A stretch of 64,000 nucleotides of DNA from Alphaproteobacteria bacterium (lineage in GTDB: Bacteria; Pseudomonadota; Alphaproteobacteria; SP197), in contig OZ219747.1 of assembly GCA_964291265.2 (NCBI GenBank), positions 3,808,001-3,872,000 of the forward strand. Reading direction: 5' to 3'. The translations under genes were made by a program, and so were the position numbers. Of the stretch, positions 1 to 64,000 are shown in pieces. The notes beneath the pieces are model-generated. The model ran no database searches. It saw nothing but the letters and a program-made list of their open reading frames with translations, and was not told the DNA's origin. Numbering within the stretch: the first letter of the stretch is position 1; the number at the start of each line of letters is the position of its first letter.

Positions 1-291
1 GTCGTCAACATCGGCGACATGCTGATGCGCTGGACGAACGGCGAATTCGTCTCGACGCCTCACCGGGTCATCAACAGGTCGGGACGCGAGAGGGTGTCGT
101 TCCCGTTCTTCTTCGGCGCCAACCATGACTGCGTCGTCACGCCCCTTGAACGGTTCGTCAACAACGCCCGACCGGCACGCTATCAGCCGACGCGTTGCGG
201 CTGGTGGACGGAGATGATGATCACGGACGCCTACGAGTACCGCAAGGCCTGGCGCGGACGGATACCCGACCCCGAACTCGGCCCCGGCTGA
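1..291 (+). CDS. 2OG-Fe(II) oxygenase, isopenicillin N synthase family (partial, C-terminal end)
   Basis: Frame open from base 1: [25 protein letters not shown], the C-terminal H/RxS motif of IPNS-like dioxygenases. Confidence 0.85.
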
Positions 292-602
292 CAAGGCCCG
301 TTGCCCCATTGGCGACGGACGGCATCGTCCGTTGTTCCTCCTGCAGCATCGCCACGGATCGCCCTGCAACGGCTGCGGCTTTCACCATCGACAGGATGAG
401 GAGTCCAAACGAACGCCCATTCCCACCTGAGGCGCCATGTCGAAATCGGGCTCAGACGACGGAAACGTGGGATCGAGACGGAACGGGGTGAAAACTTCAG
501 CACTTGGGATGACGGTGGTGAGGGTATCGATGCCATTCAGCGGGGAGGCCCCACTCTCCTGTCCATCGTGATAGTGTGACGGGCATCGGCAGGGAGGCGA
601 TC

Positions 603-1355
603 ATGAGAACACTGACCGCGGCACTGGCGTTGATTCTGCTGTTTCTGGCACCCGCGTTCGGCGACGATGCCGAGCAGTCAACGTTGCGTATCGGGATCGC
701 TCCCGACTATCCACCCTTCGGTCACATCCTTGACGACGGACAGTTGAGCGGCTTTGACGTCGACATTGCCGTGGCGCTCTGCGCCGGGCTGGAAGTCGAG
801 TGCGCCTTCGTCCACCAGGACTGGGAGGATCTGATCCCCGGATTGCGGGCGGGCAGATATGACGCCATCGTCTCCAGCATGTCGATTACCGAAGAACGCC
901 GACGTCTGGTGTCCTTCACCGACCGGTACTACAGCAATGTCGTCCGTTTCGTGACCGGCAAGGGCTCGGGCTTCGACCCGGAAGTGCCGGCAGGGCGAAC
1001 CATAGGCGTAGCGCCTGCGACGGTCGCGTCGGACTGGCTGGAAGCCAATCTCTCGGGCATCGCCGACATAAGGCTGTTCACGGAAACCGGAGCGCCGCTC
1101 CAGGCGCTTGTCGAGGGACGCGTCGACGCGGTCATGGGCGACGGGCTCGGATTCTGGAACTGGCTGCAGAGCCCGGAGGGCGCCGGCTTCGAGTTTGCCG
1201 GCGAGGGGTATCACCTCGACGAGGGCATCGGCATTGCCGTCCGCAAGGAGGACGACACGTTGCTCCAGCGGCTGAACCGAGCACTTGGGACGATCCTGGA
1301 TGACGGCACCTACGAGACGATCAACGCCCGCTATTTCCCGTTCAGCATCTACTGA
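603..1355 (+). CDS. Polar amino acid ABC transporter substrate-binding protein (ArgT/HisJ-like)
   Basis: Signal peptide, YPPF, GFDVDIA, WEDLIPGL, SMSITEERR motifs; GGGAGG RBS before ATG 603. Confidence 0.9.
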   Translation: MRTLTAALALILLFLAPAFGDDAEQSTLRIGIAPDYPPFGHILDDGQLSGFDVDIAVALCAGLEVECAFVHQDWEDLIPGLRAGRYDAIVSSMSITEERRRLVSFTDRYYSNVVRFVTGKGSGFDPEVPAGRTIGVAPATVASDWLEANLSGIADIRLFTETGAPLQALVEGRVDAVMGDGLGFWNWLQSPEGAGFEFAGEGYHLDEGIGIAVRKEDDTLLQRLNRALGTILDDGTYETINARYFPFSIY

Positions 1356-2569
1356 TCGATTCCCTGCTCAGCACCTGGCCCGGCGGACCAAGCTTCCGGT
1401 CATGGGCAGAGTCGACGTGGCCTTCGAAGAGGCGGACCTGCGGGCCGTCTTCACCACCGGACGCCGGACGAAAAAGTTGCCGTTGTCGAGGCCGCCGAAG
1501 CGCGCGACATCTTCCTCCGGCGGCAGCTCGCAGGACCACATCCGGCTTGTCACCCAGCCGCACTGGCACTCGAGACTGGCGGCATCCCCGGCCCTCTTTA
1601 ACAGCGGCGATGCAAGGTTCGATCACCGGTATGTCCACGGCCTATTCGACCTACTTGCAGAAGCCGATCTCCGGCGTGCAGCCGAGAATGAGGCTTCGGC
1701 GTTGTCCTCCTCGACCGCCTTGCGTCCGGCCGCATGCAGGCGGCGCTCGGTCTCCGCATGGTCAGTCCAGAAGTCGTTCACGCCGAGTTCCGCGTGACAG
1801 AAGCCACTGAGATTCTCACCATGGCCGTGCTCACGGACAACGGCGTTCATCCGGTTCACCCGTTCCCGCCTGCCGAGGATGATGCCGAGGCAGTTGGTGG
1901 CCAGGTTCGACACAGTCTCGCAAGAGGCAACGCAGGGGCGCTCACCCCGTCTCGCGCCCACCATGCAACCCGGTATCGCAGAAGCAACCGACAACACCGG
2001 CGCCGCCTGACGAATTGTCTGGACGATGCTGCGCGAGACGATGGTCCCGCAGGAGCGGCACTCGATGCGGGTGAAGCTCCCGTCCGGGTCGGCGCAGCCG
2101 GGGACATGCACTTCGGTGTTCGGCAGTTTGCAGCCATGCGCAACCTCGGCCAACACGGAATGATAATCGTCGGAGCCGACCGGGCTGAGGACCATGAGCT
2201 TGATGAGGCATTGGCTTTCATGCGGTCCTCGTGTTGTCTGGATCGGCTGGCCCGGATAACTCGACGACCAGACCACGCCGTAAACCTCCCGGGCCCGTTC
2301 GACGCCGATGAGGCCGTTGTCCGTGTCATGCGCGGTGAGCTCGAGCCCCGCGCGACCAGCGAACGCCGACAGGCACGGATGGCCGAGCGCGTTGCGCCAA
2401 CCGATGCGCTCGCAAAGCTCACGGGCGGGCCAGACCGTGACGAACTGTCGTCGGCGGAGCGCAACGCGCCGGCGAACCAGTCAAGCGTCTGCGAATCGAA
2501 ATGGCGGAGGCCGACCTGGATGCCCGCAGCATGCACGAAACAGATCAACTACAGGTGTCCTGGAACTTT

Positions 2570-2850
2570 GAAGACCGGGAACGGGTGTTTCCCGTGTCGG
2601 CATACGGAATGAAGCCGGGTTGCCTCGCCTTCGCATCCACGACTGACGACACACCTGGGTACGCACAGGGCGTCATCATGAACGGCGTCGAGCTCAACAC
2701 GGTCGGACGGTTGCTCGTACCCGCCAGCGCGAGACCACCGCAATCTACATCCATCTCGGCGATGGCGCGCTGCGCGAAGCAACCCTAAAAACAGCAACTG
2801 TTGTCGTGTGCGCCATGGGGTACAAGGCGGAGGCGCCTCCAATGCCGGAT
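2570..2850 (+). pseudogene. Tyrosine recombinase/integrase C-terminal remnant
   Basis: Joining frames gives GLPRLRIHD*RHTW..QGVIMNGVELNTVGRLL..RQRETTAIYIHLGDGALREA, i.e. HxxRH box plus catalytic Tyr, with a stop and frameshifts. Confidence 0.75.
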
Positions 2851-3094
2851 GCGCCGGCTCTGGACTGGTTGTGACCTCGATCCCATTGCCCGTTGACCGG
2901 ACGACAGGGAGCCATCTGGCTCATGAACCGCTATCATGTTGATCCGCCGCGCAGCGCCGGCTACGTAAAGGGTGCCCACAGCATTCTGCGGGACAGTCAA
3001 CCGCTCGGGCCGCGTCGGACAAGCTCTATGTGGCGTTCATGGGGCCGGCCGGGCAAACTGCGTCTTTGTGGGTAAAGTAACGGTCTGGGACCAC

Positions 3095-4647
<1,553 letters not shown>

Positions 4648-4651
<4 letters not shown>

Positions 4652-4899
4652 GCATGGCGGTCGCGGGAATCATCGACCTGCCTGGCGGCTGTCCGCCCGC
4701 GCTTCGTGTCATGGTGGACGGATACGAAGAGGGTTACAACGATCTGTCTCACGAGTGCATGATTGTGAAAAGAAACCACCTCGATACGGGAACGGGATCC
4801 TGGCAGGAAAGGCACGATGACCCGGAAGGGTTGCCCTGCGGGAAGCCGGATGCGGCCGGAACCGTTGAGGCTCTGGTCTTGCGCCGCTCTTCCTGGTGA
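4648..4899 (+). CDS. Small hypothetical protein (83 aa) translationally coupled to hsdM
   Basis: ATGA overlap with hsdM stop; [18 protein letters not shown] resembles small phage/mobile-element hypotheticals. Confidence 0.5.
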
Positions 4900-4921
4900 A
4901 AGCTGTGCCGAAGGGCTGTTC

Positions 4922-5338
4922 ATGATCGATTACGGAAAATTCGAGTTGTCCCTGAAACGCTTGGAGGAGCAACATGACAACTACCAGTCGCTGGACGAAG
5001 GACTTTCAGAACTGACTCGGGAAGGGGTCGCCGAATCGGTCATTCAGCGCTTCGAGACCTGCTACGACTTCTTGTGGAGGGTGTTGAAAAGATACCTTAT
5101 CGAGAAACTCGGTATTGCCGAAGTGCCCAACAGTCCCAAGCCTCTCTTGCGGCTTGCACATGAAAACAATCTGTTCGCTTCTCCCCTGGAAGATTGGCTT
5201 GAATATGCGGAAGCGCGTATCAGTACGTCGCACGACTATGACGGCAAGAAAGCGAAAGCCTGCCTGGCATTGGTGCCCGCGTTCATCGAGGATGCCATAG
5301 GCCTTTGCCAGACGGTGACCGAGCAAACATGGGAATAG
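4922..5338 (+). CDS. HEPN-domain protein (HI0074/HepT-like toxin; nucleotidyltransferase substrate-binding family)
   Basis: VIQRFETCYD, SPKPLLRLA, and RISTSHDY = RX4HXY HEPN motif. Confidence 0.9.
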   Translation: MIDYGKFELSLKRLEEQHDNYQSLDEGLSELTREGVAESVIQRFETCYDFLWRVLKRYLIEKLGIAEVPNSPKPLLRLAHENNLFASPLEDWLEYAEARISTSHDYDGKKAKACLALVPAFIEDAIGLCQTVTEQTWE

Positions 5339-6945
5339 ACGTCTCCATCGACATCACCGCCGGGCAACGCGCAGACATTTTGGCCTTGCTCGAACGCCAC
5401 CTTCCGGACACCAAAGCCTGGGCGTACGGCTCCCGGGCCAGGTGGACCTCTCGCCCCCAGTCCGACATCGACATGGTGGTGTTCGCGACACCCGAACAGA
5501 AGCGCGCCGTTTCCGCCCTCCGGGAAGCGTTCGAGGAAAGCAGTCTTCCATTCCGGGTTGATCTGTTCGTCTGGGACGACGTGCCGAACTCTTTCCGTAC
5601 TCAAATTGAGCGAGACCATGTGGTTCTGGCAGACAATAATAAGACGAAGCGAAAGGAGTTTTTTCACCCTTTGTTTCCGCCACACTGGCAGTCTCGTTCT
5701 CTCCATTCCATGGCGACCTGGGTCAATGGAATTGCATTCCGAAACATCCAATTCTCTGAGACCGGGCGACCAGTCATCAAGATCGTCGAGCTCAAGGGAG
5801 GTATCAGTGGACAAACAAAATTCACTCAGCAGACATTTGATGAATCGATCTTGGTGCGGTCAGGCGACTTGCTTTTCTCCTGGTCTGGGCAACCAGAGAC
5901 ATCCATCGATGCATTTTGGTGGAAAGGCCCGGAAGGTTGGTTGAATCAGCATGTGTTTAAGGTTACCCCAAATGCGGAGCTTCATGTTGTCTTCTTTTAC
6001 TATATCCTGCGTTATCTGAGGCCGAACTTTGTCGACATCGCACGAAATAAGCAGACGACGGGTCTCGGTCATGTAACCAAGCGCGACCTCGAGAACATTG
6101 AAGTTTCTCAACCATCCCTCCCCGAACAGCGTGCGATCGCGGGCATCCTCGGCGCGCTGGACGACAAGATCGCCTTGAACCGCCGCATGAACGAGACGTT
6201 GGAGGCCATGGCGCGGGCAATCTTCAAGGACTGGTTCGTCGATTTCGGACCGGTCCGGGCGAAGATAGAAGGGCGCGCCCCTTACCTCGTTCCCGAACTG
6301 TGGGAACTATTTCCCGATGCGCTGGACGGCGACGGCAAGCCGGTCGGGTGGACGAGACTGCCTCTCGACAAGATCGCAAACTTCTTGAATGGTCTGGCTC
6401 TTCAAAAGTTTCCTGCTTTGGACCCTGGCGACAGTTTACCGGTCATCAAAATCGCAGAGTTGCGTGCAGGCATAACGTCCAAGTCTAGCCGGACCTCATA
6501 CGATATTCCAAACAGGTATATCGTGAGGGATGGTGACTTCTTGTTCTCTTGGTCGGGCAGCCTTCTTGCAAAGTTCTGGACCGAAGGAGAAGGAGCTCTA
6601 AACCAACACCTCTTCAAAGTGACTTCAGAGAGATTTCCACCATGGTTCGTCAGCCAGTCGGTCCTCCATCACTTGGAAGAGTTTCGGGCTATAGCAGCCT
6701 CGAAGGCAACAACCATGGGTCACATTCAACGACGGCACCTGAAGGAGGCAACAACGACTTTCCCCTCTGATGGCGTCCTTTCCTTGCTTGGCCCGTCGAT
6801 TGGTCCGCTGATAGAACACACCATCAAGAATAAGCTGGAGAGCCAAAAGCTTGCAGAAACGCGCGATCTTCTTCTTCCGAAGCTGATGTCCGGCGAAATC
6901 AGCCTTCGGGATGCGGAGCGCGCTGTGGAGGCGGTTGCGCCATGA
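5329..6945 (+). CDS. hsdS: Minimal nucleotidyltransferase (MNT/MntA-like) domain fused to type I R-M specificity subunit S
   Basis: N-terminal AYGSRARWTSRPQSDID (GSX10DXD) and SSLPFRVDL; then TRD1, EQRAIAGILGALDDKIALNRRMNETLEAMARAIFKDWFVDF, TRD2, LAETRDLLLPKLMSGEI, all in one open frame. Confidence 0.92.
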   Translation: MGIDVSIDITAGQRADILALLERHLPDTKAWAYGSRARWTSRPQSDIDMVVFATPEQKRAVSALREAFEESSLPFRVDLFVWDDVPNSFRTQIERDHVVLADNNKTKRKEFFHPLFPPHWQSRSLHSMATWVNGIAFRNIQFSETGRPVIKIVELKGGISGQTKFTQQTFDESILVRSGDLLFSWSGQPETSIDAFWWKGPEGWLNQHVFKVTPNAELHVVFFYYILRYLRPNFVDIARNKQTTGLGHVTKRDLENIEVSQPSLPEQRAIAGILGALDDKIALNRRMNETLEAMARAIFKDWFVDFGPVRAKIEGRAPYLVPELWELFPDALDGDGKPVGWTRLPLDKIANFLNGLALQKFPALDPGDSLPVIKIAELRAGITSKSSRTSYDIPNRYIVRDGDFLFSWSGSLLAKFWTEGEGALNQHLFKVTSERFPPWFVSQSVLHHLEEFRAIAASKATTMGHIQRRHLKEATTTFPSDGVLSLLGPSIGPLIEHTIKNKLESQKLAETRDLLLPKLMSGEISLRDAERAVEAVAP

Positions 6946-8126
6946 TCACGGACGAAGACATCAGCCGCCAACTCCGCCTGGGTGAGGACAGCCAGTGGGA
7001 ATTCAAGCGGGTCGAGTTCCGTGGCGACATACCGACCAGCCCACGCAGAGACGATTGGGCGGATGAACTGGGCGCGTTCGGCAACGCGGACGGCGGGACA
7101 TTGCTCTGTGGAGTGTCCGACGATGGAACAGTCCAAGGCATGTCGCGGGAGCAGATGGCGGCGCTGGATCACCTTCTTGTGGAGGTCAGCACCGACGCCC
7201 TTGAGCCGCCGCTGCGCATCGGCGTCCACCATAGGGAACTGAATGGCAGAGCATTCCTGCTGGTCGCAGTTCCACGCGGCGAAGCCCTGCATGAACGGAA
7301 CGGGCAGGCATTCGTCCGGGTCGGTGCGACCAAGCGGCGTCTGCGCAGGGACGAAGGTCTGAGGCTGGCGCAGAAGCGCGCGCAGAACCGCTACCTGTGG
7401 TTCGACAAGCAGAGTGTTCCCGAAACCGGCTTCGAGACACTCAGCGAACGCCTGTGGGAGCCGTTGCTCAGCGTGACGGCGGCGGCGGATCCACGGCGGG
7501 GACTGCGCAATCTCCGCCTGCTGGCGCAGGATGAAGCGGGCGTTGATCGAGCCACCGTGGCCGGCATTCTGCTTTGCACTCCTTCTCCGCATGACTGGTT
7601 GCCGCAAGCGACCATCGCGGCAACGCACTATCGCGGACTGGATCGCGCCTCGGGCCAGCTGGACGCGCAGGAGATTGCCGGACCGCTCCCCGAACAGATC
7701 GCGGACGCGGTCCGGTTCGTCGTTCGCAACATGCGTGTTTCCGCCCGCAAGACTCCGCAACGGGAAGATGTTGTCCAGTACAGCAAGGCCGCCGTGTTCG
7801 AGGCGGTGGTCAACGCGGTGGCGCACCGCGACTACTCCATGTCGTCCCGCAGGATCCGGCTCTCCATGTTCAAGGATCGCCTGGAGATCGATTCGCCCGG
7901 CGAGCTTCCGAACGGCATGACCATCGAAGGCATGGAGGACAGTCAGGCCACGCGCAACGAGGTGATCGCATCCGTGTTCGGGCGCGTCCCCGTCGCCAAT
8001 GTGGCCGGGTCCGGTCGTCGCAGGTACCTGATGGAACGCCGCGGGGACGGCGTGTCGATCATCCGCGCGGAAACCCAGGAGGCCACCGGTTTGCCGCCGG
8101 AATACAGATTGGTTGATGAATCGTAA
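6942..8126 (+). pseudogene. Schlafen/AlbA_2 + HATPase-like protein, N-terminal part (interrupted by IS66)
   Basis: GEDSQWEFK..GAFGNADGGTLLCGVSDDG (AlbA_2) and EAVVNAVAHRDY..RLEIDSPG (HATPase_c_4-like); stop codon comes from the IS end. Confidence 0.85.
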
Positions 8127-8366
8127 CTACTCACCCCCTACTGATGACGGATCGTTTTTCCTGACGGGTTCGGATTCGGCATTTTCTCTTGCCGCCTTCA
8201 CTTGCTCGCTGCCGATGATCGGATGTGCGTGTTCCGACTGACAAGAAGCGGATCGATCTTCGGCTTCAGCTCCACGTTCCGGCCTTACATAACCAGGTTT
8301 TGTCCCCGTGATGATGCAATCATCCACAGCGGTTGGCTGCCTTTCCAATCCTCTGGAGATATGCGC

Positions 8367-8395
8367 TTGACATTGTAGGAGGGGCACTCTACATG
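8367..8395 (+). promoter_or_regulatory. Putative sigma70 promoter for the IS-borne methyltransferase-transposase operon
   Basis: TTGACA-N17-TACATG, 35 bp upstream of ATG 8430. Confidence 0.45.
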
Positions 8396-8429
8396 CTGGC
8401 CATCGGGGCGGTTTGCGTCGGAGATATTG

Positions 8430-9104
8430 ATGGCGGCATGGTACGGATCGAAGGCGACGACGGGTCTGAGCCAGGCGATCGTCGCGGCCATGCCGCCGCA
8501 TGACGTGTACATCGAGGCGTTCCTTGGGGGCGGCGCGATCATGAAGCGCAAGCCTCCGGCGCTACGCAGCATCGGCATTGACCTCAACCGCCGGGCGATC
8601 GACAGCTTCCGCTGTGACTATCCGGTGGAGCTTCACCAAGGCTGCGCCCTGCGTTTTCTCGAGACCTTCGCCTTCCAGGGCCGCGAGCTGGTCTACTGCG
8701 ACCCGCCTTACGTGCAGTCGACGCGCCGGTCGCAGCGCCGCTACCGCTTCGACTGCACGGACGACGACCATGTTGCGCTCCTTGACATCCTGACGTCGCT
8801 GCCCTGCCAGGTGATGATCTCCGGCTATCCCTCGCGGCTCTACGACACGCACCTCGCCGGCTGGCGCTCGGCCGAGGTCCAGGTCAACAACCAGGCCTGC
8901 GTTGTCACCGAGAAGCTGTGGTTCAACTTTGCACCGGGCCGGCCGCACTGGCACACGTGTGCGGGCAGGAACTCGATCGACCGCCAGCGCATCAAGCGCC
9001 TCGCAGAGAGCTGGGCGCGGCGCTACCGGACGATGCCCGAAGGCGAGCGGCTCGCCGTGCTGGCGGCTGTCATGGCGGTGGAGGCGTCGTCATGGCGAGC
9101 GTGA
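8430..9104 (+). CDS. Dam-like (D12 class) N6-adenine DNA methyltransferase
   Basis: WYGSK, YIEAFLGGGA (motif I), VYCDPPY (motif IV), VMISGY, TEKLWFNF. Confidence 0.9.
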   Translation: MAAWYGSKATTGLSQAIVAAMPPHDVYIEAFLGGGAIMKRKPPALRSIGIDLNRRAIDSFRCDYPVELHQGCALRFLETFAFQGRELVYCDPPYVQSTRRSQRRYRFDCTDDDHVALLDILTSLPCQVMISGYPSRLYDTHLAGWRSAEVQVNNQACVVTEKLWFNFAPGRPHWHTCAGRNSIDRQRIKRLAESWARRYRTMPEGERLAVLAAVMAVEASSWRA

Positions 9105-10570
9105 ACGGCACGTCTGTGCGCCAGGAGGCCGACGTCTTCCAGAAGCAGTTCCAGGATCTCCGCAAGCAAGGCAAGGTCAACCAGGAGTGCGAGGAGCTCT
9201 TCCGCGGCATGCTGATGCTGATAAAGCTGTTGCTGACCGTGCTCATGGAGAAGATCACACGTAAGACAAGCCGGAACTCCGGTCTGCCGCCATCGCAGAC
9301 TGACAAGGACGAGAGCGCGAGGCGCACCGGGAGCAACGGCAAGGGCCCGAAACCGAACCAGCAGACGGGCGACAACCTGCGCACGACCACCATCGAGGAG
9401 ACGATCACCGTCGATGCCTGCGACGCCTGCGGCGCCGACCTCCACGATGTCGACCCCGTCGACCGGGAGTGCCGCGTCCTCTACGACATCGTGTTCGAAG
9501 TCGTCGAGCGCCGCGTCGAAGCCGAGATCAAGGAATGCCCGAAGTGCCGGGCCCGGACCAAGGGCCGGTTCCCAGACAACATGCCGGGCCCCCTGCAGTA
9601 CGGCGTCAGCATCCAGGCCCTCGTCATCAACCTGCTGATCGCCCAGATGCTGTCCCTGCGTCGTGCCGTCTCGCTCGTGCACGCGATCTCCGGCATCAAG
9701 CTCTCCGAGGCGACCTGCCTCGGCTATGTCCGGCGCTTTCACGATGCCCTCGCATCATGGGAGGAGGCCGCCGTGGCCCATCTCCTGCAACAACCGGCCC
9801 TGCATGTCGACGAGACCGGCTTCCGGGTCGCCGGCAAGACCCAATGGCTCCATGTCGTCACCGACGGCACCCTGACGTGCAAGTTCCCGCACCCCAAGCG
9901 CGGCCGGGAGGCGATCGAAGAGATCGGCATCATCCCGCGCTACAAGGGCGTCCTGATCCACGACTGCTGGGCTGCCTACATGGGCTACGATCAATGCCGC
10001 CACCAACTGTGCGGCAGCCATCTCCTGCGCGAACTGACCTTCGTCGTCGAGTCCAACGGCTACCGCTGGGCGCGACTGATGAAAAGCCTGCTGCGCGAGG
10101 TCTCCCGCAGGGTCAACAAGAGCGCATCCAAGACCTTGAACGAGGCCGACCGCCGGGCCGTGCGCAAGCGCTACCGCACCATCCTCACCCAGGGCGCCAA
10201 GGAACTGCCCGACATCCCGCCACGGACGAAAGGAAAACGTGGACGCATCGCAAAGTCCGACGCGCACAACCTGCATGAACGTCTCGTGAAACACGAGAAG
10301 TCCGTCCTGCGCTTCATGAAGGACCCCAACGTCAGTTTCACCAACAATACCGGAGAGCAGAAGATCAGGATGACAAAGGTCAAGATCAAGGTGTCCGGAT
10401 GTTTCCGCACCATGCCCCACGCCAAAGCATGGTGCCGCGGCTCAAGCTACCTCACCACCATGGACGCACTCGGCTACAACCCTCACGTCGCCATCCACAT
10501 CGCCCTCGACGGAAAGGCCGTAGACATCCTCAACCAACACTACGGACAACCAGACCCTAACAAGGGGTGA
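9092..10570 (+). CDS. IS66-family transposase
   Basis: NSGLPPSQ, CDAC/CPKC Zn finger, LHVDETG, LIHDCW, HQLCGSHLLREL, FTNNTGEQKIR. Confidence 0.95.
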   Translation: MASVNGTSVRQEADVFQKQFQDLRKQGKVNQECEELFRGMLMLIKLLLTVLMEKITRKTSRNSGLPPSQTDKDESARRTGSNGKGPKPNQQTGDNLRTTTIEETITVDACDACGADLHDVDPVDRECRVLYDIVFEVVERRVEAEIKECPKCRARTKGRFPDNMPGPLQYGVSIQALVINLLIAQMLSLRRAVSLVHAISGIKLSEATCLGYVRRFHDALASWEEAAVAHLLQQPALHVDETGFRVAGKTQWLHVVTDGTLTCKFPHPKRGREAIEEIGIIPRYKGVLIHDCWAAYMGYDQCRHQLCGSHLLRELTFVVESNGYRWARLMKSLLREVSRRVNKSASKTLNEADRRAVRKRYRTILTQGAKELPDIPPRTKGKRGRIAKSDAHNLHERLVKHEKSVLRFMKDPNVSFTNNTGEQKIRMTKVKIKVSGCFRTMPHAKAWCRGSSYLTTMDALGYNPHVAIHIALDGKAVDILNQHYGQPDPNKG

Positions 10571-10578
10571 GTAGTTAC

Positions 10579-11142
10579 GATGAATCGAGCTTGGTGCTCC
10601 GCATTCCCGCTGCCAAGCTGGAGCTTGTTCCTGCCGATGCAACAGTCACGGTGCATTGCGGAGGTGAGCCCCTCACCGGTATCGAGGTTCTCGCGCTCTT
10701 TCCCAACAAGACCTGGGTCCGGGCGACGACCGACGAGACCGGCGCTGCGGCTCTGGACCTCTATACGACGAATTTGCCGATGACGGTCTATGCTGCCGGG
10801 TCGGGATATGCCGCCGGATTGGAACGAGCCTGGACCCCCCATCAGGGCGGCCTGCTGCTCGAACTCGAACCGCTCGAATCCGGTGGCGCCGCGATTTTCT
10901 CTCAGGACTCGGGATACCTCCCTGGCCTGCACGGACGGCTGAACCCGATACGCGATACGACCGACCGGACGTATCTGTATGCCGACAACATCGCCATCGA
11001 CGAGGGACGTCCGCAACCCGTGCCGTTTCGGCCCGGCAAACCGATACGGCTGACGGACGCCCGTGGCTCGGACTTGTCGGTCACCATCGTGGACATCCTC
11101 GGCCGGTCCGCCTTGATCGAATACGGACCGTTTGAACCGTGA
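10579..11142 (+). pseudogene. C-terminal part of the Schlafen/AlbA_2-HATPase gene (beta-rich domain)
   Basis: Removing the IS and one TSD copy restores the frame: ..EYRLVDES|SLVLRIPAAKLEL.. Confidence 0.85.
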
Positions 11143-11254
11143 CGGTCGTCAAGGCGTTCATCCGAGCCGGGAACCCGCGCTGCATGAGCCCGTACGAGAT
11201 GCTCCGCCGCGAGCGCGCAAGGTTCGTCCTGGGAGCGGGCAGAGCCGCGGCGTC

Positions 11255-14458
<3,204 letters not shown>

Positions 14459-14959
14459 TCGTCAAGTCCCTTGAGATACAGGTTCAGGCGCTCGCCGTCT
14501 GAAGCGGATCGCGCAGACCCGAAACCCATCCTTGCCCTGATGCGGAGGCCATGCATATCGACGTGACTGACGTTCGAGAGAATCGAGTGCGTCGCCACTG
14601 GGAAGGCTACAAGCATGGTACATCTCCCATCTCTCAACCCTTCGACTGCTACACCCCCATGACACCCGTGCCCAGGCCCTGCGCATCGCCAGGTTCTGCA
14701 CGGTCTGCAGCGTGCGCTGTGTCGATCGGGTCAGGGCTCTTCCTGCTCGCGCCGCTGCTCATGAAGACCGACGCGGCGCCGAGCACAAGCACTCCCGCGT
14801 CACCGAACCCGGTGTCGGCGGCGATTTAGAACGGCGGGATATTGGCGGAGAACCGCTCTTTTGAGCGCTGATCGTGTGAGTGGGTGATCACGACAGGAGA
14901 ACGTGCGGCATTGGACGAAGGTCCGCCCGGTCTTTGCTTTCTGCCTATTGTTGGATCCC

Positions 14960-15300
14960 ATTGGTCTTGCGTTGACGTTGACGTTGTGACGATGTCGTTT
15001 CGGTCGGCGTTTGTGGAACGTGATGTGGGAGGGGAGCTTCAGGCTTTTGCGCGGGGTCTTGTTCTGGCGTTCTCCGGCCTCGTCGTGGTTCGTCGGGCGG
15101 GACGATCTTGAGGCTGGAGAGCTGACGGTTTCTGTTGCGCTGGGCGAAGAGGCTGTGTGCGTTGCGGTTGCGGCGGCGCAGGGTGCGGCAGGCGTTGAGT
15201 GTTTTCGGGCGGATGCTGCGACCTGTGAGTCAGTCCGGCGGCGGATCGGGCGTCGCTGCGGCTCAGAGGCTGCGGCAGTCTCGTGATGCGGTGTCGTTTG
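14960..15300 (-). pseudogene. Decayed, internally deleted duplicate of the TOPRIM gene 3' half
   Basis: Aligns by eye to about 15740-15890 and 16135-16330; two Trp codons converted to TGA. Confidence 0.75.
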
Positions 15301-15401
15301 GACGGCCCGGGAGTTTCCCGGGGAGGCTGAGAGGCGCGTCGGGGTGAGACGTTCTCATTCCTGGATGGTAACGCGTGACCGCGTTCAAGGGTCTTGCGGG
15401 A

Positions 15402-15722
15402 TCACGTATCCCTTCCGTAGCCGCGTGGCGGTTCGATGTCCTCGAGGGCCTCGATGTCGGCATCGGCGACGCTCTGCAGGCGTTCTCCGTAAGGCGTGTC
15501 ACGGAGGCTTTCGGGGATGCTGTCGAGGTGGTCACGCCATTCGTCCTGCAGGGAGCGCAGTTCGGCCACGGCGTCGTTCCAGCGTTGCGGTCGCGAGCGC
15601 CGGTCACGGTGCTTTGGGGTGTGGACGGGAGGGATGCCGGCCTTGCGCCGTTCCCGGTATCGCCGCTGCTTTTCGGCGGGCGTGAGGGGCATGAGTGGTC
15701 TCCTTGTGACGGACGTGGTCAT
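15402..15722 (-). CDS. Small conserved hypothetical protein of mobile elements
   Basis: ATGA overlap with the TOPRIM gene stop; LTPAEKQRRYRER..RSRPQRWNDAVAEL..IEPPRGYGRD. Confidence 0.75.
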   Translation of the reverse strand: MTTSVTRRPLMPLTPAEKQRRYRERRKAGIPPVHTPKHRDRRSRPQRWNDAVAELRSLQDEWRDHLDSIPESLRDTPYGERLQSVADADIEALEDIEPPRGYGRDT

Positions 15723-16612
15723 GATCTCGCTTGTGGTTCTTTGGTCCTGGCGTTGACGACGTCGTTCCAGTCGGCGTTTTCCGGCGGTCTGCGTCTGTGG
15801 AACGAGACGTGGGAGGGGAGCTTCATCTTTTTGCGCAGGGTTTCGGCCTGTCGCTCTCCGGCCTCGTCGTGGTCCTGGGCGAGGACGATGGTCCTGACGT
15901 TGGGCAGGCTGCTTGCGGCGAGGCTGATCTGTTCGTGCTGTCTTCGCGAGGGTGCCCCGGCGGTGGAGAGGAAGGCGTGGCTGGGGGGACATTGGTCGAT
16001 CTGGGCCAGGCTGAGGGCGTCGACGGCGCTTTCGGTGATGACGAGGGCCTCGAGGTCCGCGGCGGTTCCGGCGCGGACGGCGAACAGGCTTCGGGTTCCA
16101 CCGGTGGCGAAGCGTTTCGGTCCGTCGGGGGGACCGATCTCGAAGCCGGTGAGCTTTCGCTTCCTGTTGCGATGGGCGAAGAGGACGCGTCCGTTGTGGT
16201 CGCGGCGGACCAGGGGGCGGCAGGTGTCGAGGGTCTCCGGGAGGATGCCGCGCCCGGTGAGCCAGTCCGGGGCCGCATCGGGCGTTGCCGCGGCCCAGAG
16301 GCTGCGGAAGTCGCGTGGCGCGGTGTCGGGTGCTGTGAAGCGGGTGCAGATGTCGGCGAAGGCCAGTCCGCGGTTGAGCATGAAGTCGATGACGGTTCCG
16401 TTGTCTTCATCGTTCTGGGTGTTGAAGTAGACCCAGTGTCCGTTGTTGAGGCACTTCGTGACGAGCTTCGGCAGGCCGGGTGCGCACAGGACGGGGTTGG
16501 CGCGTGTCGAGGCCTGTTCGTCGCGGACGTATCCCCAGTCGGCGGCGATGCGTTCGAACGGCATGCGCTTGACGGCGTCGAAGTCGACGCGGCGGGGTTT
16601 ATCGGGTTTCAC
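15719..16612 (-). CDS. DUF3991/TOPRIM-domain primase-like protein
   Basis: GTVIDF, WLTGRGI, LTGFEI, LVITESAVDALS, LAQDHDEAG (DxD), ADWNDVV; GTG start overlapping the istB stop. Confidence 0.8.
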   Translation of the reverse strand: MKPDKPRRVDFDAVKRMPFERIAADWGYVRDEQASTRANPVLCAPGLPKLVTKCLNNGHWVYFNTQNDEDNGTVIDFMLNRGLAFADICTRFTAPDTAPRDFRSLWAAATPDAAPDWLTGRGILPETLDTCRPLVRRDHNGRVLFAHRNRKRKLTGFEIGPPDGPKRFATGGTRSLFAVRAGTAADLEALVITESAVDALSLAQIDQCPPSHAFLSTAGAPSRRQHEQISLAASSLPNVRTIVLAQDHDEAGERQAETLRKKMKLPSHVSFHRRRPPENADWNDVVNARTKEPQARS

Positions 16613-17300
16613 GCCTGAGCCGCCAGGAGTCGCTGTCGATGGAGATGAGGGTTGCGTCGTGCATGAGCCGGTCGACGGTGCCGGCGATGCCGGAGGCGCT
16701 GGGGAAGACGCGGTCCCACTGGGCGAAGGCGAGGCTTGTCGTGACCATGGTCGAGCGGCGCTGATAGCGCCGCGAGACGATGGCGTAGAGGATGTCGGCA
16801 TGGTGGCTTTCGAGGGTCACGTAGCCGATTTCGTCGAGGATGAGCAGGCGGGGCCTGGCGAGGATCGCGAGGCGGCGGCGCAGCTCGCTGCGCGAGACGG
16901 TCTCGGCGAGTGCCTCGAGCAGTTCCGGCGCCTTCTCGAAGCGGACGGTGTGGCCGTGCAGCAGGGCCTGGTGCGCCACGTTGGCGGCGATCATGGTCTT
17001 TCCGGTGCCCTGCCCGCCGACGAGCACGGCGTTGTCCGCACGGTCGACGAAGCCGAGGCCGAGGAGCGCTTCGACATGAGCCCGGCTGATGTCGCGCGGC
17101 CATGTCCAGTCGAAGTCCGCCAGGGGCTTGAAGGCGGGCAGCCGCGCCGCGGCGCGGCGGCGCTCGTGGCTGCGGGCCCTGCGGGCCTGTTCCTCGCCGC
17201 TGACCACCTCCTCGATCCATGCGGTCCCGGCGACCTCGTCCCAGCGTTCGACGAGCCCGTGGAGGCCGAGCGCCCGGGCACGCTCCCTGAGCTCGCTCAT
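16599..17300 (-). CDS. istB: IS21-family helper ATPase IstB
   Basis: DFDWTWP, GGQGTGKT (Walker A), LLILDEIGY (Walker B), VDRLMHDA. Confidence 0.93.
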   Translation of the reverse strand: MSELRERARALGLHGLVERWDEVAGTAWIEEVVSGEEQARRARSHERRRAAARLPAFKPLADFDWTWPRDISRAHVEALLGLGFVDRADNAVLVGGQGTGKTMIAANVAHQALLHGHTVRFEKAPELLEALAETVSRSELRRRLAILARPRLLILDEIGYVTLESHHADILYAIVSRRYQRRSTMVTTSLAFAQWDRVFPSASGIAGTVDRLMHDATLISIDSDSWRLRRETR

Positions 17301-18790
17301 GTCTTGTTCCTGGCGCTGGCTTCGGGCCTGTCGTAGGCGTCGAGAGCGGTCCCCCGCGGCGTCGTGCCACGGCCGCCGCGGCCGTCGTCGGCGATGCTGA
17401 GGGGCGGCAGGCCCTGCTCCCGGCGGCGCTCCTCGATGATGACGCGCACGGTTTCGGGGTGGCACGAGCCGCGCTCCAGCGCCGTGGCGACAGCCCGGTC
17501 GAGAGCGTCGGCGCCGTGCGCGTTGAGAAGCGTCTCCAGCATCCGGGCGCAGGAGGCCACGTTGCGCCCGTTGGTCCCGGCGCGCGCCAGCATCTCCTCG
17601 GCCCGCGGCACGGTGCGCAGGACCCGGTCGCGGACGCTCATGGAGCGGGCCCGCCGCTTGCCCGCGGCGATCGCCCTGGCATGCTCCGGATCGGTGACGG
17701 CCTGCTTCCTGTCGTAGGAGCGTCGGTGGCGCGCGACCTCGTCGGCGCCGTCGAGGATGCGAACCTCGTCGCGGTCGGCGACCAGCGTCAGCAGGGCCTT
17801 GGAGAAGCTACCCGGAACGCTGTAGTCGTTGGTGTCGAAGCGGGCGTGGCAGGTCTTGTCGATGCGCACCGGGCGGATCTCGTGATGCGGGAAGGGATCG
17901 GCGGGAAGGACGATCAGGTGCTCCCTCTCCCGGGCGAAGGCGTCCCGCACCAGGAGACTGTCGTCGTCCGGCCAGGGCCGCTCCGCGGCGGCGCCGAAGC
18001 ACCACTCCCGAACCGCGGCGTTGAGCTCGCCGAGCGGGACCGTGATGTCGCGCCCGGCGAAGAACCCGGTGCGCGCGAAGCGCACACGGCGTTCCACGCG
18101 GCCCTTCTCCTGCGGGCTCCTGGGCCAGGCGGCGCTCGGTTCGAAGGCATAGTGGGCCGCGAGGCCGAGCAGCATCGGATGATAGGTGACCGCCTTGCCG
18201 CGGCGCGTCACCACGGCACTCTTCAGGTTGTCGTACAGAAGCCTCCGCGGCACACCCCCGAATGCCGCGAAAGCCTCGACATGGCCTTGCAGGAAGCTGG
18301 CCATCCGCGCGTCGTGGAACAGGCTCAGGACAGTCTGGCGCGAGTAGCTGAGGGTGACGAGAAGCCCCATGAGCCTGCGCTCCGCCCGGCCGATGCGGAC
18401 CTTCCCGAACTCGGCCCAGTCAACCTGCGCCTGCTCGCCCGGAAGGAAGCTCAGCCGCAGCGACGGCTCGGGCCTCTTCACCGGCCTCAGCCCGAGGCGG
18501 CGCAGGTCGTGACGGAAGTGATCCTCGCCGCCGCGGTAGCCCAGAGCCACGACCTGTCGCCAGAGCGTGCTGGCCGGAAGGTCCGGCGACGCCTCAAGAC
18601 GCTCCCCGAGGAAGGCAACGAAGGGGTCGATGAGCTTGGCCCGCGGCCGCCGCTCCTGCCCCGACGCCTTGAGCGCCCGCGTCACCGTGCCGTGGTGCAC
18701 GCCGAGATGCCGGGCAATCGTCCCCACAGCCCAGCCCTCGGCCCGCGACAGCCGCACGATCGTCGCCCGCGTGTCCTCGTCGATCGCCAT
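17297..18790 (-). CDS. istA: IS21-family transposase IstA
   Basis: N-terminal HTH, PGEQAQVDW, LLYDNLKSAV, KGRVERRVR (DDE), FDTNDYSVP. Confidence 0.95.
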   Translation of the reverse strand: MAIDEDTRATIVRLSRAEGWAVGTIARHLGVHHGTVTRALKASGQERRPRAKLIDPFVAFLGERLEASPDLPASTLWRQVVALGYRGGEDHFRHDLRRLGLRPVKRPEPSLRLSFLPGEQAQVDWAEFGKVRIGRAERRLMGLLVTLSYSRQTVLSLFHDARMASFLQGHVEAFAAFGGVPRRLLYDNLKSAVVTRRGKAVTYHPMLLGLAAHYAFEPSAAWPRSPQEKGRVERRVRFARTGFFAGRDITVPLGELNAAVREWCFGAAAERPWPDDDSLLVRDAFAREREHLIVLPADPFPHHEIRPVRIDKTCHARFDTNDYSVPGSFSKALLTLVADRDEVRILDGADEVARHRRSYDRKQAVTDPEHARAIAAGKRRARSMSVRDRVLRTVPRAEEMLARAGTNGRNVASCARMLETLLNAHGADALDRAVATALERGSCHPETVRVIIEERRREQGLPPLSIADDGRGGRGTTPRGTALDAYDRPEASARNKT

Positions 18791-18822
18791 GAACTCCCTC
18801 CCTCTGGTTCCTCAACGCCGCA

Positions 18823-19299
18823 TCACGGGTCCCTCAGCACCACATGCGTCACGACCCGTCCGCAACGGGCGCACCGAAGCGGCGATTCGCGTCGCTCTTG
18901 CGCCTTCACAACCGCAGGTAGGGAGGTCGGCAGCAGTCGGGAAGGGTGGTCCGTAACGATTTCTTCGGAACCGGCGTCTCCAGACACCGCCGGAACGTCG
19001 CCAAGCAGCACCACAGCAGACGTCTGCGTGCCCATGATCTCGGCAAGCATCGCCGCCCTGGCCTTCAACGCACGCGCCTCCTCCGCCTTGCGGAGCCGGT
19101 AACGCCGCTGGCGGTGACGGCCCGTCTCACGGCCCCTCAGCGTGCTCTGGTAGCGACGACGCGACGCGCGGCGCCGCTCGATCCGGGACCGCTCCCTGCA
19201 CTCATCGGAGCAATACACATGCCCCCGGTCACACGACCGGCAGAGAACAACCTGCCGCTGACACCGCTTGCAGTTGAACAGTCGTCCCGTCGTGCACAC
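18823..19299 (-). CDS. Cys-rich Zn-finger/Arg-rich accessory protein upstream of istA
   Basis: RLFNCKRC..LCRSCDRGHVYCSDEC..RRYQ..RQRRYR..CARCG; start codon uncertain. Confidence 0.7.
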   Translation of the reverse strand: MCTTGRLFNCKRCQRQVVLCRSCDRGHVYCSDECRERSRIERRRASRRRYQSTLRGRETGRHRQRRYRLRKAEEARALKARAAMLAEIMGTQTSAVVLLGDVPAVSGDAGSEEIVTDHPSRLLPTSLPAVVKAQERRESPLRCARCGRVVTHVVLRDP

Positions 19300-19680
19300 G
19301 ATCCGTCTCGAGAGCGGGGGTGGACCCGGACGCAAAATGGCTCGACAATACACGGGAGTTCGGTCCCCCGTGACCGGCTCGTCCGGGTGCTGCGCCGGGG
19401 GGCGTCGGTAAAACTCTGCCCGGCGCCGCATCGCTCTTTCTTTCGATGCCGATCTAGCATCCACCCGGGGCGGCGGCAAAAACGCCGCCCCGGGACCGGA
19501 CAACGCGACCCAGACCACAGGGAAAACAGACGATCCCGCGAGTGCCTCGGAACCGAAACCCTCCCGGCAACCGTCACCAAGACCGAAGCAGAGGCCGACG
19601 GAACAATCCGAACCGGACCAAAACGACAATAGGAAAACGGGCGGCGCTCGGGGAGACAATCAGCCGAACACTCAAACCAC

Positions 19681-19719
19681 GACAACAGGACGTGACAATA
19701 GGACCTGACAACAGGGAAG
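19681..19719 (+). repeat. Three tandem 13-bp repeats (GACAAYAGGAC..) near the IS21 left end
   Basis: gacaacaggacgt gacaataggacct gacaacagggaag; further partial copy at 19625 and an inverted copy (cctattgt) at 14944. Confidence 0.7.
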
Positions 19720-19878
19720 AAACACGACCCTGACAAAGCGCGGCAAATCGCCGAAATCCCGCCGTTCTATGCAGCCATCAACACCCCGGCGCCACCCCCT
19801 GCCAGGTGAAGGTGGGTGCCCGTGCCGGTCATGGAAGCGCTTAGGGAGAATGCGCCGACGACTTGACCGGGCTCCGGG

Positions 19879-20949
19879 TCAGCCGCACTGGGCCCTGTGG
19901 CGCAGCAGATGGTCGGCAAGAACACAGGCCATCATCGCCTCGCCGACCGGGACGGCCCGGATGCCGACACACGGGTCGTGGCGGCCGGTGACCCGGACGG
20001 TGGTGTCATTCCCCTCCTTCGTGACGGTACGCCGCTCGTGAAAAATCGAACTCGTCGGCTTGACGGCGAAGCGCACGATCAGCTCCTCGCCGGTGGCAAT
20101 GCCTCCGAGAATGCCCCCGGTTCGGTTTGACAGGAACTGCGGGCCGTTCTCATTTGAGCGCATCTCGTCGGCTGCCGTCGTTCCCGGCATGGAGGCCAGG
20201 GCGAATCCATCTCCGATCTCGACACCCTTGACAGCGTTGATGGACATCATGGCCGCGGCCAGGTCGCCGTCGAGCTTGCCATAGACCGGACTTCCCAGGC
20301 CTGCCGGAACGCCAGAGGCACGAATCTCGACAATGGCCCCTGCCGACGAACCCTCCTTGCGGATCCCGTCGATGTGGTCGGCCCAGCGTGACGCCGTGGT
20401 GCTGTCGGGGCACCAGAAGGGATTGCGGCCGGTTTCCTCCCAATCCCAGGCCGACCTGTCAATGGCAAGAGGACCAATCTGGACCACCGCTCCCCGGATG
20501 ACGACCGCCTCCCCCAGCACCTTGCGGGCGACGGCGCCGGCAGCCACGCGCATCGCTGTCTCCCGGGCACTCGCCCTGCCGCTGCCTCGCCAGTCGCGGA
20601 TGCCATACTTCGCGTCATAGGTGTAGTCGGCATGGCCCGGGCGCCAGATCATGGAGATGTCGCCGTAATCGCGGGAACGCTGATCGACGTTCTCCACTGT
20701 CATGGCAAGGGGAGTGCCGGTGGTCATGCCCTCGAACCAGCCCGAGACGATCGACACCCGGTCCGGTTCGCGCCGCTGGGTCGTGTACCGCGATGTTCCG
20801 GGCCGACGGCGATCCATCCAGTGCTGGATCTCGTCCTCGCCGATGGGGATCCGTGGTGGCACGCCATCCACCACGCAACCGATGCGGGGGCCGTGACTTT
20901 CGCCCCAGGTGGTCACCCGGAAGACCTGCCCGAAGCTGTTCGACGCCAT
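19879..20949 (-). CDS. aroC: Chorismate synthase
   Basis: [36 protein letters not shown]. Confidence 0.97.
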
Positions 20950-20952
20950 GGT

Positions 20953-21768
20953 TCAGCGAACGACGGAAATGTCCGGCGCCTTCGGGTTCTTCATGCCGAC
21001 GACGTGATAGCCGCAGTCGACATGATGAATCTCGCCGGTGACCGCCGTGGAAAGATCGCTGACGAGATAGAGAGCGGCCTTTCCGACCTCGTCGATGCTG
21101 ATGTTCCGGCCGAGCGGCGCATTGAGTTCGTTCCACTTGAGAATGTAGTGGAAATCTCCGATTCCGGAAGCGGCGAGGGTCTTGATGGGGCCGGCGGAAA
21201 TGGCATTCACGCGCACGGCCTGCTCGCCGAAATCGGCAGCAAGGTAGCGCACGCTTGATTCAAGGGCCGCCTTGGCGACACCCATGACATTGTAGTGGGG
21301 CATCCAGCGCTCGGCGCCGTAGTAGGTGAGGGTCACGAGGCTGCCGCCTTGGGGCATCAGATCGGCACTGCGCCGGGCAACGGAGGTAAAGCTGTAGCAG
21401 GACACGTCCATCGTATGCAGGAAGTTGTCACGCGTCGTGTCCGCATACCGTCCCTTGAGCTGTTCGCGGTCCGAGAAGGCAATGGCATGCACCAGAAAGT
21501 CCATCGAGCCCCAGGTTGAGGCGACGCTCTCGAAGGCACTGTCGACGCTGGCGTCGTCCGTGACGTCGCAGTCGATGACAAGGGTTGCGCCAATTGACTC
21601 GGCCAGAGGCTTGACACGCCTGGCAAAGAGGTCGCCCTGATAGGTGAATCCGATTTCCGCGCCTGCTGATGCGAAAGCACGGGAGATCCCCCAGGCAATC
21701 GACCGGTCATTGGCCACACCCATGATGAGGCCACGCTTTCCGGCGAGGAGCGGACCGACGTTGGTCAT
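20953..21768 (-). CDS. fabI: Enoyl-ACP reductase (NADH)
   Basis: GVANDRSIAWGI, YNVMGVAKAALE, ISAGPIKTLAASGI. Confidence 0.97.
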   Translation of the reverse strand: MTNVGPLLAGKRGLIMGVANDRSIAWGISRAFASAGAEIGFTYQGDLFARRVKPLAESIGATLVIDCDVTDDASVDSAFESVASTWGSMDFLVHAIAFSDREQLKGRYADTTRDNFLHTMDVSCYSFTSVARRSADLMPQGGSLVTLTYYGAERWMPHYNVMGVAKAALESSVRYLAADFGEQAVRVNAISAGPIKTLAASGIGDFHYILKWNELNAPLGRNISIDEVGKAALYLVSDLSTAVTGEIHHVDCGYHVVGMKNPKAPDISVVR

Positions 21769-21875
21769 GGCATACCCGGGTTCAGTGTCGACAGGGCAGT
21801 GATCCTACACATTACACGGTGCCCCGGCCATGGACCCGTGGTCCTGGAGGATGCGTGGGAACCAGGCAGGATCGT

Positions 21876-22352
21876 TCAGGTTTCGACGATGACCCATGTA
21901 CCGTCCGGCTGGCGGCAGGCCGTGCCATAGGCCTGATGGGTTTCGCCGCCGATGGTGACAGTGGTCTGGTACTCCCTGCAGTAGTTGCCGTTCTGATCCT
22001 GGCCGTCGCGCCGCGGCATGACGGTGCCGTGATTGCCCGACTCCGGATTGCTCCACGTCACCTGGCTGCCGACGGGCGCCTCGTGTGCCTGCTGCTGGGC
22101 CTGTGCCGCATAGGCCTGATCGGCCCTGTCGAGCGATGCGCCGATCTCGGAGCCGAGCCAGGCACCAACGACACCGCCCACCGCCGTTGCGATGATTCGG
22201 CCGCTGCCGCCGCCCACCTCGGAGCCGAGCACTGCTCCACCAATTCCTCCGAGGATGGTTCCGGCGGTTTCCTTGTCTCCCGCCGTCCGGGAACATGCGG
22301 GCAGGGTGAGGGTTGCGGCGAGCAAGACCACCGCGATCCTGATTGCAGTCAT
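21876..22352 (-). CDS. 17-kDa surface antigen family lipoprotein (glycine zipper; RT0821/Lpp0805-like)
   Basis: Lipobox LPAC, glycine zipper, WSNPESGNHG, CREYQTTVTIGG..YGTACRQPDGTW. Confidence 0.9.
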   Translation of the reverse strand: MTAIRIAVVLLAATLTLPACSRTAGDKETAGTILGGIGGAVLGSEVGGGSGRIIATAVGGVVGAWLGSEIGASLDRADQAYAAQAQQQAHEAPVGSQVTWSNPESGNHGTVMPRRDGQDQNGNYCREYQTTVTIGGETHQAYGTACRQPDGTWVIVET

Positions 22353-22473
22353 GTCATCTTTCCTGGTGATGATTGAACCAAACGGGACACCGGTTGCCAT
22401 CCCGCGACGGATACCGGACCATCTTGTGTGATTTGTCGCCCGAGGTGAAGGGCCAACAGCGATTCTCAGGAAC

Positions 22474-23064
22474 ATGAACGACACCGAATGCCCCTTCTCG
22501 ATCTTCGCGCGCTGGTATGACGCGGCCCGTCAATGCGGCCTGCGGGAGCCCGCCGCGATGGCGCTGGCGACCGCCGATGCCGCCGGTCAGCCCTCGTTGC
22601 GCATGGTTCTGCTGAAGAGTCACGGACCGGACGGGTTTGTCTTCTATACCAACCTGGAGAGCCGCAAGGGTGGCGAACTTGTGACCAACCCGAAGGCCGC
22701 GTTGTGCTTTCACTGGATGCCGCTCGAACGCCAGGTCAGGATCCAGGGCAGGGTCGAAAGGGTGAGCGAAGAAGAAGCGAATGCCTACTTCGCCAGCAGG
22801 CCGAGAGGCAGTCAGATCGGCGCCTGGGCCAGCGACCAGTCGCGCCCCATGAAGGGCGTGCATGATCTGGAGAAGAACGTCGCTCGCATGACGGCAAGAT
22901 TTCATGTCGGTCGCATTCCCCGCCCGGACCACTGGTCAGGGTTTCGCGTCGTGCCCCACCTCATCGAGTTCTGGCAGGCCAAGCCCTTCCGCCTGCACGA
23001 GCGCACCCAGTACACGCGGGTCGACGATGAGGGTGACTGGCAAGCGGAACGACTCTTTCCCTGA
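22474..23064 (+). CDS. pdxH: Pyridoxamine 5'-phosphate oxidase
   Basis: RMVLLK, FYTNLESRKG, RQVRIQG, SRPRGSQIGAWAS, IEFWQ..RLHER. Confidence 0.96.
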   Translation: MNDTECPFSIFARWYDAARQCGLREPAAMALATADAAGQPSLRMVLLKSHGPDGFVFYTNLESRKGGELVTNPKAALCFHWMPLERQVRIQGRVERVSEEEANAYFASRPRGSQIGAWASDQSRPMKGVHDLEKNVARMTARFHVGRIPRPDHWSGFRVVPHLIEFWQAKPFRLHERTQYTRVDDEGDWQAERLFP

Positions 23065-23132
23065 CCGCTTGCGGCGTGGAAGGTCGGAGCTCTCCACGCT
23101 AGACTGGCACGGGGAGGATCCGGAGGGACATC

Positions 23133-23996
23133 ATGTCGATAGCGAAGATTCTGGTTGCGGCGACCGGCACCGAAGACAGCCTTGGCGCTGTCGAGACGGC
23201 GCTCCTTGTGGCCAAACGGTTCGATGCCCACGCCGAGGTCGTCAACGTTCGACGCAATCCGCGCGATGCCGTCGCCTTCATGACCGAAGGCATGACCGGC
23301 GCCGTCATCGAGGAAATCGTCTCCACTGCCGAACAGGACATCGAGCAGCGGGCCGACTTCGCTTCGGCAGCCCTGAAGGACCTCGCGGCAAGGCACGGTA
23401 TCGCGATTTCCACGCGGGCTCCCCGTCATGGGCTTTCCATAACGTTCGCCCAGCAGGAAGGGCGCGAGGACGAGGTCATCGCCGAACGGGGACGGCTGTC
23501 GGACCTGGTGATCGCTCCCCGGCCGACCTCGCATGGTGATGCCAAGGAGGAGGTGGTGGCCGAATCCGTGCTCATGGAGTCGGGTAGCGGCCTGCTCCTG
23601 GTGCCGCCTGGCCATGTCAGCGATCTCAAGGGCAACGCAGCCATTGCATGGAATGGCAGTGCCGAGGCCGCGCGCGCGGTGCACAGGGCCATGGTCCTGC
23701 TCAAGGAGGCCGAGGAGGTCACCATCATGGCGCCCGAGGAAAGCTCGATGCGGGGTCCGGGTCCCGACGCCCTGACGGAGTACCTCGCTCACCATGACAT
23801 CAGGTGCCATGTCCACAACCTGCCGACGAACTGGACCAACATCGGCCACACCCTGCTCGACATCGCCCGCAGCGAGCAGGCCAGTTTCGTGGTCATGGGC
23901 GCCTTCAGCCAGGGCAAGCTGAGGCAGCTCATTCTCGGGGGCGCCACGCGGTTCATTCTCAACCATGCAGATCTGCCGGTGCTGTTCACCCACTGA
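23133..23996 (+). CDS. Universal stress protein (tandem USP)
   Basis: IAWNGSAEAARAV, VMGAFSQGKLRQLILGGATR. Confidence 0.9.
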   Translation: MSIAKILVAATGTEDSLGAVETALLVAKRFDAHAEVVNVRRNPRDAVAFMTEGMTGAVIEEIVSTAEQDIEQRADFASAALKDLAARHGIAISTRAPRHGLSITFAQQEGREDEVIAERGRLSDLVIAPRPTSHGDAKEEVVAESVLMESGSGLLLVPPGHVSDLKGNAAIAWNGSAEAARAVHRAMVLLKEAEEVTIMAPEESSMRGPGPDALTEYLAHHDIRCHVHNLPTNWTNIGHTLLDIARSEQASFVVMGAFSQGKLRQLILGGATRFILNHADLPVLFTH

Positions 23997-24005
23997 GGCC
24001 GTGTC

Positions 24006-24734
24006 GTGAAGACCGTGATCGTCACCGGGGCCAGCCGCGGAATCGGACACCGCACAGTCATCCGGTTCTACGAGGAAGGCTGGCGCGTCCTGAGTTGCTC
24101 TCGTGACGACATTCCGGAAGATCGGCGTGTGGCGGATTCACCACATCACCATTTTCCAGCCGATCTCTCGGACGAGAAGAGCCTCGAGTCCTTCATCACC
24201 CGCGCCAGCCACGTCATTGGTGACGGTCCGGTTCACGCCCTCATCAACAATGCGGGAGTCTCACCGAAGACCAGCTTTGCCGAACGCCTCGGCACCCTCA
24301 ATGGCAGCCTCGACCATTGGCGCGAAGTCTTCGACCTCAATTTCTTCGCCCCGCTCATCCTGGCCCGGGGGTTCGCTGCGGCGCTGCACCGGGGCAAGGG
24401 CACCATCGTCAACGTCACGTCGATCGCCGGTCACCGCATCCACCCGTTCGCAGGCAGTGCCTACTCGTGTTCCAAGGCGGCGCTGTCGGCACTGACGCGG
24501 GAAATGGCCGCGGAATTCGCCCATCTCGATGTCAGGGTCAACGCCGTGTCGCCCGGCGAGATCGAAACGGCCATGGTGTCGGAAGACTATCAGGACCTGG
24601 TGCCGCGAATTCCCCTGGGACGCATGGGAACCGTCGACGAAGTGGCCGGCACGATCGTCTATCTGTGTTCCGCCGATGCCGCCTTCATCACCGGCACGGA
24701 GATCATGGTGACCGGGGGCCAGCACCTCGTGTGA
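24006..24734 (+). CDS. SDR family oxidoreductase
   Basis: TGASRGIG, NNAG, YSCSK, VNAVSPG. Confidence 0.92.
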   Translation: MKTVIVTGASRGIGHRTVIRFYEEGWRVLSCSRDDIPEDRRVADSPHHHFPADLSDEKSLESFITRASHVIGDGPVHALINNAGVSPKTSFAERLGTLNGSLDHWREVFDLNFFAPLILARGFAAALHRGKGTIVNVTSIAGHRIHPFAGSAYSCSKAALSALTREMAAEFAHLDVRVNAVSPGEIETAMVSEDYQDLVPRIPLGRMGTVDEVAGTIVYLCSADAAFITGTEIMVTGGQHLV

Positions 24735-25264
24735 ACCAGTGCACCGTCGCCCGGGAACCGTACCTTGCTCGACAGCGGGCAATGGACCATGTCGTTGCAT
24801 CACAACATCCGTCGCCAGAAATGGGCCCATGACACCCGCGACCATGGGGAGCCTTGACGGAATCTGCCTTGCTGAACCGGCGTTCCGGCGGCAGCGCGAC
24901 AAGCATGACGCCCTTTCCTGCTTCCGCAACCCGCGCTGCAAGAACGCGCCCCCGGACATGGCGGCCGGCGCACTCCCACGACATGGCATCGATGAGAAGC
25001 CCGAGAGCGCGGATGACGAGGAGACATGACGGACATTCGCACGTGGGGGTAGGCGTCATGCACATGGTCTCCCATTCGTGGGGGCCGAACGCTGCCTGTC
25101 ATGCGACGCAGGCCCATGAGCCGCAGATTCGAAGGTGCAGGAAGCGGAACAACGTTCCTGTCTATGCTTGAGAATCATCCACTGCGAGAGTAGCTTCTGT
25201 TTGTGATGAAGTATCGGGATGTCTGAAGGTATGGCATTCAAGTTGGCGGTGTGACTTGCAGCGC

Positions 25265-25830
25265 TCCACCTTGTGACGGCGAGGAACGGCGTCCCGTCGG
25301 TCGAACCGTTGCGTTGTCCGGGGACAGGCAGCCGACCGCCTGGGACAATGAAGCGGAAGATCATGGCGGTGATGGTCCGGCGCGAAGCGTACCGGCGACT
25401 CGACGGACGGGTGGAGATGGATGACGCGTATCGTGGCGGAGTGGGTTCTGGCGGCAAGCGGAGCGGCGGTCCCGACCCATGTCGAAGGGCGCCCGCGCAA
25501 GCCCGAGTTCGCGCAGCGCCAAACGCTGGTCGGCCCTGGCAAAGGAGGCCGTCACCAACGCCCTGCACTTCTGGAACACCCCTGACGGCCTCGCCGCAAG
25601 CCATCGGGCCAACCCGGACCGGCTCAGGCCGCCGGGCCCTCGGCAACATCAAGAACGCCATCACCGGAACCTACCGAAGCCTCCGGCCCGACCAAGCAGA
25701 ACGCTGTCTCGCCACCTTCGCATGGCGACGTAACCGACGACACCGACTCAACTCCATGATCCCACGCTTCATTCGCAGGGCCCGGCACACAACCAAACCC
25801 ATATCGACGACTCACCGCCGGATGACTTCC
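25265..25830 (+). pseudogene. IS1595-family transposase remnant
   Basis: MKRKIM..LDGRVEMDDAY.GG, LGNIKNAITGTY, FAWRRNRR; internally degraded. Confidence 0.8.
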
Positions 25831-25904
25831 AGGGACAAGTCATGGACCGGAACATCGATGAAGACTGACAACACGATCATGCGAATGACCGTTGAAAAAA
25901 GCCC

Positions 25905-27215
25905 ATGCTGACACGCATTCACATTCAGGGCTACAAGTCGCTACACGATTGCAACGTTCGTCTGAAACCGCTCACTGCACTCGTCGGAGCCAACGCTTCA
26001 GGCAAGAGCAATGTCCTCGATGCACTGCAACTGCTGTCCCGTATCGCCGTCGGCCCGACGCTCAAGGACGCCTTCGAACCACCCTACCGGGGCAAGCCCC
26101 TCGAATCGTTCACACTGGGCTGCGAGGGCCTGAAGGGCCTGCTCGCGCGCGAGCGACTTGTTTTTTCCATCGAGGCTGACCTGCATCTTTCAGACTCCGT
26201 GGTCGAGGCTGTCGAGCGCGAAATCCGGGTCTTGCGCCAGCCGGGACGGGACAGTGCCTCTGGAGACCGCAGGACCCACTCCGCACGGGTGCGCATGCGC
26301 GACCTGCGATACCGGATCGCAGTGGAAATGATACCGCGAACCGGAGCGCTGCGTGTTTGCGATGAATATCTCGCTGCATTGAATCGAAAGGGTGAACCAA
26401 CTCGCAAGCCGCGTCCGTTTCTCGAGCGGCAGGGAGACAAGGTTCATCTCCGCCACGAAGGACAGTCGCACCCTACCTATATCGACCGATTCCTGGATCG
26501 CAGCATTCTGTCGATGCCTCACTACGCGCCCCATCACCCGCATCTCGCGGCAGCACGGCGAGAACTGGAAGGCTGGCTGTTCTTCTACTTCGAGCCCCGT
26601 GAACGAATGCGGGCGGCCTCTCCCGTGAAGGAAACACGTCATATCGGCGCGATGGGAGAAGACCTGGCATCCTTCCTGAACACGCTGAAAGCAAGCGATC
26701 CGGGCCGCTTCATGGGGGTGGAAAAGGCGCTGCGCTCCCTGATTCCCTCTATGGAAGGCATCGACGTCGAGATCAGCGACATTGGCGAAGTCGAAATTCG
26801 GCTGAGGGAAAATGGCGTTGCCGTGCCTGCCCGGGTCGTGTCCGAAGGCACCTTGCGCATGTTGGGCTTGCTGGCGCTTGCCGGGGCAAACGAAACTCCG
26901 ACACTCGTCGGTTTTGAAGAGCCCGAGAACGGTATCCACCCCCAACGCATCGAACTGGTTGCCGAACTGCTGAGAACACGGCAGCTCCTGGAGCCGGCTC
27001 AGTACATCGTCACCACTCACTCACCGATCCTGCCCGATCGCTTGCCCGAGGACTCCCTCTATGCGGTGCGCCGAAGGAACGGTTGCACCTGTGTCGATCC
27101 GCTTTCAGGGTGGGGGCCTCTTTCAAGGCGCTCGAGCATTGACGATGTGTTGTCGGAGCAGGAAGACCCGCTTCCTGTTTCCGTTCGCATGATGCGCGGC
27201 GACTTTGATGCATAG
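25905..27215 (+). CDS. AAA_21/ABC-type ATPase (defence-associated)
   Basis: GANASGKSN, SEGTLRML, FEEPENGIHP, TTHSP. Confidence 0.9.
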   Translation: MLTRIHIQGYKSLHDCNVRLKPLTALVGANASGKSNVLDALQLLSRIAVGPTLKDAFEPPYRGKPLESFTLGCEGLKGLLARERLVFSIEADLHLSDSVVEAVEREIRVLRQPGRDSASGDRRTHSARVRMRDLRYRIAVEMIPRTGALRVCDEYLAALNRKGEPTRKPRPFLERQGDKVHLRHEGQSHPTYIDRFLDRSILSMPHYAPHHPHLAAARRELEGWLFFYFEPRERMRAASPVKETRHIGAMGEDLASFLNTLKASDPGRFMGVEKALRSLIPSMEGIDVEISDIGEVEIRLRENGVAVPARVVSEGTLRMLGLLALAGANETPTLVGFEEPENGIHPQRIELVAELLRTRQLLEPAQYIVTTHSPILPDRLPEDSLYAVRRRNGCTCVDPLSGWGPLSRRSSIDDVLSEQEDPLPVSVRMMRGDFDA

Positions 27216-27784
27216 AAGCTCTTTTCGGAGAGGATTATGCCCATAGGGCAGTCGTCGACGCACTCGTTCTTCGACTTGCGGAGGAAGCTGGCGTTGATGT
27301 CGAGCTTGACTGGCGCAATGCAACCGGAGGCCGACCACGGCTCATCGGGGAGTTCCGGAGATTTCTGCACGATCTGCAGCGGCAGGGTGGCCCCAGACCC
27401 GATGTCGTCATTGTAGCGACCGATGCGAATTGCGCGGGCCTTCGCCATCGCGACCGCGAGATCCCCACGAACGGCATCACATGCCCCGTTGTGAAGGCCA
27501 TTCCGGACCCGCATGTCGAACGCTGGTTGCTTCTGGACGGTGCAGCTTTCAAGGCAGTCTTCGGCGCAGGGTGTGATGCACCTGACATGAAGTGCGCACG
27601 CGACCGCTACAAGGAGAGGCTTGCGCGGGCGATTCAGAAAGCCGGAGGAATTCCAAATCTCGGCGGCATCGAACATGCAGCAGACATTGTCCGGGAGCTG
27701 GACCCCGTACGCGCAGGACAGGCTGACATGTCTTTTGGGCGTTTCATTCGCGATCTGCGCAGTGTATTCGGCAATTGGCACTGA
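27208..27784 (+). pseudogene. DUF4276-like (TOPRIM-related) partner protein with a frameshift at the N-terminus
   Basis: ATG 27208 frame stops after 12 codons; the adjacent frame reads ALFGED..VVIVATDANC..IPDPHVERWLLLD to 27784. Confidence 0.7.
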
Positions 27785-28088
27785 AGGACGCGGTTGAATT
27801 GCGTGACGGATGACAAGCCGGAACAGTAAAGGGGCTTGGCCGGACCCGGGGGCCGGTTGTCTCTCGGTCGCCCCGCCGCCTTCTCCGGTGCGGCCCGTTC
27901 CGTCTCCCCGATCCCTTCGTGCGCGTCGATGCACTCGCCGGTGACGGTCTTGGCCGGGCCCTTGGCTTGGGCCGCGCCTGGCTCGTCTCGATGCAGAGGC
28001 TTTTCTGCGTGATGAGATGCCGGTGGCAGGCCGAAGAAACCCGGGTGTTCGTTGATCTCGCGCCGGGATGCGGGACCCTGTGCGCCAG

Positions 28089-29012
28089 TCACGGCGGCAC
28101 CCCGTTGTCGAGGAGGTCGGCGAGGTGGGCGTGGCAGACATCGCCGAAGGCGCGGCTCATGCCTGTGGACCGGGCTTGTTTCAGTCTTGCCAGGCCCATG
28201 TGCATCGTGCGGCGGGGCTCGCTCACCGGCACGCAGACGAGGCCGGAGCCGTCCAGGGTCCGATCGTGCGGCGCCCTGGTATGGAGAAGTCCATACCCGT
28301 AGCCGTTGGCGACGAGACCCCGCACCATCTCGAAGGACCGCGTCTCGTAGGCGATGTCGGGTTCCAGTCCGACTTCCGCAAAGAGCGAGAGAAAGTGCCC
28401 GCGGCTGTCGGGCAGACCGAGGAGAACCAGGGGTTCGCCCTCGAGGTCGCGCAGACCGAGCTCCGGCGCCGACGCCAGGCGATGGTCCGCCGGCAGGGCG
28501 GCGTAGAGCGGTACCGGGACCACGGGTTCGAAGGCGATGTCCTTCTCGAGGTTGAGATCGTAGGTGAGCGCCACCTCGAACCGGCCGTTCCGCAGGCCAT
28601 GCTGCAGAGCCCGCAGGTCGTCCTCGTGGGGCCTGATGCGGATCAGGGGCCGTGTCGCCGCCAGGACGCGCAGGAGTCCCGGAAGCACGATGGGAGCGAA
28701 GGTCACGAAACAGCCGACATCGAGGTCACCGGAAAGGCCCTCACCAAGTCCGCTGGCCTCCTCGGCGAGTTCACCTGCCTGGAGGAGAAGGGCCTGGGCC
28801 GCCGCATGCAGGCGCCGGCCGGCCGGCGTGAGTGCAAGACCCCGGGCGTGCTGCCTGACAAAGAGCTGGACTCCGAGTACGTCCTCGAGGTGAGCGACCG
28901 CGGCCGACACCGAAGGCTGTGAGACCGCGCAACGCTCGGCGGCCCCCGACACACTGCCGGATTCGGCGGCAGCGGTGAAGTAGCGCAGCTGTTTCAGCGT
29001 GTAGCGTATCAA
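28089..29012 (-). CDS. LysR family transcriptional regulator
   Basis: TLKQLRYF..SQPSVSAAVAHLE HTH; LysR substrate-binding domain. Confidence 0.95.
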   Translation of the reverse strand: MIRYTLKQLRYFTAAAESGSVSGAAERCAVSQPSVSAAVAHLEDVLGVQLFVRQHARGLALTPAGRRLHAAAQALLLQAGELAEEASGLGEGLSGDLDVGCFVTFAPIVLPGLLRVLAATRPLIRIRPHEDDLRALQHGLRNGRFEVALTYDLNLEKDIAFEPVVPVPLYAALPADHRLASAPELGLRDLEGEPLVLLGLPDSRGHFLSLFAEVGLEPDIAYETRSFEMVRGLVANGYGYGLLHTRAPHDRTLDGSGLVCVPVSEPRRTMHMGLARLKQARSTGMSRAFGDVCHAHLADLLDNGVPP

Positions 29013-29014
29013 GT

Positions 29015-29041
29015 TTTTCTATGCAGTAAGTCGATAGAAAA
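29015..29041. promoter_or_regulatory. LysR binding box (T-N11-A dyad)
   Basis: TTTTCTAT-N11-ATAGAAAA inverted repeat between divergent lysR and the hpaB-like gene. Confidence 0.7.
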
Positions 29042-29106
29042 TGTTTTGCTGGAACCCGTGACCCTGTCAACCTCTTCCTCGCCTGAGCACGGGAAGGACA
29101 TGCCAG

Positions 29107-30555
29107 ATGCTGATGACCGCCACAGAGTACCGCGACTCCTTGCGTGATGGACGCGAGGTCTACATCTCGGGCGAACGGGTTGACAGTGTTCCCGACCACC
29201 CGGCCTTCCGGCCCATCGTCGACGTCCGGGCGCGGGTCTACGACATGGCCCACGAAGAGCGGTTCAGGGAGACCCTCACCTTCGAGGAGAATGGCGAGAC
29301 CTTCGCCACCGCCTGGCAGCCCCCCTTCACACGCGAGGACTGGCAGACCAAGCGCGATTGGGTCGAACTGGTGATGAAGGAGATCGGCGGTGTCGTGACC
29401 CGCATCGGTGACGAGACCGTCGGTGAACTGTGGTCCCTCGCCGACGGCAAGGATGTCCTCAACCAGGTCGACAGCTCCTGGGCCGAGAACATCGACCGCC
29501 ACATCGCCAATGTCCTCGGCAACGACATCTTCCACGTCTCGGCCAATACCGATCCCAAGGGAGACCGCTCCAAGGCGCCGCAGGACCAGGATCCCGACAT
29601 GCTGCTCCACGTGGTGAAGGAGACCGACTCCGGCATCGTCGTCAGGGGCGCCAAGTACGAGACGGCGGCAGCCTACGCCCACCAGGCCTTCGTCAAGCCG
29701 ACCATCGCCAACTGGGGCGACGCGACACTCTCGGACTACGCGCTCGGCTTCATCTGTCCGATGAACGCGCCGAACCTCAAGCACATCTGCCGCAGCGGTT
29801 TCGCAGGCGTCAAGCCGCCCGCCGACTATCCGCTGTCCAACGGTTTCGACGAGGTCGACACCCTGCTCGTCTTCGACGATGTCCTGGTGCCCTGGGAGAA
29901 CATCCTGTTCTACCGCCACACGCAGGCGGCGGCTTACATCCGCGCCGCCCTGCACCGCTACAGCGCCTACATGTTCGTGCTACGCATCCTGCACATGGCG
30001 GACCTGATGATCGGCACCGCTCTCTTCAACGTCAGGCAGACGGGCCTCGACCGCCAGCAGGCCGTGATGGAGAAGCTCTCCCAGCTTGCCTGCTATCGCG
30101 AGGGCATCAATGCCCACCTGACGGCGGCGATCACCGAAGCGCGGCGCAGCCCGGCCGGCTACCTGATGCCCGATCCCTCGCTGCTCTTCACCGGACGCGT
30201 GCTGGCCTGCACGCAACTGCCGGCCATGATGCATCTCACCCGCGAACTGTGTGGCGGACAGATCTGTGTCACGCCCGACAGCCCGGCCTTCACTGCGCCG
30301 GAGACCAGGGCATGGATGGACAAGTACTACAACGTGAACGATAACTGGCAGGCCGAGGATCGGCGGCGCCTGCTCGCCTTCGGACGCGACCTTGTCAACT
30401 CCGACTATGCCGGCCACAAGGTGACATTCCAGCTGTTTGCCCAGTCACCGCCCTTCGCCCACCTGGCCGCGGTCCACCGGAACTTTGACTTCGACGGACC
30501 GCTGGAGTTCGTGAAGTCCGCCGCCGGACTTTCCGACAGGGTCATGTCACGATAG
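29107..30555 (+). CDS. 4-hydroxyphenylacetate 3-hydroxylase family flavin monooxygenase (HpaB-like)
   Basis: YRDSLRDGREVYISGERV, TDPKGDRS, GIVVRGAK, FDEVDTLLVFDDVLVPWE. Confidence 0.9.
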   Translation: MLMTATEYRDSLRDGREVYISGERVDSVPDHPAFRPIVDVRARVYDMAHEERFRETLTFEENGETFATAWQPPFTREDWQTKRDWVELVMKEIGGVVTRIGDETVGELWSLADGKDVLNQVDSSWAENIDRHIANVLGNDIFHVSANTDPKGDRSKAPQDQDPDMLLHVVKETDSGIVVRGAKYETAAAYAHQAFVKPTIANWGDATLSDYALGFICPMNAPNLKHICRSGFAGVKPPADYPLSNGFDEVDTLLVFDDVLVPWENILFYRHTQAAAYIRAALHRYSAYMFVLRILHMADLMIGTALFNVRQTGLDRQQAVMEKLSQLACYREGINAHLTAAITEARRSPAGYLMPDPSLLFTGRVLACTQLPAMMHLTRELCGGQICVTPDSPAFTAPETRAWMDKYYNVNDNWQAEDRRRLLAFGRDLVNSDYAGHKVTFQLFAQSPPFAHLAAVHRNFDFDGPLEFVKSAAGLSDRVMSR

Positions 30556-30585
30556 AGCGAAGCGGCACAGGCACCAGGAGGCGTC

Positions 30586-31002
30586 ATGGCACACCAGCGT
30601 TTCAGAACCTTCAACACCCGGGACATGTATCCGGACCAGGCGCTCGACAACGATCTCTGCATGGTCGTGAGAGCCGGCAACCACGTCTTCATGCGGGGGC
30701 AGACCGGCTTTGATCTCGATGGCAGTTTCCATGGCGTGGGCGATCCGGCCGCCCAGGCCGAGATGGCGATGTCCTGCGTCAAGCGCCTGCTCGAGGAGGC
30801 CGGCAGCCAGCTCGACCACATCTGCAAGATCACCATCTACCTGACGGATCCGCGTCACCGGGAACCCGTCTACAATGTCATCGGACGCTGGCTCAAGGGC
30901 GTCCATCCGGTGTCGACGGGCCTTGTCGTGCAGGCCCTGGCCAAGCCTGAGATGCTGATGGAGATCGATGTCGACGCGGTCATCCCGGAGGAAGGTCCGT
31001 GA
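30586..31002 (+). CDS. RidA/YjgF family protein
   Basis: VFMRGQTG, AQAEMAM, PVSTGLVV..LMEIDVDAV. Confidence 0.9.
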   Translation: MAHQRFRTFNTRDMYPDQALDNDLCMVVRAGNHVFMRGQTGFDLDGSFHGVGDPAAQAEMAMSCVKRLLEEAGSQLDHICKITIYLTDPRHREPVYNVIGRWLKGVHPVSTGLVVQALAKPEMLMEIDVDAVIPEEGP

Positions 31003-31673
31003 CGTTTTCCCTGACCGCCCGCTGCCGCAAGACCGGCATGTTCGGGGTGGTGGTCACCTCGTCGAGTCCGGCCGTTGCCGCCCGCTGCGCCTGGGTGCGC
31101 GGCCATGTCGGGGCCGTGGCCAGCCAGAACATCACCGACCCGGGCCTGGGCCTCATGGGCCTCGATCTCCTGGCCCGGGGATACGGTGCGGCACGGGCCA
31201 TGACGATCCTCGTCGAGGCAAGGGCCTGGTCTGAATACCGCCAGCTCGCCATCATCGACGCCCTGGGGCACACCGCCCATCACTCGGGCTCGGGCACCCT
31301 TGGGACCCATGCGGTCGTCGAGGGCGACAATGCGATTGCCGCCGGCAACCTGCTCGCCAACACTGACGTTCCCGCAGCCATGGTGCGCGCCTTCGAGACC
31401 GCCTGGGACGTCCCCTTCGCGGAACGCCTGCTCGCCGGTCTCGAGGCAGGGCTGGAAGCTGGTGGCGAAATGGGTTCGGTGCGTTCGGTGGGCATCAAGG
31501 TCTGCCACCGGCACGAGTGGCCGGTGTGCGACCTCAGGGTCGACTGGCACGATGAACCCGTCGCCGAGCTCAGGCGCGTGTGGGACGTCTTCGGCCCCCA
31601 GATGGACGACTACGTCAACCGGGCGCTCGACCCCGGGAACACGCCAAGCTACGGGGTGCCCGGCGATCCCTGA
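30999..31673 (+). CDS. DUF1028 family (Ntn-hydrolase-like) protein
   Basis: MTFSLTARC..GMFGV..SSSPAV, GAVASQ, AGNLL, GLEAGGE, DLRVDWH. Confidence 0.88.
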   Translation: MTFSLTARCRKTGMFGVVVTSSSPAVAARCAWVRGHVGAVASQNITDPGLGLMGLDLLARGYGAARAMTILVEARAWSEYRQLAIIDALGHTAHHSGSGTLGTHAVVEGDNAIAAGNLLANTDVPAAMVRAFETAWDVPFAERLLAGLEAGLEAGGEMGSVRSVGIKVCHRHEWPVCDLRVDWHDEPVAELRRVWDVFGPQMDDYVNRALDPGNTPSYGVPGDP

Positions 31674-31694
31674 GCGAACCGCCGGGCCTTCATC

Positions 31695-33095
31695 TCAACC
31701 CTTCCAGTGTCCCTCGCGCACGAGGTCGTCTTGGGTCGCCAGGATGGCGCCCCTGAGGACATGGACAAACTCGTCGATCTGCGCCTCCGTCATGATGAGT
31801 GGCGGCGAGATGACATTGAGATGGCCGAGAGGACGGACGATGATCCCGTTCGCCTGGGCGTGTTCGGCAATGCGCTCACCGACATTGACGTCCGCAGGCA
31901 GCAGCTCCTTGGTCTCCTTGTCGGCGACGTTCTCGACACCCAGCATGAAGCACTTGCCGCGGGTTTCGCCCACCAGTGGCAGGTCGTTGAGTTCGGCGAG
32001 GCGTCTCTCGAAGTAGGGACCGACCTTGCGCACGTGGCCAGGAATGTCCTCGCGCTCCATGATCTCGATGTTCTTCAGTCCGGCAACGCAACACACCGGA
32101 TGGCCCGAATAGGTAAAGCCGGTGGTAAAGAGCGCTCCGTCGGCCTGCGGCGTGGAGAGGACATCGTAGACCTCCTGGGACACGATGGTCGCCGACAACG
32201 GCTGATAGCCCGAACTGATGCCCTTGGCCGACGTGATCATGTCCGGAACGATCCCGAAGACCTCCTCTGAGGCAAAGAAGTGACCGAGCCGACCGAATCC
32301 GGTCACCACCTCGTCCGAGATGTAGAGGATCTCATGGGTCTTGCAGACTTCGAACATGCGCTTGTGATACCCCTCCGGAGGGACGATCACGCCACCTGCG
32401 CCCATGATGGGTTCGGCGATGAAGGCGCCGATGTTCTCGGCGCCGACGTCCTCGATGCGCTTGCAAAAGTCCTCGATCAGCCAGTCGCAGAATTCAGCCT
32501 CGGTCATGCCCTGCGGGCGCCTGTAGGTGTACGGGCAAGCGACATGCACCACCATCTCGTCGGCCTGATCGAAGCCGATCTTGTCGTAGGCGATGCCGGT
32601 GAGAGCTGCCGCCATGTAGGTCATGCCATGGTAGGCATCGATCCTGGAGACAATCTTCTTCTTGCCGGGGCGGCCGAGATTGTTCCAGTAGAAGTGGACA
32701 AAACGCACAGCCGTGTCGTTGGCCATGGAACCGCCCGTGCCGAAGAACATGTGATCGAGGGTTCCCGGCGTCAGGGAAGCGATCTTGGCGCCGAGAAGGC
32801 CCGCCGGCGGGGTCGAGAGATGGTGAAACGGCGAATAGTAGGGAATGGCGCGGACCTGTTCGGCAATCGCCTCGGCCATCTCCTCGCGGCCATAGCCGAT
32901 GTTGACGCACCACAGTCCGCCGATACCGTCGATGAACCGGTTGCCGTGGCTGTCGTAGACATGGATTCCGTCGGCCTCGGCCATGATCTCGGAACCCTTG
33001 TCGTCCCACCGGGAGAAATCCGTCCACGGATGAATGACGTGGTCGTGGTCCTTCTGCCACAGTTCATTGGCGTCGTACCTGGTGTTCCTCAGCAT
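31695..33095 (-). CDS. Class III aminotransferase (omega-amine/polyamine transaminase-like)
   Basis: DGIGGLWC, FIAEPIMGAGG, DEVVTGFGR, SAKGISSGY. Confidence 0.92.
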   Translation of the reverse strand: MLRNTRYDANELWQKDHDHVIHPWTDFSRWDDKGSEIMAEADGIHVYDSHGNRFIDGIGGLWCVNIGYGREEMAEAIAEQVRAIPYYSPFHHLSTPPAGLLGAKIASLTPGTLDHMFFGTGGSMANDTAVRFVHFYWNNLGRPGKKKIVSRIDAYHGMTYMAAALTGIAYDKIGFDQADEMVVHVACPYTYRRPQGMTEAEFCDWLIEDFCKRIEDVGAENIGAFIAEPIMGAGGVIVPPEGYHKRMFEVCKTHEILYISDEVVTGFGRLGHFFASEEVFGIVPDMITSAKGISSGYQPLSATIVSQEVYDVLSTPQADGALFTTGFTYSGHPVCCVAGLKNIEIMEREDIPGHVRKVGPYFERRLAELNDLPLVGETRGKCFMLGVENVADKETKELLPADVNVGERIAEHAQANGIIVRPLGHLNVISPPLIMTEAQIDEFVHVLRGAILATQDDLVREGHWKG

Positions 33096-33195
33096 GGTGT
33101 CCTTCCTTTACCGATCGGGAGCCGTCGTTGGCGCACCTTCTCAGTTGTAGACCAATCGGCGTTGTCGGGAAAGCCGCGGTACCAGCGGATCATCG

Positions 33196-34578
33196 TCACA
33201 TGACGCTCTCCTGGAAGATGCGCAGGCGGTTGCGGAACCGGGCGACGAGGAGCAGCGACGCACCCGTGGTGGCAACAGCGAGACCGGCCCAGATTCCCTC
33301 GCCTTCCCAACCGAACCAGAATCCGAAGGCAGCGGCACAGGGAAGACCGAGACCCCAGTTGGTGGCAACGCTGTAGGCCATGGGGACCGCGGTGTCCTTC
33401 AGTCCCTGCAGCGCGCCGCGTGCGGTGATCTGCACGGCATCGCTCAGCATGAAGACGGCGGCCACGCTCAGCAGGCTCGCGGCAAGGCCCAGGGCTTCGA
33501 CGTTGGCGGGATCAGCGGCGTCGAGAATGAGCGACGACAGTTCGGTTCCGAAGAACCAGAAGGCGATGACAGGCGCCAGGACCGTGATTCCCGAAAGCAC
33601 CACCGTCATCCAGCCGGAACGGGCCGACAGCTGCGGGCTGCCGGCACCGGCGCCGTGGCCGACACGCACCGCCGCTGCCTGGGCGAAGCCGACCGGAATC
33701 ATGAAGACAAAGGCATAGCACTGGGCCGTCACCGCGTGGGCGGCGAGCATCTGCGTTGATATCAGACCCATCATGATCGTGGTGACAAAGAAAAGTCCCA
33801 TCTCGCCGATTTCCGTGACGGCGATCGGCCCGCCGAGGAAGGCGACTTCCTTCATCACGCGGCGGTCGAGGCGCCAGAAGCAGCCCAGCAGGCGGTAACG
33901 GCGCAGACGCCGGTCGGCATGCACGAACCAGAGAAGGGCGCCGAACATCGCCCAGTTGACGACGACACTGGCAACGCCCGCGCCCACCAGGCCAAGTTCG
34001 GGGGCGCCGAGCTTGCCGAACATGAAGGCGTAGTCGAGAAGGGCGTTGAGGGCGATGGCATGGACCGTGACCACGACGATCGCCCTGGGCCTGGCATGGG
34101 CGGCAAGGAATTCACTCAAGACAACGAACCACAGGGAAGGCAGCAAACCCCAGACCATGACCCGCAGATAGGACTCGCCCAGGGCGGTGATGACCGGATC
34201 CTGGCCAAACAGGACGAGGGTCGGCGAGGCATGCCAGGCAAGGGTCGCAACGATTGCCGCAAGGGGCAGGCACAACCAGGACGCGTTGCGCACCACCGGG
34301 CGGATCGCTTGGTAACGGCGAGCCCCCAAGTGCTGGGCCATGATCGGGGTCGCCCCTGTGAGCACCCCGATCGCGAACGCCACCATGACCCAGTAGAAGT
34401 CCCGCGCCAGGGAACCGGCAGCGATGGTCTCGGTGCCGATGCGTCCCATCATGATGACGTCCGTCGCCATGATCGCCATGTGCGCGAGGTGCGTCAGGAT
34501 GAGCGGAACCGCAAGACGCACGATGGCTTCCGCCTCGCGCCAGCTGGAAGCGATTCTCTCAGGCGAGTGTATCGTCAT
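33196..34578 (-). CDS. MATE family efflux transporter
   Basis: TDVIMMGRIG, GAPELGLVGAG, GALQGLKDT; multiple TM segments. Confidence 0.92.
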   Translation of the reverse strand: MTIHSPERIASSWREAEAIVRLAVPLILTHLAHMAIMATDVIMMGRIGTETIAAGSLARDFYWVMVAFAIGVLTGATPIMAQHLGARRYQAIRPVVRNASWLCLPLAAIVATLAWHASPTLVLFGQDPVITALGESYLRVMVWGLLPSLWFVVLSEFLAAHARPRAIVVVTVHAIALNALLDYAFMFGKLGAPELGLVGAGVASVVVNWAMFGALLWFVHADRRLRRYRLLGCFWRLDRRVMKEVAFLGGPIAVTEIGEMGLFFVTTIMMGLISTQMLAAHAVTAQCYAFVFMIPVGFAQAAAVRVGHGAGAGSPQLSARSGWMTVVLSGITVLAPVIAFWFFGTELSSLILDAADPANVEALGLAASLLSVAAVFMLSDAVQITARGALQGLKDTAVPMAYSVATNWGLGLPCAAAFGFWFGWEGEGIWAGLAVATTGASLLLVARFRNRLRIFQESVM

Positions 34579-35134
34579 CGCGTGACCGTCGTTGCCTCAT
34601 CAGAACGTCTTCACCCTCGAGCCACGCCAGATCCTCCCCGGTCCGGGCGATGTCGCGGTCGAGCCATGCCAGGAATCCGGGGTCCTCGCCTTCCATGTGG
34701 CGGCGCAGATTGACAAGGCGCGCCCTCTCGCTCCTCAGGGTATCGCTCAGCACCTCGGCCAGCCGCCCCTGTCCCGTTGCATCGAGGAGGCGAAAGAAGC
34801 GAATCTTGAGAGCCACCATGAGCCTCGAAGAGGCACTGGAAACTCTCACCGGAGCGAGCATGAGGCGTTCGAGTTCCTCGCGCCCCCCGGGCATCAACGT
34901 CACCTGGGCACTGCCTGGATCCTCGCTCTCGCCCCCGATTTCGACCAGACCTTCAAACCGCAGGAGTTCGATGGAGGACGACATGACATCGACGGGTGAC
35001 GCACCGTAACTCGTGGCAAACAGGCGCACCATGGTGGCAAGGGTGGCGTAGTCCGTCGGACCCCTGCTGGCGAGGATTCCCAGAGCCGCGAGACGCAGGC
35101 CTTCAACGGGAATCAGGACGCGGTCGCGCTGCAT
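34559..35134 (-). CDS. Conserved hypothetical protein, possible winged-helix (PadR-like)
   Basis: LRLAALGILA..IELLRFEGLV..GREELERL..ALKIRF; overlaps the MATE start. Confidence 0.65.
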   Translation of the reverse strand: MQRDRVLIPVEGLRLAALGILASRGPTDYATLATMVRLFATSYGASPVDVMSSSIELLRFEGLVEIGGESEDPGSAQVTLMPGGREELERLMLAPVRVSSASSRLMVALKIRFFRLLDATGQGRLAEVLSDTLRSERARLVNLRRHMEGEDPGFLAWLDRDIARTGEDLAWLEGEDVLMRQRRSRDDDTLA

Positions 35135-35258
35135 GGGACGATTCATAGGCCAGCGATGAACGTGTCTCAACGCTCCACGAGGACGAGCCGGGGACTTGAC
35201 GCCCGTTGCAAGGCATTGGACAAGGCCCTCGCCAGGTCAAGCAATGGGAGCAGGACTC

Positions 35259-36494
35259 ATGGACATCTGTGCGCTGGGCGAGAAGCCACCCCTCGGAGAG
35301 GTTCCGGATCGCATGCACGTCTTTTGCGTGCGCCAGGACCATTTCGGCGCGCCGCGGGACGCCTGGCGGAGAGAGATCATCGACGTCCCCGATATCGCTG
35401 AGGACGAGGTTCTCGTCTACAACATGGCGACCGGCATCAACTACAACAATGTCTGGGCGGCACTCGGCTATCCCATCGATGTCATCGCCGTGCGCCAGAA
35501 ACAGGGCGAGCCGGAGGATTTTCATGCCGGCGGCTCGGACTGTTCCGGTATCGTCTGGAAGGTGGGTTCCGCCGTCACCAACGTCAAACCGGGCGACGAG
35601 GTCGTGGTTCATTCGGGCTGGTGGCCGGCTGACGACCCGTGGGTGCAGTCAGGACGCGATCCCATGCTGGCCGAAACCACGCGCATCTGGGGCTATCAGA
35701 CCAACTACGGCAGCTATTGCCAGTTCGCCAAGGCCCAGGCCCACCAGTGCCAACCCAAGCCGAAACACCTGTCGTGGGAGGAGGCGGGCTGCTACCTGCT
35801 GTGCGCCTCGACCGCATACCGCATGCTGATGGGCTGGCCTCCCAACACCGTGGAGGAAGGCGACGTGGTTCTCGTCTGGGGAGCTGCAGGCGGCCTTGGA
35901 TCCTATGCCATGCAGATCACCAGGGCCATGGGCGGACGCGCCGTCGCCGTCGTCTCCGACGACAGCAAGCGCCAGTTCTGTCTCGACAACGGCGCCGTCG
36001 GCGCCATCAATCGCAGGGATTTCGATCACTGGGGGCCGATGCCGGATACGTCGAGCCCTGAGTACGGTGCCTGGGTCAAGGGGGCCCGCGCCTTCGGCAA
36101 GGCCATCTGGGAGGCCGTGGGCGAGCGGGTCAGTCCGCGAATCGTCTTTGAACACCCGGGCGAATCGACCCTGCCGACCAGCGGATTCGTCGTCGCCACC
36201 GGTGGCATGGTGGTCATCTGCGCCGGGACCACCGGTTACAACATCACCATGGACCTGCGCTACCACTGGATGCGCCAGAAGCGACTCCAGGGGAGCCATC
36301 TTTCCAACGACGAGCAGGCGGCGGCGGTCAATCAGCTGATGATCGATCGCCGGATCGATCCCTGTCTCTCGCAGACATTCACCTTCGACGAGATCGGCCA
36401 TGCACACCAGCTGATGCATGACAACACCCATGCTTCCGGCAACATGTCCTGCCTCGTCAACGCGACCGAAGCGGGCATGGGACGTTCCACCTGA
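35259..36494 (+). CDS. ccr: Crotonyl-CoA carboxylase/reductase
   Basis: [49 protein letters not shown]. Confidence 0.92.
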
Positions 36495-36513
36495 CCGTCG
36501 CCGACATTCGGGA

Positions 36514-37680
36514 TCAGGAGCCGGCCTGAGCCAGCCGTCTGGCGATGACGGGCATCGTGTCTGCCTCCAGATTGGCGAAGGCGAGGCGGATGTAGTCCTC
36601 CTGGTCGGGACCGAACCAGCTGCCGGGCAACGTCAGGAGACCGTCCTCCACCGCCAGGGCACGAGCCACCTCGACCGCAGCCGTGCCCCGAAACGGATGA
36701 CGGACATAGGCAAAGTAGGCGCCGGCGCTCACCAGTTCCCAGGCCAGGTCGTCACGGGTGCAGGCGCGTGCGAGCGCCTGCGCCCGTTCGCCCATGACCC
36801 CGGCATTGTGGCGCCGCCAGGACTCGAGATGGCGGATGCCGTAGAGCGCCGCTTCCTGACCCAGATGGGGCGGTGAGATCTGAATGCAGTCGCACACCTT
36901 CTCGAGGGCGCCCTGCAGGCGGCCGCCTGCCACCACCGCGCCAACGCGATACCCGGTCAGGCAGTAGACCTTCGAGAAACTGTAGAGATGCACCAGGGTG
37001 TTGCGCCACCGCTCGTCCGTGAAAAGTTCGTGCGGGCGGACGCCGGGAGAGAGAAAGTCGCGGTAGGTCTCGTCGATCACGAGAGCGCACCCCGCCTGCC
37101 TTGCCACCTCGAGAAATCCATGGATAACCTCGGGTGGATAGAGGGCGCCCGTCGGATTGTTCGGCGTGACGAGAACAATGGCTCTCGTCCTTGCGCTGAC
37201 AAGGCGACGGGCCTCGTCGGCATCCGGCACGCCTTCGCGATCCGGGCGAAAACCGAGAGGCACGACGGAGATCCCCAGCATGCGCGCCGTCATCTCGTGA
37301 TTGAAATACCAGGGCACGGGCAGGATGACCTGGTCCCCCTCCCCCGCCAAAGCCAGCATGCTGTTGAAGAACGCCTGGTTGCATCCGGCGGTGATCATGA
37401 CATCCCCCGCATCGACATCACCGCCGTAGAGAGCGTTGATGTCCTCCGCCAGGGCCTCCCTCAGGGGCGGCATGCCGAAAATGCCGGTGTAGCGGGCCGT
37501 CAACCCGTCGCGCGCCCGTTCGGCCACGTGAGCGAGAAGCTCGTCGGGCGGAGGGGATGCGGGAACCGCCTGACAGACATCGATGAGAGACTCCGCCTTC
37601 TCGACGCCTTCGACCCACGTCCAAGCCTCAGGAATAGGCGGCGCCTGGACGATATCGACCCTGTTGTTCGTCTTATACAT
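36514..37680 (-). CDS. Class I/II aminotransferase
   Basis: VTPNNPTG, IDETYRDF, SFSKVYCLTGYRVG. Confidence 0.92.
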   Translation of the reverse strand: MYKTNNRVDIVQAPPIPEAWTWVEGVEKAESLIDVCQAVPASPPPDELLAHVAERARDGLTARYTGIFGMPPLREALAEDINALYGGDVDAGDVMITAGCNQAFFNSMLALAGEGDQVILPVPWYFNHEMTARMLGISVVPLGFRPDREGVPDADEARRLVSARTRAIVLVTPNNPTGALYPPEVIHGFLEVARQAGCALVIDETYRDFLSPGVRPHELFTDERWRNTLVHLYSFSKVYCLTGYRVGAVVAGGRLQGALEKVCDCIQISPPHLGQEAALYGIRHLESWRRHNAGVMGERAQALARACTRDDLAWELVSAGAYFAYVRHPFRGTAAVEVARALAVEDGLLTLPGSWFGPDQEDYIRLAFANLEADTMPVIARRLAQAGS

Positions 37681-38207
37681 CCCCCGCACTCCCCGTCGCG
37701 TCCTCCCATGATCCGCCGGCCCCGCCTCTCGTCAAGCCGGATCGATCGGCTGACACGGGCTCGACTTCCCCTCCAGTCGCCCCTCGAGAGTTGCGAGTTC
37801 TTCCAGGAAGTTCGCGCGGTCGAAGTGGAATCACCGAGAAAGAGAAGAGACAGGGACAGTGCTTGACCTCCCGGCACGCTGATGGTGACTGCTTGAGCGC
37901 ATACCTTCGTCGCTTGAATGGCGCATCAGGATGCACAGGAATGGCATGGGTTCCTCGCGCAAGCTTGCGGACCACCTGGATGGCAGGTCCCATGCCTGGG
38001 TTCGGGAGAGCACATCTCGGGAATTCGACCGGTCCCGGCGCTTCACGCGAACCTGACGGGTGGGCCCGCCTGATCGCCGGTCCGTCGGCAGGGAAACCCA
38101 AGGCAACCGGGTGGCAGGGAAGGATTGCGCCGACCGGCAGGAGTGGAGTTGCCAATCGCCGGGTCTCGTTGTCATGATGGTCCGGAGTATCGCGGGGGCC
38201 CTGACGC

Positions 38208-39347
38208 ATGACCGAGTCCGGCATCACTCTCGGGATCGAGGAAGAGTTCTTTCTCGTCGATCCCGCAACACGGGACATTCTCAACGACCCCGATCCCGCC
38301 ATCTTTGCCGCATGTGAGGAGGCAGCCGGACCGCACCGCGTGGTGCGCGAGGCCCTGCGCACGCAGATCGAGACCAACACGAAGGTCTGCGAATCCGTGG
38401 CGGATCTCCGCGAGGCACTGAAGCAAACGCGGCGCCTGGTCATCACCACGGCCGAACGGTACGGGACGGCAATCATGGCCTCGTCCACCCACCCCTTCGC
38501 GTCGTGGTCGCAGACGGACGTGACGCCGAAGGAGCGCTACAGGACGTTTTCCGCCATGCTCCAGGGATTGCTCAACCGCCTTCTGATCGGCGGCATGCAC
38601 ATCCACGCCGGGTTCGGTGACGCCGACGAACGCATTCGGGTGATGACGGCGATGCGCCGCTATCTGCCGGTCTTCCATGCCCTGTCCGCGTCATCACCCT
38701 TCAGCGATGGACACGAGACGGGATTCCGGTCCTGGCGCCTCGCTCTGTTCAGCGGCCTGCCGCGCGTCGGCATTCCGGCACCGCTGTGGTCGGCCAAGGA
38801 CTACGAGAGTCTCCTCGACCAATACCGGAACATGGGTTTCATCAGCAACGGCAGCGAACTGTGGTGGGACATCCGCCCGTCCCACGCCTATCCGACCATC
38901 GAGATGCGCATCTGTGATGTATGCACGCGGATCGAGGACGCCGTCACCATCGCCGCGCTCTATGCATCCCTGGTGCGCCGGCTGCTGCGGCAGTCCCGCG
39001 AGGGCACGCTTCCCGACGAACCGCTGACCGAAGTCATCACCGAGAACCGCTGGATCGCTCATCGCTACGGCGTGCTGGCCTTCCTCGGCAACATCGAGGC
39101 AGCCCATGGCCGGCTCGACATCGCCGACGCGACCCGAAGCCTCGTCGACGATCTCGCCGACGATGCCCGGGCGCTGGGCTGCGAAGACGAGGTCCGCCGG
39201 GCCATGGCCATCATCGACCACGGCAACAGTGCCGACCGCCAGGTCGACCTCTGGCGCCTGCGCCGGCTGGAAGGAATGGACCGCATGGAGGCCTTCCGGG
39301 CGGTCGTCGATCATGTCATCGGCGAGACCCGGGAGGGAACATGTTGA
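38208..39347 (+). CDS. Carboxylate-amine ligase (YbdK/GCS2 family)
   Basis: TLGIEEEFFLVD, GMHIHAG, LWWDIRP, TIEMRICD. Confidence 0.93.
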   Translation: MTESGITLGIEEEFFLVDPATRDILNDPDPAIFAACEEAAGPHRVVREALRTQIETNTKVCESVADLREALKQTRRLVITTAERYGTAIMASSTHPFASWSQTDVTPKERYRTFSAMLQGLLNRLLIGGMHIHAGFGDADERIRVMTAMRRYLPVFHALSASSPFSDGHETGFRSWRLALFSGLPRVGIPAPLWSAKDYESLLDQYRNMGFISNGSELWWDIRPSHAYPTIEMRICDVCTRIEDAVTIAALYASLVRRLLRQSREGTLPDEPLTEVITENRWIAHRYGVLAFLGNIEAAHGRLDIADATRSLVDDLADDARALGCEDEVRRAMAIIDHGNSADRQVDLWRLRRLEGMDRMEAFRAVVDHVIGETREGTC

Positions 39348-39398
39348 TGGCGGTGCAGACATGATGTGAAATAGGCATGCGGGAGTGAGGGGAGGATC

Positions 39399-40184
39399 AT
39401 GGGCCGAGACACACTGAAGGACCTGGGGGCGACGCGAACGCTCACCCTCGGGCACTATGTCGGGGAGTTTGCGGCCGCCCCCGGCATCGGTCACATCGTG
39501 AAGAACGCCGGCGCCGAGTTCGTGTTCCTCGACATGGAACACTCCGGCATGGGTTTCGAAACCCTCGCCGCTGCCCTGCGCTATTTCGAGGCGGCCGATA
39601 TGCCGGTGGTCGTGAGACCGGCAGCGAAGACGTACGAGCATGTCGCAAGGGCGCTCGATGCCGGGGCCGAGGGCCTGGTGCCACCCATGATGGGGAGCGC
39701 CGCGGAGTGCCGGCGTGTTCTCGACTTCATGAAGTATGCTCCCGATGGCACGCGGGGCGTTGCCCTGGGCATCGCCCATGACAACTACACCGGTGGTGAC
39801 GTCATGGCCAAGCTCCAGGCGGCCAACGACAAGACCAGTCTCTTTGCCCTGATCGAGACCCGCGAGGGAATCGAGAACGTCGAGGAGATCGCCGCCATCG
39901 ACGGCGTGGACTGCCTGTGGGTCGGGCACTTCGACCTGTCATCGTCCCTCGGTGTCCCGGGCCAGTTCGACCACCCGGAATTCGCCCGCGCCATCGATGC
40001 CGTCATCCGGGCAGGCCGCCGTCAAGGCAAGGCGCTGGGCCGCATGTCGATGAGTATCGAGGAGTCCGCGATCCTCGCCCGACAGGGCTTCGACATGATC
40101 GCCTATTCGGGCGATGTCTGGCTGCTCGGCGCCGCCCTGAAGTCCGGTATCGACAGTATTCGCGCACAGTCCGTGAGGGGATGA
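39399..40184 (+). CDS. HpcH/HpaI aldolase family protein
   Basis: FLDMEHS, RALDAGAEG, LIETREG, LWVGHFDLS. Confidence 0.9.
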   Translation: MGRDTLKDLGATRTLTLGHYVGEFAAAPGIGHIVKNAGAEFVFLDMEHSGMGFETLAAALRYFEAADMPVVVRPAAKTYEHVARALDAGAEGLVPPMMGSAAECRRVLDFMKYAPDGTRGVALGIAHDNYTGGDVMAKLQAANDKTSLFALIETREGIENVEEIAAIDGVDCLWVGHFDLSSSLGVPGQFDHPEFARAIDAVIRAGRRQGKALGRMSMSIEESAILARQGFDMIAYSGDVWLLGAALKSGIDSIRAQSVRG

Positions 40185-41236
40185 CGATGTCACGTTTCCG
40201 GGTCGCGTTGAGCAATGACTTCCAGAATCCGGACGGGACTCCGGCCTATCCGATGTTCGATCTTGCACCGCTTGAGAACGACCCGGACATCGATGTCTTC
40301 TATGCCCCGGTGGTCGACAGCGTTGTGCCGGCCTCATCGCTCGGAGAGACCGATGCGCTGATCCTCCTCGGCGCCCGCTTCACCGATGAGAGCGTGCCCG
40401 AAGGCGATCGCCTTTCCATGCTGGCACGCTTCGGCGTGGGCTATGACAATGTCGATGTCGCGGCATGCACCGACAATGCCATTGCCGTCGTCATCACGCC
40501 CGATGGCGTGCGCCGACCGGTGGCTGTCGCGGTGCTGACATTCATCCTGGCGCTGGCCGGCAAGCTCTTCGTCAAGGACCGCCTGACCCGTGCCGGGCCT
40601 GATGGCTGGGCCGAACGCGCCGCTCACATGGGCACCGGCCTCGTCGGCCGCACCCTGGGACAGCTTGGCATCGGCAACATCGGCGCCGAAGTCTTCCGCG
40701 TAGCGCGACCCTTCGACATGACCTTCATCGCCCACGATCCCTTTGCCGACCCGGCGGTTGCCGCTGAACTCGGGGTCGAGCTGGTGTCCCTTGACGACCT
40801 CTTCAGGCGCTCGGACTTCCTGTCGATAAGTTGTCCGCTCAACGACGAAACCCGAGGCCTGGTGGGTGACCGCCTCATCGGCCTCATGAAGCCCACGGCC
40901 TCGCTCATCAACACCGCGCGGGGACCGGTGGTCGACCAGGCTGCTCTCACCCACGCCCTGATCAACGGCGTGATCGCCGGGGCCGGTCTCGACGTCTTCG
41001 AGGACGAACCGACATCTGCCAGCGAGACCCTGGCGACGCTCGACAACGTCATTCTCACACCGCATGCACTGTGCTGGACCGATCAGTGCTTTGCCGGAAA
41101 CGGCGCGGCGGACATCCGCGCCGTCCTTGCGGTCAAGCGCGGGGAGGAACCTTCGGGGATTGTCAATCGCGAGATCCGCGGCCATGACCGATGGCGGCGG
41201 CGCCTCGCGGACTACCAGGCGCGGTTCGGTGAGTGA
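40181..41236 (+). CDS. D-2-hydroxyacid dehydrogenase family protein
   Basis: RFGVGYDNVD, GIGNIG, INTARG, GLDVFEDEP, ILTPH. Confidence 0.92.
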   Translation: MTMSRFRVALSNDFQNPDGTPAYPMFDLAPLENDPDIDVFYAPVVDSVVPASSLGETDALILLGARFTDESVPEGDRLSMLARFGVGYDNVDVAACTDNAIAVVITPDGVRRPVAVAVLTFILALAGKLFVKDRLTRAGPDGWAERAAHMGTGLVGRTLGQLGIGNIGAEVFRVARPFDMTFIAHDPFADPAVAAELGVELVSLDDLFRRSDFLSISCPLNDETRGLVGDRLIGLMKPTASLINTARGPVVDQAALTHALINGVIAGAGLDVFEDEPTSASETLATLDNVILTPHALCWTDQCFAGNGAADIRAVLAVKRGEEPSGIVNREIRGHDRWRRRLADYQARFGE

Positions 41237-41301
41237 ACACGCCGACGCGTTGCAGCCCGGAACATCGGGCTGCATGCAAACCAGACGAGGAGGCTAGCAT
41301 C

Positions 41302-42747
41302 ATGTCGTTACCGGGAAGCAGGCGCCTGCAGGGCGTCGCTTTCGGCCTTGCCCTCGCGGCAGCAGCAGGAACCGCTTTCGCCCAGAGCGCAGCGGACCGG
41401 GCGGTCGAGACGGCCAAGCAGTACGCCGGAGAGACTCTCAACATCACCTGGGAGGCGGGCCTGCAGGCCCTGGATCCCCTCAATCACTCGGGTCCGATCT
41501 GGGAGGAACTGACCGGGGTCAAGATCAATGTCATCGAGATCCCGATCAACGAACTCTTCACCAAGACCATCGCCGAGCACCGCGCCGGAACGGGGGCCTA
41601 CGACATGCTCAATGTCGTTCCGGCCTGGATGCCCGACATGGTCGAGGCCGGGGTGCTCGAACCACTCGATTCCTACATCGACAAGTATGGCTACCGCGAA
41701 GAGTTGCAGGACATCGCACCGACCTATCGCGACAACCAGATGACCTACGGCAACCGGATCTACGGTCTGCCCGATGACGGTGACGTCTTCCTGCTCTACT
41801 ACCGGACCGATCTCTTCGGCGACGAAGCCAACCAGGCGGCCTTCCACGAGGCCTATGGGTATGACCTGGCGCCTCCGAAGACCTGGGACGAGTTCTACGA
41901 CATCTCGAAGTTCTTCACCGATACCGGAGGCGGCGATCTCTACGGGTCGGCGCTGATCCTCTCGCCCGGCCTCGTGCACTACCTCTACGAGATGCGGCTG
42001 AGGACCGCCGGGGCAAGGTTCTTCGATCCGGAAACCATGGACGCGCAGATCAACAGCGACATCGCGGTTGCCGTACTCAAGGACATGGTGCGCCAGCTCG
42101 ACAACATGCCCGCGGGAGCGGCCGGCTGGGGTCCCATCGAGGTTCTCAACGCCTGGCTGGCCGGCGAACTTGCGATGCAGATCTGGTGGCCGCCGCCAGG
42201 ACGCTGGTCGGCGGGGTACGGTGTCGACACGGAAGCGCTTTCCTGGCTTCCCGAGTCGACCATTGCCGGCAATGTCGGTTACGCGCTGCCGCCTGGCGGG
42301 CACTCCGAACTCGCCGCGGGTTTTGCGCTGTGCGTGTCGTCGAATTCCGGGAAGAAGGAACTCGCGTACCTGTTTGCGCAGTGGCTCAACAGCCGGGACT
42401 TCAGCATCTCCCGGGTCACGCTTCCCTTCGCGCTGCGTGATCCCTTCCGCACGTCCCATTTCAACAGCGACGAGTACAAGGCACTGTGGCCGGCGGCCGA
42501 GGACTACCTTGCCGCACTCGAAGACGCGGCGGAGACCGGGCTTCTCGATCTCTCGATCATCGACACCTTCGCCTACGAGGAGTCGCTGACCCGTGCCGTT
42601 GTCGCGGCGCTGTCGGGTCAGGATGCGCGCACGGTTCTCGACCAGGCGGCCGCAGAATGGAACGAGATCACCGAGGAGATCGGTATCGACGATCAGCGGG
42701 AGGCCTACCTGGTCTGGTCGTCCAAGCCGGGCGCCTATCCGAACTAG
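41302..42747 (+). CDS. Carbohydrate ABC transporter substrate-binding protein
   Basis: Signal peptide, LYYRTDLF, PPKTWDEF; adjacent to CUT1 permeases. Confidence 0.88.
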   Translation: MSLPGSRRLQGVAFGLALAAAAGTAFAQSAADRAVETAKQYAGETLNITWEAGLQALDPLNHSGPIWEELTGVKINVIEIPINELFTKTIAEHRAGTGAYDMLNVVPAWMPDMVEAGVLEPLDSYIDKYGYREELQDIAPTYRDNQMTYGNRIYGLPDDGDVFLLYYRTDLFGDEANQAAFHEAYGYDLAPPKTWDEFYDISKFFTDTGGGDLYGSALILSPGLVHYLYEMRLRTAGARFFDPETMDAQINSDIAVAVLKDMVRQLDNMPAGAAGWGPIEVLNAWLAGELAMQIWWPPPGRWSAGYGVDTEALSWLPESTIAGNVGYALPPGGHSELAAGFALCVSSNSGKKELAYLFAQWLNSRDFSISRVTLPFALRDPFRTSHFNSDEYKALWPAAEDYLAALEDAAETGLLDLSIIDTFAYEESLTRAVVAALSGQDARTVLDQAAAEWNEITEEIGIDDQREAYLVWSSKPGAYPN

Positions 42748-42816
42748 TCCGGCAGACGTGGCGGCCGGAATGCCGGGGACAATCCGGCCTCCACGTCATG
42801 GGGCGTTGTCCATGTC

Positions 42817-43728
42817 ATGAGCGTCCGATCCGGACCAGGCGAGGTCTCGGCCCTCGATCTCTTTGCCGACAGGCATTTCCGCTGGCTGATTGTTTGGCCG
42901 GCGATCCTCGTCCTGCTCCTTGTCGGCCTCTTTCCGGTGATCTATTCGCTGATCGTCAGCTTCCAGAGGATCACCCGTCGTGTCACCGACACCTCCTTCC
43001 ACGGATTCTACAACTACGAACGCCTGCTCGGGGATGAACGATTCTGGGATGCGGTGTTCAACACCGCCACCATCACCATCATCGCCCTGCCGCTACAACT
43101 GATCTTCGGCCTGGCCCTCGCCCGCCTGTTCCTCGACAGTTTTCCGGGCCGCCAGATCCTGATCGCCGTCGTCCTGCTGCCGGCCGTCATCGCGCCGTTC
43201 GTCTCGGGCGCCATCTGGCGGCTGATGTTCGACAACATCTTCGGTTCGGTCAACGAGATCGTGCGCCTGATCGTTGGCGACTTCGACCTCATCTGGCTCG
43301 TCAACAGCGACCCGGTCGTCGTCTTCAGCACCATTCTCATCGCCGAGATCTGGCAATGGACGCCGTTCATGTTTCTGATTCTTCTGGCGGCGTGGACCAA
43401 CGTGGACCGCTCCCAGATCGAGGCCGCCGAAATCGATGGCGCATCGGGCTGGAGGACCTTTCGACACATCGTGCTGCCCGCCATCCGCCCGGTCATCTTC
43501 GTTGCGCTCACGATCCGCGGCCTCGATCTCGTGCGCTTGTTCGATGTCGTGTGGGGACTGACGCGCGGCGGGCCTGGCAACATGACCGAGACCATCACCA
43601 TCTATGCCTACATCAAGGGATTCGAGATGTTCAACATCTCGCTCACCGCGGCCTTCACCTTCACGGTCATCATCGCGCTTTCCCTTCTCATGATGATCGT
43701 GCTCAGGCGGGTGGCCATCACGGCATGA
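42817..43728 (+). CDS. Carbohydrate ABC transporter permease
   Basis: WQWTPF, EAAEIDGA (EAA motif). Confidence 0.92.
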   Translation: MSVRSGPGEVSALDLFADRHFRWLIVWPAILVLLLVGLFPVIYSLIVSFQRITRRVTDTSFHGFYNYERLLGDERFWDAVFNTATITIIALPLQLIFGLALARLFLDSFPGRQILIAVVLLPAVIAPFVSGAIWRLMFDNIFGSVNEIVRLIVGDFDLIWLVNSDPVVVFSTILIAEIWQWTPFMFLILLAAWTNVDRSQIEAAEIDGASGWRTFRHIVLPAIRPVIFVALTIRGLDLVRLFDVVWGLTRGGPGNMTETITIYAYIKGFEMFNISLTAAFTFTVIIALSLLMMIVLRRVAITA

Positions 43729-44570
43729 GGAAGCAGCGCGCCTGGTACCGGCGGCGCGACCGCGGGGCGACCGCGTCGCGCATGGCAGCCGCCCTGCTGA
43801 TCGCCATCGCCTTCGCCTTTCCCGTCTATTGGCTCTTCATCATGGCGATCAAGACACCGGAGGAGGTCTTCGCCTCGCCTCCGGTGTGGTGGCCCTCGAC
43901 GTTCAGCCTCGAGAATTTTTCCGTCCTCTTCCGCGACGGCGACGTCATCGCCATCTGGAACAGCATGGTGATCGCCGGCTGCTCGACAGTCATCGCCATG
44001 TTCCTCGGCACCGCCGCCGCCTACAGCATCGCCCGCTATCGCACCGGAGGCGACAATCTCGCGATCTGGATCATCTCGCAGCGCATGATCCCGCCAATCG
44101 CCATCGCCTTTCCGGTGTTCCTGCTCTACGCGTTCGTCGGCCTTGTCGACACCTACCTCGGCCTGATCGTGCTCTACACCGCCTTCAATCTCCCCTATGT
44201 CATCTGGATGATGCGCGGCTATGTCGAAGACGTCCCTCTCGAACTCGAGGAGAGCGCCCTTGTCGACGGACTGAATCGCTGGCAGATGCTGTACCGGGTG
44301 GTGTTCCCCATGGTGCGCACGGGGATGTTTGCCACGGCTGTCTTCACCTTCATCTTTGCCTGGAACGAGTTCCTGTTCGCGCTCATCCTGACGCGCACGG
44401 ACGTCACAACCTTCCCGGTCCAGCTCAGCCACTACTTCGGACAACAACAGCTGTTCTGGGCCAAGATCGGCGCCATGTCGGTTCTGGGCACCATTCCCGT
44501 CTTCCTGACAGTGGCGATGGCCCAGCGCCTGCTGGTACGGGGCATGTCACTGGGTGCGGTGAAGGGGTGA
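43725..44570 (+). CDS. Carbohydrate ABC transporter permease
   Basis: [28 protein letters not shown]. Confidence 0.92.
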
Positions 44571-44571
44571 C

Positions 44572-45678
44572 ATGAGCGATCTGACACTCAGCGACGTGCA
44601 CAAGTACTACGGCGACGTCCATGCCGTGAGGGGCGTCAGCCTCGACGTTGCCGAGGGCGCCTTCACCGTGCTGGTCGGGCCGTCAGGGTGCGGCAAGTCA
44701 ACCCTGCTGCGCATGATCGCCGGGCTCGAGGAAATCGATTCCGGCGACATCGTCATCGGCGGCCGGGTGGTGAACCGGCTGCGTCCCAGGGACCGCGACA
44801 TCGCCATGGTGTTCCAGAACTATGCTCTCTATCCCTACCTGACGGTCTTCGACAACATCGCCTTCGGCCTGAGGGCACACCGCGTCAGCGAACCGGATGT
44901 CGCCCGACGTGTCCGGGAGACTGCCGCCATGCTCGGTATCGCGGACCTCCTCGAACGCCACCCACGCCAGCTCTCCGGCGGGCAGCGCCAGCGGGTGGCC
45001 ATCGGGCGCGCCATTGTGCGCGATGCCGGACTCTTCCTCTTCGACGAGCCTCTCTCGAATCTCGATGCGCAGCTGCGCGACGAGATGCGCGCCGAACTCA
45101 AGCGCCTTCACCAGGACATCGGCAAGACCATGATCTATGTCACCCACGACCAGATCGAGGCCATGACGCTGGCCGACCGCATCGTGCTTCTCAACGAGGG
45201 CCGGATCGAGCAGGAAGGCGCGCCTCTCGATCTCTTCGAACGCCCGCGCACACGCTTTGTCGCCGGTTTCCTCGGCTCTCCGCAAATGAACTTCATCCAT
45301 GCGACCGCCACGAGGGACGGGGCCGTTGCCGGCTTTCGCCTCGATGCCGGGAACACGCTCTCCCTGGAGCACGCTCCCGCCGCCATCACCGATGGCAAGG
45401 CGGTCGTGCTCGGCATCCGGCCCGAACACTTCAGCCGCGACGACTCCAGGCCGCACTGCCAGCCCCTCGACGTGGTGATCGACCTTGTCCAGCCCACGGG
45501 AACCCGCACCCATATCCAGTTCCCGGTCGGCGGCCGGCAGGTGACGGCGGAACTCGGGGCTCACGATGTCGAGCCCCCCGGCACCCGTGTGCGTCTCATG
45601 GTCGACATGCGACGCCTGGTGCTGATCGATCCCTCAACCGATCGTGTGATCGACATGGAAGGAGGTCGTGGACCATGA
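44572..45678 (+). CDS. Carbohydrate ABC transporter ATP-binding protein (MalK-like)
   Basis: [25 protein letters not shown]. Confidence 0.95.
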
Positions 45679-47669
45679 GTGATGAACCATCTCCGGGAGT
45701 ACGGCTCTGCGGCACCGACGAGACGCCGCCCGAAGAACGACGGCTGAAGGCGGGACCACTCGAGGCCGTCCTGGACCAGGGAGCCCTGCGCAACATCACC
45801 ATCGCCGGGCGCGAGGCAATCCGGGGAATCGCCTACGTGTTGCGCGACCGGAACTGGGCGACCCCGATCCCTGCGATCCATGATCTCGATGTGACCGAGG
45901 ACGACACGGGATTCCTTGTGACATACCGCGGCAGCCATGAAACCGGCGACGAACGCTTCTCGTTCACCGCCCGCATTCTGGCCGCGCCCGACGGCGCCCT
46001 CGAGTTTTCTGTCGAGGCCTGTCCGGCGACCGACTGGGTGACCAACCGCACGGGCTTCGTCGTCCTTCATCCCGTGGACGGAGTCGCCGGTGAGCCGGTC
46101 ACCGTCACCCACACCGACGGGCTCACCAGCGAGGAGCGGTTCCCCGATCTCATCTCCCCTACCCAGCCCTTCTTCGACATCCGGTCGATGACGCACCGGG
46201 TCTCCGGGTCCCTCACCGTCACCTGCACCATGGAAGGAGATGCCTTCGAAGCCGAGGACCAGAGAAACTGGACCGACGCTTCCTACAAGACCTATATCCG
46301 ACCACTCTCGAAACCCCGTCCCTACGTCATGAAGGCCGGCGTGAAGAATCGCCAGCGCGTGAGCCTCAGAACGGACGGTGTGCCGGATGGCGGGACCGGC
46401 ACGGGCGATCACGTGGTGGTCACGCTTGTCCAGGCGAGCACCCGGCGCATGCCGTTGATGGCCCTTGCCTGTGATCCCGAAAACGTGGACGACGCCTTCG
46501 GCGCCCTGGAGACGATGCGCCTGGCCGGTGCCCGCAGGCTGTGGTGCCACCACGACCCGTCGCGCGGTCATGACGCCGACGACATGGCCCGGCTCGTCCG
46601 CCTGGCATCAGCGATCGGCGCGGACCCCGTCCTCGAGGCGGTGTTGCCCCTGCAGTCCCCCGACGGCCGGTTCAGCAACGATCCCGCCTTGCTCGAGGCA
46701 GAGGTCCAAGCCCTGCGCACCGCCGCGGCGAGCCATGCCTTCACCCATATCGCGGCTTCGCCGCTTGCCTATCACAAGAGCTACCAGCCCTCGGAGACCT
46801 GGCCCGACGTACCGTCTTGCGACATGATTTGCAGGTGTCTGCGCGAGGCCTTTCCCGACGCCGCCATCGGCGGAGGCATGCACAGCTACTTCACGGAACT
46901 CAATCGCAAGCCTCCGCCCGACGAGGCCATCGATTTCATCACCCATACCACGTGTCCGATGGTCCATGCCGGGGACGACCGGAGTGTCATGGAGAGTCTC
47001 GAGGCCCTGCCCTCGGTGATGCGTTCAGCCATGGCCCTGGCGCCGGGCAAGCCCTATCTGATCGGCCCATCGGCCATCGGCATGCGCTTCAACCCCTATG
47101 GAGCGGCTCCAGTCGACAATCCCGACAACCGGCGACTCGCCATGGCCAGGGTCGATCCGAGACAGCGCGGGCTGTTCAATGCCGCCTGGCTCGTCGGCTA
47201 CATCGCTGCGGCCTCGGCGCACGGACTCGACGGCCTGTGCCTGGCGGCTCCGACCGGCGCCTTCGGTCTCGTCCACCGGCGTCAGGCCTGGCACCAGCCC
47301 TGGTACGATGACAACGATTCCCGAACCCTCGTCTACCCCGCTTTCCATGTCTTTCGTGACGTGGCGCGTCACGGCGGATGCGCCGTCGTGGACGTGGCTG
47401 CGTCCGATCCTGCCAGGGTAAGGGCCATCGCCTTCGAGGATGACAGGGGTCCGGTCCTGTGGCTTGCCAATCTCACGCCCGCCCCCCAGGGCGTCACCGT
47501 GAAGGGCTTGCCGCATGACCAGGCGGCCGCGTCGCATGGCAACATGGAGACCTTCACCTCCCTTGCCCGGGATCCTCTTGCCATGTCATCGGCCAACGCC
47601 AGCCCGGTCGATCCCTCCTCGATCATGCTCGGAGCCTATGGCGTATGCCGCCTGTCGGTCTTCGCCTGA
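45675..47669 (+). CDS. D-apionate lactonase (ApnL)-like protein
   Basis: [63 protein letters not shown]; family recognised from memory. Confidence 0.7.
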
Positions 47670-47740
47670 CAGGGGCGCCGTCCAAGGGATCGGACAACAC
47701 GGCGCCCGTCGTTCACGACCCGGTCGTCGCCGCCCCTGTC
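47668..47740. terminator. Stem-loop between convergent genes
   Basis: gacaggggcg ... cgcccctgtc inverted repeat between the ApnL-like stop and the zwf stop. Confidence 0.4.
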
Positions 47741-47762
47741 GTGGCGGTCCAACGCGTTGCCG

Positions 47763-49229
47763 TCACCGCCCTTCGGAGGCCCGTGCCGCGATCGGACGCC
47801 AGCGGCGGCCGTCCCGATGCACCAGCATCAGTGCTTCCTCGGGACCTGCCGACAGGCTTTCGTAGGCATGCGGCGGGCAGGGGCCGCTCCCGGCGACGGT
47901 GACGGCACGGTCGATCCAGCGCCACGCGGCCTCCACCTCGTCACGGCGCATGAACAGTGTCTGATCGCCACGAATGACGTCGAGCACCAGGCGTTCGTAG
48001 GCATCGGGCATGGTCAGGCCCTGGCGTTCAAGGGTGTCCGCGAAGGTCATGTCGAGCGGCGTGCCGATCAGGCGCATGCCTCCCGGTCCCGGTTCCTTGA
48101 TGGTGAGGCCCAGGGTGATCCCCTCGTCGGGCTGCAGCCTGATCGCCAGGACATTGGGAGCCATGGCACCGGCGGCCGGTGGAAAGATCGAGTGAGGAGC
48201 GTCCTTGAACACGACGGCGATCTCGGACATCCGTGCCCGCAGTCTCTTGCCGGTGCGCAGGTAGAACGGCGTCCCGTTCCAGCGCCAGTTGGCGATCTCC
48301 GCGCGCAGGGCCACGAAGCTCTCGCTCCGGGATTCCGGGTTGCCGACGTCCTCCAGATAGCTCCCCGTTCCTTCGCCCCCGAGATAGCGTCCGCACACCA
48401 TGTCGACGGGGTTCTCCAGCGGAGCGAGGCTGAGCAGCACCTTGAGTTTCTCGTCACGTACCGCATCCGCGCTGAATGTTGCCGGAGGTTCCATGGCGAT
48501 CAGACAGAGCAGCTGCAGCAGGTGATTCTGGACCATGTCGCGCAGGGCGCCGGTCTTGTCATAGTAGGCGCCACGCCCTTCGACACCGATCCGTTCGGCG
48601 ACAGTGATCTGGACGTGATCGACATGGCGCGCATTCCAGATCGGTTCGAACAGTGCATTGGCAAAACGCAAGGCCATCAGGTTCTGGACCGTCTCCTTGC
48701 CGAGATAGTGATCAATCCGGTAGACCTGCCGCTCGCCGAAGAGTGAGGCAAGGGTGCGGTTCAGCATTTCGGCGCTGGCAAGATCGCTCCCCTGGGGCTT
48801 TTCGACCACCAGCCGGGTTTCCGGAGTCCGGCAACCGGCGGCCACCAGGCGTTCACTCACCGGCACGAAGAGGTGCGGCGCCACGGCCAGGTAGAAGGCT
48901 CTCACGCGCCCGTCGTCATCGAGCCTCGAAGCAAGCGTCGCCCAGCCCTCCTCATCCGTCACGTCCATCTTCACGTAATCGAGCATCGCCAGAAAGTCGC
49001 CGACGCCATCTCCGCCTGCGTGTTCCTGCACGGCGCCGGAAGCCAGAGCGCGGTAGCCGTCAACGCCGACATCGCGGCGCCCGGTGGCGATGATTCTCGT
49101 GCCCGGCAGAATCTGCCCGGCGCACATGCGATGGTAGAGAGCGGGCAGCAGCTTGCGCCGCGCGAGATCGCCCGTGCCGCCAAACACCACGAGATCGAAG
49201 GGTTCGACCGGAATCACCCGACCCGCCAT
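47763..49229 (-). CDS. zwf: Glucose-6-phosphate 1-dehydrogenase
   Basis: FGGTGDLA, RIDHYLGKE, RDMVQNH, FYLRTGKR. Confidence 0.97.
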   Translation of the reverse strand: MAGRVIPVEPFDLVVFGGTGDLARRKLLPALYHRMCAGQILPGTRIIATGRRDVGVDGYRALASGAVQEHAGGDGVGDFLAMLDYVKMDVTDEEGWATLASRLDDDGRVRAFYLAVAPHLFVPVSERLVAAGCRTPETRLVVEKPQGSDLASAEMLNRTLASLFGERQVYRIDHYLGKETVQNLMALRFANALFEPIWNARHVDHVQITVAERIGVEGRGAYYDKTGALRDMVQNHLLQLLCLIAMEPPATFSADAVRDEKLKVLLSLAPLENPVDMVCGRYLGGEGTGSYLEDVGNPESRSESFVALRAEIANWRWNGTPFYLRTGKRLRARMSEIAVVFKDAPHSIFPPAAGAMAPNVLAIRLQPDEGITLGLTIKEPGPGGMRLIGTPLDMTFADTLERQGLTMPDAYERLVLDVIRGDQTLFMRRDEVEAAWRWIDRAVTVAGSGPCPPHAYESLSAGPEEALMLVHRDGRRWRPIAARASEGR

Positions 49230-49739
49230 GGTCACCCTCCCTGCGGCCAGGACCGTGCGAGTTCGTGACGCCGCGGTGAATCGCCACCGGAGCGCGAGAC
49301 GGTGATGACCGCCGCCCTGACGCCGGGGCCGAGAGCCTCCTTCATCGAAACGGCATCGAAGGTTTCAACGATGTCGAGATGATCGACAGAAGCGACCAGA
49401 ACGGCGACGAAGCGCCGACTTGCTCTCGCTGCGCCGCGTTCCCGTCTCGCCGCCGAGAAGCCGGGTCCGATGGACCTTTCGCTGCATGACGGTCCGTCAC
49501 CGGGTACGAGCCTGCTCAGGTTCTCATGCGGCGCATTGCCGGTACAGCCCGGAGCGATGAGTTCCTGCATGCGAACGCGCCGACGGTTGCCAAGCTCGAT
49601 CATGACTGAACAACGATCGGGATCAAGCATGGCGAGCGAGCCTTTCAGTCTCCCGTCCGCTGGGCATGGGTCGATCAGGCGTCACCCGGTGACGGAGCAC
49701 CCATCACGTCGGGGTGTGGTCAACAGGTGCTCTCCGGCA

Positions 49740-49978
49740 TCCACGACGACGGCATCGGCCATGTCGTTGAGCGTTCACCATGGCCTTGAGGGGCAGGATC
49801 GCGTTCAGCTTCATCCTGAAGGCGTCGTCGCGCTCCTCTCCGATGCGACGGGCGGGCATCGGCAATTGACGCAGCCCGGGCACAGGGCACTGAGCCGGAT
49901 CTGCGGCGCCAGGCCAAGGACAGCGGCTCATCCGATCCCCGTTGCCGCGACAGTGACAATCGCAATGTTCCTTGTCAT
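49740..49978 (-). pseudogene. Degraded SDR oxidoreductase remnant
   Basis: MTRNIAIVTVAATGIG*AAVLGLA: Rossmann-type N-terminus with an in-frame stop. Confidence 0.45.
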
Positions 49979-50038
49979 GCCTCATTGCCCCGGTCCCGTG
50001 CCAACATGAAGCGTCCCGGCGTGGCATTCCACCGCCAC

Positions 50039-50653
50039 TCAATAGACAACCGGGAGAGGATCGAGATCGCGCCAGAGATACCAGGTTGCCACGGTACGCC
50101 ATGGACGCCAGGCCGCTGCACGGGAATGTACCGCATCAGGCGAGCGCTCGCAGCCGTAGATGGCCGCCACGGAGCGCTGCAGTCCGATATCCGCGACCGG
50201 CAGGACATCGAGGTCGCCCGCCGCGAATATGAGGACCATGTCGACGGTCCAGGGGCCCACGCCCTTCAAGGCAAGCAGTCGCCGGCGGATGTCCTCCGAC
50301 TGCGATGGAATGTCCTGCCACGCGACCACGACGTTGGCGGCGGCGGCAATGCTGCGCACCTTGTTGCGGGTGAGGCCGTGCCCCTGCATGGTGGCGGCGT
50401 CCATCCGGGCGACGTCCCGCGGGGTGATTGCCGCGAGATCCCGCGTGAATCGATTCCAGATTCTCTCGGAAGCCAGGACGGAGATCTGCTGACCGACAAT
50501 GGCCCGTATCAGGGAGCGGAAGAGGTCGCCGTGCGGTTCGAGACGTTCACCGGGATAGCGTTCGATGACAGCGGCAAGGCGGGGATCGCGACGGCACAGC
50601 TTTCCGGCAGCCCGCCACCAGGTGTCGGCAAACCTGCCGGGTTCGTTCAGCAC
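50039..50653 (-). CDS. DNA-3-methyladenine glycosylase (AlkA family, HhH-GPD)
   Basis: LIRAIVGQQIS, LKGVGPWT, LPVADIGL, WRPWRTVATWYLW; start approximate. Confidence 0.9.
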   Translation of the reverse strand: MLNEPGRFADTWWRAAGKLCRRDPRLAAVIERYPGERLEPHGDLFRSLIRAIVGQQISVLASERIWNRFTRDLAAITPRDVARMDAATMQGHGLTRNKVRSIAAAANVVVAWQDIPSQSEDIRRRLLALKGVGPWTVDMVLIFAAGDLDVLPVADIGLQRSVAAIYGCERSPDAVHSRAAAWRPWRTVATWYLWRDLDPLPVVY

Positions 50654-50676
50654 GGTGCGGCGCCTATACTCGGACC

Positions 50677-51966
50677 ATGATGATCGCTCGTCTTGTTCTC
50701 GCGACGGCCCTGGTCCTGACGGCGCCCGCCCGGCCGGACGACACCGGATTTCTTGCCGGCTGGCAGGCAGTCGCCGAACGGCGCTACGAGGATGCGCGGA
50801 CCGCCTGGACGAAGAGTGCCGACGGGGGCAATGTGGACATTCAGTACTACCTGGCCCGGCTCCATGAATCAGGTCTCCTCGGCGCCGTCGACATCGACAG
50901 CGCCATCGGCTGGCACCGCGAAGCGGCAGGGCGGAATCTGCCCGCGGCGCTGGTGGCTCTCGCACATCATAGGCTGCAGGCGGACCCGCCGGAAACAGCT
51001 GCGGCCATCGACCTTCTCACCCGTGCCGCCAACCTGGACTTCCCGCACGCTCAGCAGAGCCTCGCAAGCCTCTACGAGCGGGGCGTCCAGGGCGTCCCGC
51101 AACCCAACCTCGCCATCCAGTGGTACCGTCTCGCCGCCCGCCTGGGCCTACCGGAGGCACAGTACGGCCTGGCGCGCCTTTCGGCCGCCAACACGGACGA
51201 CAGCGCCAGCCTCGAACAGGCGCTGGCCTGGTACCACCGGGCGTCCGCGGCCGGACTCGCCGAAGCCGACAACAACCTGGCCCACATATATGAACAGGGA
51301 CTTGGCGTTGCCCGTGATCCGGAGAGGGCTGTCGCCCTCTATCGCCGGGCGGCTGACAAGGGGCTGGCCGTCGCCCAGAACAACCTCGGCATCATGCTGC
51401 AGTACGGCCATGGCACTCCGGTCGACCTGGCGGCCGCGGCCGCGGCCTACGGCGCCGCGGCACGGGCCGGATACGCCTTCGGCCAGATCAGCTTCGCCAC
51501 CTGCCTTGCCAACGGCACCGGCATCGACAGGAACCCCGTCGAGGCCTACGCCTGGCTGGTCGCAGCGGCCCGGGGCCATGACCGGAGCGCCCGCAGGGTG
51601 GCGCGGGAATTCATGGAGAGCCTGGCGAGCGTCCTGGATTCCGCGGACCGTCGCCGCGCCATGCTGCGCGCCGGCAGCCTGGCAAGAGCGCCGGAGAAGG
51701 AAGCGCACATTCACCTACCTCTTCCCGGGAGCTTGGGCGCCCCCGTGGTCGCGGCCCAGAGGTATCTCGCGTTGCTTGGCTATCTCGACGGAGCGGTCGA
51801 CAACATGGCCGGGCCCATGACGAGGGAATCCATCAGGGCCTTTCAGAAAGCAAGGGGACTCGAGCCCGACGGGATGATCAGCAACGAACTCGTGACCCTG
51901 CTCGAGAATGCGGCCATGATCCTGCTTCGGCCGAACACCGGGAGGAATCACCGTGCCAGGCATTGA
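50677..51966 (+). CDS. Sel1-repeat protein with C-terminal peptidoglycan-binding domain
   Basis: Signal peptide, repeated AQxxLxxxYxxG Sel1 units, LGYLDGAVD..T..AFQKARGLEPDG. Confidence 0.88.
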   Translation: MMIARLVLATALVLTAPARPDDTGFLAGWQAVAERRYEDARTAWTKSADGGNVDIQYYLARLHESGLLGAVDIDSAIGWHREAAGRNLPAALVALAHHRLQADPPETAAAIDLLTRAANLDFPHAQQSLASLYERGVQGVPQPNLAIQWYRLAARLGLPEAQYGLARLSAANTDDSASLEQALAWYHRASAAGLAEADNNLAHIYEQGLGVARDPERAVALYRRAADKGLAVAQNNLGIMLQYGHGTPVDLAAAAAAYGAAARAGYAFGQISFATCLANGTGIDRNPVEAYAWLVAAARGHDRSARRVAREFMESLASVLDSADRRRAMLRAGSLARAPEKEAHIHLPLPGSLGAPVVAAQRYLALLGYLDGAVDNMAGPMTRESIRAFQKARGLEPDGMISNELVTLLENAAMILLRPNTGRNHRARH

Positions 51967-52954
51967 ACTCAGCTACCTGTCCGGCTCCGATGTCCGCGCC
52001 CTGGAGATGACGCCGGACGAGATCCTCGACGCCATCGAGGACAGCCTGTCGGCGCAGGGGCGCGGCGAAACCGTCATCGAGCCGCGCATGCATCTCGTGG
52101 CGGACGAGGCATTCCGTGGCCACTTCAACGTCCTGCGCGGCTACATCGCGCCCATCGGCATAGCCGGCGTCAAGGTGGTGGGCGACTATATCGACAACTA
52201 CCGCAAGGGACTGCCCTCGGAAATGGCCCTCGTCAACCTGTTCGACGCCAGGACCGGCATGCCGCGGGCGCTCGTCGACGGCACCGCGATCACGGACATG
52301 CGCACCGGCGCCCTGACGGCGCTTGGCGCCAAGTACCTTGCCCGCTCAAGTCCGCGCAGGCTCGGCCACATCGGCGCCAGAGGGAGTTCCTACTGGAACG
52401 TCCGCCTGCTCGATCACCTGTTCGACTTCGCGGAGATCCGCGTGCACTCGCGGCGGGCGGAGAGTCGCGAGGCCTTCGGCGAACGGCTGACGCGGGATCT
52501 CGGCAAACCCATCATCGTCACCGACGACTGGCAGAGCTGCCTCGAGGGCACCGACATCCTGGTGGAAGCTTCCCGGCTTGACGGGCCCCAGCCTCTCCTG
52601 AAGACCGCGTGGGTAGAGCCGGGAGCGCTTGTCATACCCTACGGCACCATCAGCGCCGTCGAGGACGACCTTGCCGACGTCATGGACAAGATCGTCGTCG
52701 ACCACTGGCAGCAGTGCCTGGTTGGCCCCTTTGGCTGTCTGAGGCGCCATGTCGATTCAGGCCGCATCACGGCCGAAACCATTCACGGCGAGATCGGCGC
52801 CATCTGCGCCGGTCTCACCGGCGGTCGGGACAGCGACGACGAGAGAATACTCTTCTGGCACCGCGGTCTCTCGACATCCGACATTGCACTCGCCTGGGCC
52901 ATGCTCGCCAAGGCCGACAAACTGGGAGTGGGGACCCTCCTGCCCTACGCCTGA
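51953..52954 (+). CDS. Ornithine cyclodeaminase/mu-crystallin family protein
   Basis: GVKVV, ITDMRTGA, HIGARG, GLSTSDIA. Confidence 0.9.
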   Translation: MPGIELSYLSGSDVRALEMTPDEILDAIEDSLSAQGRGETVIEPRMHLVADEAFRGHFNVLRGYIAPIGIAGVKVVGDYIDNYRKGLPSEMALVNLFDARTGMPRALVDGTAITDMRTGALTALGAKYLARSSPRRLGHIGARGSSYWNVRLLDHLFDFAEIRVHSRRAESREAFGERLTRDLGKPIIVTDDWQSCLEGTDILVEASRLDGPQPLLKTAWVEPGALVIPYGTISAVEDDLADVMDKIVVDHWQQCLVGPFGCLRRHVDSGRITAETIHGEIGAICAGLTGGRDSDDERILFWHRGLSTSDIALAWAMLAKADKLGVGTLLPYA

Positions 52955-53005
52955 CCGGCATGCCATCCACGAGTTTTCATCGCCTTTGGGGGGCCACGGA
53001 GCGTT

Positions 53006-53677
53006 TCAGCGCTTCCTTGCGATGGTGAGGCCATCTCCCGTGGGCACCATGGCCATGTCGACCCGATCGTCGGCGCCGACCTTCTCGTTGACGGCGCGAA
53101 TCGCACAGGTGTCCACCGACTGATCACTGTCATCGATCACGGCGCCGCCCCACAGGACATTGTCGATGAGGATCAATCCACCCCGGCGGACGAGAACGAG
53201 GGCACGCTCGTAGTAGGTGTCGTAGTTCTCCTTGTCGGCGTCGATGAAGGCGATGTCGAACGACCCCGCGCGACCTTCCGCAACCAGCCCTTCCAGGCTC
53301 TCCACCGCCGGAGCCAGACGCAGGTCGATGCGCTCGGCGACACCCGCCTCGGCCCAGTAGCGGCGGGCGATCGCTGTCCATTCCTCGCTGACATCGAGGG
53401 CGACGAGAGAGCCTCCGTCCCCCAGCGCCCGCGCGACGCACAGACTGCTGTAGCCGGTGAAGACGCCGACTTCCAGCGCGTTCCGGGCCCCGATCAGGCG
53501 TGTCAGGAGAGCCATGAACTGTCCCTGGTCCGGCGCGACCTGCATGTCGCTCCAGCCTGTCTGCAGGGTTTCCTCGCGAAGGCGGCGCAGGATGTCATCG
53601 TCACGCACGGTGGTGCGCACCATGTAGTCGTAGAGATCGTCGGCGAGGCCCGCCGTCTTGCGGGTCATTTCGGACAT
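53006..53677 (-). CDS. SAM-dependent O-methyltransferase (CCoAOMT-like)
   Basis: LEVGVFTGYS, FIDADKENY, DNVLWGG. Confidence 0.93.
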   Translation of the reverse strand: MSEMTRKTAGLADDLYDYMVRTTVRDDDILRRLREETLQTGWSDMQVAPDQGQFMALLTRLIGARNALEVGVFTGYSSLCVARALGDGGSLVALDVSEEWTAIARRYWAEAGVAERIDLRLAPAVESLEGLVAEGRAGSFDIAFIDADKENYDTYYERALVLVRRGGLILIDNVLWGGAVIDDSDQSVDTCAIRAVNEKVGADDRVDMAMVPTGDGLTIARKR

Positions 53678-54735
53678 TCCCCTTCATCGTTGTCATTCTC
53701 GAGGTGGGCGATGTTGCCATCATCGGACATCAGGATAGCGATCGGACGCGTCTGCCGGAACTGGGCGAAGATGATGAGAGCCATGACCGTGATCGGCACG
53801 CTGAGGAACATGCCGATGATACCCCACAGGCTGCCCCACAGGGCCAGTGAGAGAAGGATCACGAGCGGACTGAGCTTGAGGGTGCGCCCCATCATCCGGG
53901 GTTCGATGACATTGCCCGTGACGATCTGCGTGGCGCCCAGCAATGCCGTCACGATGAGGAAGGGCGCCAGGGGTTCCGCGAACTGCGCCAGGGTCAACAG
54001 GGCCGGAAACACAAACCCGAGGATCGAACCGATAGTCGGGATGAAGTTCAGAAAGAAGATCAGCACCGCCCAGAACTCCGCGAGATCAAGTCCGACGGCC
54101 TTCATGACGATCCACGAGACGACGCCCGTCACGACGGACAGCAGGCTCTTGACCCAGAGGTAGGTGCGAATATCGGAATTGATCCTGGAGATGACATGGC
54201 TTGTGCGGACAATTCTGCCGGCATGGCCGCCGAGCAGGGCGTTGAGCTTGGAGGCAGCGTGCCCCTGCTCCACCAGAAGGAAGGAGAGATAGACCAGGAC
54301 GATGCCGACATTGCCGACGAAGCTTGCCATTCCGGAAGCGAGCGAGGTGACGAGACCGGCAAGGTCGACCCGGCTGCGGATCTCGCCGATCGTCGGCAGT
54401 TCGGCAACGCCGAAGAAGGCGGCGGCGTTGCCGAAGTGCTGCACGAGGTTGGCCTGATAGAGTGGCGCGGCGTCCACCACGGCGTTGGCGTTGGCAAGGG
54501 TCAGGTCGACCAGCACGGCGACGAGGGCCATCACCGTGGCAACGGCAAGAACGAGGGTGAGCCAACCGGGGCGGGCACCCGCACGGGCGTAGGCCTGGCG
54601 CAGCGTGGCGATGAGGTACCACAGGACGACAGCGACGACGAAGGGGAGGATGAGCGCGCGGCCCTCCACCACGAGCCACAGCGAGAACCCCGTGACTGCA
54701 GCCCACAGTACAATGGCCGGGAGACCCTTCGTCAC
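53665..54735 (-). CDS. AI-2E family transporter
   Basis: FFLNFIPTIGS, GNVIEPRMMG, WGIIGMFLSVP. Confidence 0.92.
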   Translation of the reverse strand: MTKGLPAIVLWAAVTGFSLWLVVEGRALILPFVVAVVLWYLIATLRQAYARAGARPGWLTLVLAVATVMALVAVLVDLTLANANAVVDAAPLYQANLVQHFGNAAAFFGVAELPTIGEIRSRVDLAGLVTSLASGMASFVGNVGIVLVYLSFLLVEQGHAASKLNALLGGHAGRIVRTSHVISRINSDIRTYLWVKSLLSVVTGVVSWIVMKAVGLDLAEFWAVLIFFLNFIPTIGSILGFVFPALLTLAQFAEPLAPFLIVTALLGATQIVTGNVIEPRMMGRTLKLSPLVILLSLALWGSLWGIIGMFLSVPITVMALIIFAQFRQTRPIAILMSDDGNIAHLENDNDEGECPK

Positions 54736-54916
54736 GCCGCCTCACCTCCCTGAGCCGCACACGGTCACTCAACGGCACCATTCACCATCAACTGCACCGC
54801 TTGCAAGGGTTTTGGGTTGACATGATGCGGCATCCCCAAGATTCTGAGTCCATGGCAAGGACTCTGGAATCGTGCCGGAGTGCCAGTGAATCAATCAGAG
54901 GGAAGGATCAACCATC

Positions 54917-56563
54917 ATGGTACACCCCTACTACAGCAATCTGCAGGAGCAGCTTGCAGAAGGACGGCTCGAGCGCCGCGAATTCGTGCGCTATTCGGCC
55001 CTGCTGGGTGTGTCCGCCTCGACAGCCTACGCTGCGGCGGGTCTCATCAGCGGCGAGGATTTCGCACCCCGCGCCGTGGCTCAGGACAAACCCACCGGCG
55101 GCACCATGCGCATCGGCATGCGTGTCTACACCATCAACAATCCGCATACGTTCTCTTGGGTCATCGACTCCAACATCGTCCGCCAGGTCTGCGGCTATCT
55201 CACCCGCACCGGCACCGACAATGTCACCCGCCCCGACCTTCTCGAAGGCTGGGAAGTATCCGATGACCTCCTGACCTGGGATCTGAAAATTCGCCCGGGC
55301 ATCATGTGGCACAGCGGCCGCGCCTTCACCTCCGAGGACGTCGCGTGGAACCTGCGCCGGGTTCTCGACCCCGAGTCCGGTTCATCGGTTCTGGGCCTCA
55401 TGAAGGGCTACATGATGAACGACGAGGGCAGCATGCTGTGGCGGGACGACGCCGTCGAGGCCGTCGACGATCACACCGTCCGCCTCAACACGCGTGCCAA
55501 GAACATCGCCATCCCGGAACACCTGTTCCACTATCCCCTTCTGATCCTGGATCCCTCTGAAGACGGCGTGTTCGGCGTCGGCTCCAACGGGACGGGCCCC
55601 TTCAGGCTCGTCGAGCACGTGGTGAGCGAAATCTCGATTCTCGAGAACGCCGGCAGCGCGACGTGGCATCGGGAGGGACCCTACCTCGACCGTCTCGAGT
55701 TCATCGACCTCGGCGACGACCCTTCCGCCGCCATCGGCGCCATCGCGTCGGGTCAGGTGGACGCCGTTGACGCCGGGGATGTCGTTCAGCTCGACGCGTT
55801 CAAGGCCATGGCTGACATCCAGGTCAACGCCCAGACCACGGCACAGACGGCGGTGGTTCGCGGTCAGGTTGACGCGAAGCCGTTCGACGATCCCAGGGTA
55901 CGCGTCGCACTGCGCCTTGCTGTCGACACGCCCTCGATCCTCGAGGCGGCGCACCGCGGCGTCGGTTCCCCCGCCGAGCATCACCACGTCTCGTCCATTC
56001 ATCCCGAGTATGCCGAACTGTCGTGGATGGGACGGGATGTGGCAGCGGCGAAGGACCTTCTCGCAGAAGCCGGATATGCCGATGGCCTCGATCTCGAGAT
56101 CGCCTGCAAGAAGGATCCGGCATGGGAGCTTCTTGCGGTCCAGACCATGGTCGAGCAGTGGAAGGAGGCGAACATCAACGTCGCCATCAACCTCATGCCG
56201 TCCGACCAGTTCTGGGATGTCTGGGACAAGGTTCCTTTCGGCTTCACCTCGTGGACACACCGTCCACTCGGCTTCATGGTGCTCGGACTTGCTTACAGGA
56301 CGGGGGTGCCATGGAACGAGAGCCACTACGCCAATCCGGAGTTCGACGCGCATCTCACCGAGGCCGAAGGCATCCTCGATGTCGACGAACGGCGCAAGGT
56401 CATGGCCAAGCTGCAGACCATCATGCAGGAGGACGGACCGATCATCCAGCCGGTATGGCGTGGCGTCTACAACGTCCAGAACTCGAGGGTGAGGGGCTAC
56501 GGGATGCATCCCACCACCTACATCTTTGCCGAGGAACTGGCGATCGAAGCCGCGGAGTCCTGA
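54917..56563 (+). CDS. Peptide/nickel ABC transporter substrate-binding protein (family 5, Tat-exported)
   Basis: RREF Tat motif, NGTGPF, KPFDDPRVR. Confidence 0.9.
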   Translation: MVHPYYSNLQEQLAEGRLERREFVRYSALLGVSASTAYAAAGLISGEDFAPRAVAQDKPTGGTMRIGMRVYTINNPHTFSWVIDSNIVRQVCGYLTRTGTDNVTRPDLLEGWEVSDDLLTWDLKIRPGIMWHSGRAFTSEDVAWNLRRVLDPESGSSVLGLMKGYMMNDEGSMLWRDDAVEAVDDHTVRLNTRAKNIAIPEHLFHYPLLILDPSEDGVFGVGSNGTGPFRLVEHVVSEISILENAGSATWHREGPYLDRLEFIDLGDDPSAAIGAIASGQVDAVDAGDVVQLDAFKAMADIQVNAQTTAQTAVVRGQVDAKPFDDPRVRVALRLAVDTPSILEAAHRGVGSPAEHHHVSSIHPEYAELSWMGRDVAAAKDLLAEAGYADGLDLEIACKKDPAWELLAVQTMVEQWKEANINVAINLMPSDQFWDVWDKVPFGFTSWTHRPLGFMVLGLAYRTGVPWNESHYANPEFDAHLTEAEGILDVDERRKVMAKLQTIMQEDGPIIQPVWRGVYNVQNSRVRGYGMHPTTYIFAEELAIEAAES

Positions 56564-56580
56564 GGCACCGCCGACATGTC

Positions 56581-56626
56581 GGACGCAAGGGGCGCTCAGG
56601 CCCCTTGCGTCCACTTGTCTTTCGTT
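56581..56626 (+). terminator. Intrinsic terminator
   Basis: 13-bp stem ggacgcaaggggc / gccccttgcgtcc followed by a T-rich tail. Confidence 0.7.
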
Positions 56627-56628
56627 CC

Positions 56629-56653
56629 AATCACCGCGTGACCGAACGCTTAC
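56629..56653 (-). repeat. Orphan GTAAGCG-type IS terminal repeat (copy 1 of 4)
   Basis: AATCACCGCGTGACCGAACGCTTAC; related copies at 60372-60396 (inverted), 61356-61380 and 62376-62400. Confidence 0.7.
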
Positions 56654-56784
56654 GGCGACCCTGTGCCGGGTCGCCCGCACCATAGAAGACTACGCTCGCA
56701 GGAAAGTGCGGGAATCCCTTCGCTTGGTGATTGTTTGGCGACCGGCCCGGCAACCCTGCTGTGCCGAGCACACAGGGAGTTCCT

Positions 56785-56960
56785 ATGCGTATCTCAGCTA
56801 TCGCGGCCGTATTGGCCGCCCTGTTCCTCATTTCATGTGGCGGAGGGGGAGGTGGCGGGATGGCCGTTGGGCCTGTTCCTCGGGGGCAGATTCCGCCTAC
56901 GCCTCGTGTTCCTTCACCGGACGCCAGCGATAACCGATACGCCATTCACCCCGGCCTAAC
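56785..56960 (+). pseudogene. Lipoprotein N-terminal part (interrupted by IS1634)
   Basis: MRISAIAAVLAALFLISCGGGGGGG lipobox plus Gly linker; frame rejoins the part at 58911 after IS removal (HPGLT|AADAKR). Confidence 0.8.
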
Positions 56961-58910
56961 CTGAAGTTCCAGAACCGATCAGACGTATCGTTATGAATGT
57001 ATTGACGTTTGAAAAAATCGGGTGTGTCGCTACTGGGAACGCTGCAGGCGTATGCCGAGGTAGTCCAGGGCCTTTTTCTGGAGCGGCGTGGGCCGCGTGG
57101 TGACCTGGAAGGGTTGGGCGCCCGCAAGGCGGGGCGCCACGGTGTTGCGGGTGATGGTCGCGAGATCATCGAGGAGGGTGCGGAAGCTGTGCACCGGATC
57201 ACCCCCGTGTGTCCTCTTGGTTGCCGCCTTGGCCCGGGCGCTCGCCGAGACTTCTGCCGGCGCCACGACGGACGGCCGCCGGGCCTCGGCGCCTTCGGCA
57301 TCCTCGTCGTCGAACAGCATGGGCTTCAGTTTCTGGCGCATGTGCCATTCAACGTAGTAGGCGAGCATGCACAGGAAGACATGGGCGCGGACCCGGGGTT
57401 CGGTGCGGTGGTAGACGGGGCGGACCTTCAGATCCACGGTCTTCAGGTTGCGGAAGGCCCGTTCCACCGAACTCAGCCGCTTGTAGGCGCGCACCGTGCC
57501 GGGACCGTCGAGCTCGCTCTGCGGCAGGCTGGTGCGGATCACGTAGAGGCCGTCGAGCCTGGCCTCGGCGGCGATGGCAGCCTCATCGCGCCCATAGGTG
57601 AAGACACCCTCGTCGTCGATGGACCACGTGAAGTGCTTCGCCATCTTGTACTTGCCGATGACCTTGCCGACCCTCTCCCCGATCTTGTCGGCACCCTTGA
57701 GACGGCGCTTGTCGCGCCGTGTCGCTGCGGCGATCGGTTCAAGCAGGGCCTCGGTGGCCTCGAGCAGTTCCTGGCGCTTGCGGGCCCGGTCCTCGGCCAG
57801 CAGGGGGTTGCGGCAGACCATGAGGCGTTCGCCGGGATACGCATCGCTGGTGATCTCCACCAGGTCCCTCTCGTCGAAGAGCGACATCTCGACGTCGCCG
57901 GCCTCCACAAGGGCGCGGATGGCCGGTCCCCTCAAGGCGCTGATCCAGTCCAGGCCCGCAGGCTTCACCTCCTCGCGTATGCGCGCCTCGGTCAGCATCC
58001 CCCGGTCTCCCACCAGCACCACCTTCGCCAGGGAGAAGCGCTCCTGCAGCGTGGTGATCTGTGATGCCACCGTCCCGGGGTCCGCCGTGTTGCCGGGGAA
58101 CACTTCCACCGACACTGGACAGCCGTCCCGATCGCACAGAAGGCCGAACTCGATCTGCAGCTTGCCCTTCTTGCCATCCCGGGAATGACCCCTCCTTGCC
58201 AGGGGACACGCTCTCCCCTCCATCCATGCCGAGGTCAGGTCATAGAGCACCAGGCAGCCCTCTTCGAGGCGCCGCTTCGCCAGGGACCGCTCGATCCTCT
58301 CCTGACGCTCCAGGAGCCAGTCCATGGCGCCGTAGAGGGCGTCCTCGTCCATCTCCGCATCGAGGACCTCGCCCAGGGTGCTGACCGCCGTGGCCTCGGC
58401 CAGCCCCCTGGCCGTGGCCAGCTTCGAGGCGGGCTCGAGGATGCGTGCCACGATCATGGCCAGGACCTGATCGCGCTCAGGCGAGGGCTTCGGGTCGATC
58501 AGCCTGTCCAGTCCCAGCTTCTTCAGGGTTCCCAGCACTGCGGCGACATGCCCATGGGGTAGGGAGCGGACGATGTCGAAGGCGTCGTCACGACCGACGA
58601 GGGGTTCGTTCTTCAAGAACCGCCGCAGGGTCTCGACCTTTTCCATGGGCCAGGAGGAGAGATTGGCGATGGTGCGCTTCTTGACCTTGCCGTTCTCGCG
58701 CCATCCCTCTCGCAGGAGGACGGCGGGGGGTGAGTTACGGTTGGGGACGATGTCTACGTACATGGCAACGTATATGGGGGCGTAAGCCCACCGTGTCAAG
58801 GGAAAACTTCGCCGTTACATGGGAACATTCTCGCGCCATCATCGCGCTATTTTGCCAACACAATCAACCGGTTATCGTGACTCTGCCGCTGAAATCGTCC
58901 GGAACTTCGG
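56961..58910 (-). mobile_element. IS1634-family insertion sequence, 1950 bp
   Basis: TIR CTGAAGTTCC / GGAACTTCGG; 6-bp TSD CCTAAC at 56955-56960 and 58911-58916. Confidence 0.9.
57030..58763 (-). CDS. IS1634-family transposase
   Basis: MYVDIVPNRNS, VLYDLTS, VGDRGM, YKRLSSVERAFRNLK, RVRAHVFLCMLAY. Confidence 0.93.
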   Translation of the reverse strand: MYVDIVPNRNSPPAVLLREGWRENGKVKKRTIANLSSWPMEKVETLRRFLKNEPLVGRDDAFDIVRSLPHGHVAAVLGTLKKLGLDRLIDPKPSPERDQVLAMIVARILEPASKLATARGLAEATAVSTLGEVLDAEMDEDALYGAMDWLLERQERIERSLAKRRLEEGCLVLYDLTSAWMEGRACPLARRGHSRDGKKGKLQIEFGLLCDRDGCPVSVEVFPGNTADPGTVASQITTLQERFSLAKVVLVGDRGMLTEARIREEVKPAGLDWISALRGPAIRALVEAGDVEMSLFDERDLVEITSDAYPGERLMVCRNPLLAEDRARKRQELLEATEALLEPIAAATRRDKRRLKGADKIGERVGKVIGKYKMAKHFTWSIDDEGVFTYGRDEAAIAAEARLDGLYVIRTSLPQSELDGPGTVRAYKRLSSVERAFRNLKTVDLKVRPVYHRTEPRVRAHVFLCMLAYYVEWHMRQKLKPMLFDDEDAEGAEARRPSVVAPAEVSASARAKAATKRTHGGDPVHSFRTLLDDLATITRNTVAPRLAGAQPFQVTTRPTPLQKKALDYLGIRLQRSQ

Positions 58911-60147
58911 CCTAACGGCAGCGGACGCCAAGCGCTCACCGATTTACCGCACCGGGAACCTGCTGCGGGTCGGCGTCGATCAGGGAGCGGGGCCGGAGGG
59001 GCTGCAAAAGACGACCGTCCCTGGTATCGCGAACGTCGAAATCGGCTACGGGAGACTCGATGACGGCGCGGGCGCCGCGAACCTTCAAGCCTATCTGTCT
59101 TCGGTCTCAGGATATTCCGGCCTGTCCCGGCGTGTGCCCGGCTACGAGGTCCGTGTCATCGGGTCTTCAACGGCGGAAGAGCGCGCCCGCGTCCTGGCGG
59201 CCGTCCAGCTCGTCAACGCCGCGCTCCCTGAAAACGCAAAGCTGAGCGTCGGAGCGCCGCTTACCGATTTCAGCCTCAAGCACACAGTCGATTCCGGCGG
59301 CAAATATTTCGGCGCCGGTCAGGAACTGCCGAACACGATCCATGTCGAGTTCGTCCCAGAAAACGAGTTCCATGGCAGGGACAGGGGGGCCGCAGCAACG
59401 TCATGGGGCGAATACATACTCCTGTCGCGCGGTAGCTTTCAGGCGTATGCCGATGAACGCTCAGCCGTGATCCTGATCGCCCACGAGTTTGTCCATTCGC
59501 TCGGGATAGGCGGACATGTCTCGGACAGCTTCGACACGATCATGGAAGCGAGCAACAGGGTTTATGACTTTGCTCAAGGCGAGCGCCAGCCGGCGTCCCT
59601 GCTGTATCCGATTGACCGGGAGGCGATGCGGGCGCTCTACGGGCGGCTTCTGGATAGTGCCGACCCGCAACAGCTCGGGCCGTGGTCCGGCATGTCCGAA
59701 CACTTGTTCGTCAGCAACGAACATGGCGCTTTCGGCGTTGCCATGCGCAACCGCTATGCCGAACCGTGGGCCTACGGAACCGCCCCGGCCTCCAACTTGG
59801 CATCAAACCGACAACTGTCCGGCGCCGCCGCTTGGACCGGGGTCCTGGTCGGCTTTACGCCAGAGGCGGAGCGCGTAGCGGGCAACGCCGGCATCGCCGT
59901 GAATCTTGCGAGCATGGACGGGACGGCCACATTCACCGATCTGGCAACAATCGAGGACAGCGGGCTGACGGCGCAATGGAAGGACGGCGATCTGCGCTAC
60001 ACCATCGTGGTGCAGGGCAACACGCTTCGGGAGACTGGCGGCGATGCCGGGCGCCTGACCGGGATCTTCGCCGGGCGCTCGCACGAAGCGGTCGGCGGGA
60101 CTTTGGAGCGGGTCGATCTGACGGCGGCGTTTGGAGCCGTCCGGTAG
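58911..60147 (+). pseudogene. C-terminal part of lipoprotein: zinc metalloprotease motif plus C-terminal beta-barrel-like domain
   Basis: HEFVHSLGIGGH (HExxHxxG..H) with a downstream Met (DTIM); C-terminus GRLTGIFAGRSHEAVGGTL..AAFGAVR. Confidence 0.75.
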
Positions 60148-60153
60148 CCGCCA

Positions 60154-60191
60154 GACGCCCCGAGGGTTCCGTTCCTCCCCCTCGGGGCGTC
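60154..60191 (+). terminator. Stem-loop after the lipoprotein gene
   Basis: gacgccccgaggg / ccctcggggcgtc 13-bp stem. Confidence 0.55.
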
Positions 60192-60248
60192 CCCCGTGGT
60201 ACAATGAGGCACGGCTGGCGTGAGCCGCCGAAAACTGGAGATACCGAC

Positions 60249-60371
60249 ATGGACGAGACAGAGAAGCGCCCGCGTGGCCGACCCGTAGAGTATCCGTTGC
60301 CGGAGCCGATCCCGGACACTCCAGAAACATCATGCGCGCGATCCTCGCGACGCCGCCGAAGCGCGAAGATG
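60249..60371 (+). pseudogene. Small hypothetical gene, frameshifted and truncated by an IS end
   Basis: GGAG RBS; MDETEKRPRGRP..PEPIPDTPE then shifted frame IMRAILATPPKRED, cut at GTAAGCG. Confidence 0.5.
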
Positions 60372-60534
60372 GTAAGCGTTCGGTCAAGCGGTGATTGTTG
60401 GTGATATTCACCGGTTGAGGATGCGTTTGGGAGGCGGTTCGCTGTCGGGTCCGAAGACGATGGGCTCGGGCTGGCCCGGCTGGTGCCTGGGTGGCGGCAG
60501 GATGATGAGGCCGTCGTGGTGCATGGCCAGAAAG

Positions 60535-61168
60535 GGGCGTCCTGATCCACGACTGCTGGGCTGCCTACATGGGCTACGATCAGTGCCGCCACCAACTGTG
60601 CGGCAGCCATCTCCTGCGCGAACTGACCTTCGTCGTCGAGTCCAACGGCTACCGCTAGGCGCGACTGATGAAAAGCCTGCTGCGCGAGGTCTCCCGCAGG
60701 GTCAACAAGAGCGCATCCAAGACCTTGAACGAGGCCGACCGCCGGGCCGTGCGCAAGCGCTACCGCACCATCCTCACCCAGGGCGCCAGGGAACTGCCCG
60801 ACATCCCGCCACGGACGATGAGGAAAACGGGGACGCATCGCAAAGTCCGACGCGCACAACCTGCATGAACGTCTCGTGAAACACGAGAAGTCCGTCCTGC
60901 GCTTCATGAAGGACCCCAACGTCAGTTTCACCAACAATACCGGAGAGCAGAAGATCAGGATGACAAAGGTCAAGATCAAGGTGTCCGGATGTTTCCGCAC
61001 CATGCTCCACGCCAAAGCATGGTGCCGAGGCTCAAACTACCTCACCGCCATGGACGCACTCGGCTACAACCCTCTCGTCGCCATCCAGATCGCCCTCGAC
61101 GGAAAGGCCGTAGACATCCTCAACGAGCACTACGGACAACCAGACCCCAACAAGGGGTGAGTAGTTAC
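60535..61168 (+). pseudogene. Truncated second copy of the IS66 element (3' part of transposase plus right TIR)
   Basis: Near-identical to about 9946-10578; TGG>TAG stop near 60656, frameshift near 60820; ends GGGGTGAGTAGTTAC. Confidence 0.92.
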
Positions 61169-61169
61169 A

Positions 61170-61279
61170 ACACAAGGTGCATTCGCGCATGGGTACATTG
61201 TGAGCCTGACGAATCCGACAAATAGCGCAAAATCAACGAGTTGTTGTGAATGTCAGCAGGAATTCGTCCGGAACTTCGG
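61170..61279 (-). mobile_element. Diverged IS1634-like terminal fragment
   Basis: Ends in TCGTCCGGAACTTCGG like 58895-58910; shares catgggNacatt and aatcaac..gtt..gtga blocks with 58818-58880. Confidence 0.6.
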
Positions 61280-61567
61280 CATAATCGAGACCAGGCCGAT
61301 TTACCAGTCCTTTCTCAGACAATAGTCAGCAAGCCCCAAACCAACCAAAATCAGCCATCACCGCACGGCCGAACGCTTACTCTCCACCAGGCCGGCTGCG
61401 CGGCGTTGACTGCCCGTCCGCCCTGCGGTCATGCTTCCGTGGCGCCTGCCGCCGCCAGCGATGCGCAAGCCGTTGCATGGAACAATGTCCCGCAGGCCGC
61501 GGCAGGCACGGGGCCGCGGGGCGTCCGCCCGGTCAAGGGGATGACAGGCAGTCGTGGTGCACGCCTA

Positions 61568-62128
61568 TCAGGGCCAGAGATCGGCCAGGCTGAAGGTGAT
61601 GGCCTCGAAGGGAGGAACGCTGACGGGGTCATCGTCCTTGAGCGAGGCGATCAGCAGCCACTGGCCGTCCCGGAGTTCGAAGGCCTCCAGACCGCTGGCG
61701 AGGGGATCGACGAACCAGAGCCAGGAAACGCCTTCGCGGGCATAGATCGGCCGCTTCTCATGCAGGTCGGTCTTGCGGGTTCCGGGGGAGAGCACTTCGC
61801 AGACCCAGTCCGGCGCGATCGCGAACCAGGCGGTGTCGGGATAGTCGGGCATTCGCTCCCGGCGCCAACCGGCCAGATCGGGCACGAGGACATCGTCGCA
61901 GAGGTGCAGTTCCGGCTCGTCGATGATCCACCAGCCGCCCGGCCCGACGGAGTCGTAATCGAAGGGGCCTCCGATCTTGACGCCGAGCGATGAACCAGCG
62001 CGTGCGTGGCGTGGGGCAGGCCGGGGGTGCGTGTGGAGCGCGCCGTCGATCACCTCGGCGACCATGTGGGCCGGGGCGTTCAGCACGTCCCGGTAACCGG
62101 CGCGGCTTTCCTGTTTCAATGCCTGCAT
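61568..62128 (-). CDS. Uma2 (DUF820) family endonuclease-like protein
   Basis: EPELHL..LVPDLAGWR, APDWVCEVLSPGT, K..YAREGV..W.VDP. Confidence 0.92.
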   Translation of the reverse strand: MQALKQESRAGYRDVLNAPAHMVAEVIDGALHTHPRPAPRHARAGSSLGVKIGGPFDYDSVGPGGWWIIDEPELHLCDDVLVPDLAGWRRERMPDYPDTAWFAIAPDWVCEVLSPGTRKTDLHEKRPIYAREGVSWLWFVDPLASGLEAFELRDGQWLLIASLKDDDPVSVPPFEAITFSLADLWP

Positions 62129-62850
62129 GGGGAGGCGCTCCTTTCCGAAACGAAACTACATGCCGGCGGGACCGGAGTCTTCCCCGGTATCGTGCCGGAC
62201 CTGCGGTCATCCGGTGACCGGACCGGATCAACCGAGGCGTTTGCCATCCCTTGTCAAGGGATCCCGCCATGATAAAATGACTGCAGGCGTTCAACCAAAC
62301 GGTGACGATGATGACAGTGCCAACGACGCATTGCTGCTGGACACGCCTCCATTCGTTCAGTGCTGTCATCACCCCAATCACCGCTTGACCGAACGCTTAG
62401 CCTTTTTCCTGAAGGCTTGAGGAACCCGGCTGCGAACACCGGTACACCGGAACGGGAGCTCGAGGAGCGAGACGGCTGGGTCGTAGCCGGTCTCCGGGCC
62501 CTGCCTGGCACTCGGCACCGAGCCGGATGGGACAGGACCTGCAGCGCTCGCGCCTTCGACCCGCAACCGCTTGGCCGGCCGCAGACGCTCCCGGGACCGG
62601 GTCAGGCGCGAACCGAGACGGTCGAGGTCGACATCCCGCACCGGTACCCAGGACTCGTCCTGCCGTTCAGGGGATGGCGCGTCAGGTGGGGGCGGCGGCG
62701 GTTCGCTGCGGGGGATGTCCGGACAACGAGGGAGGAACAACGTGCCGCACCGGAAGGGAATCACGGAACGTATCGCTCACCATCCCGGAACCGGGCGAAG
62801 TTGGACCACGTACTTCGGCTCAAGGCGCAACCAGTGCGTCGCCTCACAGG

Positions 62851-63177
62851 TCATCGCTCATCCGAGTCGATGATGAAACGGTACCGGGCGAGATCGACGG
62901 TTCCGTGGGCATCCATCGCGATGCCTTCGTGTCTCAGGAGATGTTCCTGCTCGTCGGCGCCGATGGAGCGGCCATGGCTGCGACTCGCCTGACCCCGTGT
63001 GTTGATCACCCGCCACCAGGGAAGCAGTGGATCGCTGCAGCAGGCGAGTGCATAGCCGACCCGGCGAGCGCGGCCCGCACATCCGGCGGCCCGTGCGACA
63101 TCACCATAGGTCATGACCCTGCCCTCGGGAATCCGGCGGACAATGGCGTAGTAGGCATCGTATTCCGTTGATGTCAT
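62851..63177 (-). CDS. Alkyltransferase-like protein (MGMT family, ATL/YbaZ-like)
   Basis: IPEGRVMTYGDVA, ARRVGYAL, PWWRVIN (Trp in place of the catalytic Cys). Confidence 0.88.
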   Translation of the reverse strand: MTSTEYDAYYAIVRRIPEGRVMTYGDVARAAGCAGRARRVGYALACCSDPLLPWWRVINTRGQASRSHGRSIGADEQEHLLRHEGIAMDAHGTVDLARYRFIIDSDER

Positions 63178-63179
63178 GG

Positions 63180-63911
63180 TCAACCGATCCCGGCGAGAAA
63201 GGGAAATGTCTCCAGCAGCCACCAGGCCATGGCCGACACCCAACCCGCCAGCATGGCGATGCCCATGGCAACGAGAGCCCCTCCGGCGATGATCTGCAGA
63301 CGATGACCGAACCGGCCCAGTCCTCCCATGTGGCGCACAAGGACACCGGTAAAGAGGGCGGCGCCAAGGAACGGCAGTCCCAGTCCGAGAGCATAGACGG
63401 CCAGCAGGGCGACGCCGCCGGCGGTCGTCGTCTTGGTGGCGGCGATGGCAAGGATGCTCCCGAGGACCGGCCCGATGCACGGGGTCCAACCAAAACCGAA
63501 CGCGACGCCAAGGACATAAGCCGCCCCTGCCCTGCCATTGCCCAAGGCCGGATGAAACCTGAAATCGCGCTGCAGGAACGGCAGGCGCACCATACCCATC
63601 ATCAACAGGCCGAAGAGGATGACGATGACGGCCGCAATGTCGACGAGAAGGACGCTGTGGCGCAGGACAAGGGCGCCGGCAGCGGTCGCACCGGCTCCCA
63701 ACAGCACGAACACGCTCGAGAAGCCGAGAACGAACATGAGACTGGCTGCCATGATTGCCGGTCTGCGGTTCTCCCGTTGCGCGAGATCGTCGACAGAGAC
63801 GCCGGCGACATAGGAGACATAGGCCGGTACCAGGGGAAGAACGCAGGGTGACAGGAACGACACGATACCGGCGGCAAGGGCGACCGCCAGCTCTACCCCG
63901 TGGATCTCCAT
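63180..63911 (-). CDS. ccdA: Cytochrome c biogenesis protein CcdA
   Basis: SFLSPCVLPLVPAY and FGWTPCIGPVLG. Confidence 0.93.
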   Translation of the reverse strand: MEIHGVELAVALAAGIVSFLSPCVLPLVPAYVSYVAGVSVDDLAQRENRRPAIMAASLMFVLGFSSVFVLLGAGATAAGALVLRHSVLLVDIAAVIVILFGLLMMGMVRLPFLQRDFRFHPALGNGRAGAAYVLGVAFGFGWTPCIGPVLGSILAIAATKTTTAGGVALLAVYALGLGLPFLGAALFTGVLVRHMGGLGRFGHRLQIIAGGALVAMGIAMLAGWVSAMAWWLLETFPFLAGIG

Positions 63912-64000
63912 CAGGGTGCGTCGGCCACCGCGGCTTCAACGAGAGGCATGATCACGGCCAGCGCCTCGTCTGTGTCCCACTGCGCTTCGCCGACCAGTTG
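63911..64000 (-). CDS. TlpA-like thioredoxin, C-terminal end (partial)
   Basis: QLVGEAQWDTDEALA..; directly upstream of ccdA. Confidence 0.55.
   Translation of the reverse strand, partial: QLVGEAQWDTDEALAVIMPLVEAAVADAP

Follow-up and report, generated by a model that had tools for sequence, protein, structure and literature searches.

A type I restriction-modification (R-M) operon in the 64,000-nucleotide stretch of alphaproteobacterial DNA analyzed here (the window) contains an intact gene for a putative HEPN toxin, which overlaps a gene in which a minimal nucleotidyltransferase (MNT) domain, the candidate antitoxin, continues in frame into the specificity subunit HsdS. The architecture is real and widespread, joins two known systems, and is apparently undescribed. 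That HEPN and MNT, taken alone, are a toxin-antitoxin pair is very probable. That a type I R-M family has co-opted a type VII HEPN/MNT pair, with antitoxin supply tied to HsdS, has in our estimate an even chance of being correct. The features of the locus were as follows.

3095..4651, + strand: hsdM, type I N6-adenine methyltransferase, 518 aa, intact, with NPPF (PF02384, 3e-104; PF12161).
4654..4899, + strand: orfX, conserved acidic protein of ~81 aa without annotation (family alignment; alternative ATG at 4648).
4922..5338, + strand: HEPN toxin candidate of the HI0074/NTase_sub_bind family, 138 aa (PF08780, E = 5e-20).
5329..5640, + strand: MNT domain, residues 1 to 104 of the fusion, with G34, S35, W39, D46, D48, and D78 (PF18765, 7e-9; PF01909; HI0073, PDB 1no5, E = 3e-35).
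5641..5685, + strand: linker, short and variable, with no stop and no conserved internal start (linker survey; bridging contigs).
5686..6945, + strand: HsdS part, consisting of TRD1, central conserved region, TRD2, and C-terminal conserved region (PF01420; PADLOC Specificity_I models).
6942..8126, + strand: 5' part of a Schlafen/AlbA_2 plus HATPase gene, interrupted by an insertion element (PF04326, PF13749).
8123..10578, + strand: IS66-like element with a D12-class methylase gene (PF03050, PF02086).
10579..11142, + strand: 3' part of the Schlafen/AlbA gene (99% DNA identity to the copy in a second operon).
11255..14458, + strand: hsdR, 1,067 aa, intact (TIGR00348, 579 bits, above cut-off; PF04313, PF11867).

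An earlier note on this DNA had placed an HEPN gene between hsdM and hsdR, overlapping an MNT-HsdS gene, and this arrangement was borne out by profile matches, intact motifs, and a 10-nt overlap. hsdM, orfX, the HEPN gene, the MNT-HsdS gene, the Schlafen/AlbA gene, and hsdR all lie on the + strand, and the type I R-M gene set (hsdM, two-TRD hsdS, and hsdR) is complete, with intact frames. Absent from the earlier note were orfX, between hsdM and the HEPN gene, and the 4.3 kb separating hsdS from hsdR, which comprises the Schlafen/AlbA gene and the IS66-like element. The element ends in 15-bp terminal inverted repeats with an 8-bp target duplication, occurs in many copies genome-wide, and, being 5' of hsdR, may have a polar effect on that gene. 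GC content falls from ~65% to 54% across the HEPN gene and hsdS. No sigma-70 promoter or terminator was found between positions 2800 and 7000.

The fusion ORF extends from the ATG at 5329 to 6945 (538 aa) without a stop. Profile searches matched all of the domains that the earlier note had named: PF08780 in the HEPN protein, PF18765/PF01909 at approximately residues 21 to 105 of the fusion ORF, and PF01420 at residues 119 to 292. The MNT motif GSX10DXD is intact (G34-S35-X10-D46-X-D48, plus D78) and was invariant in MNT alignments A2, A3, and A5. PADLOC HsdS models span both halves of the HsdS part, in which TRD1 and TRD2 are 37% identical; one such model, PDLC03138, takes in the MNT at its start, so MNT-HsdS proteins are already in databases, without comment. 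In the AlphaFold model of the fusion (pLDDT 90.7, pTM 0.77), the MNT matches HI0073 (PDB 1no5) with an rmsd of 1.5 Å over 100 residues, and the HsdS part matches the solved HsdS chains 1yf2, 1ydx, and 7vs4. Linker residues 106 to 110 have a pLDDT of <50, and the distance from MNT to TRD1 in the fusions surveyed was 0 to 20 residues. Prediction of a complex between the MNT and HsdM (residues 140 to 513) plus the HsdS core gave a score of 0.01.

An assembly artifact was ruled out as the cause of the fusion by gap-free contigs and by recurrence in other genomes. Logan contigs from two runs, both of one study that was possibly the source of the assembly, covered positions 5193 to 5832 with 0 differences and 5193 to 6168 with 4 differences and no gaps. 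Because these contigs bridge the junction gap-free, there is no hidden stop between MNT and HsdS, and the fusion described in the earlier note is real. Separate translation of a free HsdS was also considered and rejected: an ATG with a ribosome site was present in the linker in 7/116 cases (versus 7.8 expected), and an excess of GTG/TTG near the junction (56 versus 13.5) sits in the last strand of the MNT and is explained by the MNT protein sequence. In only ~6/102 fusions is there still a start codon and ribosome site where HsdS ancestrally began, and this decay suggests that HsdS is made with the MNT attached.

The HEPN protein is a single domain without an ABC-ATPase. Both RX4HXY (R99-ISTS-H104-D-Y106) and QxFE (Q42-R-F-E45) are intact; the HEPN motifs were invariant among 40 aligned homologues, and RX4HXY was present in 107/109 HEPNs of fused loci. 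The PF08780 match was above the Pfam cut-off, matches to NCBIfam TIGR01987 and NF047752 were below the cut-offs of those models, and no PADLOC model matched the window HEPN. The protein aligns to structures 1jog and 8xdj, with Q42/E45 falling on the QxxE stretch (Q44/E47) of the Legionella pneumophila toxin 8xdj; Q44/E47 are given as the metal site of that toxin in the accessible text of PMC11586414. Compared with five relatives, dN/dS values were 0.07 to 0.21 for HEPN and 0.13 to 0.24 for MNT, which points to purifying selection on both domains.

Statements on published systems refer here and below to the accessible portions of the cited sources. Class I HepT/MntA systems are defined by PF01934 or PF08780 beside PF01909 and include PF08780/PF01909 pairs (PMC7641770). 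The window has neighboring PF08780 and PF01909/PF18765 domains above cut-offs, together with RX4HXY and GSX10DXD. With Shewanella oneidensis SO_3166/SO_3165 (PMC7641770), L. pneumophila HEPN-MNT (PMC11586414), and HI0074/HI0073 (PDB 1jog/1no5), it shares the PF08780 HEPN, RX4HXY, QxxE, the adjacent GSX10DXD MNT, and the 1no5 fold. The usual order, typical but not defining, is a free small MNT encoded 5' of HEPN (PMC3710099), whereas in the window HEPN comes first and the MNT forms the N terminus of the 538-aa HsdS. A further difference is that the usual Gly five residues past the motif Gly is Trp in most fused copies.

The survey that the earlier note had proposed, for MNT-HsdS fusions preceded by HEPN genes, found the arrangement to be recurrent. 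Eighty MNT-anchored genome loci included 64 fusions, of which 55 had HEPN immediately 5' of them, along with 10 stand-alone loci, 4 unfused loci, and 2 with a nonsense codon, and the fused loci with HEPN came from 12 named phyla. Of the 9/64 fused anchors without HEPN directly upstream, 8 had an intact MNT motif. Among 80 HEPN-anchored metagenome loci, 48 were fused, 16 were stand-alone pairs, and 4 were unfused inside an R-M operon (fused versus unfused in the hsdM-hsdS slot, 48 versus 4), the remainder being cut by contig ends (10) or without room (2); the MNT was next to HEPN in 78/80, and the other 2 stop at a contig edge. When the MNT domain was the query, PF01420 was present in all but one of the top 120 proteins (119, counting the protein of the window itself), but the search was limited to lengths of 295 to 942 and hence is no measure of fusion frequency. 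With the HsdS central region as the query, which does not select for MNT, an MNT was found in 36 of the best 120 proteins. By hand count, MNT was present in 25/61 distinct HsdS-family matches, 21 of them with HEPN directly upstream, in two samples of 301 and 401 genomes; many of the sampled genomes are environmental MAGs that possibly share habitat and genes, and the counts are not independent. A singleton fusion is ruled out by these 25/61 matches and by the spread over phyla.

The MNTs joined to this HsdS family come from several clades. In RefSeq, the same layout was found on plasmid pZMOB01 of Zymomonas mobilis ATCC 10988, annotated as plain subunit S, and Acetobacter plasmids carry HEPN-MNT in the same operon slot, unfused. 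The MNT had no match in the phage collection searched, and the Zymomonas cassette had none among Escherichia coli genomes in a DNA search. The hsdSp deletion in Z. mobilis ZM4 (PMC8432527) was considered as an existing experiment and set aside; the HsdS there is 420 aa and unfused, with no HEPN.

Patterns of decay fit a live toxin-antitoxin pair in which HEPN would be toxic. Pairwise identities of HEPN and MNT were correlated (r = 0.83, 181 pairs). In the 80 MNT-anchored loci, a set that favors intact MNTs, both genes were intact in 52 and both broken in 3, and 25 kept an intact MNT while HEPN was broken, missing, or from another clade; an intact HEPN with a broken MNT was found in 0/80. Such one-sided decay is expected if the toxin is freely lost and the antitoxin only afterward. 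Among 230 MNT domains from all anchors, 9 were flagged as broken by script, and 2 of these are natural C-terminal stops. The 7 truly broken MNTs were without HEPN (3) or beside an HEPN with E45 replaced, RX4H lost, or truncation (4); one of the latter, the HEPN of L360, reads QRFG and had been scored intact by the script. E45 substitutions recur (~10 loci), and 36 HEPNs listed as having lost a motif were not scored dead, K for Q being natural in several clades. Tandem second MNTs decay after partner loss. HEPN-less fused loci often retain part of the HEPN 3' end, which makes HEPN loss in these orphans look recent, and orphan fused MNTs had a dN/dS of 0.19 (n = 8) versus 0.15 (n = 93; P = 0.68), with no relaxed selection in this small sample. 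The toxin and antitoxin roles assigned in the earlier note are favored by the intact motifs and the one-sided decay, and the RNase action and Tyr nucleotidylation that it described are extrapolated from relatives (PMC7641770).

Moderate evidence, drawn from comparison of sequences, indicates that the fusion is adapted. MNT position 39 was Trp in 115/124 fused versus 7/55 stand-alone domains in pooled sets, for which one search pattern required W/F, two long-branch rows were dropped, and cut and unfused-in-operon rows were left out. In the HEPN-anchored set alone, W/F occupied this position in 41/43 fused versus 2/15 stand-alone domains. On an MNT tree built without columns 38 to 40, 25 independent pairs gave a mean of 14.9 in agreement with a link between Trp39 and fusion and 0 opposed (P ~6e-5), and the HEPN tree repeated the result (15.1 to 0.25). 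Position 39 was the best of 104 MNT columns (runner-up, P = 0.03); many MNT-tree branches are without support, and the starred branches alone gave 6 pairs (P = 0.125). A natural trio at this position consists of W in fused Zymomonas, G in unfused Acetobacter, and D in stand-alone Zymomonas. Trp39 was present in 18/25 and 11/34 fusions of two HsdS-anchored samples and missing in 7/25 and 23/34; a Trp at this position is thus an almost sure sign of fusion, whereas fusion can occur without it. In the C-terminal helix of HEPN, acidic positions were weakly tied to fusion (lowest P among 138 columns, 0.001), a link that lost significance after correction.

No clear protection of hsdM by an intact HEPN was seen: hsdM was broken or absent in 1/18 loci with an intact HEPN versus 8/32 otherwise (P = 0.13). 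Break rates for hsdM and hsdR (1 in 45,000 versus 18 in 52,000 residues) were set aside, given that some hsdM breaks escaped the script and that hsdR would be expected to decay in any case. Fusions broken inside the HsdS part stood beside an intact HEPN in L047, L339, and L136, hence hsdS in its entirety is not locked by the toxin; long-read indels blur these counts. Half of an HsdS is able to dimerize.

The orfX family (mean net charge, ~-7) comprised 2,973 representatives at E = 0.001, and orfX preceded 33/116 fused loci with room and 0/48 stand-alone pairs. Homologues were found in 162 viral stretches, and 19/38 members had a weak match to PHROG 7217; in 80 viral loci fetched, no HEPN, MNT, or hsd gene was found within 3 kb of orfX. 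The window copy is somewhat degenerate at its N terminus, with a dN/dS of 0.36 to 0.63, and orfX was present in 1/150 relatives. The orfX model had a pLDDT of 75.8, a fold search returned no match, and the best Atlas score (0.80) is a lead only. Our guess is that orfX was captured from phage and acts on the R-M complex or on the toxin-antitoxin pair.

In the explanation that we prefer, the biochemistry is taken from characterized relatives: an HEPN dimer would cut RNA, and the fused MNT would silence HEPN by adding AMP to Tyr106. With every MNT being an HsdS, antitoxin level would depend on how HsdS is made, folded, and turned over. Solubility of HsdS commonly requires HsdM. If the operon were lost or silenced, or HsdS degraded or left unassembled, new or de-AMPylated HEPN would stay unmodified and growth arrest would follow. 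AMPylation is covalent and persists, so loss of MNT would matter only for new HEPN or if the AMP were removed, and HEPN with MNT-HsdS would amount to an addiction module and to a dead-man switch, slow to act, that is keyed to the specificity subunit. The earlier note had proposed that the antitoxin is built into the R-M complex. This holds in that the MNT is covalently part of HsdS, the internal HsdS start is mostly lost, and Trp39 tracks fusion; its strict form is disfavored, as HsdS-broken fusions coexist with intact HEPN and as the pair, which also occurs stand-alone (16/80) and unfused in the slot (as on Acetobacter plasmids), can evidently do without fusion.

A faster, allosteric guard of the kind suggested in the earlier note, in which a phage anti-restriction protein or DNA mimic on M2S1 would switch the MNT off or free HEPN and so cause PrrC- or Ronin-like abortive infection, with Trp39 as part of the coupling surface, is plausible but in our estimate improbable. 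There are precedents in PrrC/EcoprrI (PMC3710099, PMC12707154) and in Ronin, where an HsdMS-held toxin is freed by Ocr or ArdA (bioRxiv 2023.04.06.535777), and the PDB 9z7q chain named Cmr1-MntA is an MNT on another defense complex. The nearness of the MNT to TRD1, the linkage of Trp39 (and, more weakly, of acidic HEPN positions) to fusion, and the occurrence of a phage-type small protein, orfX, upstream only in R-M-linked loci also argue for it, but the linker is variable and modeled with low confidence, there are fusions of the Gly type and operons with an unfused pair, and no PADLOC model matches the HEPN. The pair could instead be selfish cargo that works the same fused or free, the hsdM-hsdS junction being a hotspot for small cassettes and an HEPN-first cassette having lost its stop to ride on HsdS. 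That slot is elsewhere filled by HicAB, Fic, ABC ATPase pairs, and AlbA, and embedding in type I operons is common (bioRxiv 2024.01.29.577857). The MNT is also fused to HsdM (L047) and, in tandem, to older MNTs, the same HsdS family tolerates DUF559 and GIY-YIG inserts, and fused and free states are interleaved on the tree, with at least 25 changes. Cargo is nevertheless unlikely given the predominance of fused over unfused loci in the slot, the switching of Trp39 with fusion state, the decay of the old HsdS start, and the fusion of 25/61 unselected HsdS matches.

It is very improbable that the MNT does other work within the R-M complex, either stabilizing HsdS or nucleotidylating HsdM, HsdR, or a phage protein, with HEPN as a dispensable passenger. 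The orphan MNTs, with mostly intact motifs and no relaxed selection, would agree with this, but all 7 broken MNTs were without a live HEPN, tandem second MNTs decay once the partner is gone, and the HEPN 3' remnants in orphans point to recent loss. Beyond the preferred explanation of an antitoxin supply tied to HsdS, a wider reading is offered tentatively and is probably not correct as a whole: that the fusions make up a widespread class of guarded type I R-M systems whose assembled M2S1 would keep HEPN AMPylated; anti-restriction proteins, disassembly, or proteolysis would stop AMPylation and turn restriction failure into abortive infection; Trp39 would couple the MNT to the complex; and orfX would be a third regulatory part, the whole forming with Cmr1-MntA a general guard design.

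Several known systems resemble parts of this arrangement. In EcoprrI, a type IC R-M system, PrrC is likewise an HEPN-family RNase encoded inside an hsd operon with a proposed backup role. PrrC is an ABC-ATPase-HEPN fusion, an architecture shared with RloC and not found in the window HEPN, and is silenced by binding the R-M enzyme, whereas the window has a small HEPN and a predicted enzymatic antitoxin in HsdS. In Ronin (bioRxiv 10.1101/2023.04.06.535777), HsdMS is the antitoxin for a linked toxin, which is released by Ocr, ArdA, and Aop1; Ronin is without hsdR and has a 61-aa membrane toxin, whereas the window has an intact hsdR, an HEPN toxin candidate, and a nucleotidyltransferase-domain antitoxin. 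Cmr1-MntA (PDB 9z7q, 9z7v, and 9z7x), known here from its chain name and a match at E = 0.004, also carries an MNT on a defense-complex subunit, but one of type III CRISPR, with the MNT C-terminal (residues 351 to 431 of 438); no paper on it was found in the open-access full-text literature. In FhepTA (PMC13000451), MNT stability and activity depend on the fusion partner, which there is its own toxin in one MNT-HEPN chain, whereas the window has separate overlapping ORFs, the MNT on HsdS, and a free toxin.

HEPN domains were linked to R-M loci, with PrrC-like roles predicted, in PMC3710099; "HsdS" and "specificity subunit" are absent from its accessible text, and its Figure 5 carries an RM_TRD label. 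No description of an MNT-HsdS fusion was found in the open-access full-text literature, nor in the accessible parts of PMC3710099, PMC12839542, PMC7641770, PMC13000451, PMC2701414, PMC12707154, PMC11586414, bioRxiv 2024.01.29.577857, bioRxiv 2023.04.06.535777, and PMC8432527.

The fusion is common, since about four of every ten HsdS genes in this family carry it in the genomes sampled, and is hidden in annotations under plain "subunit S." To our knowledge, the known restriction-enzyme guards (PrrC, Ronin, and PARIS) act by binding. If the preferred explanation is correct, a covalent antitoxin enzyme in the specificity subunit would be a different wiring of cell arrest to the state of the restriction complex and would offer a physiological trigger for HEPN/MNT pairs, an open question according to the accessible text of PMC7641770. 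It predicts that deletion of hsdS for transformability would be toxic unless the HEPN gene was also removed. Z. mobilis ATCC 10988 pZMOB01 provides a cultured case, and single-residue and fused/unfused natural comparisons exist.

A second operon was found in the same genome (L035, G000:C2, ~535.6 to 544.5 kb). Its albA and hsdR are 99% identical to those of the window at the DNA level, its Schlafen/AlbA gene being uninterrupted, and its hsdM is 88% identical. hsdM and hsdR are frameshifted and HEPN and MNT-HsdS are intact; HsdM from the first operon might complement the frameshifted hsdM. Its HEPN and MNT are 27% and 37% identical to those of the window, the TRDs differ, and hsdS matches only in the central and C-terminal conserved parts. 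With hsdR shared and the HEPN-MNT-TRD cassette different, toxin and antitoxin have been exchanged along with the TRDs.

The restriction-modification operon of the window lies in a mobile patch, since a primase-like gene and an IS21-like transposase gene adjoin hsdR and core genes, such as that for chorismate synthase, follow beyond them. The Schlafen/AlbA gene of the operon was interrupted by an IS66-like element, of which more than 10 near-identical copies were found across the genome. An additional defense gene is possibly represented by an ATPase-encoding gene farther along the window. The features of the window were as follows:

4654-4899, + strand: acidic, conserved, unannotated 81-amino-acid ORF, a member of a large phage-associated family
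8123-10578: IS66-like element with a D12-class adenine methylase gene and an 8-bp target duplication
15402-18790, - strand: primase-like gene (TOPRIM/DUF3991) and IS21-like transposase gene, directly downstream of hsdR
25905-27215, + strand: AAA_21/AbiEii-type ATPase gene

Among the HEPN-MNT loci of the sets compared, the 81-amino-acid ORF, located upstream of HEPN, was present only in those linked to restriction-modification genes. Two further HEPN-MNT loci were found in the same genome:

G000:C2, about 535600-544500: second operon copy (L035), with the HEPN-MNT-TRD cassette swapped
G000:C2, 1211840-1212827: third HEPN-MNT pair (L036), stand-alone and of another clade

In the second operon, albA was intact, and both hsdM and hsdR were frameshifted.

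MNT fusions were also found in other arrangements. One homologous locus (L047:3575-5692) contained an MNT~HsdM fusion preceded by the HEPN belonging to that MNT, and then a second HEPN with an MNT~half-HsdS fusion. Tandem MNT-MNT-HsdS proteins (loci L153, L177, and L340; proteins P0004, P0014, and P0257) often carried a degenerate inner MNT, which suggests that new HEPN-MNT cassettes were captured serially. In P0028, P0054, and other MNT~HsdS proteins, a DUF559 or GIY-YIG domain was inserted between the TRDs. A chain in PDB entries 9z7q, 9z7v, and 9z7x is named Cmr1-MntA, a type III CRISPR subunit to which an MNT is fused; full-text literature searches turned up no paper on it.

Decay of the pair was observed at several homologous loci. 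Two loci from unrelated genomes (L168 and L173, about 6169-6171) shared a nonsense codon at an identical MNT position, with a dead HEPN beside it in both. At L161, L182, and L194, where the MNT~HsdS gene is an orphan that lacks a directly upstream HEPN, a short remnant of the 3' end of HEPN was found upstream of it.

Follow-up and report, generated by a model that had tools for sequence, protein, structure and literature searches.

A predicted primase gene inside an IS21-family element and a possible priming slot in transposition

What question does this locus raise?

Why should an insertion sequence carry something that looks like a primase? The question arises in the window, by which we mean the whole 64,000-nucleotide stretch of alphaproteobacterial DNA analysed here, where positions 14813..19783 are a single IS21-family element of 4,971 bp that begins with TG at 14813, ends with CA at 19783 and has a DUF3991/TOPRIM gene after istB. 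We favour, with a probability of about 55%, the answer that this gene, a predicted primase gene, occupies a swappable replication-priming slot and that its product starts DNA synthesis on an intermediate of the element's transposition. The matter bears on the handover of copy-out intermediates to replication, which is poorly known. Our literature searches, with ISfinder outside their coverage, found no description of an IS21 element with a primase, and the word primase is absent from the IS21 papers PMC10122671 and PMC11208146.

Where does the element end, and is it active?

The longest inverted repeat in 14000-20600 has arms at 14811-14861 and 19735-19785, each of 51 nt and 71% complementary, and within these lie the right terminal inverted repeat (14813..14861, minus strand, 42 matches in the genome) and the left one (19735..19783, minus strand, 47 matches). 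The sequence-only reading of this DNA, which had proposed TG..CA ends with imperfect inverted repeats of about 50 bp and a near-perfect target duplication, was thus right on both counts: CCCGG lies beside the right end (14808..14812), and beyond the left end one extra C at 19784 precedes a second CCCGG at 19785-19789 (together 19784..19789). It had also suggested looking for an empty site with a single CCCGG, and Logan contigs from two of three public runs (X2 and X3, one study) indeed join 14807 to 19785, with five letters that fit both sides and just one CCCGG.

This genome holds 33 end-paired copies, the window copy included, and at about 4.1% of the genome the element ranks among the main drivers of its rearrangement. 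Exact target duplications of 5-7 bp flank 28 of the 33 copies (5 bp in 22, 6 bp in four, 7 bp in two) and are absent from five. With IstA and IstB intact, ends held in common and a recent spread accompanied by 5-bp duplications, the element is active. All copies seen are integrated; abutting ends of the kind a circle would have were not found in the assembly, and no such joint is listed in the contigs of runs X1-X3 (one study), but contigs drop rare forms, so the missing junctions are not evidence of absence. A simple offset scan of the ends for repeated transposase sites of the L1/L2 and R1/R2 type gave at most 10/20 matches, and no sigma-70 promoter or terminator consensus was found within 14700-19900.

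What do its genes encode?

Between the ends lie five minus-strand ORFs in the order zinc finger, istA, istB, primase and small ORF. As first proposed, they are co-oriented and the last four overlap (istA/istB by 4 nt, istB/primase by 14 nt, primase/small ORF by 4 nt), while a gap of 32 nt separates the end of the zinc-finger gene from istA. This first gene (18823..19299, GTG start) encodes a cysteine-rich, zinc-finger-like protein of 158 aa whose only family match is a weak one to zf-MYND; it stands upstream of istA in 67 of the 69 metagenome loci with enough flank, and is likely to act as a DNA-binding regulator or adaptor. The 497-aa DDE transposase IstA (17297..18790) scores 222.8 bits against NF033546 (cut-off 160) and matches IS5376 IstA at E 4e-30, its D124, D187 and E233 aligning with that protein. 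IstB (16599..17300), an AAA+ ATPase of 233 aa with Walker A and B intact, is above the Pfam cut-off for IstB_IS21 (PF01695, 171.8 bits) and reaches 192.2 against a cut-off of 200 for NF038214. Next comes the 297-aa DUF3991/TOPRIM protein (15719..16612).

The last ORF (15402..15722) encodes a basic, helical protein of 106 aa and is an optional passenger: it matches no Pfam or NCBIfam family above cut-off, a plasmid search gave no match and an atlas search no result, it carries a nonsense codon in three of 32 copies and, among the primase-homologue loci examined, it occurs only in this genome and one other, being absent from most relatives. The idea of a five-gene unit therefore holds for the ORFs between these ends, but the conserved unit has four genes. 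With five ORFs here and four of them conserved, this is a variant and not a canonical two-gene IS21. No ORF for a family B DNA polymerase lies between the ends.

Does the primase gene belong to the element?

The answer is yes. The order zinc finger, istA, istB, primase inside inverted repeats recurs in 11 genomes, and in all eight relatives measured the right end lies 156-688 bp past the primase stop, which places the gene inside the element. The sequence-only reading had counted the TOPRIM gene as part of the element, and this is borne out against both outcomes set beforehand as refuting it: istAB homologues do carry a TOPRIM gene, and the right end does not directly follow istB. Of 52 loci in total, 42 have a match that starts in the first ten primase residues, and istB is directly upstream in every one of these. 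Searches that started from IstA point the same way, with full-length IstA matches of the primase clade falling at loci in which the primase is present too, both within the family of this genome and in five additional genomes. A class-wide search with IstB found it in just two other genomes of 400, both distant.

There are also signs of constraint on the gene. Its ORF is intact in 31 of 32 copies in this genome, its translational coupling to istB is preserved, and purifying selection acts on it, as on istA and istB, over a range of IstA identities that reaches down to 49% (median dN/dS: primase 0.43, istA 0.36, istB 0.35; 45 pairs from 10 representatives). Trees of the three genes broadly agree for these 10 representatives, near-identical architecture is found in several alphaproteobacterial lineages, and the primase carriers form one clade, within which three IstA clusters, P0116-P0118, nest by IstA sequence. 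The primase is co-inherited with istAB. A possible recoding signal, in the form of TGA stops inside relatives' primase matches, was discarded, since the ORFs are open to their normal end.

Is the protein really a primase?

Pfam, PHROGs primases, an AlphaFold model and fold matches agree in predicting a primase of the DnaG/T7 type. Toprim_2 is above its Pfam cut-off and DUF3991 is below (20.7 vs 24.5 bits). In the model (pLDDT 91.7), residues 94-290 match the T7 primase fragment 1nui_B with Z 15.6 (rmsd 3.8, 179 aligned), and the polymerase domain matches 2au3_A with Z 13.2; Foldseek also supports the fold, at E 2e-7. For residues 1-96, the top four fold matches are all N-terminal zinc-binding regions of primases, with Z 6.2 (rmsd 3.7, 84 aligned), in the middling range by the tool's scale, and 5.6; Foldseek gave no match for this domain alone, and it has no conserved cysteine or zinc ligand. 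The modelled fold thus combines a zinc-binding-like domain with a polymerase domain, and primer synthesis is predicted. A helicase-binding domain is absent. E194, D247 and D249 do not vary across 63 homologues, D281 and D284 are nearly invariant, and the window copy has all six acidic residues, D198 included; D198 is replaced by Asn in five of 10 clade representatives and in 19 of 41 close homologues with a readable motif. A search of viral contigs with IstA P0118, and searches with primase profiles, located no IS21 relative with a catalytically dead primase. A predicted complex of IstB with the primase scored 0.00, which is no evidence either way.

What do relatives without a primase carry?

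In the wider IstA subfamily, at 40-50% identity, the zinc finger is retained. None of the 80 distant metagenome loci yielded a primase, although just 20 of the 66 with complete istB extend at least 850 bp past it. The earlier suggestion of an enlarged IS21 subfamily is therefore correct in that the zinc finger and an accessory slot define one, and needs amending in that most members have no primase. Their slot is mostly filled by a protein of 63-94 aa with an SSB-tail-like end, DDDIPF; this motif is the SSB tail, which binds DnaG and other replication proteins (PMC3632105). An ORF ending in PF directly follows istB in 33 of 71 distant loci; over all 5,215 ORFs of these loci such an ending occurs just 37 times, and the 33 are part of that count. 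A profile of the small-protein family matches 49 of the 71 loci (38 of the 49 being its own source sequences), and about 22 have neither primase nor small protein in the slot. The family comprises 1,796 clusters at 50% identity and occurs in cultured hosts; it has no Pfam or NCBIfam name, and an atlas search returned only unnamed clusters, at below 0.9. Two members that lack a primase, in Paraburkholderia and Methylotuvimicrobium, are flanked by 5-bp target duplications, so the subfamily can move without one. We had taken the proteins L136, L141 and L144 to be DnaD-like and L108 to be initiator-like; these identities were dropped for want of family support, the one hit being RepB_primase_C at E 0.025 for L144.

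Is there anything else like it?

A second type of transposon, with a DDE transposase and an ExeA-like ATPase (best scores to the IS481 and TIGR03015 models), is laid out in the same way, with a cysteine-rich ORF, transposase and ATPase followed by either a primase or a small protein that ends in PF. A primase follows the ATPase in four related genomes, a helicase-like ATPase plus a primase follows it in this genome, and the small PF-ending protein does so in three of three plasmid examples. The primases of this type form a separate clade. The exchange in the slot is thus of the same kind as in the IS21 subfamily, but the primase was acquired independently. It is a tempting generalisation, to which we give a little less than even odds, that at least two unrelated families of ATPase-assisted transposon have a swappable replication slot after the ATPase gene, filled by an SSB-tail mimic that recruits the host primosome or by a primase of their own, sometimes with a helicase. 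If this is true, such elements would govern a replication step in their transposition for which the host alone is usually given credit. The core of the second type resembles, by the paper's description, that of Tn6049-like elements (DDE plus GspA/ExeA-like ATPase; PMC2864759), from which the element in the window differs in having IstA and IstB in place of an IS481-like DDE and GspA/ExeA-like ATPase, and in its separate primase clade.

Among known systems, IS21 and IS5376 (PMC10122671, PMC11208146) share the IstA DDE, the IstB AAA+, TG...CA inverted repeats and 5-bp target duplications, whereas the present type is 4.0-5.3 kb long, its istA being preceded by a conserved zinc-finger gene and its istB followed by a primase gene. 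IEE PrimPol (bioRxiv 10.1101/2023.06.07.543989) likewise carries out priming on the intermediates of copy-out IS, but it belongs to the AEP-type primase-polymerases, includes a helicase domain and promotes abortive excision, while the primase here is of TOPRIM type and lies inside the IS. Casposons and pipolins, self-synthesizing transposons, are also mobile with a DNA-synthesis enzyme of their own, in their case a family B DNA polymerase, whereas the element in the window has a primase only and needs a host polymerase and helicase. Plasmid DUF3991/TOPRIM proteins have the same domains, with about 33% identity to those beside plasmid rep genes, but the gene here is coupled to istB in a multi-copy chromosomal IS.

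How might a primase serve transposition?

The primase sits where relatives carry an SSB-tail look-alike, so it probably provides the priming that the element's movement is believed to require. Copy-out/paste-in has been proposed for IS21 (PMC11208146), and on the copy-out route replication makes a circle (PMC7780238). IstA would join one strand of both ends, a step that for IS21 is only proposed; synthesis from the freed 3' end would displace a single-stranded circle, on which the element's primase would lay an RNA primer for the second strand, and the circle could then be inserted by IstA and IstB. In primase-less relatives the SSB-like tail of the small protein may instead recruit host priming and restart proteins. 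Priming of copy-out transposition, one of two roles first suggested for the protein, is plausible and has gained indirect support.

It is of course conceivable that the primase-shaped protein is a non-catalytic accessory to transposition that steers or restrains the intermediate by binding to host replication proteins or to DNA that is single-stranded or branched. The Asn at position 198 in about half of the clade, the unconserved zinc ligands and the small non-enzymatic protein that is the slot's alternative occupant would all fit, but the invariant E194, D247 and D249, the nearly invariant D281 and D284 and the six acidic residues kept in the window copy make us regard this as unlikely. Slightly less credible to us is plasmid-derived cargo, as in transporter IS, hitchhiking or benefiting the host in a manner unrelated to transposition: selection as strong as on istAB down to 49% IstA identity, the conserved coupling to istB, the capture of a different primase into the equivalent position by the second transposon type and the SSB-tail-like protein that otherwise fills the slot in both types speak against it, even though the closest primase relatives with known context adjoin plasmid rep genes, distant homologues occur in 449 plasmid records, a single capture explains one clade of carriers and the element has also picked up the optional 106-aa ORF.

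The other role first suggested, replication of a circular intermediate, found nothing in its support as autonomous circle replication. In its broader form, the primase would enable an excised circle to be maintained or copied as a mini-replicon, or would prime element DNA after conjugative transfer to a new host. Many homologues occur on conjugative plasmids (297 of the 449 records), near-identical architecture spans several alphaproteobacterial lineages and a helicase-like ATPase can be added in the second transposon type; yet the element in the window lacks a helicase, an initiator, a relaxase and any recognised origin, and its uniformly integrated copies lead us to consider the idea highly improbable. 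As for the favoured reading, that the protein primes the element's own transposition intermediate, the primase IS21 and its SSB-tail-protein sisters give it a direct genetic handle, with one small gene to delete or swap, and circles and hops to measure.

What else is seen in the window copy?

The window copy is a short form of the element: of 32 aligned copies, 30 have an additional stretch of about 370 bp near the right end, which is a second, partial copy of the small ORF. At 14984..15296 on the minus strand lies a decayed duplicate of a section of the primase gene, with internal deletion and 80-84% identity, recognisable from direct repeats D1, D2 and D14 at 80-88% identity and with stops in its translation.

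The element and its insertion site

The gene content of the element at window 14813-19783 sets it apart as a novel form of the IS21 family. In the portion of the literature covered, neither an IS21 element with a primase or SSB-tail protein nor a pairing of DUF3991 with a transposase was found, and work touching on IS21, istA, istB and primase together seems by title and abstract to be unrelated, while ISfinder, TnPedia and subscription journals may list such elements. Inserted between the gene for the R subunit of a type I restriction system (11132-14458) and chorismate synthase, the element begins with TG and ends with CA, and an inverted-repeat scan returned its ends as the longest inverted repeat of the neighbourhood. 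Five minus-strand ORFs lie inside, encoding a zinc finger, IstA, IstB, a 297-aa DUF3991/TOPRIM protein (the predicted primase) and a 106-aa protein, and the last four overlap. The ends, repeats and gene layout proposed in the sequence-only reading are thus borne out, as is the empty site that it suggested looking for: CCCGG flanks the element on either side, with a single additional C at 19784, and in two public sequencing runs, X2 and X3, contigs pass straight from one flank to the other across a single CCCGG. The empty site therefore does exist, and run X1 of the same study has the filled one. An IS66-family transposase (8918-10570) sits just upstream of the restriction gene, and a short repeat in the left flank (14610-14742) recurs at 86% identity at C2:3039669-3039800, on a contig of the source genome (G000), and at loose ends in the runs.

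Copies in the source genome

The element is real and active, and belongs to the IS21 family by the core tests of IstA, IstB, TG...CA terminal repeats and short target duplications. The 4.83-Mb, two-contig source genome holds 47 left-end and 42 right-end matches, among which 33 whole elements could be paired; 28 of these have exact target duplications (22 of 5 bp, four of 6 bp and two of 7 bp). The usual length is 5.32 kb, some 370 bp being missing from the window copy and one other, and element DNA amounts to ~198 kb, or 4.1% of the genome. Every one of the 32 copies aligned has an intact zinc finger, istA and istB; an intact primase is present in 31 of them and an intact small 106-aa ORF in 29. 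The copy left out of the alignment, G000:C2:1235120-1242543, measures 7,424 bp, ~2.1 kb above the usual length, and holds an insertion. The element has also inserted repeatedly into itself (G000:C2:295923-308929, 4058043-4075257, 4144635-4152391 and 4237410-4258495), and in the last of these clusters one target duplication is common to outer ends 21 kb apart.

Primase-bearing relatives

Across 41 related genomes, primases 60-64% identical to this one directly follow istB in G004, G009 and G016, and the G004 (4,045 bp) and G009 (4,466 bp) units, three copies each, have related ends and target duplications at their borders. A scan of species genomes, with record titles of Alphaproteobacteria, Paracoccaceae and related names, gave 52 loci, 36 of which carry zinc finger, istA, istB and primase in that order; the other 16 comprise two nested copies, four interrupted ones with istB still upstream and 10 fragments, four of them short derivatives bounded by element ends. 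Complete four-gene order occurs in 11 genomes (with frameshifts in two) and, among these 52 loci, the small ORF in one genome only, so that of the five-gene order to be looked for in homologues, the first four genes hold and the fifth does not.

All primase carriers fall in one IstA clade (support 0.94 with 95 sequences, 1.00 in a second set). Because the 52 loci were mostly recovered through a primase query, a complementary search was run from IstA, covering 33 family and five further genomes, in which whole-length matches of the clade sit at primase-bearing loci. Whatever else that search matched is incomplete, for example a 195-aa stretch in G012 and one copy in G009 that is joined to a different element, apart from a single 47% match lying outside the clade. 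For three IstA clusters within the clade the context is not visible.

Derivatives of ~450-630 bp at L080, L081, L083 and L084 have retained the two element ends but, of the primase gene, just its 3' portion; the one at L081 has an exact 5-bp duplication. A 77% identical copy of the 106-aa ORF occurs in a different repeated element (L176, G000:C2:3032693-3037794, and C2:2594474-2599574), whose first ORF has what we take to be an IS66-like look.

The slot after istB and a second transposon type

Relatives sharing 40-50% identity with IstA have a wide distribution, with 55 plasmid records and the best 80 of 583 metagenome matches. Wherever the flank was long enough to tell, a zinc finger lay upstream of istA, save at two of 69 loci (67 of 69). 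No primase was seen in the 80 metagenome loci, where many contigs end soon after istB. Of 71 loci with complete istB (66 metagenome, five plasmid), 33 have directly 3' of it, usually with an ATGA overlap, an ORF ending in PF, as against 37 of 5,215 background ORFs. These proteins of 63-94 aa, helical as predicted by eye, have acidic tails such as FDDDIPF, resembling the SSB C-terminus; their profile matched 1,796 clusters, and among the best 150 the C-terminus is PF in 78 and F in 109. In two plasmid members the small gene lies within element ends with 5-bp duplications. About 22 of the 71 loci have neither a member of this small-protein family nor a primase in this slot, only other ORFs or none; further occupants, which have no family name, are L108:3442-3867, L136:3376-3735, L141:3082-3474, L144:2753-3139, L125:3634-3915, L150:3653-3946 and L155:3408-3647, with weak matches to an OB fold at L125 (E 0.008) and the RepB primase C-terminus at L144 (E 0.025).

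A comparable slot follows the ATPase gene of a second transposon type. The G005 element (L028-L030) is 4.0 kb long, TG...CA with 15 matches, and carries a cysteine-rich ORF, an rve/Mu-like transposase, an ExeA-like ATPase and a DUF3991/TOPRIM gene; 4.0-kb TG...CA relatives with DDE transposase, ExeA-like ATPase and primase occur in G002 (L032), G010 (L033) and G013 (L031). The source genome has a 5.16-kb version, L174 (G000:C2:47062-52222), with four near-whole further copies, encoding a cysteine-rich ORF, DDE transposase, ExeA-like ATPase and primase plus, in comparison with the G005 type, an added AAA_25 helicase-like ATPase. The primases of these elements form a clade of their own. In all three plasmid relatives read, a 65-74 aa PF-ending protein follows the ATPase (L238:5158-5355, L239:5100-5324, L240:5089-5286); the one compared is weakly similar to its IS21 counterpart (E 6e-5). 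One L174-type copy, at C2:2281092, is split by an insertion of the IS21 element, and at L035:5847-6698 the primase N-terminal domain is joined in frame to the C-terminal part of an ExeA-like ATPase, apparently by deletion between the two element types.

What might the primase do?

In IS911, DnaG is reportedly required for the replication that turns the figure-eight into a circle. The slot after the ATPase gene would serve priming, through the element's own primase or through an SSB-tail look-alike, and since these two fillings recur in two families we favour priming as the shared job of the slot, a prediction from gene content to which we give a probability of roughly 0.55. Copy-out/paste-in is proposed for IS21 (PMC11208146), IS21 is listed among circle-forming families (IEE preprint, bioRxiv 10.1101/2023.06.07.543989), and copy-out/paste-in proceeds from figure-eight to circle by replication (PMC7780238).

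The predicted primase structure is confident (pLDDT 91.7), and residues 94-290 of the model fit the primase cores of T7 gp4 and DnaG far better than they fit topoisomerases. Residues 1-96 folded alone ranked primase zinc-binding domains in the top four places, at middling Z, and conserved cysteines are absent from this domain. That the protein is a non-catalytic accessory is unlikely: E194, D247 and D249 do not vary among 63 homologues, although D198 is Asn in half of the clade, which counts against uniform activity. We think it slightly less probable again that the primase is mere cargo; its median dN/dS (0.43) is near the values of istA and istB, and the three gene trees are broadly congruent, though support is weak for many nodes of the IstA and IstB trees. 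A role as a mini-replicon or in transfer seems improbable. As for where a gene predicted to prime came from, its nearest relatives with known context, in two genomes of another class, adjoin plasmid rep genes and cluster with this primase clade (99.9 SH-aLRT) alongside many context-less proteins, so that a plasmid origin is likely.
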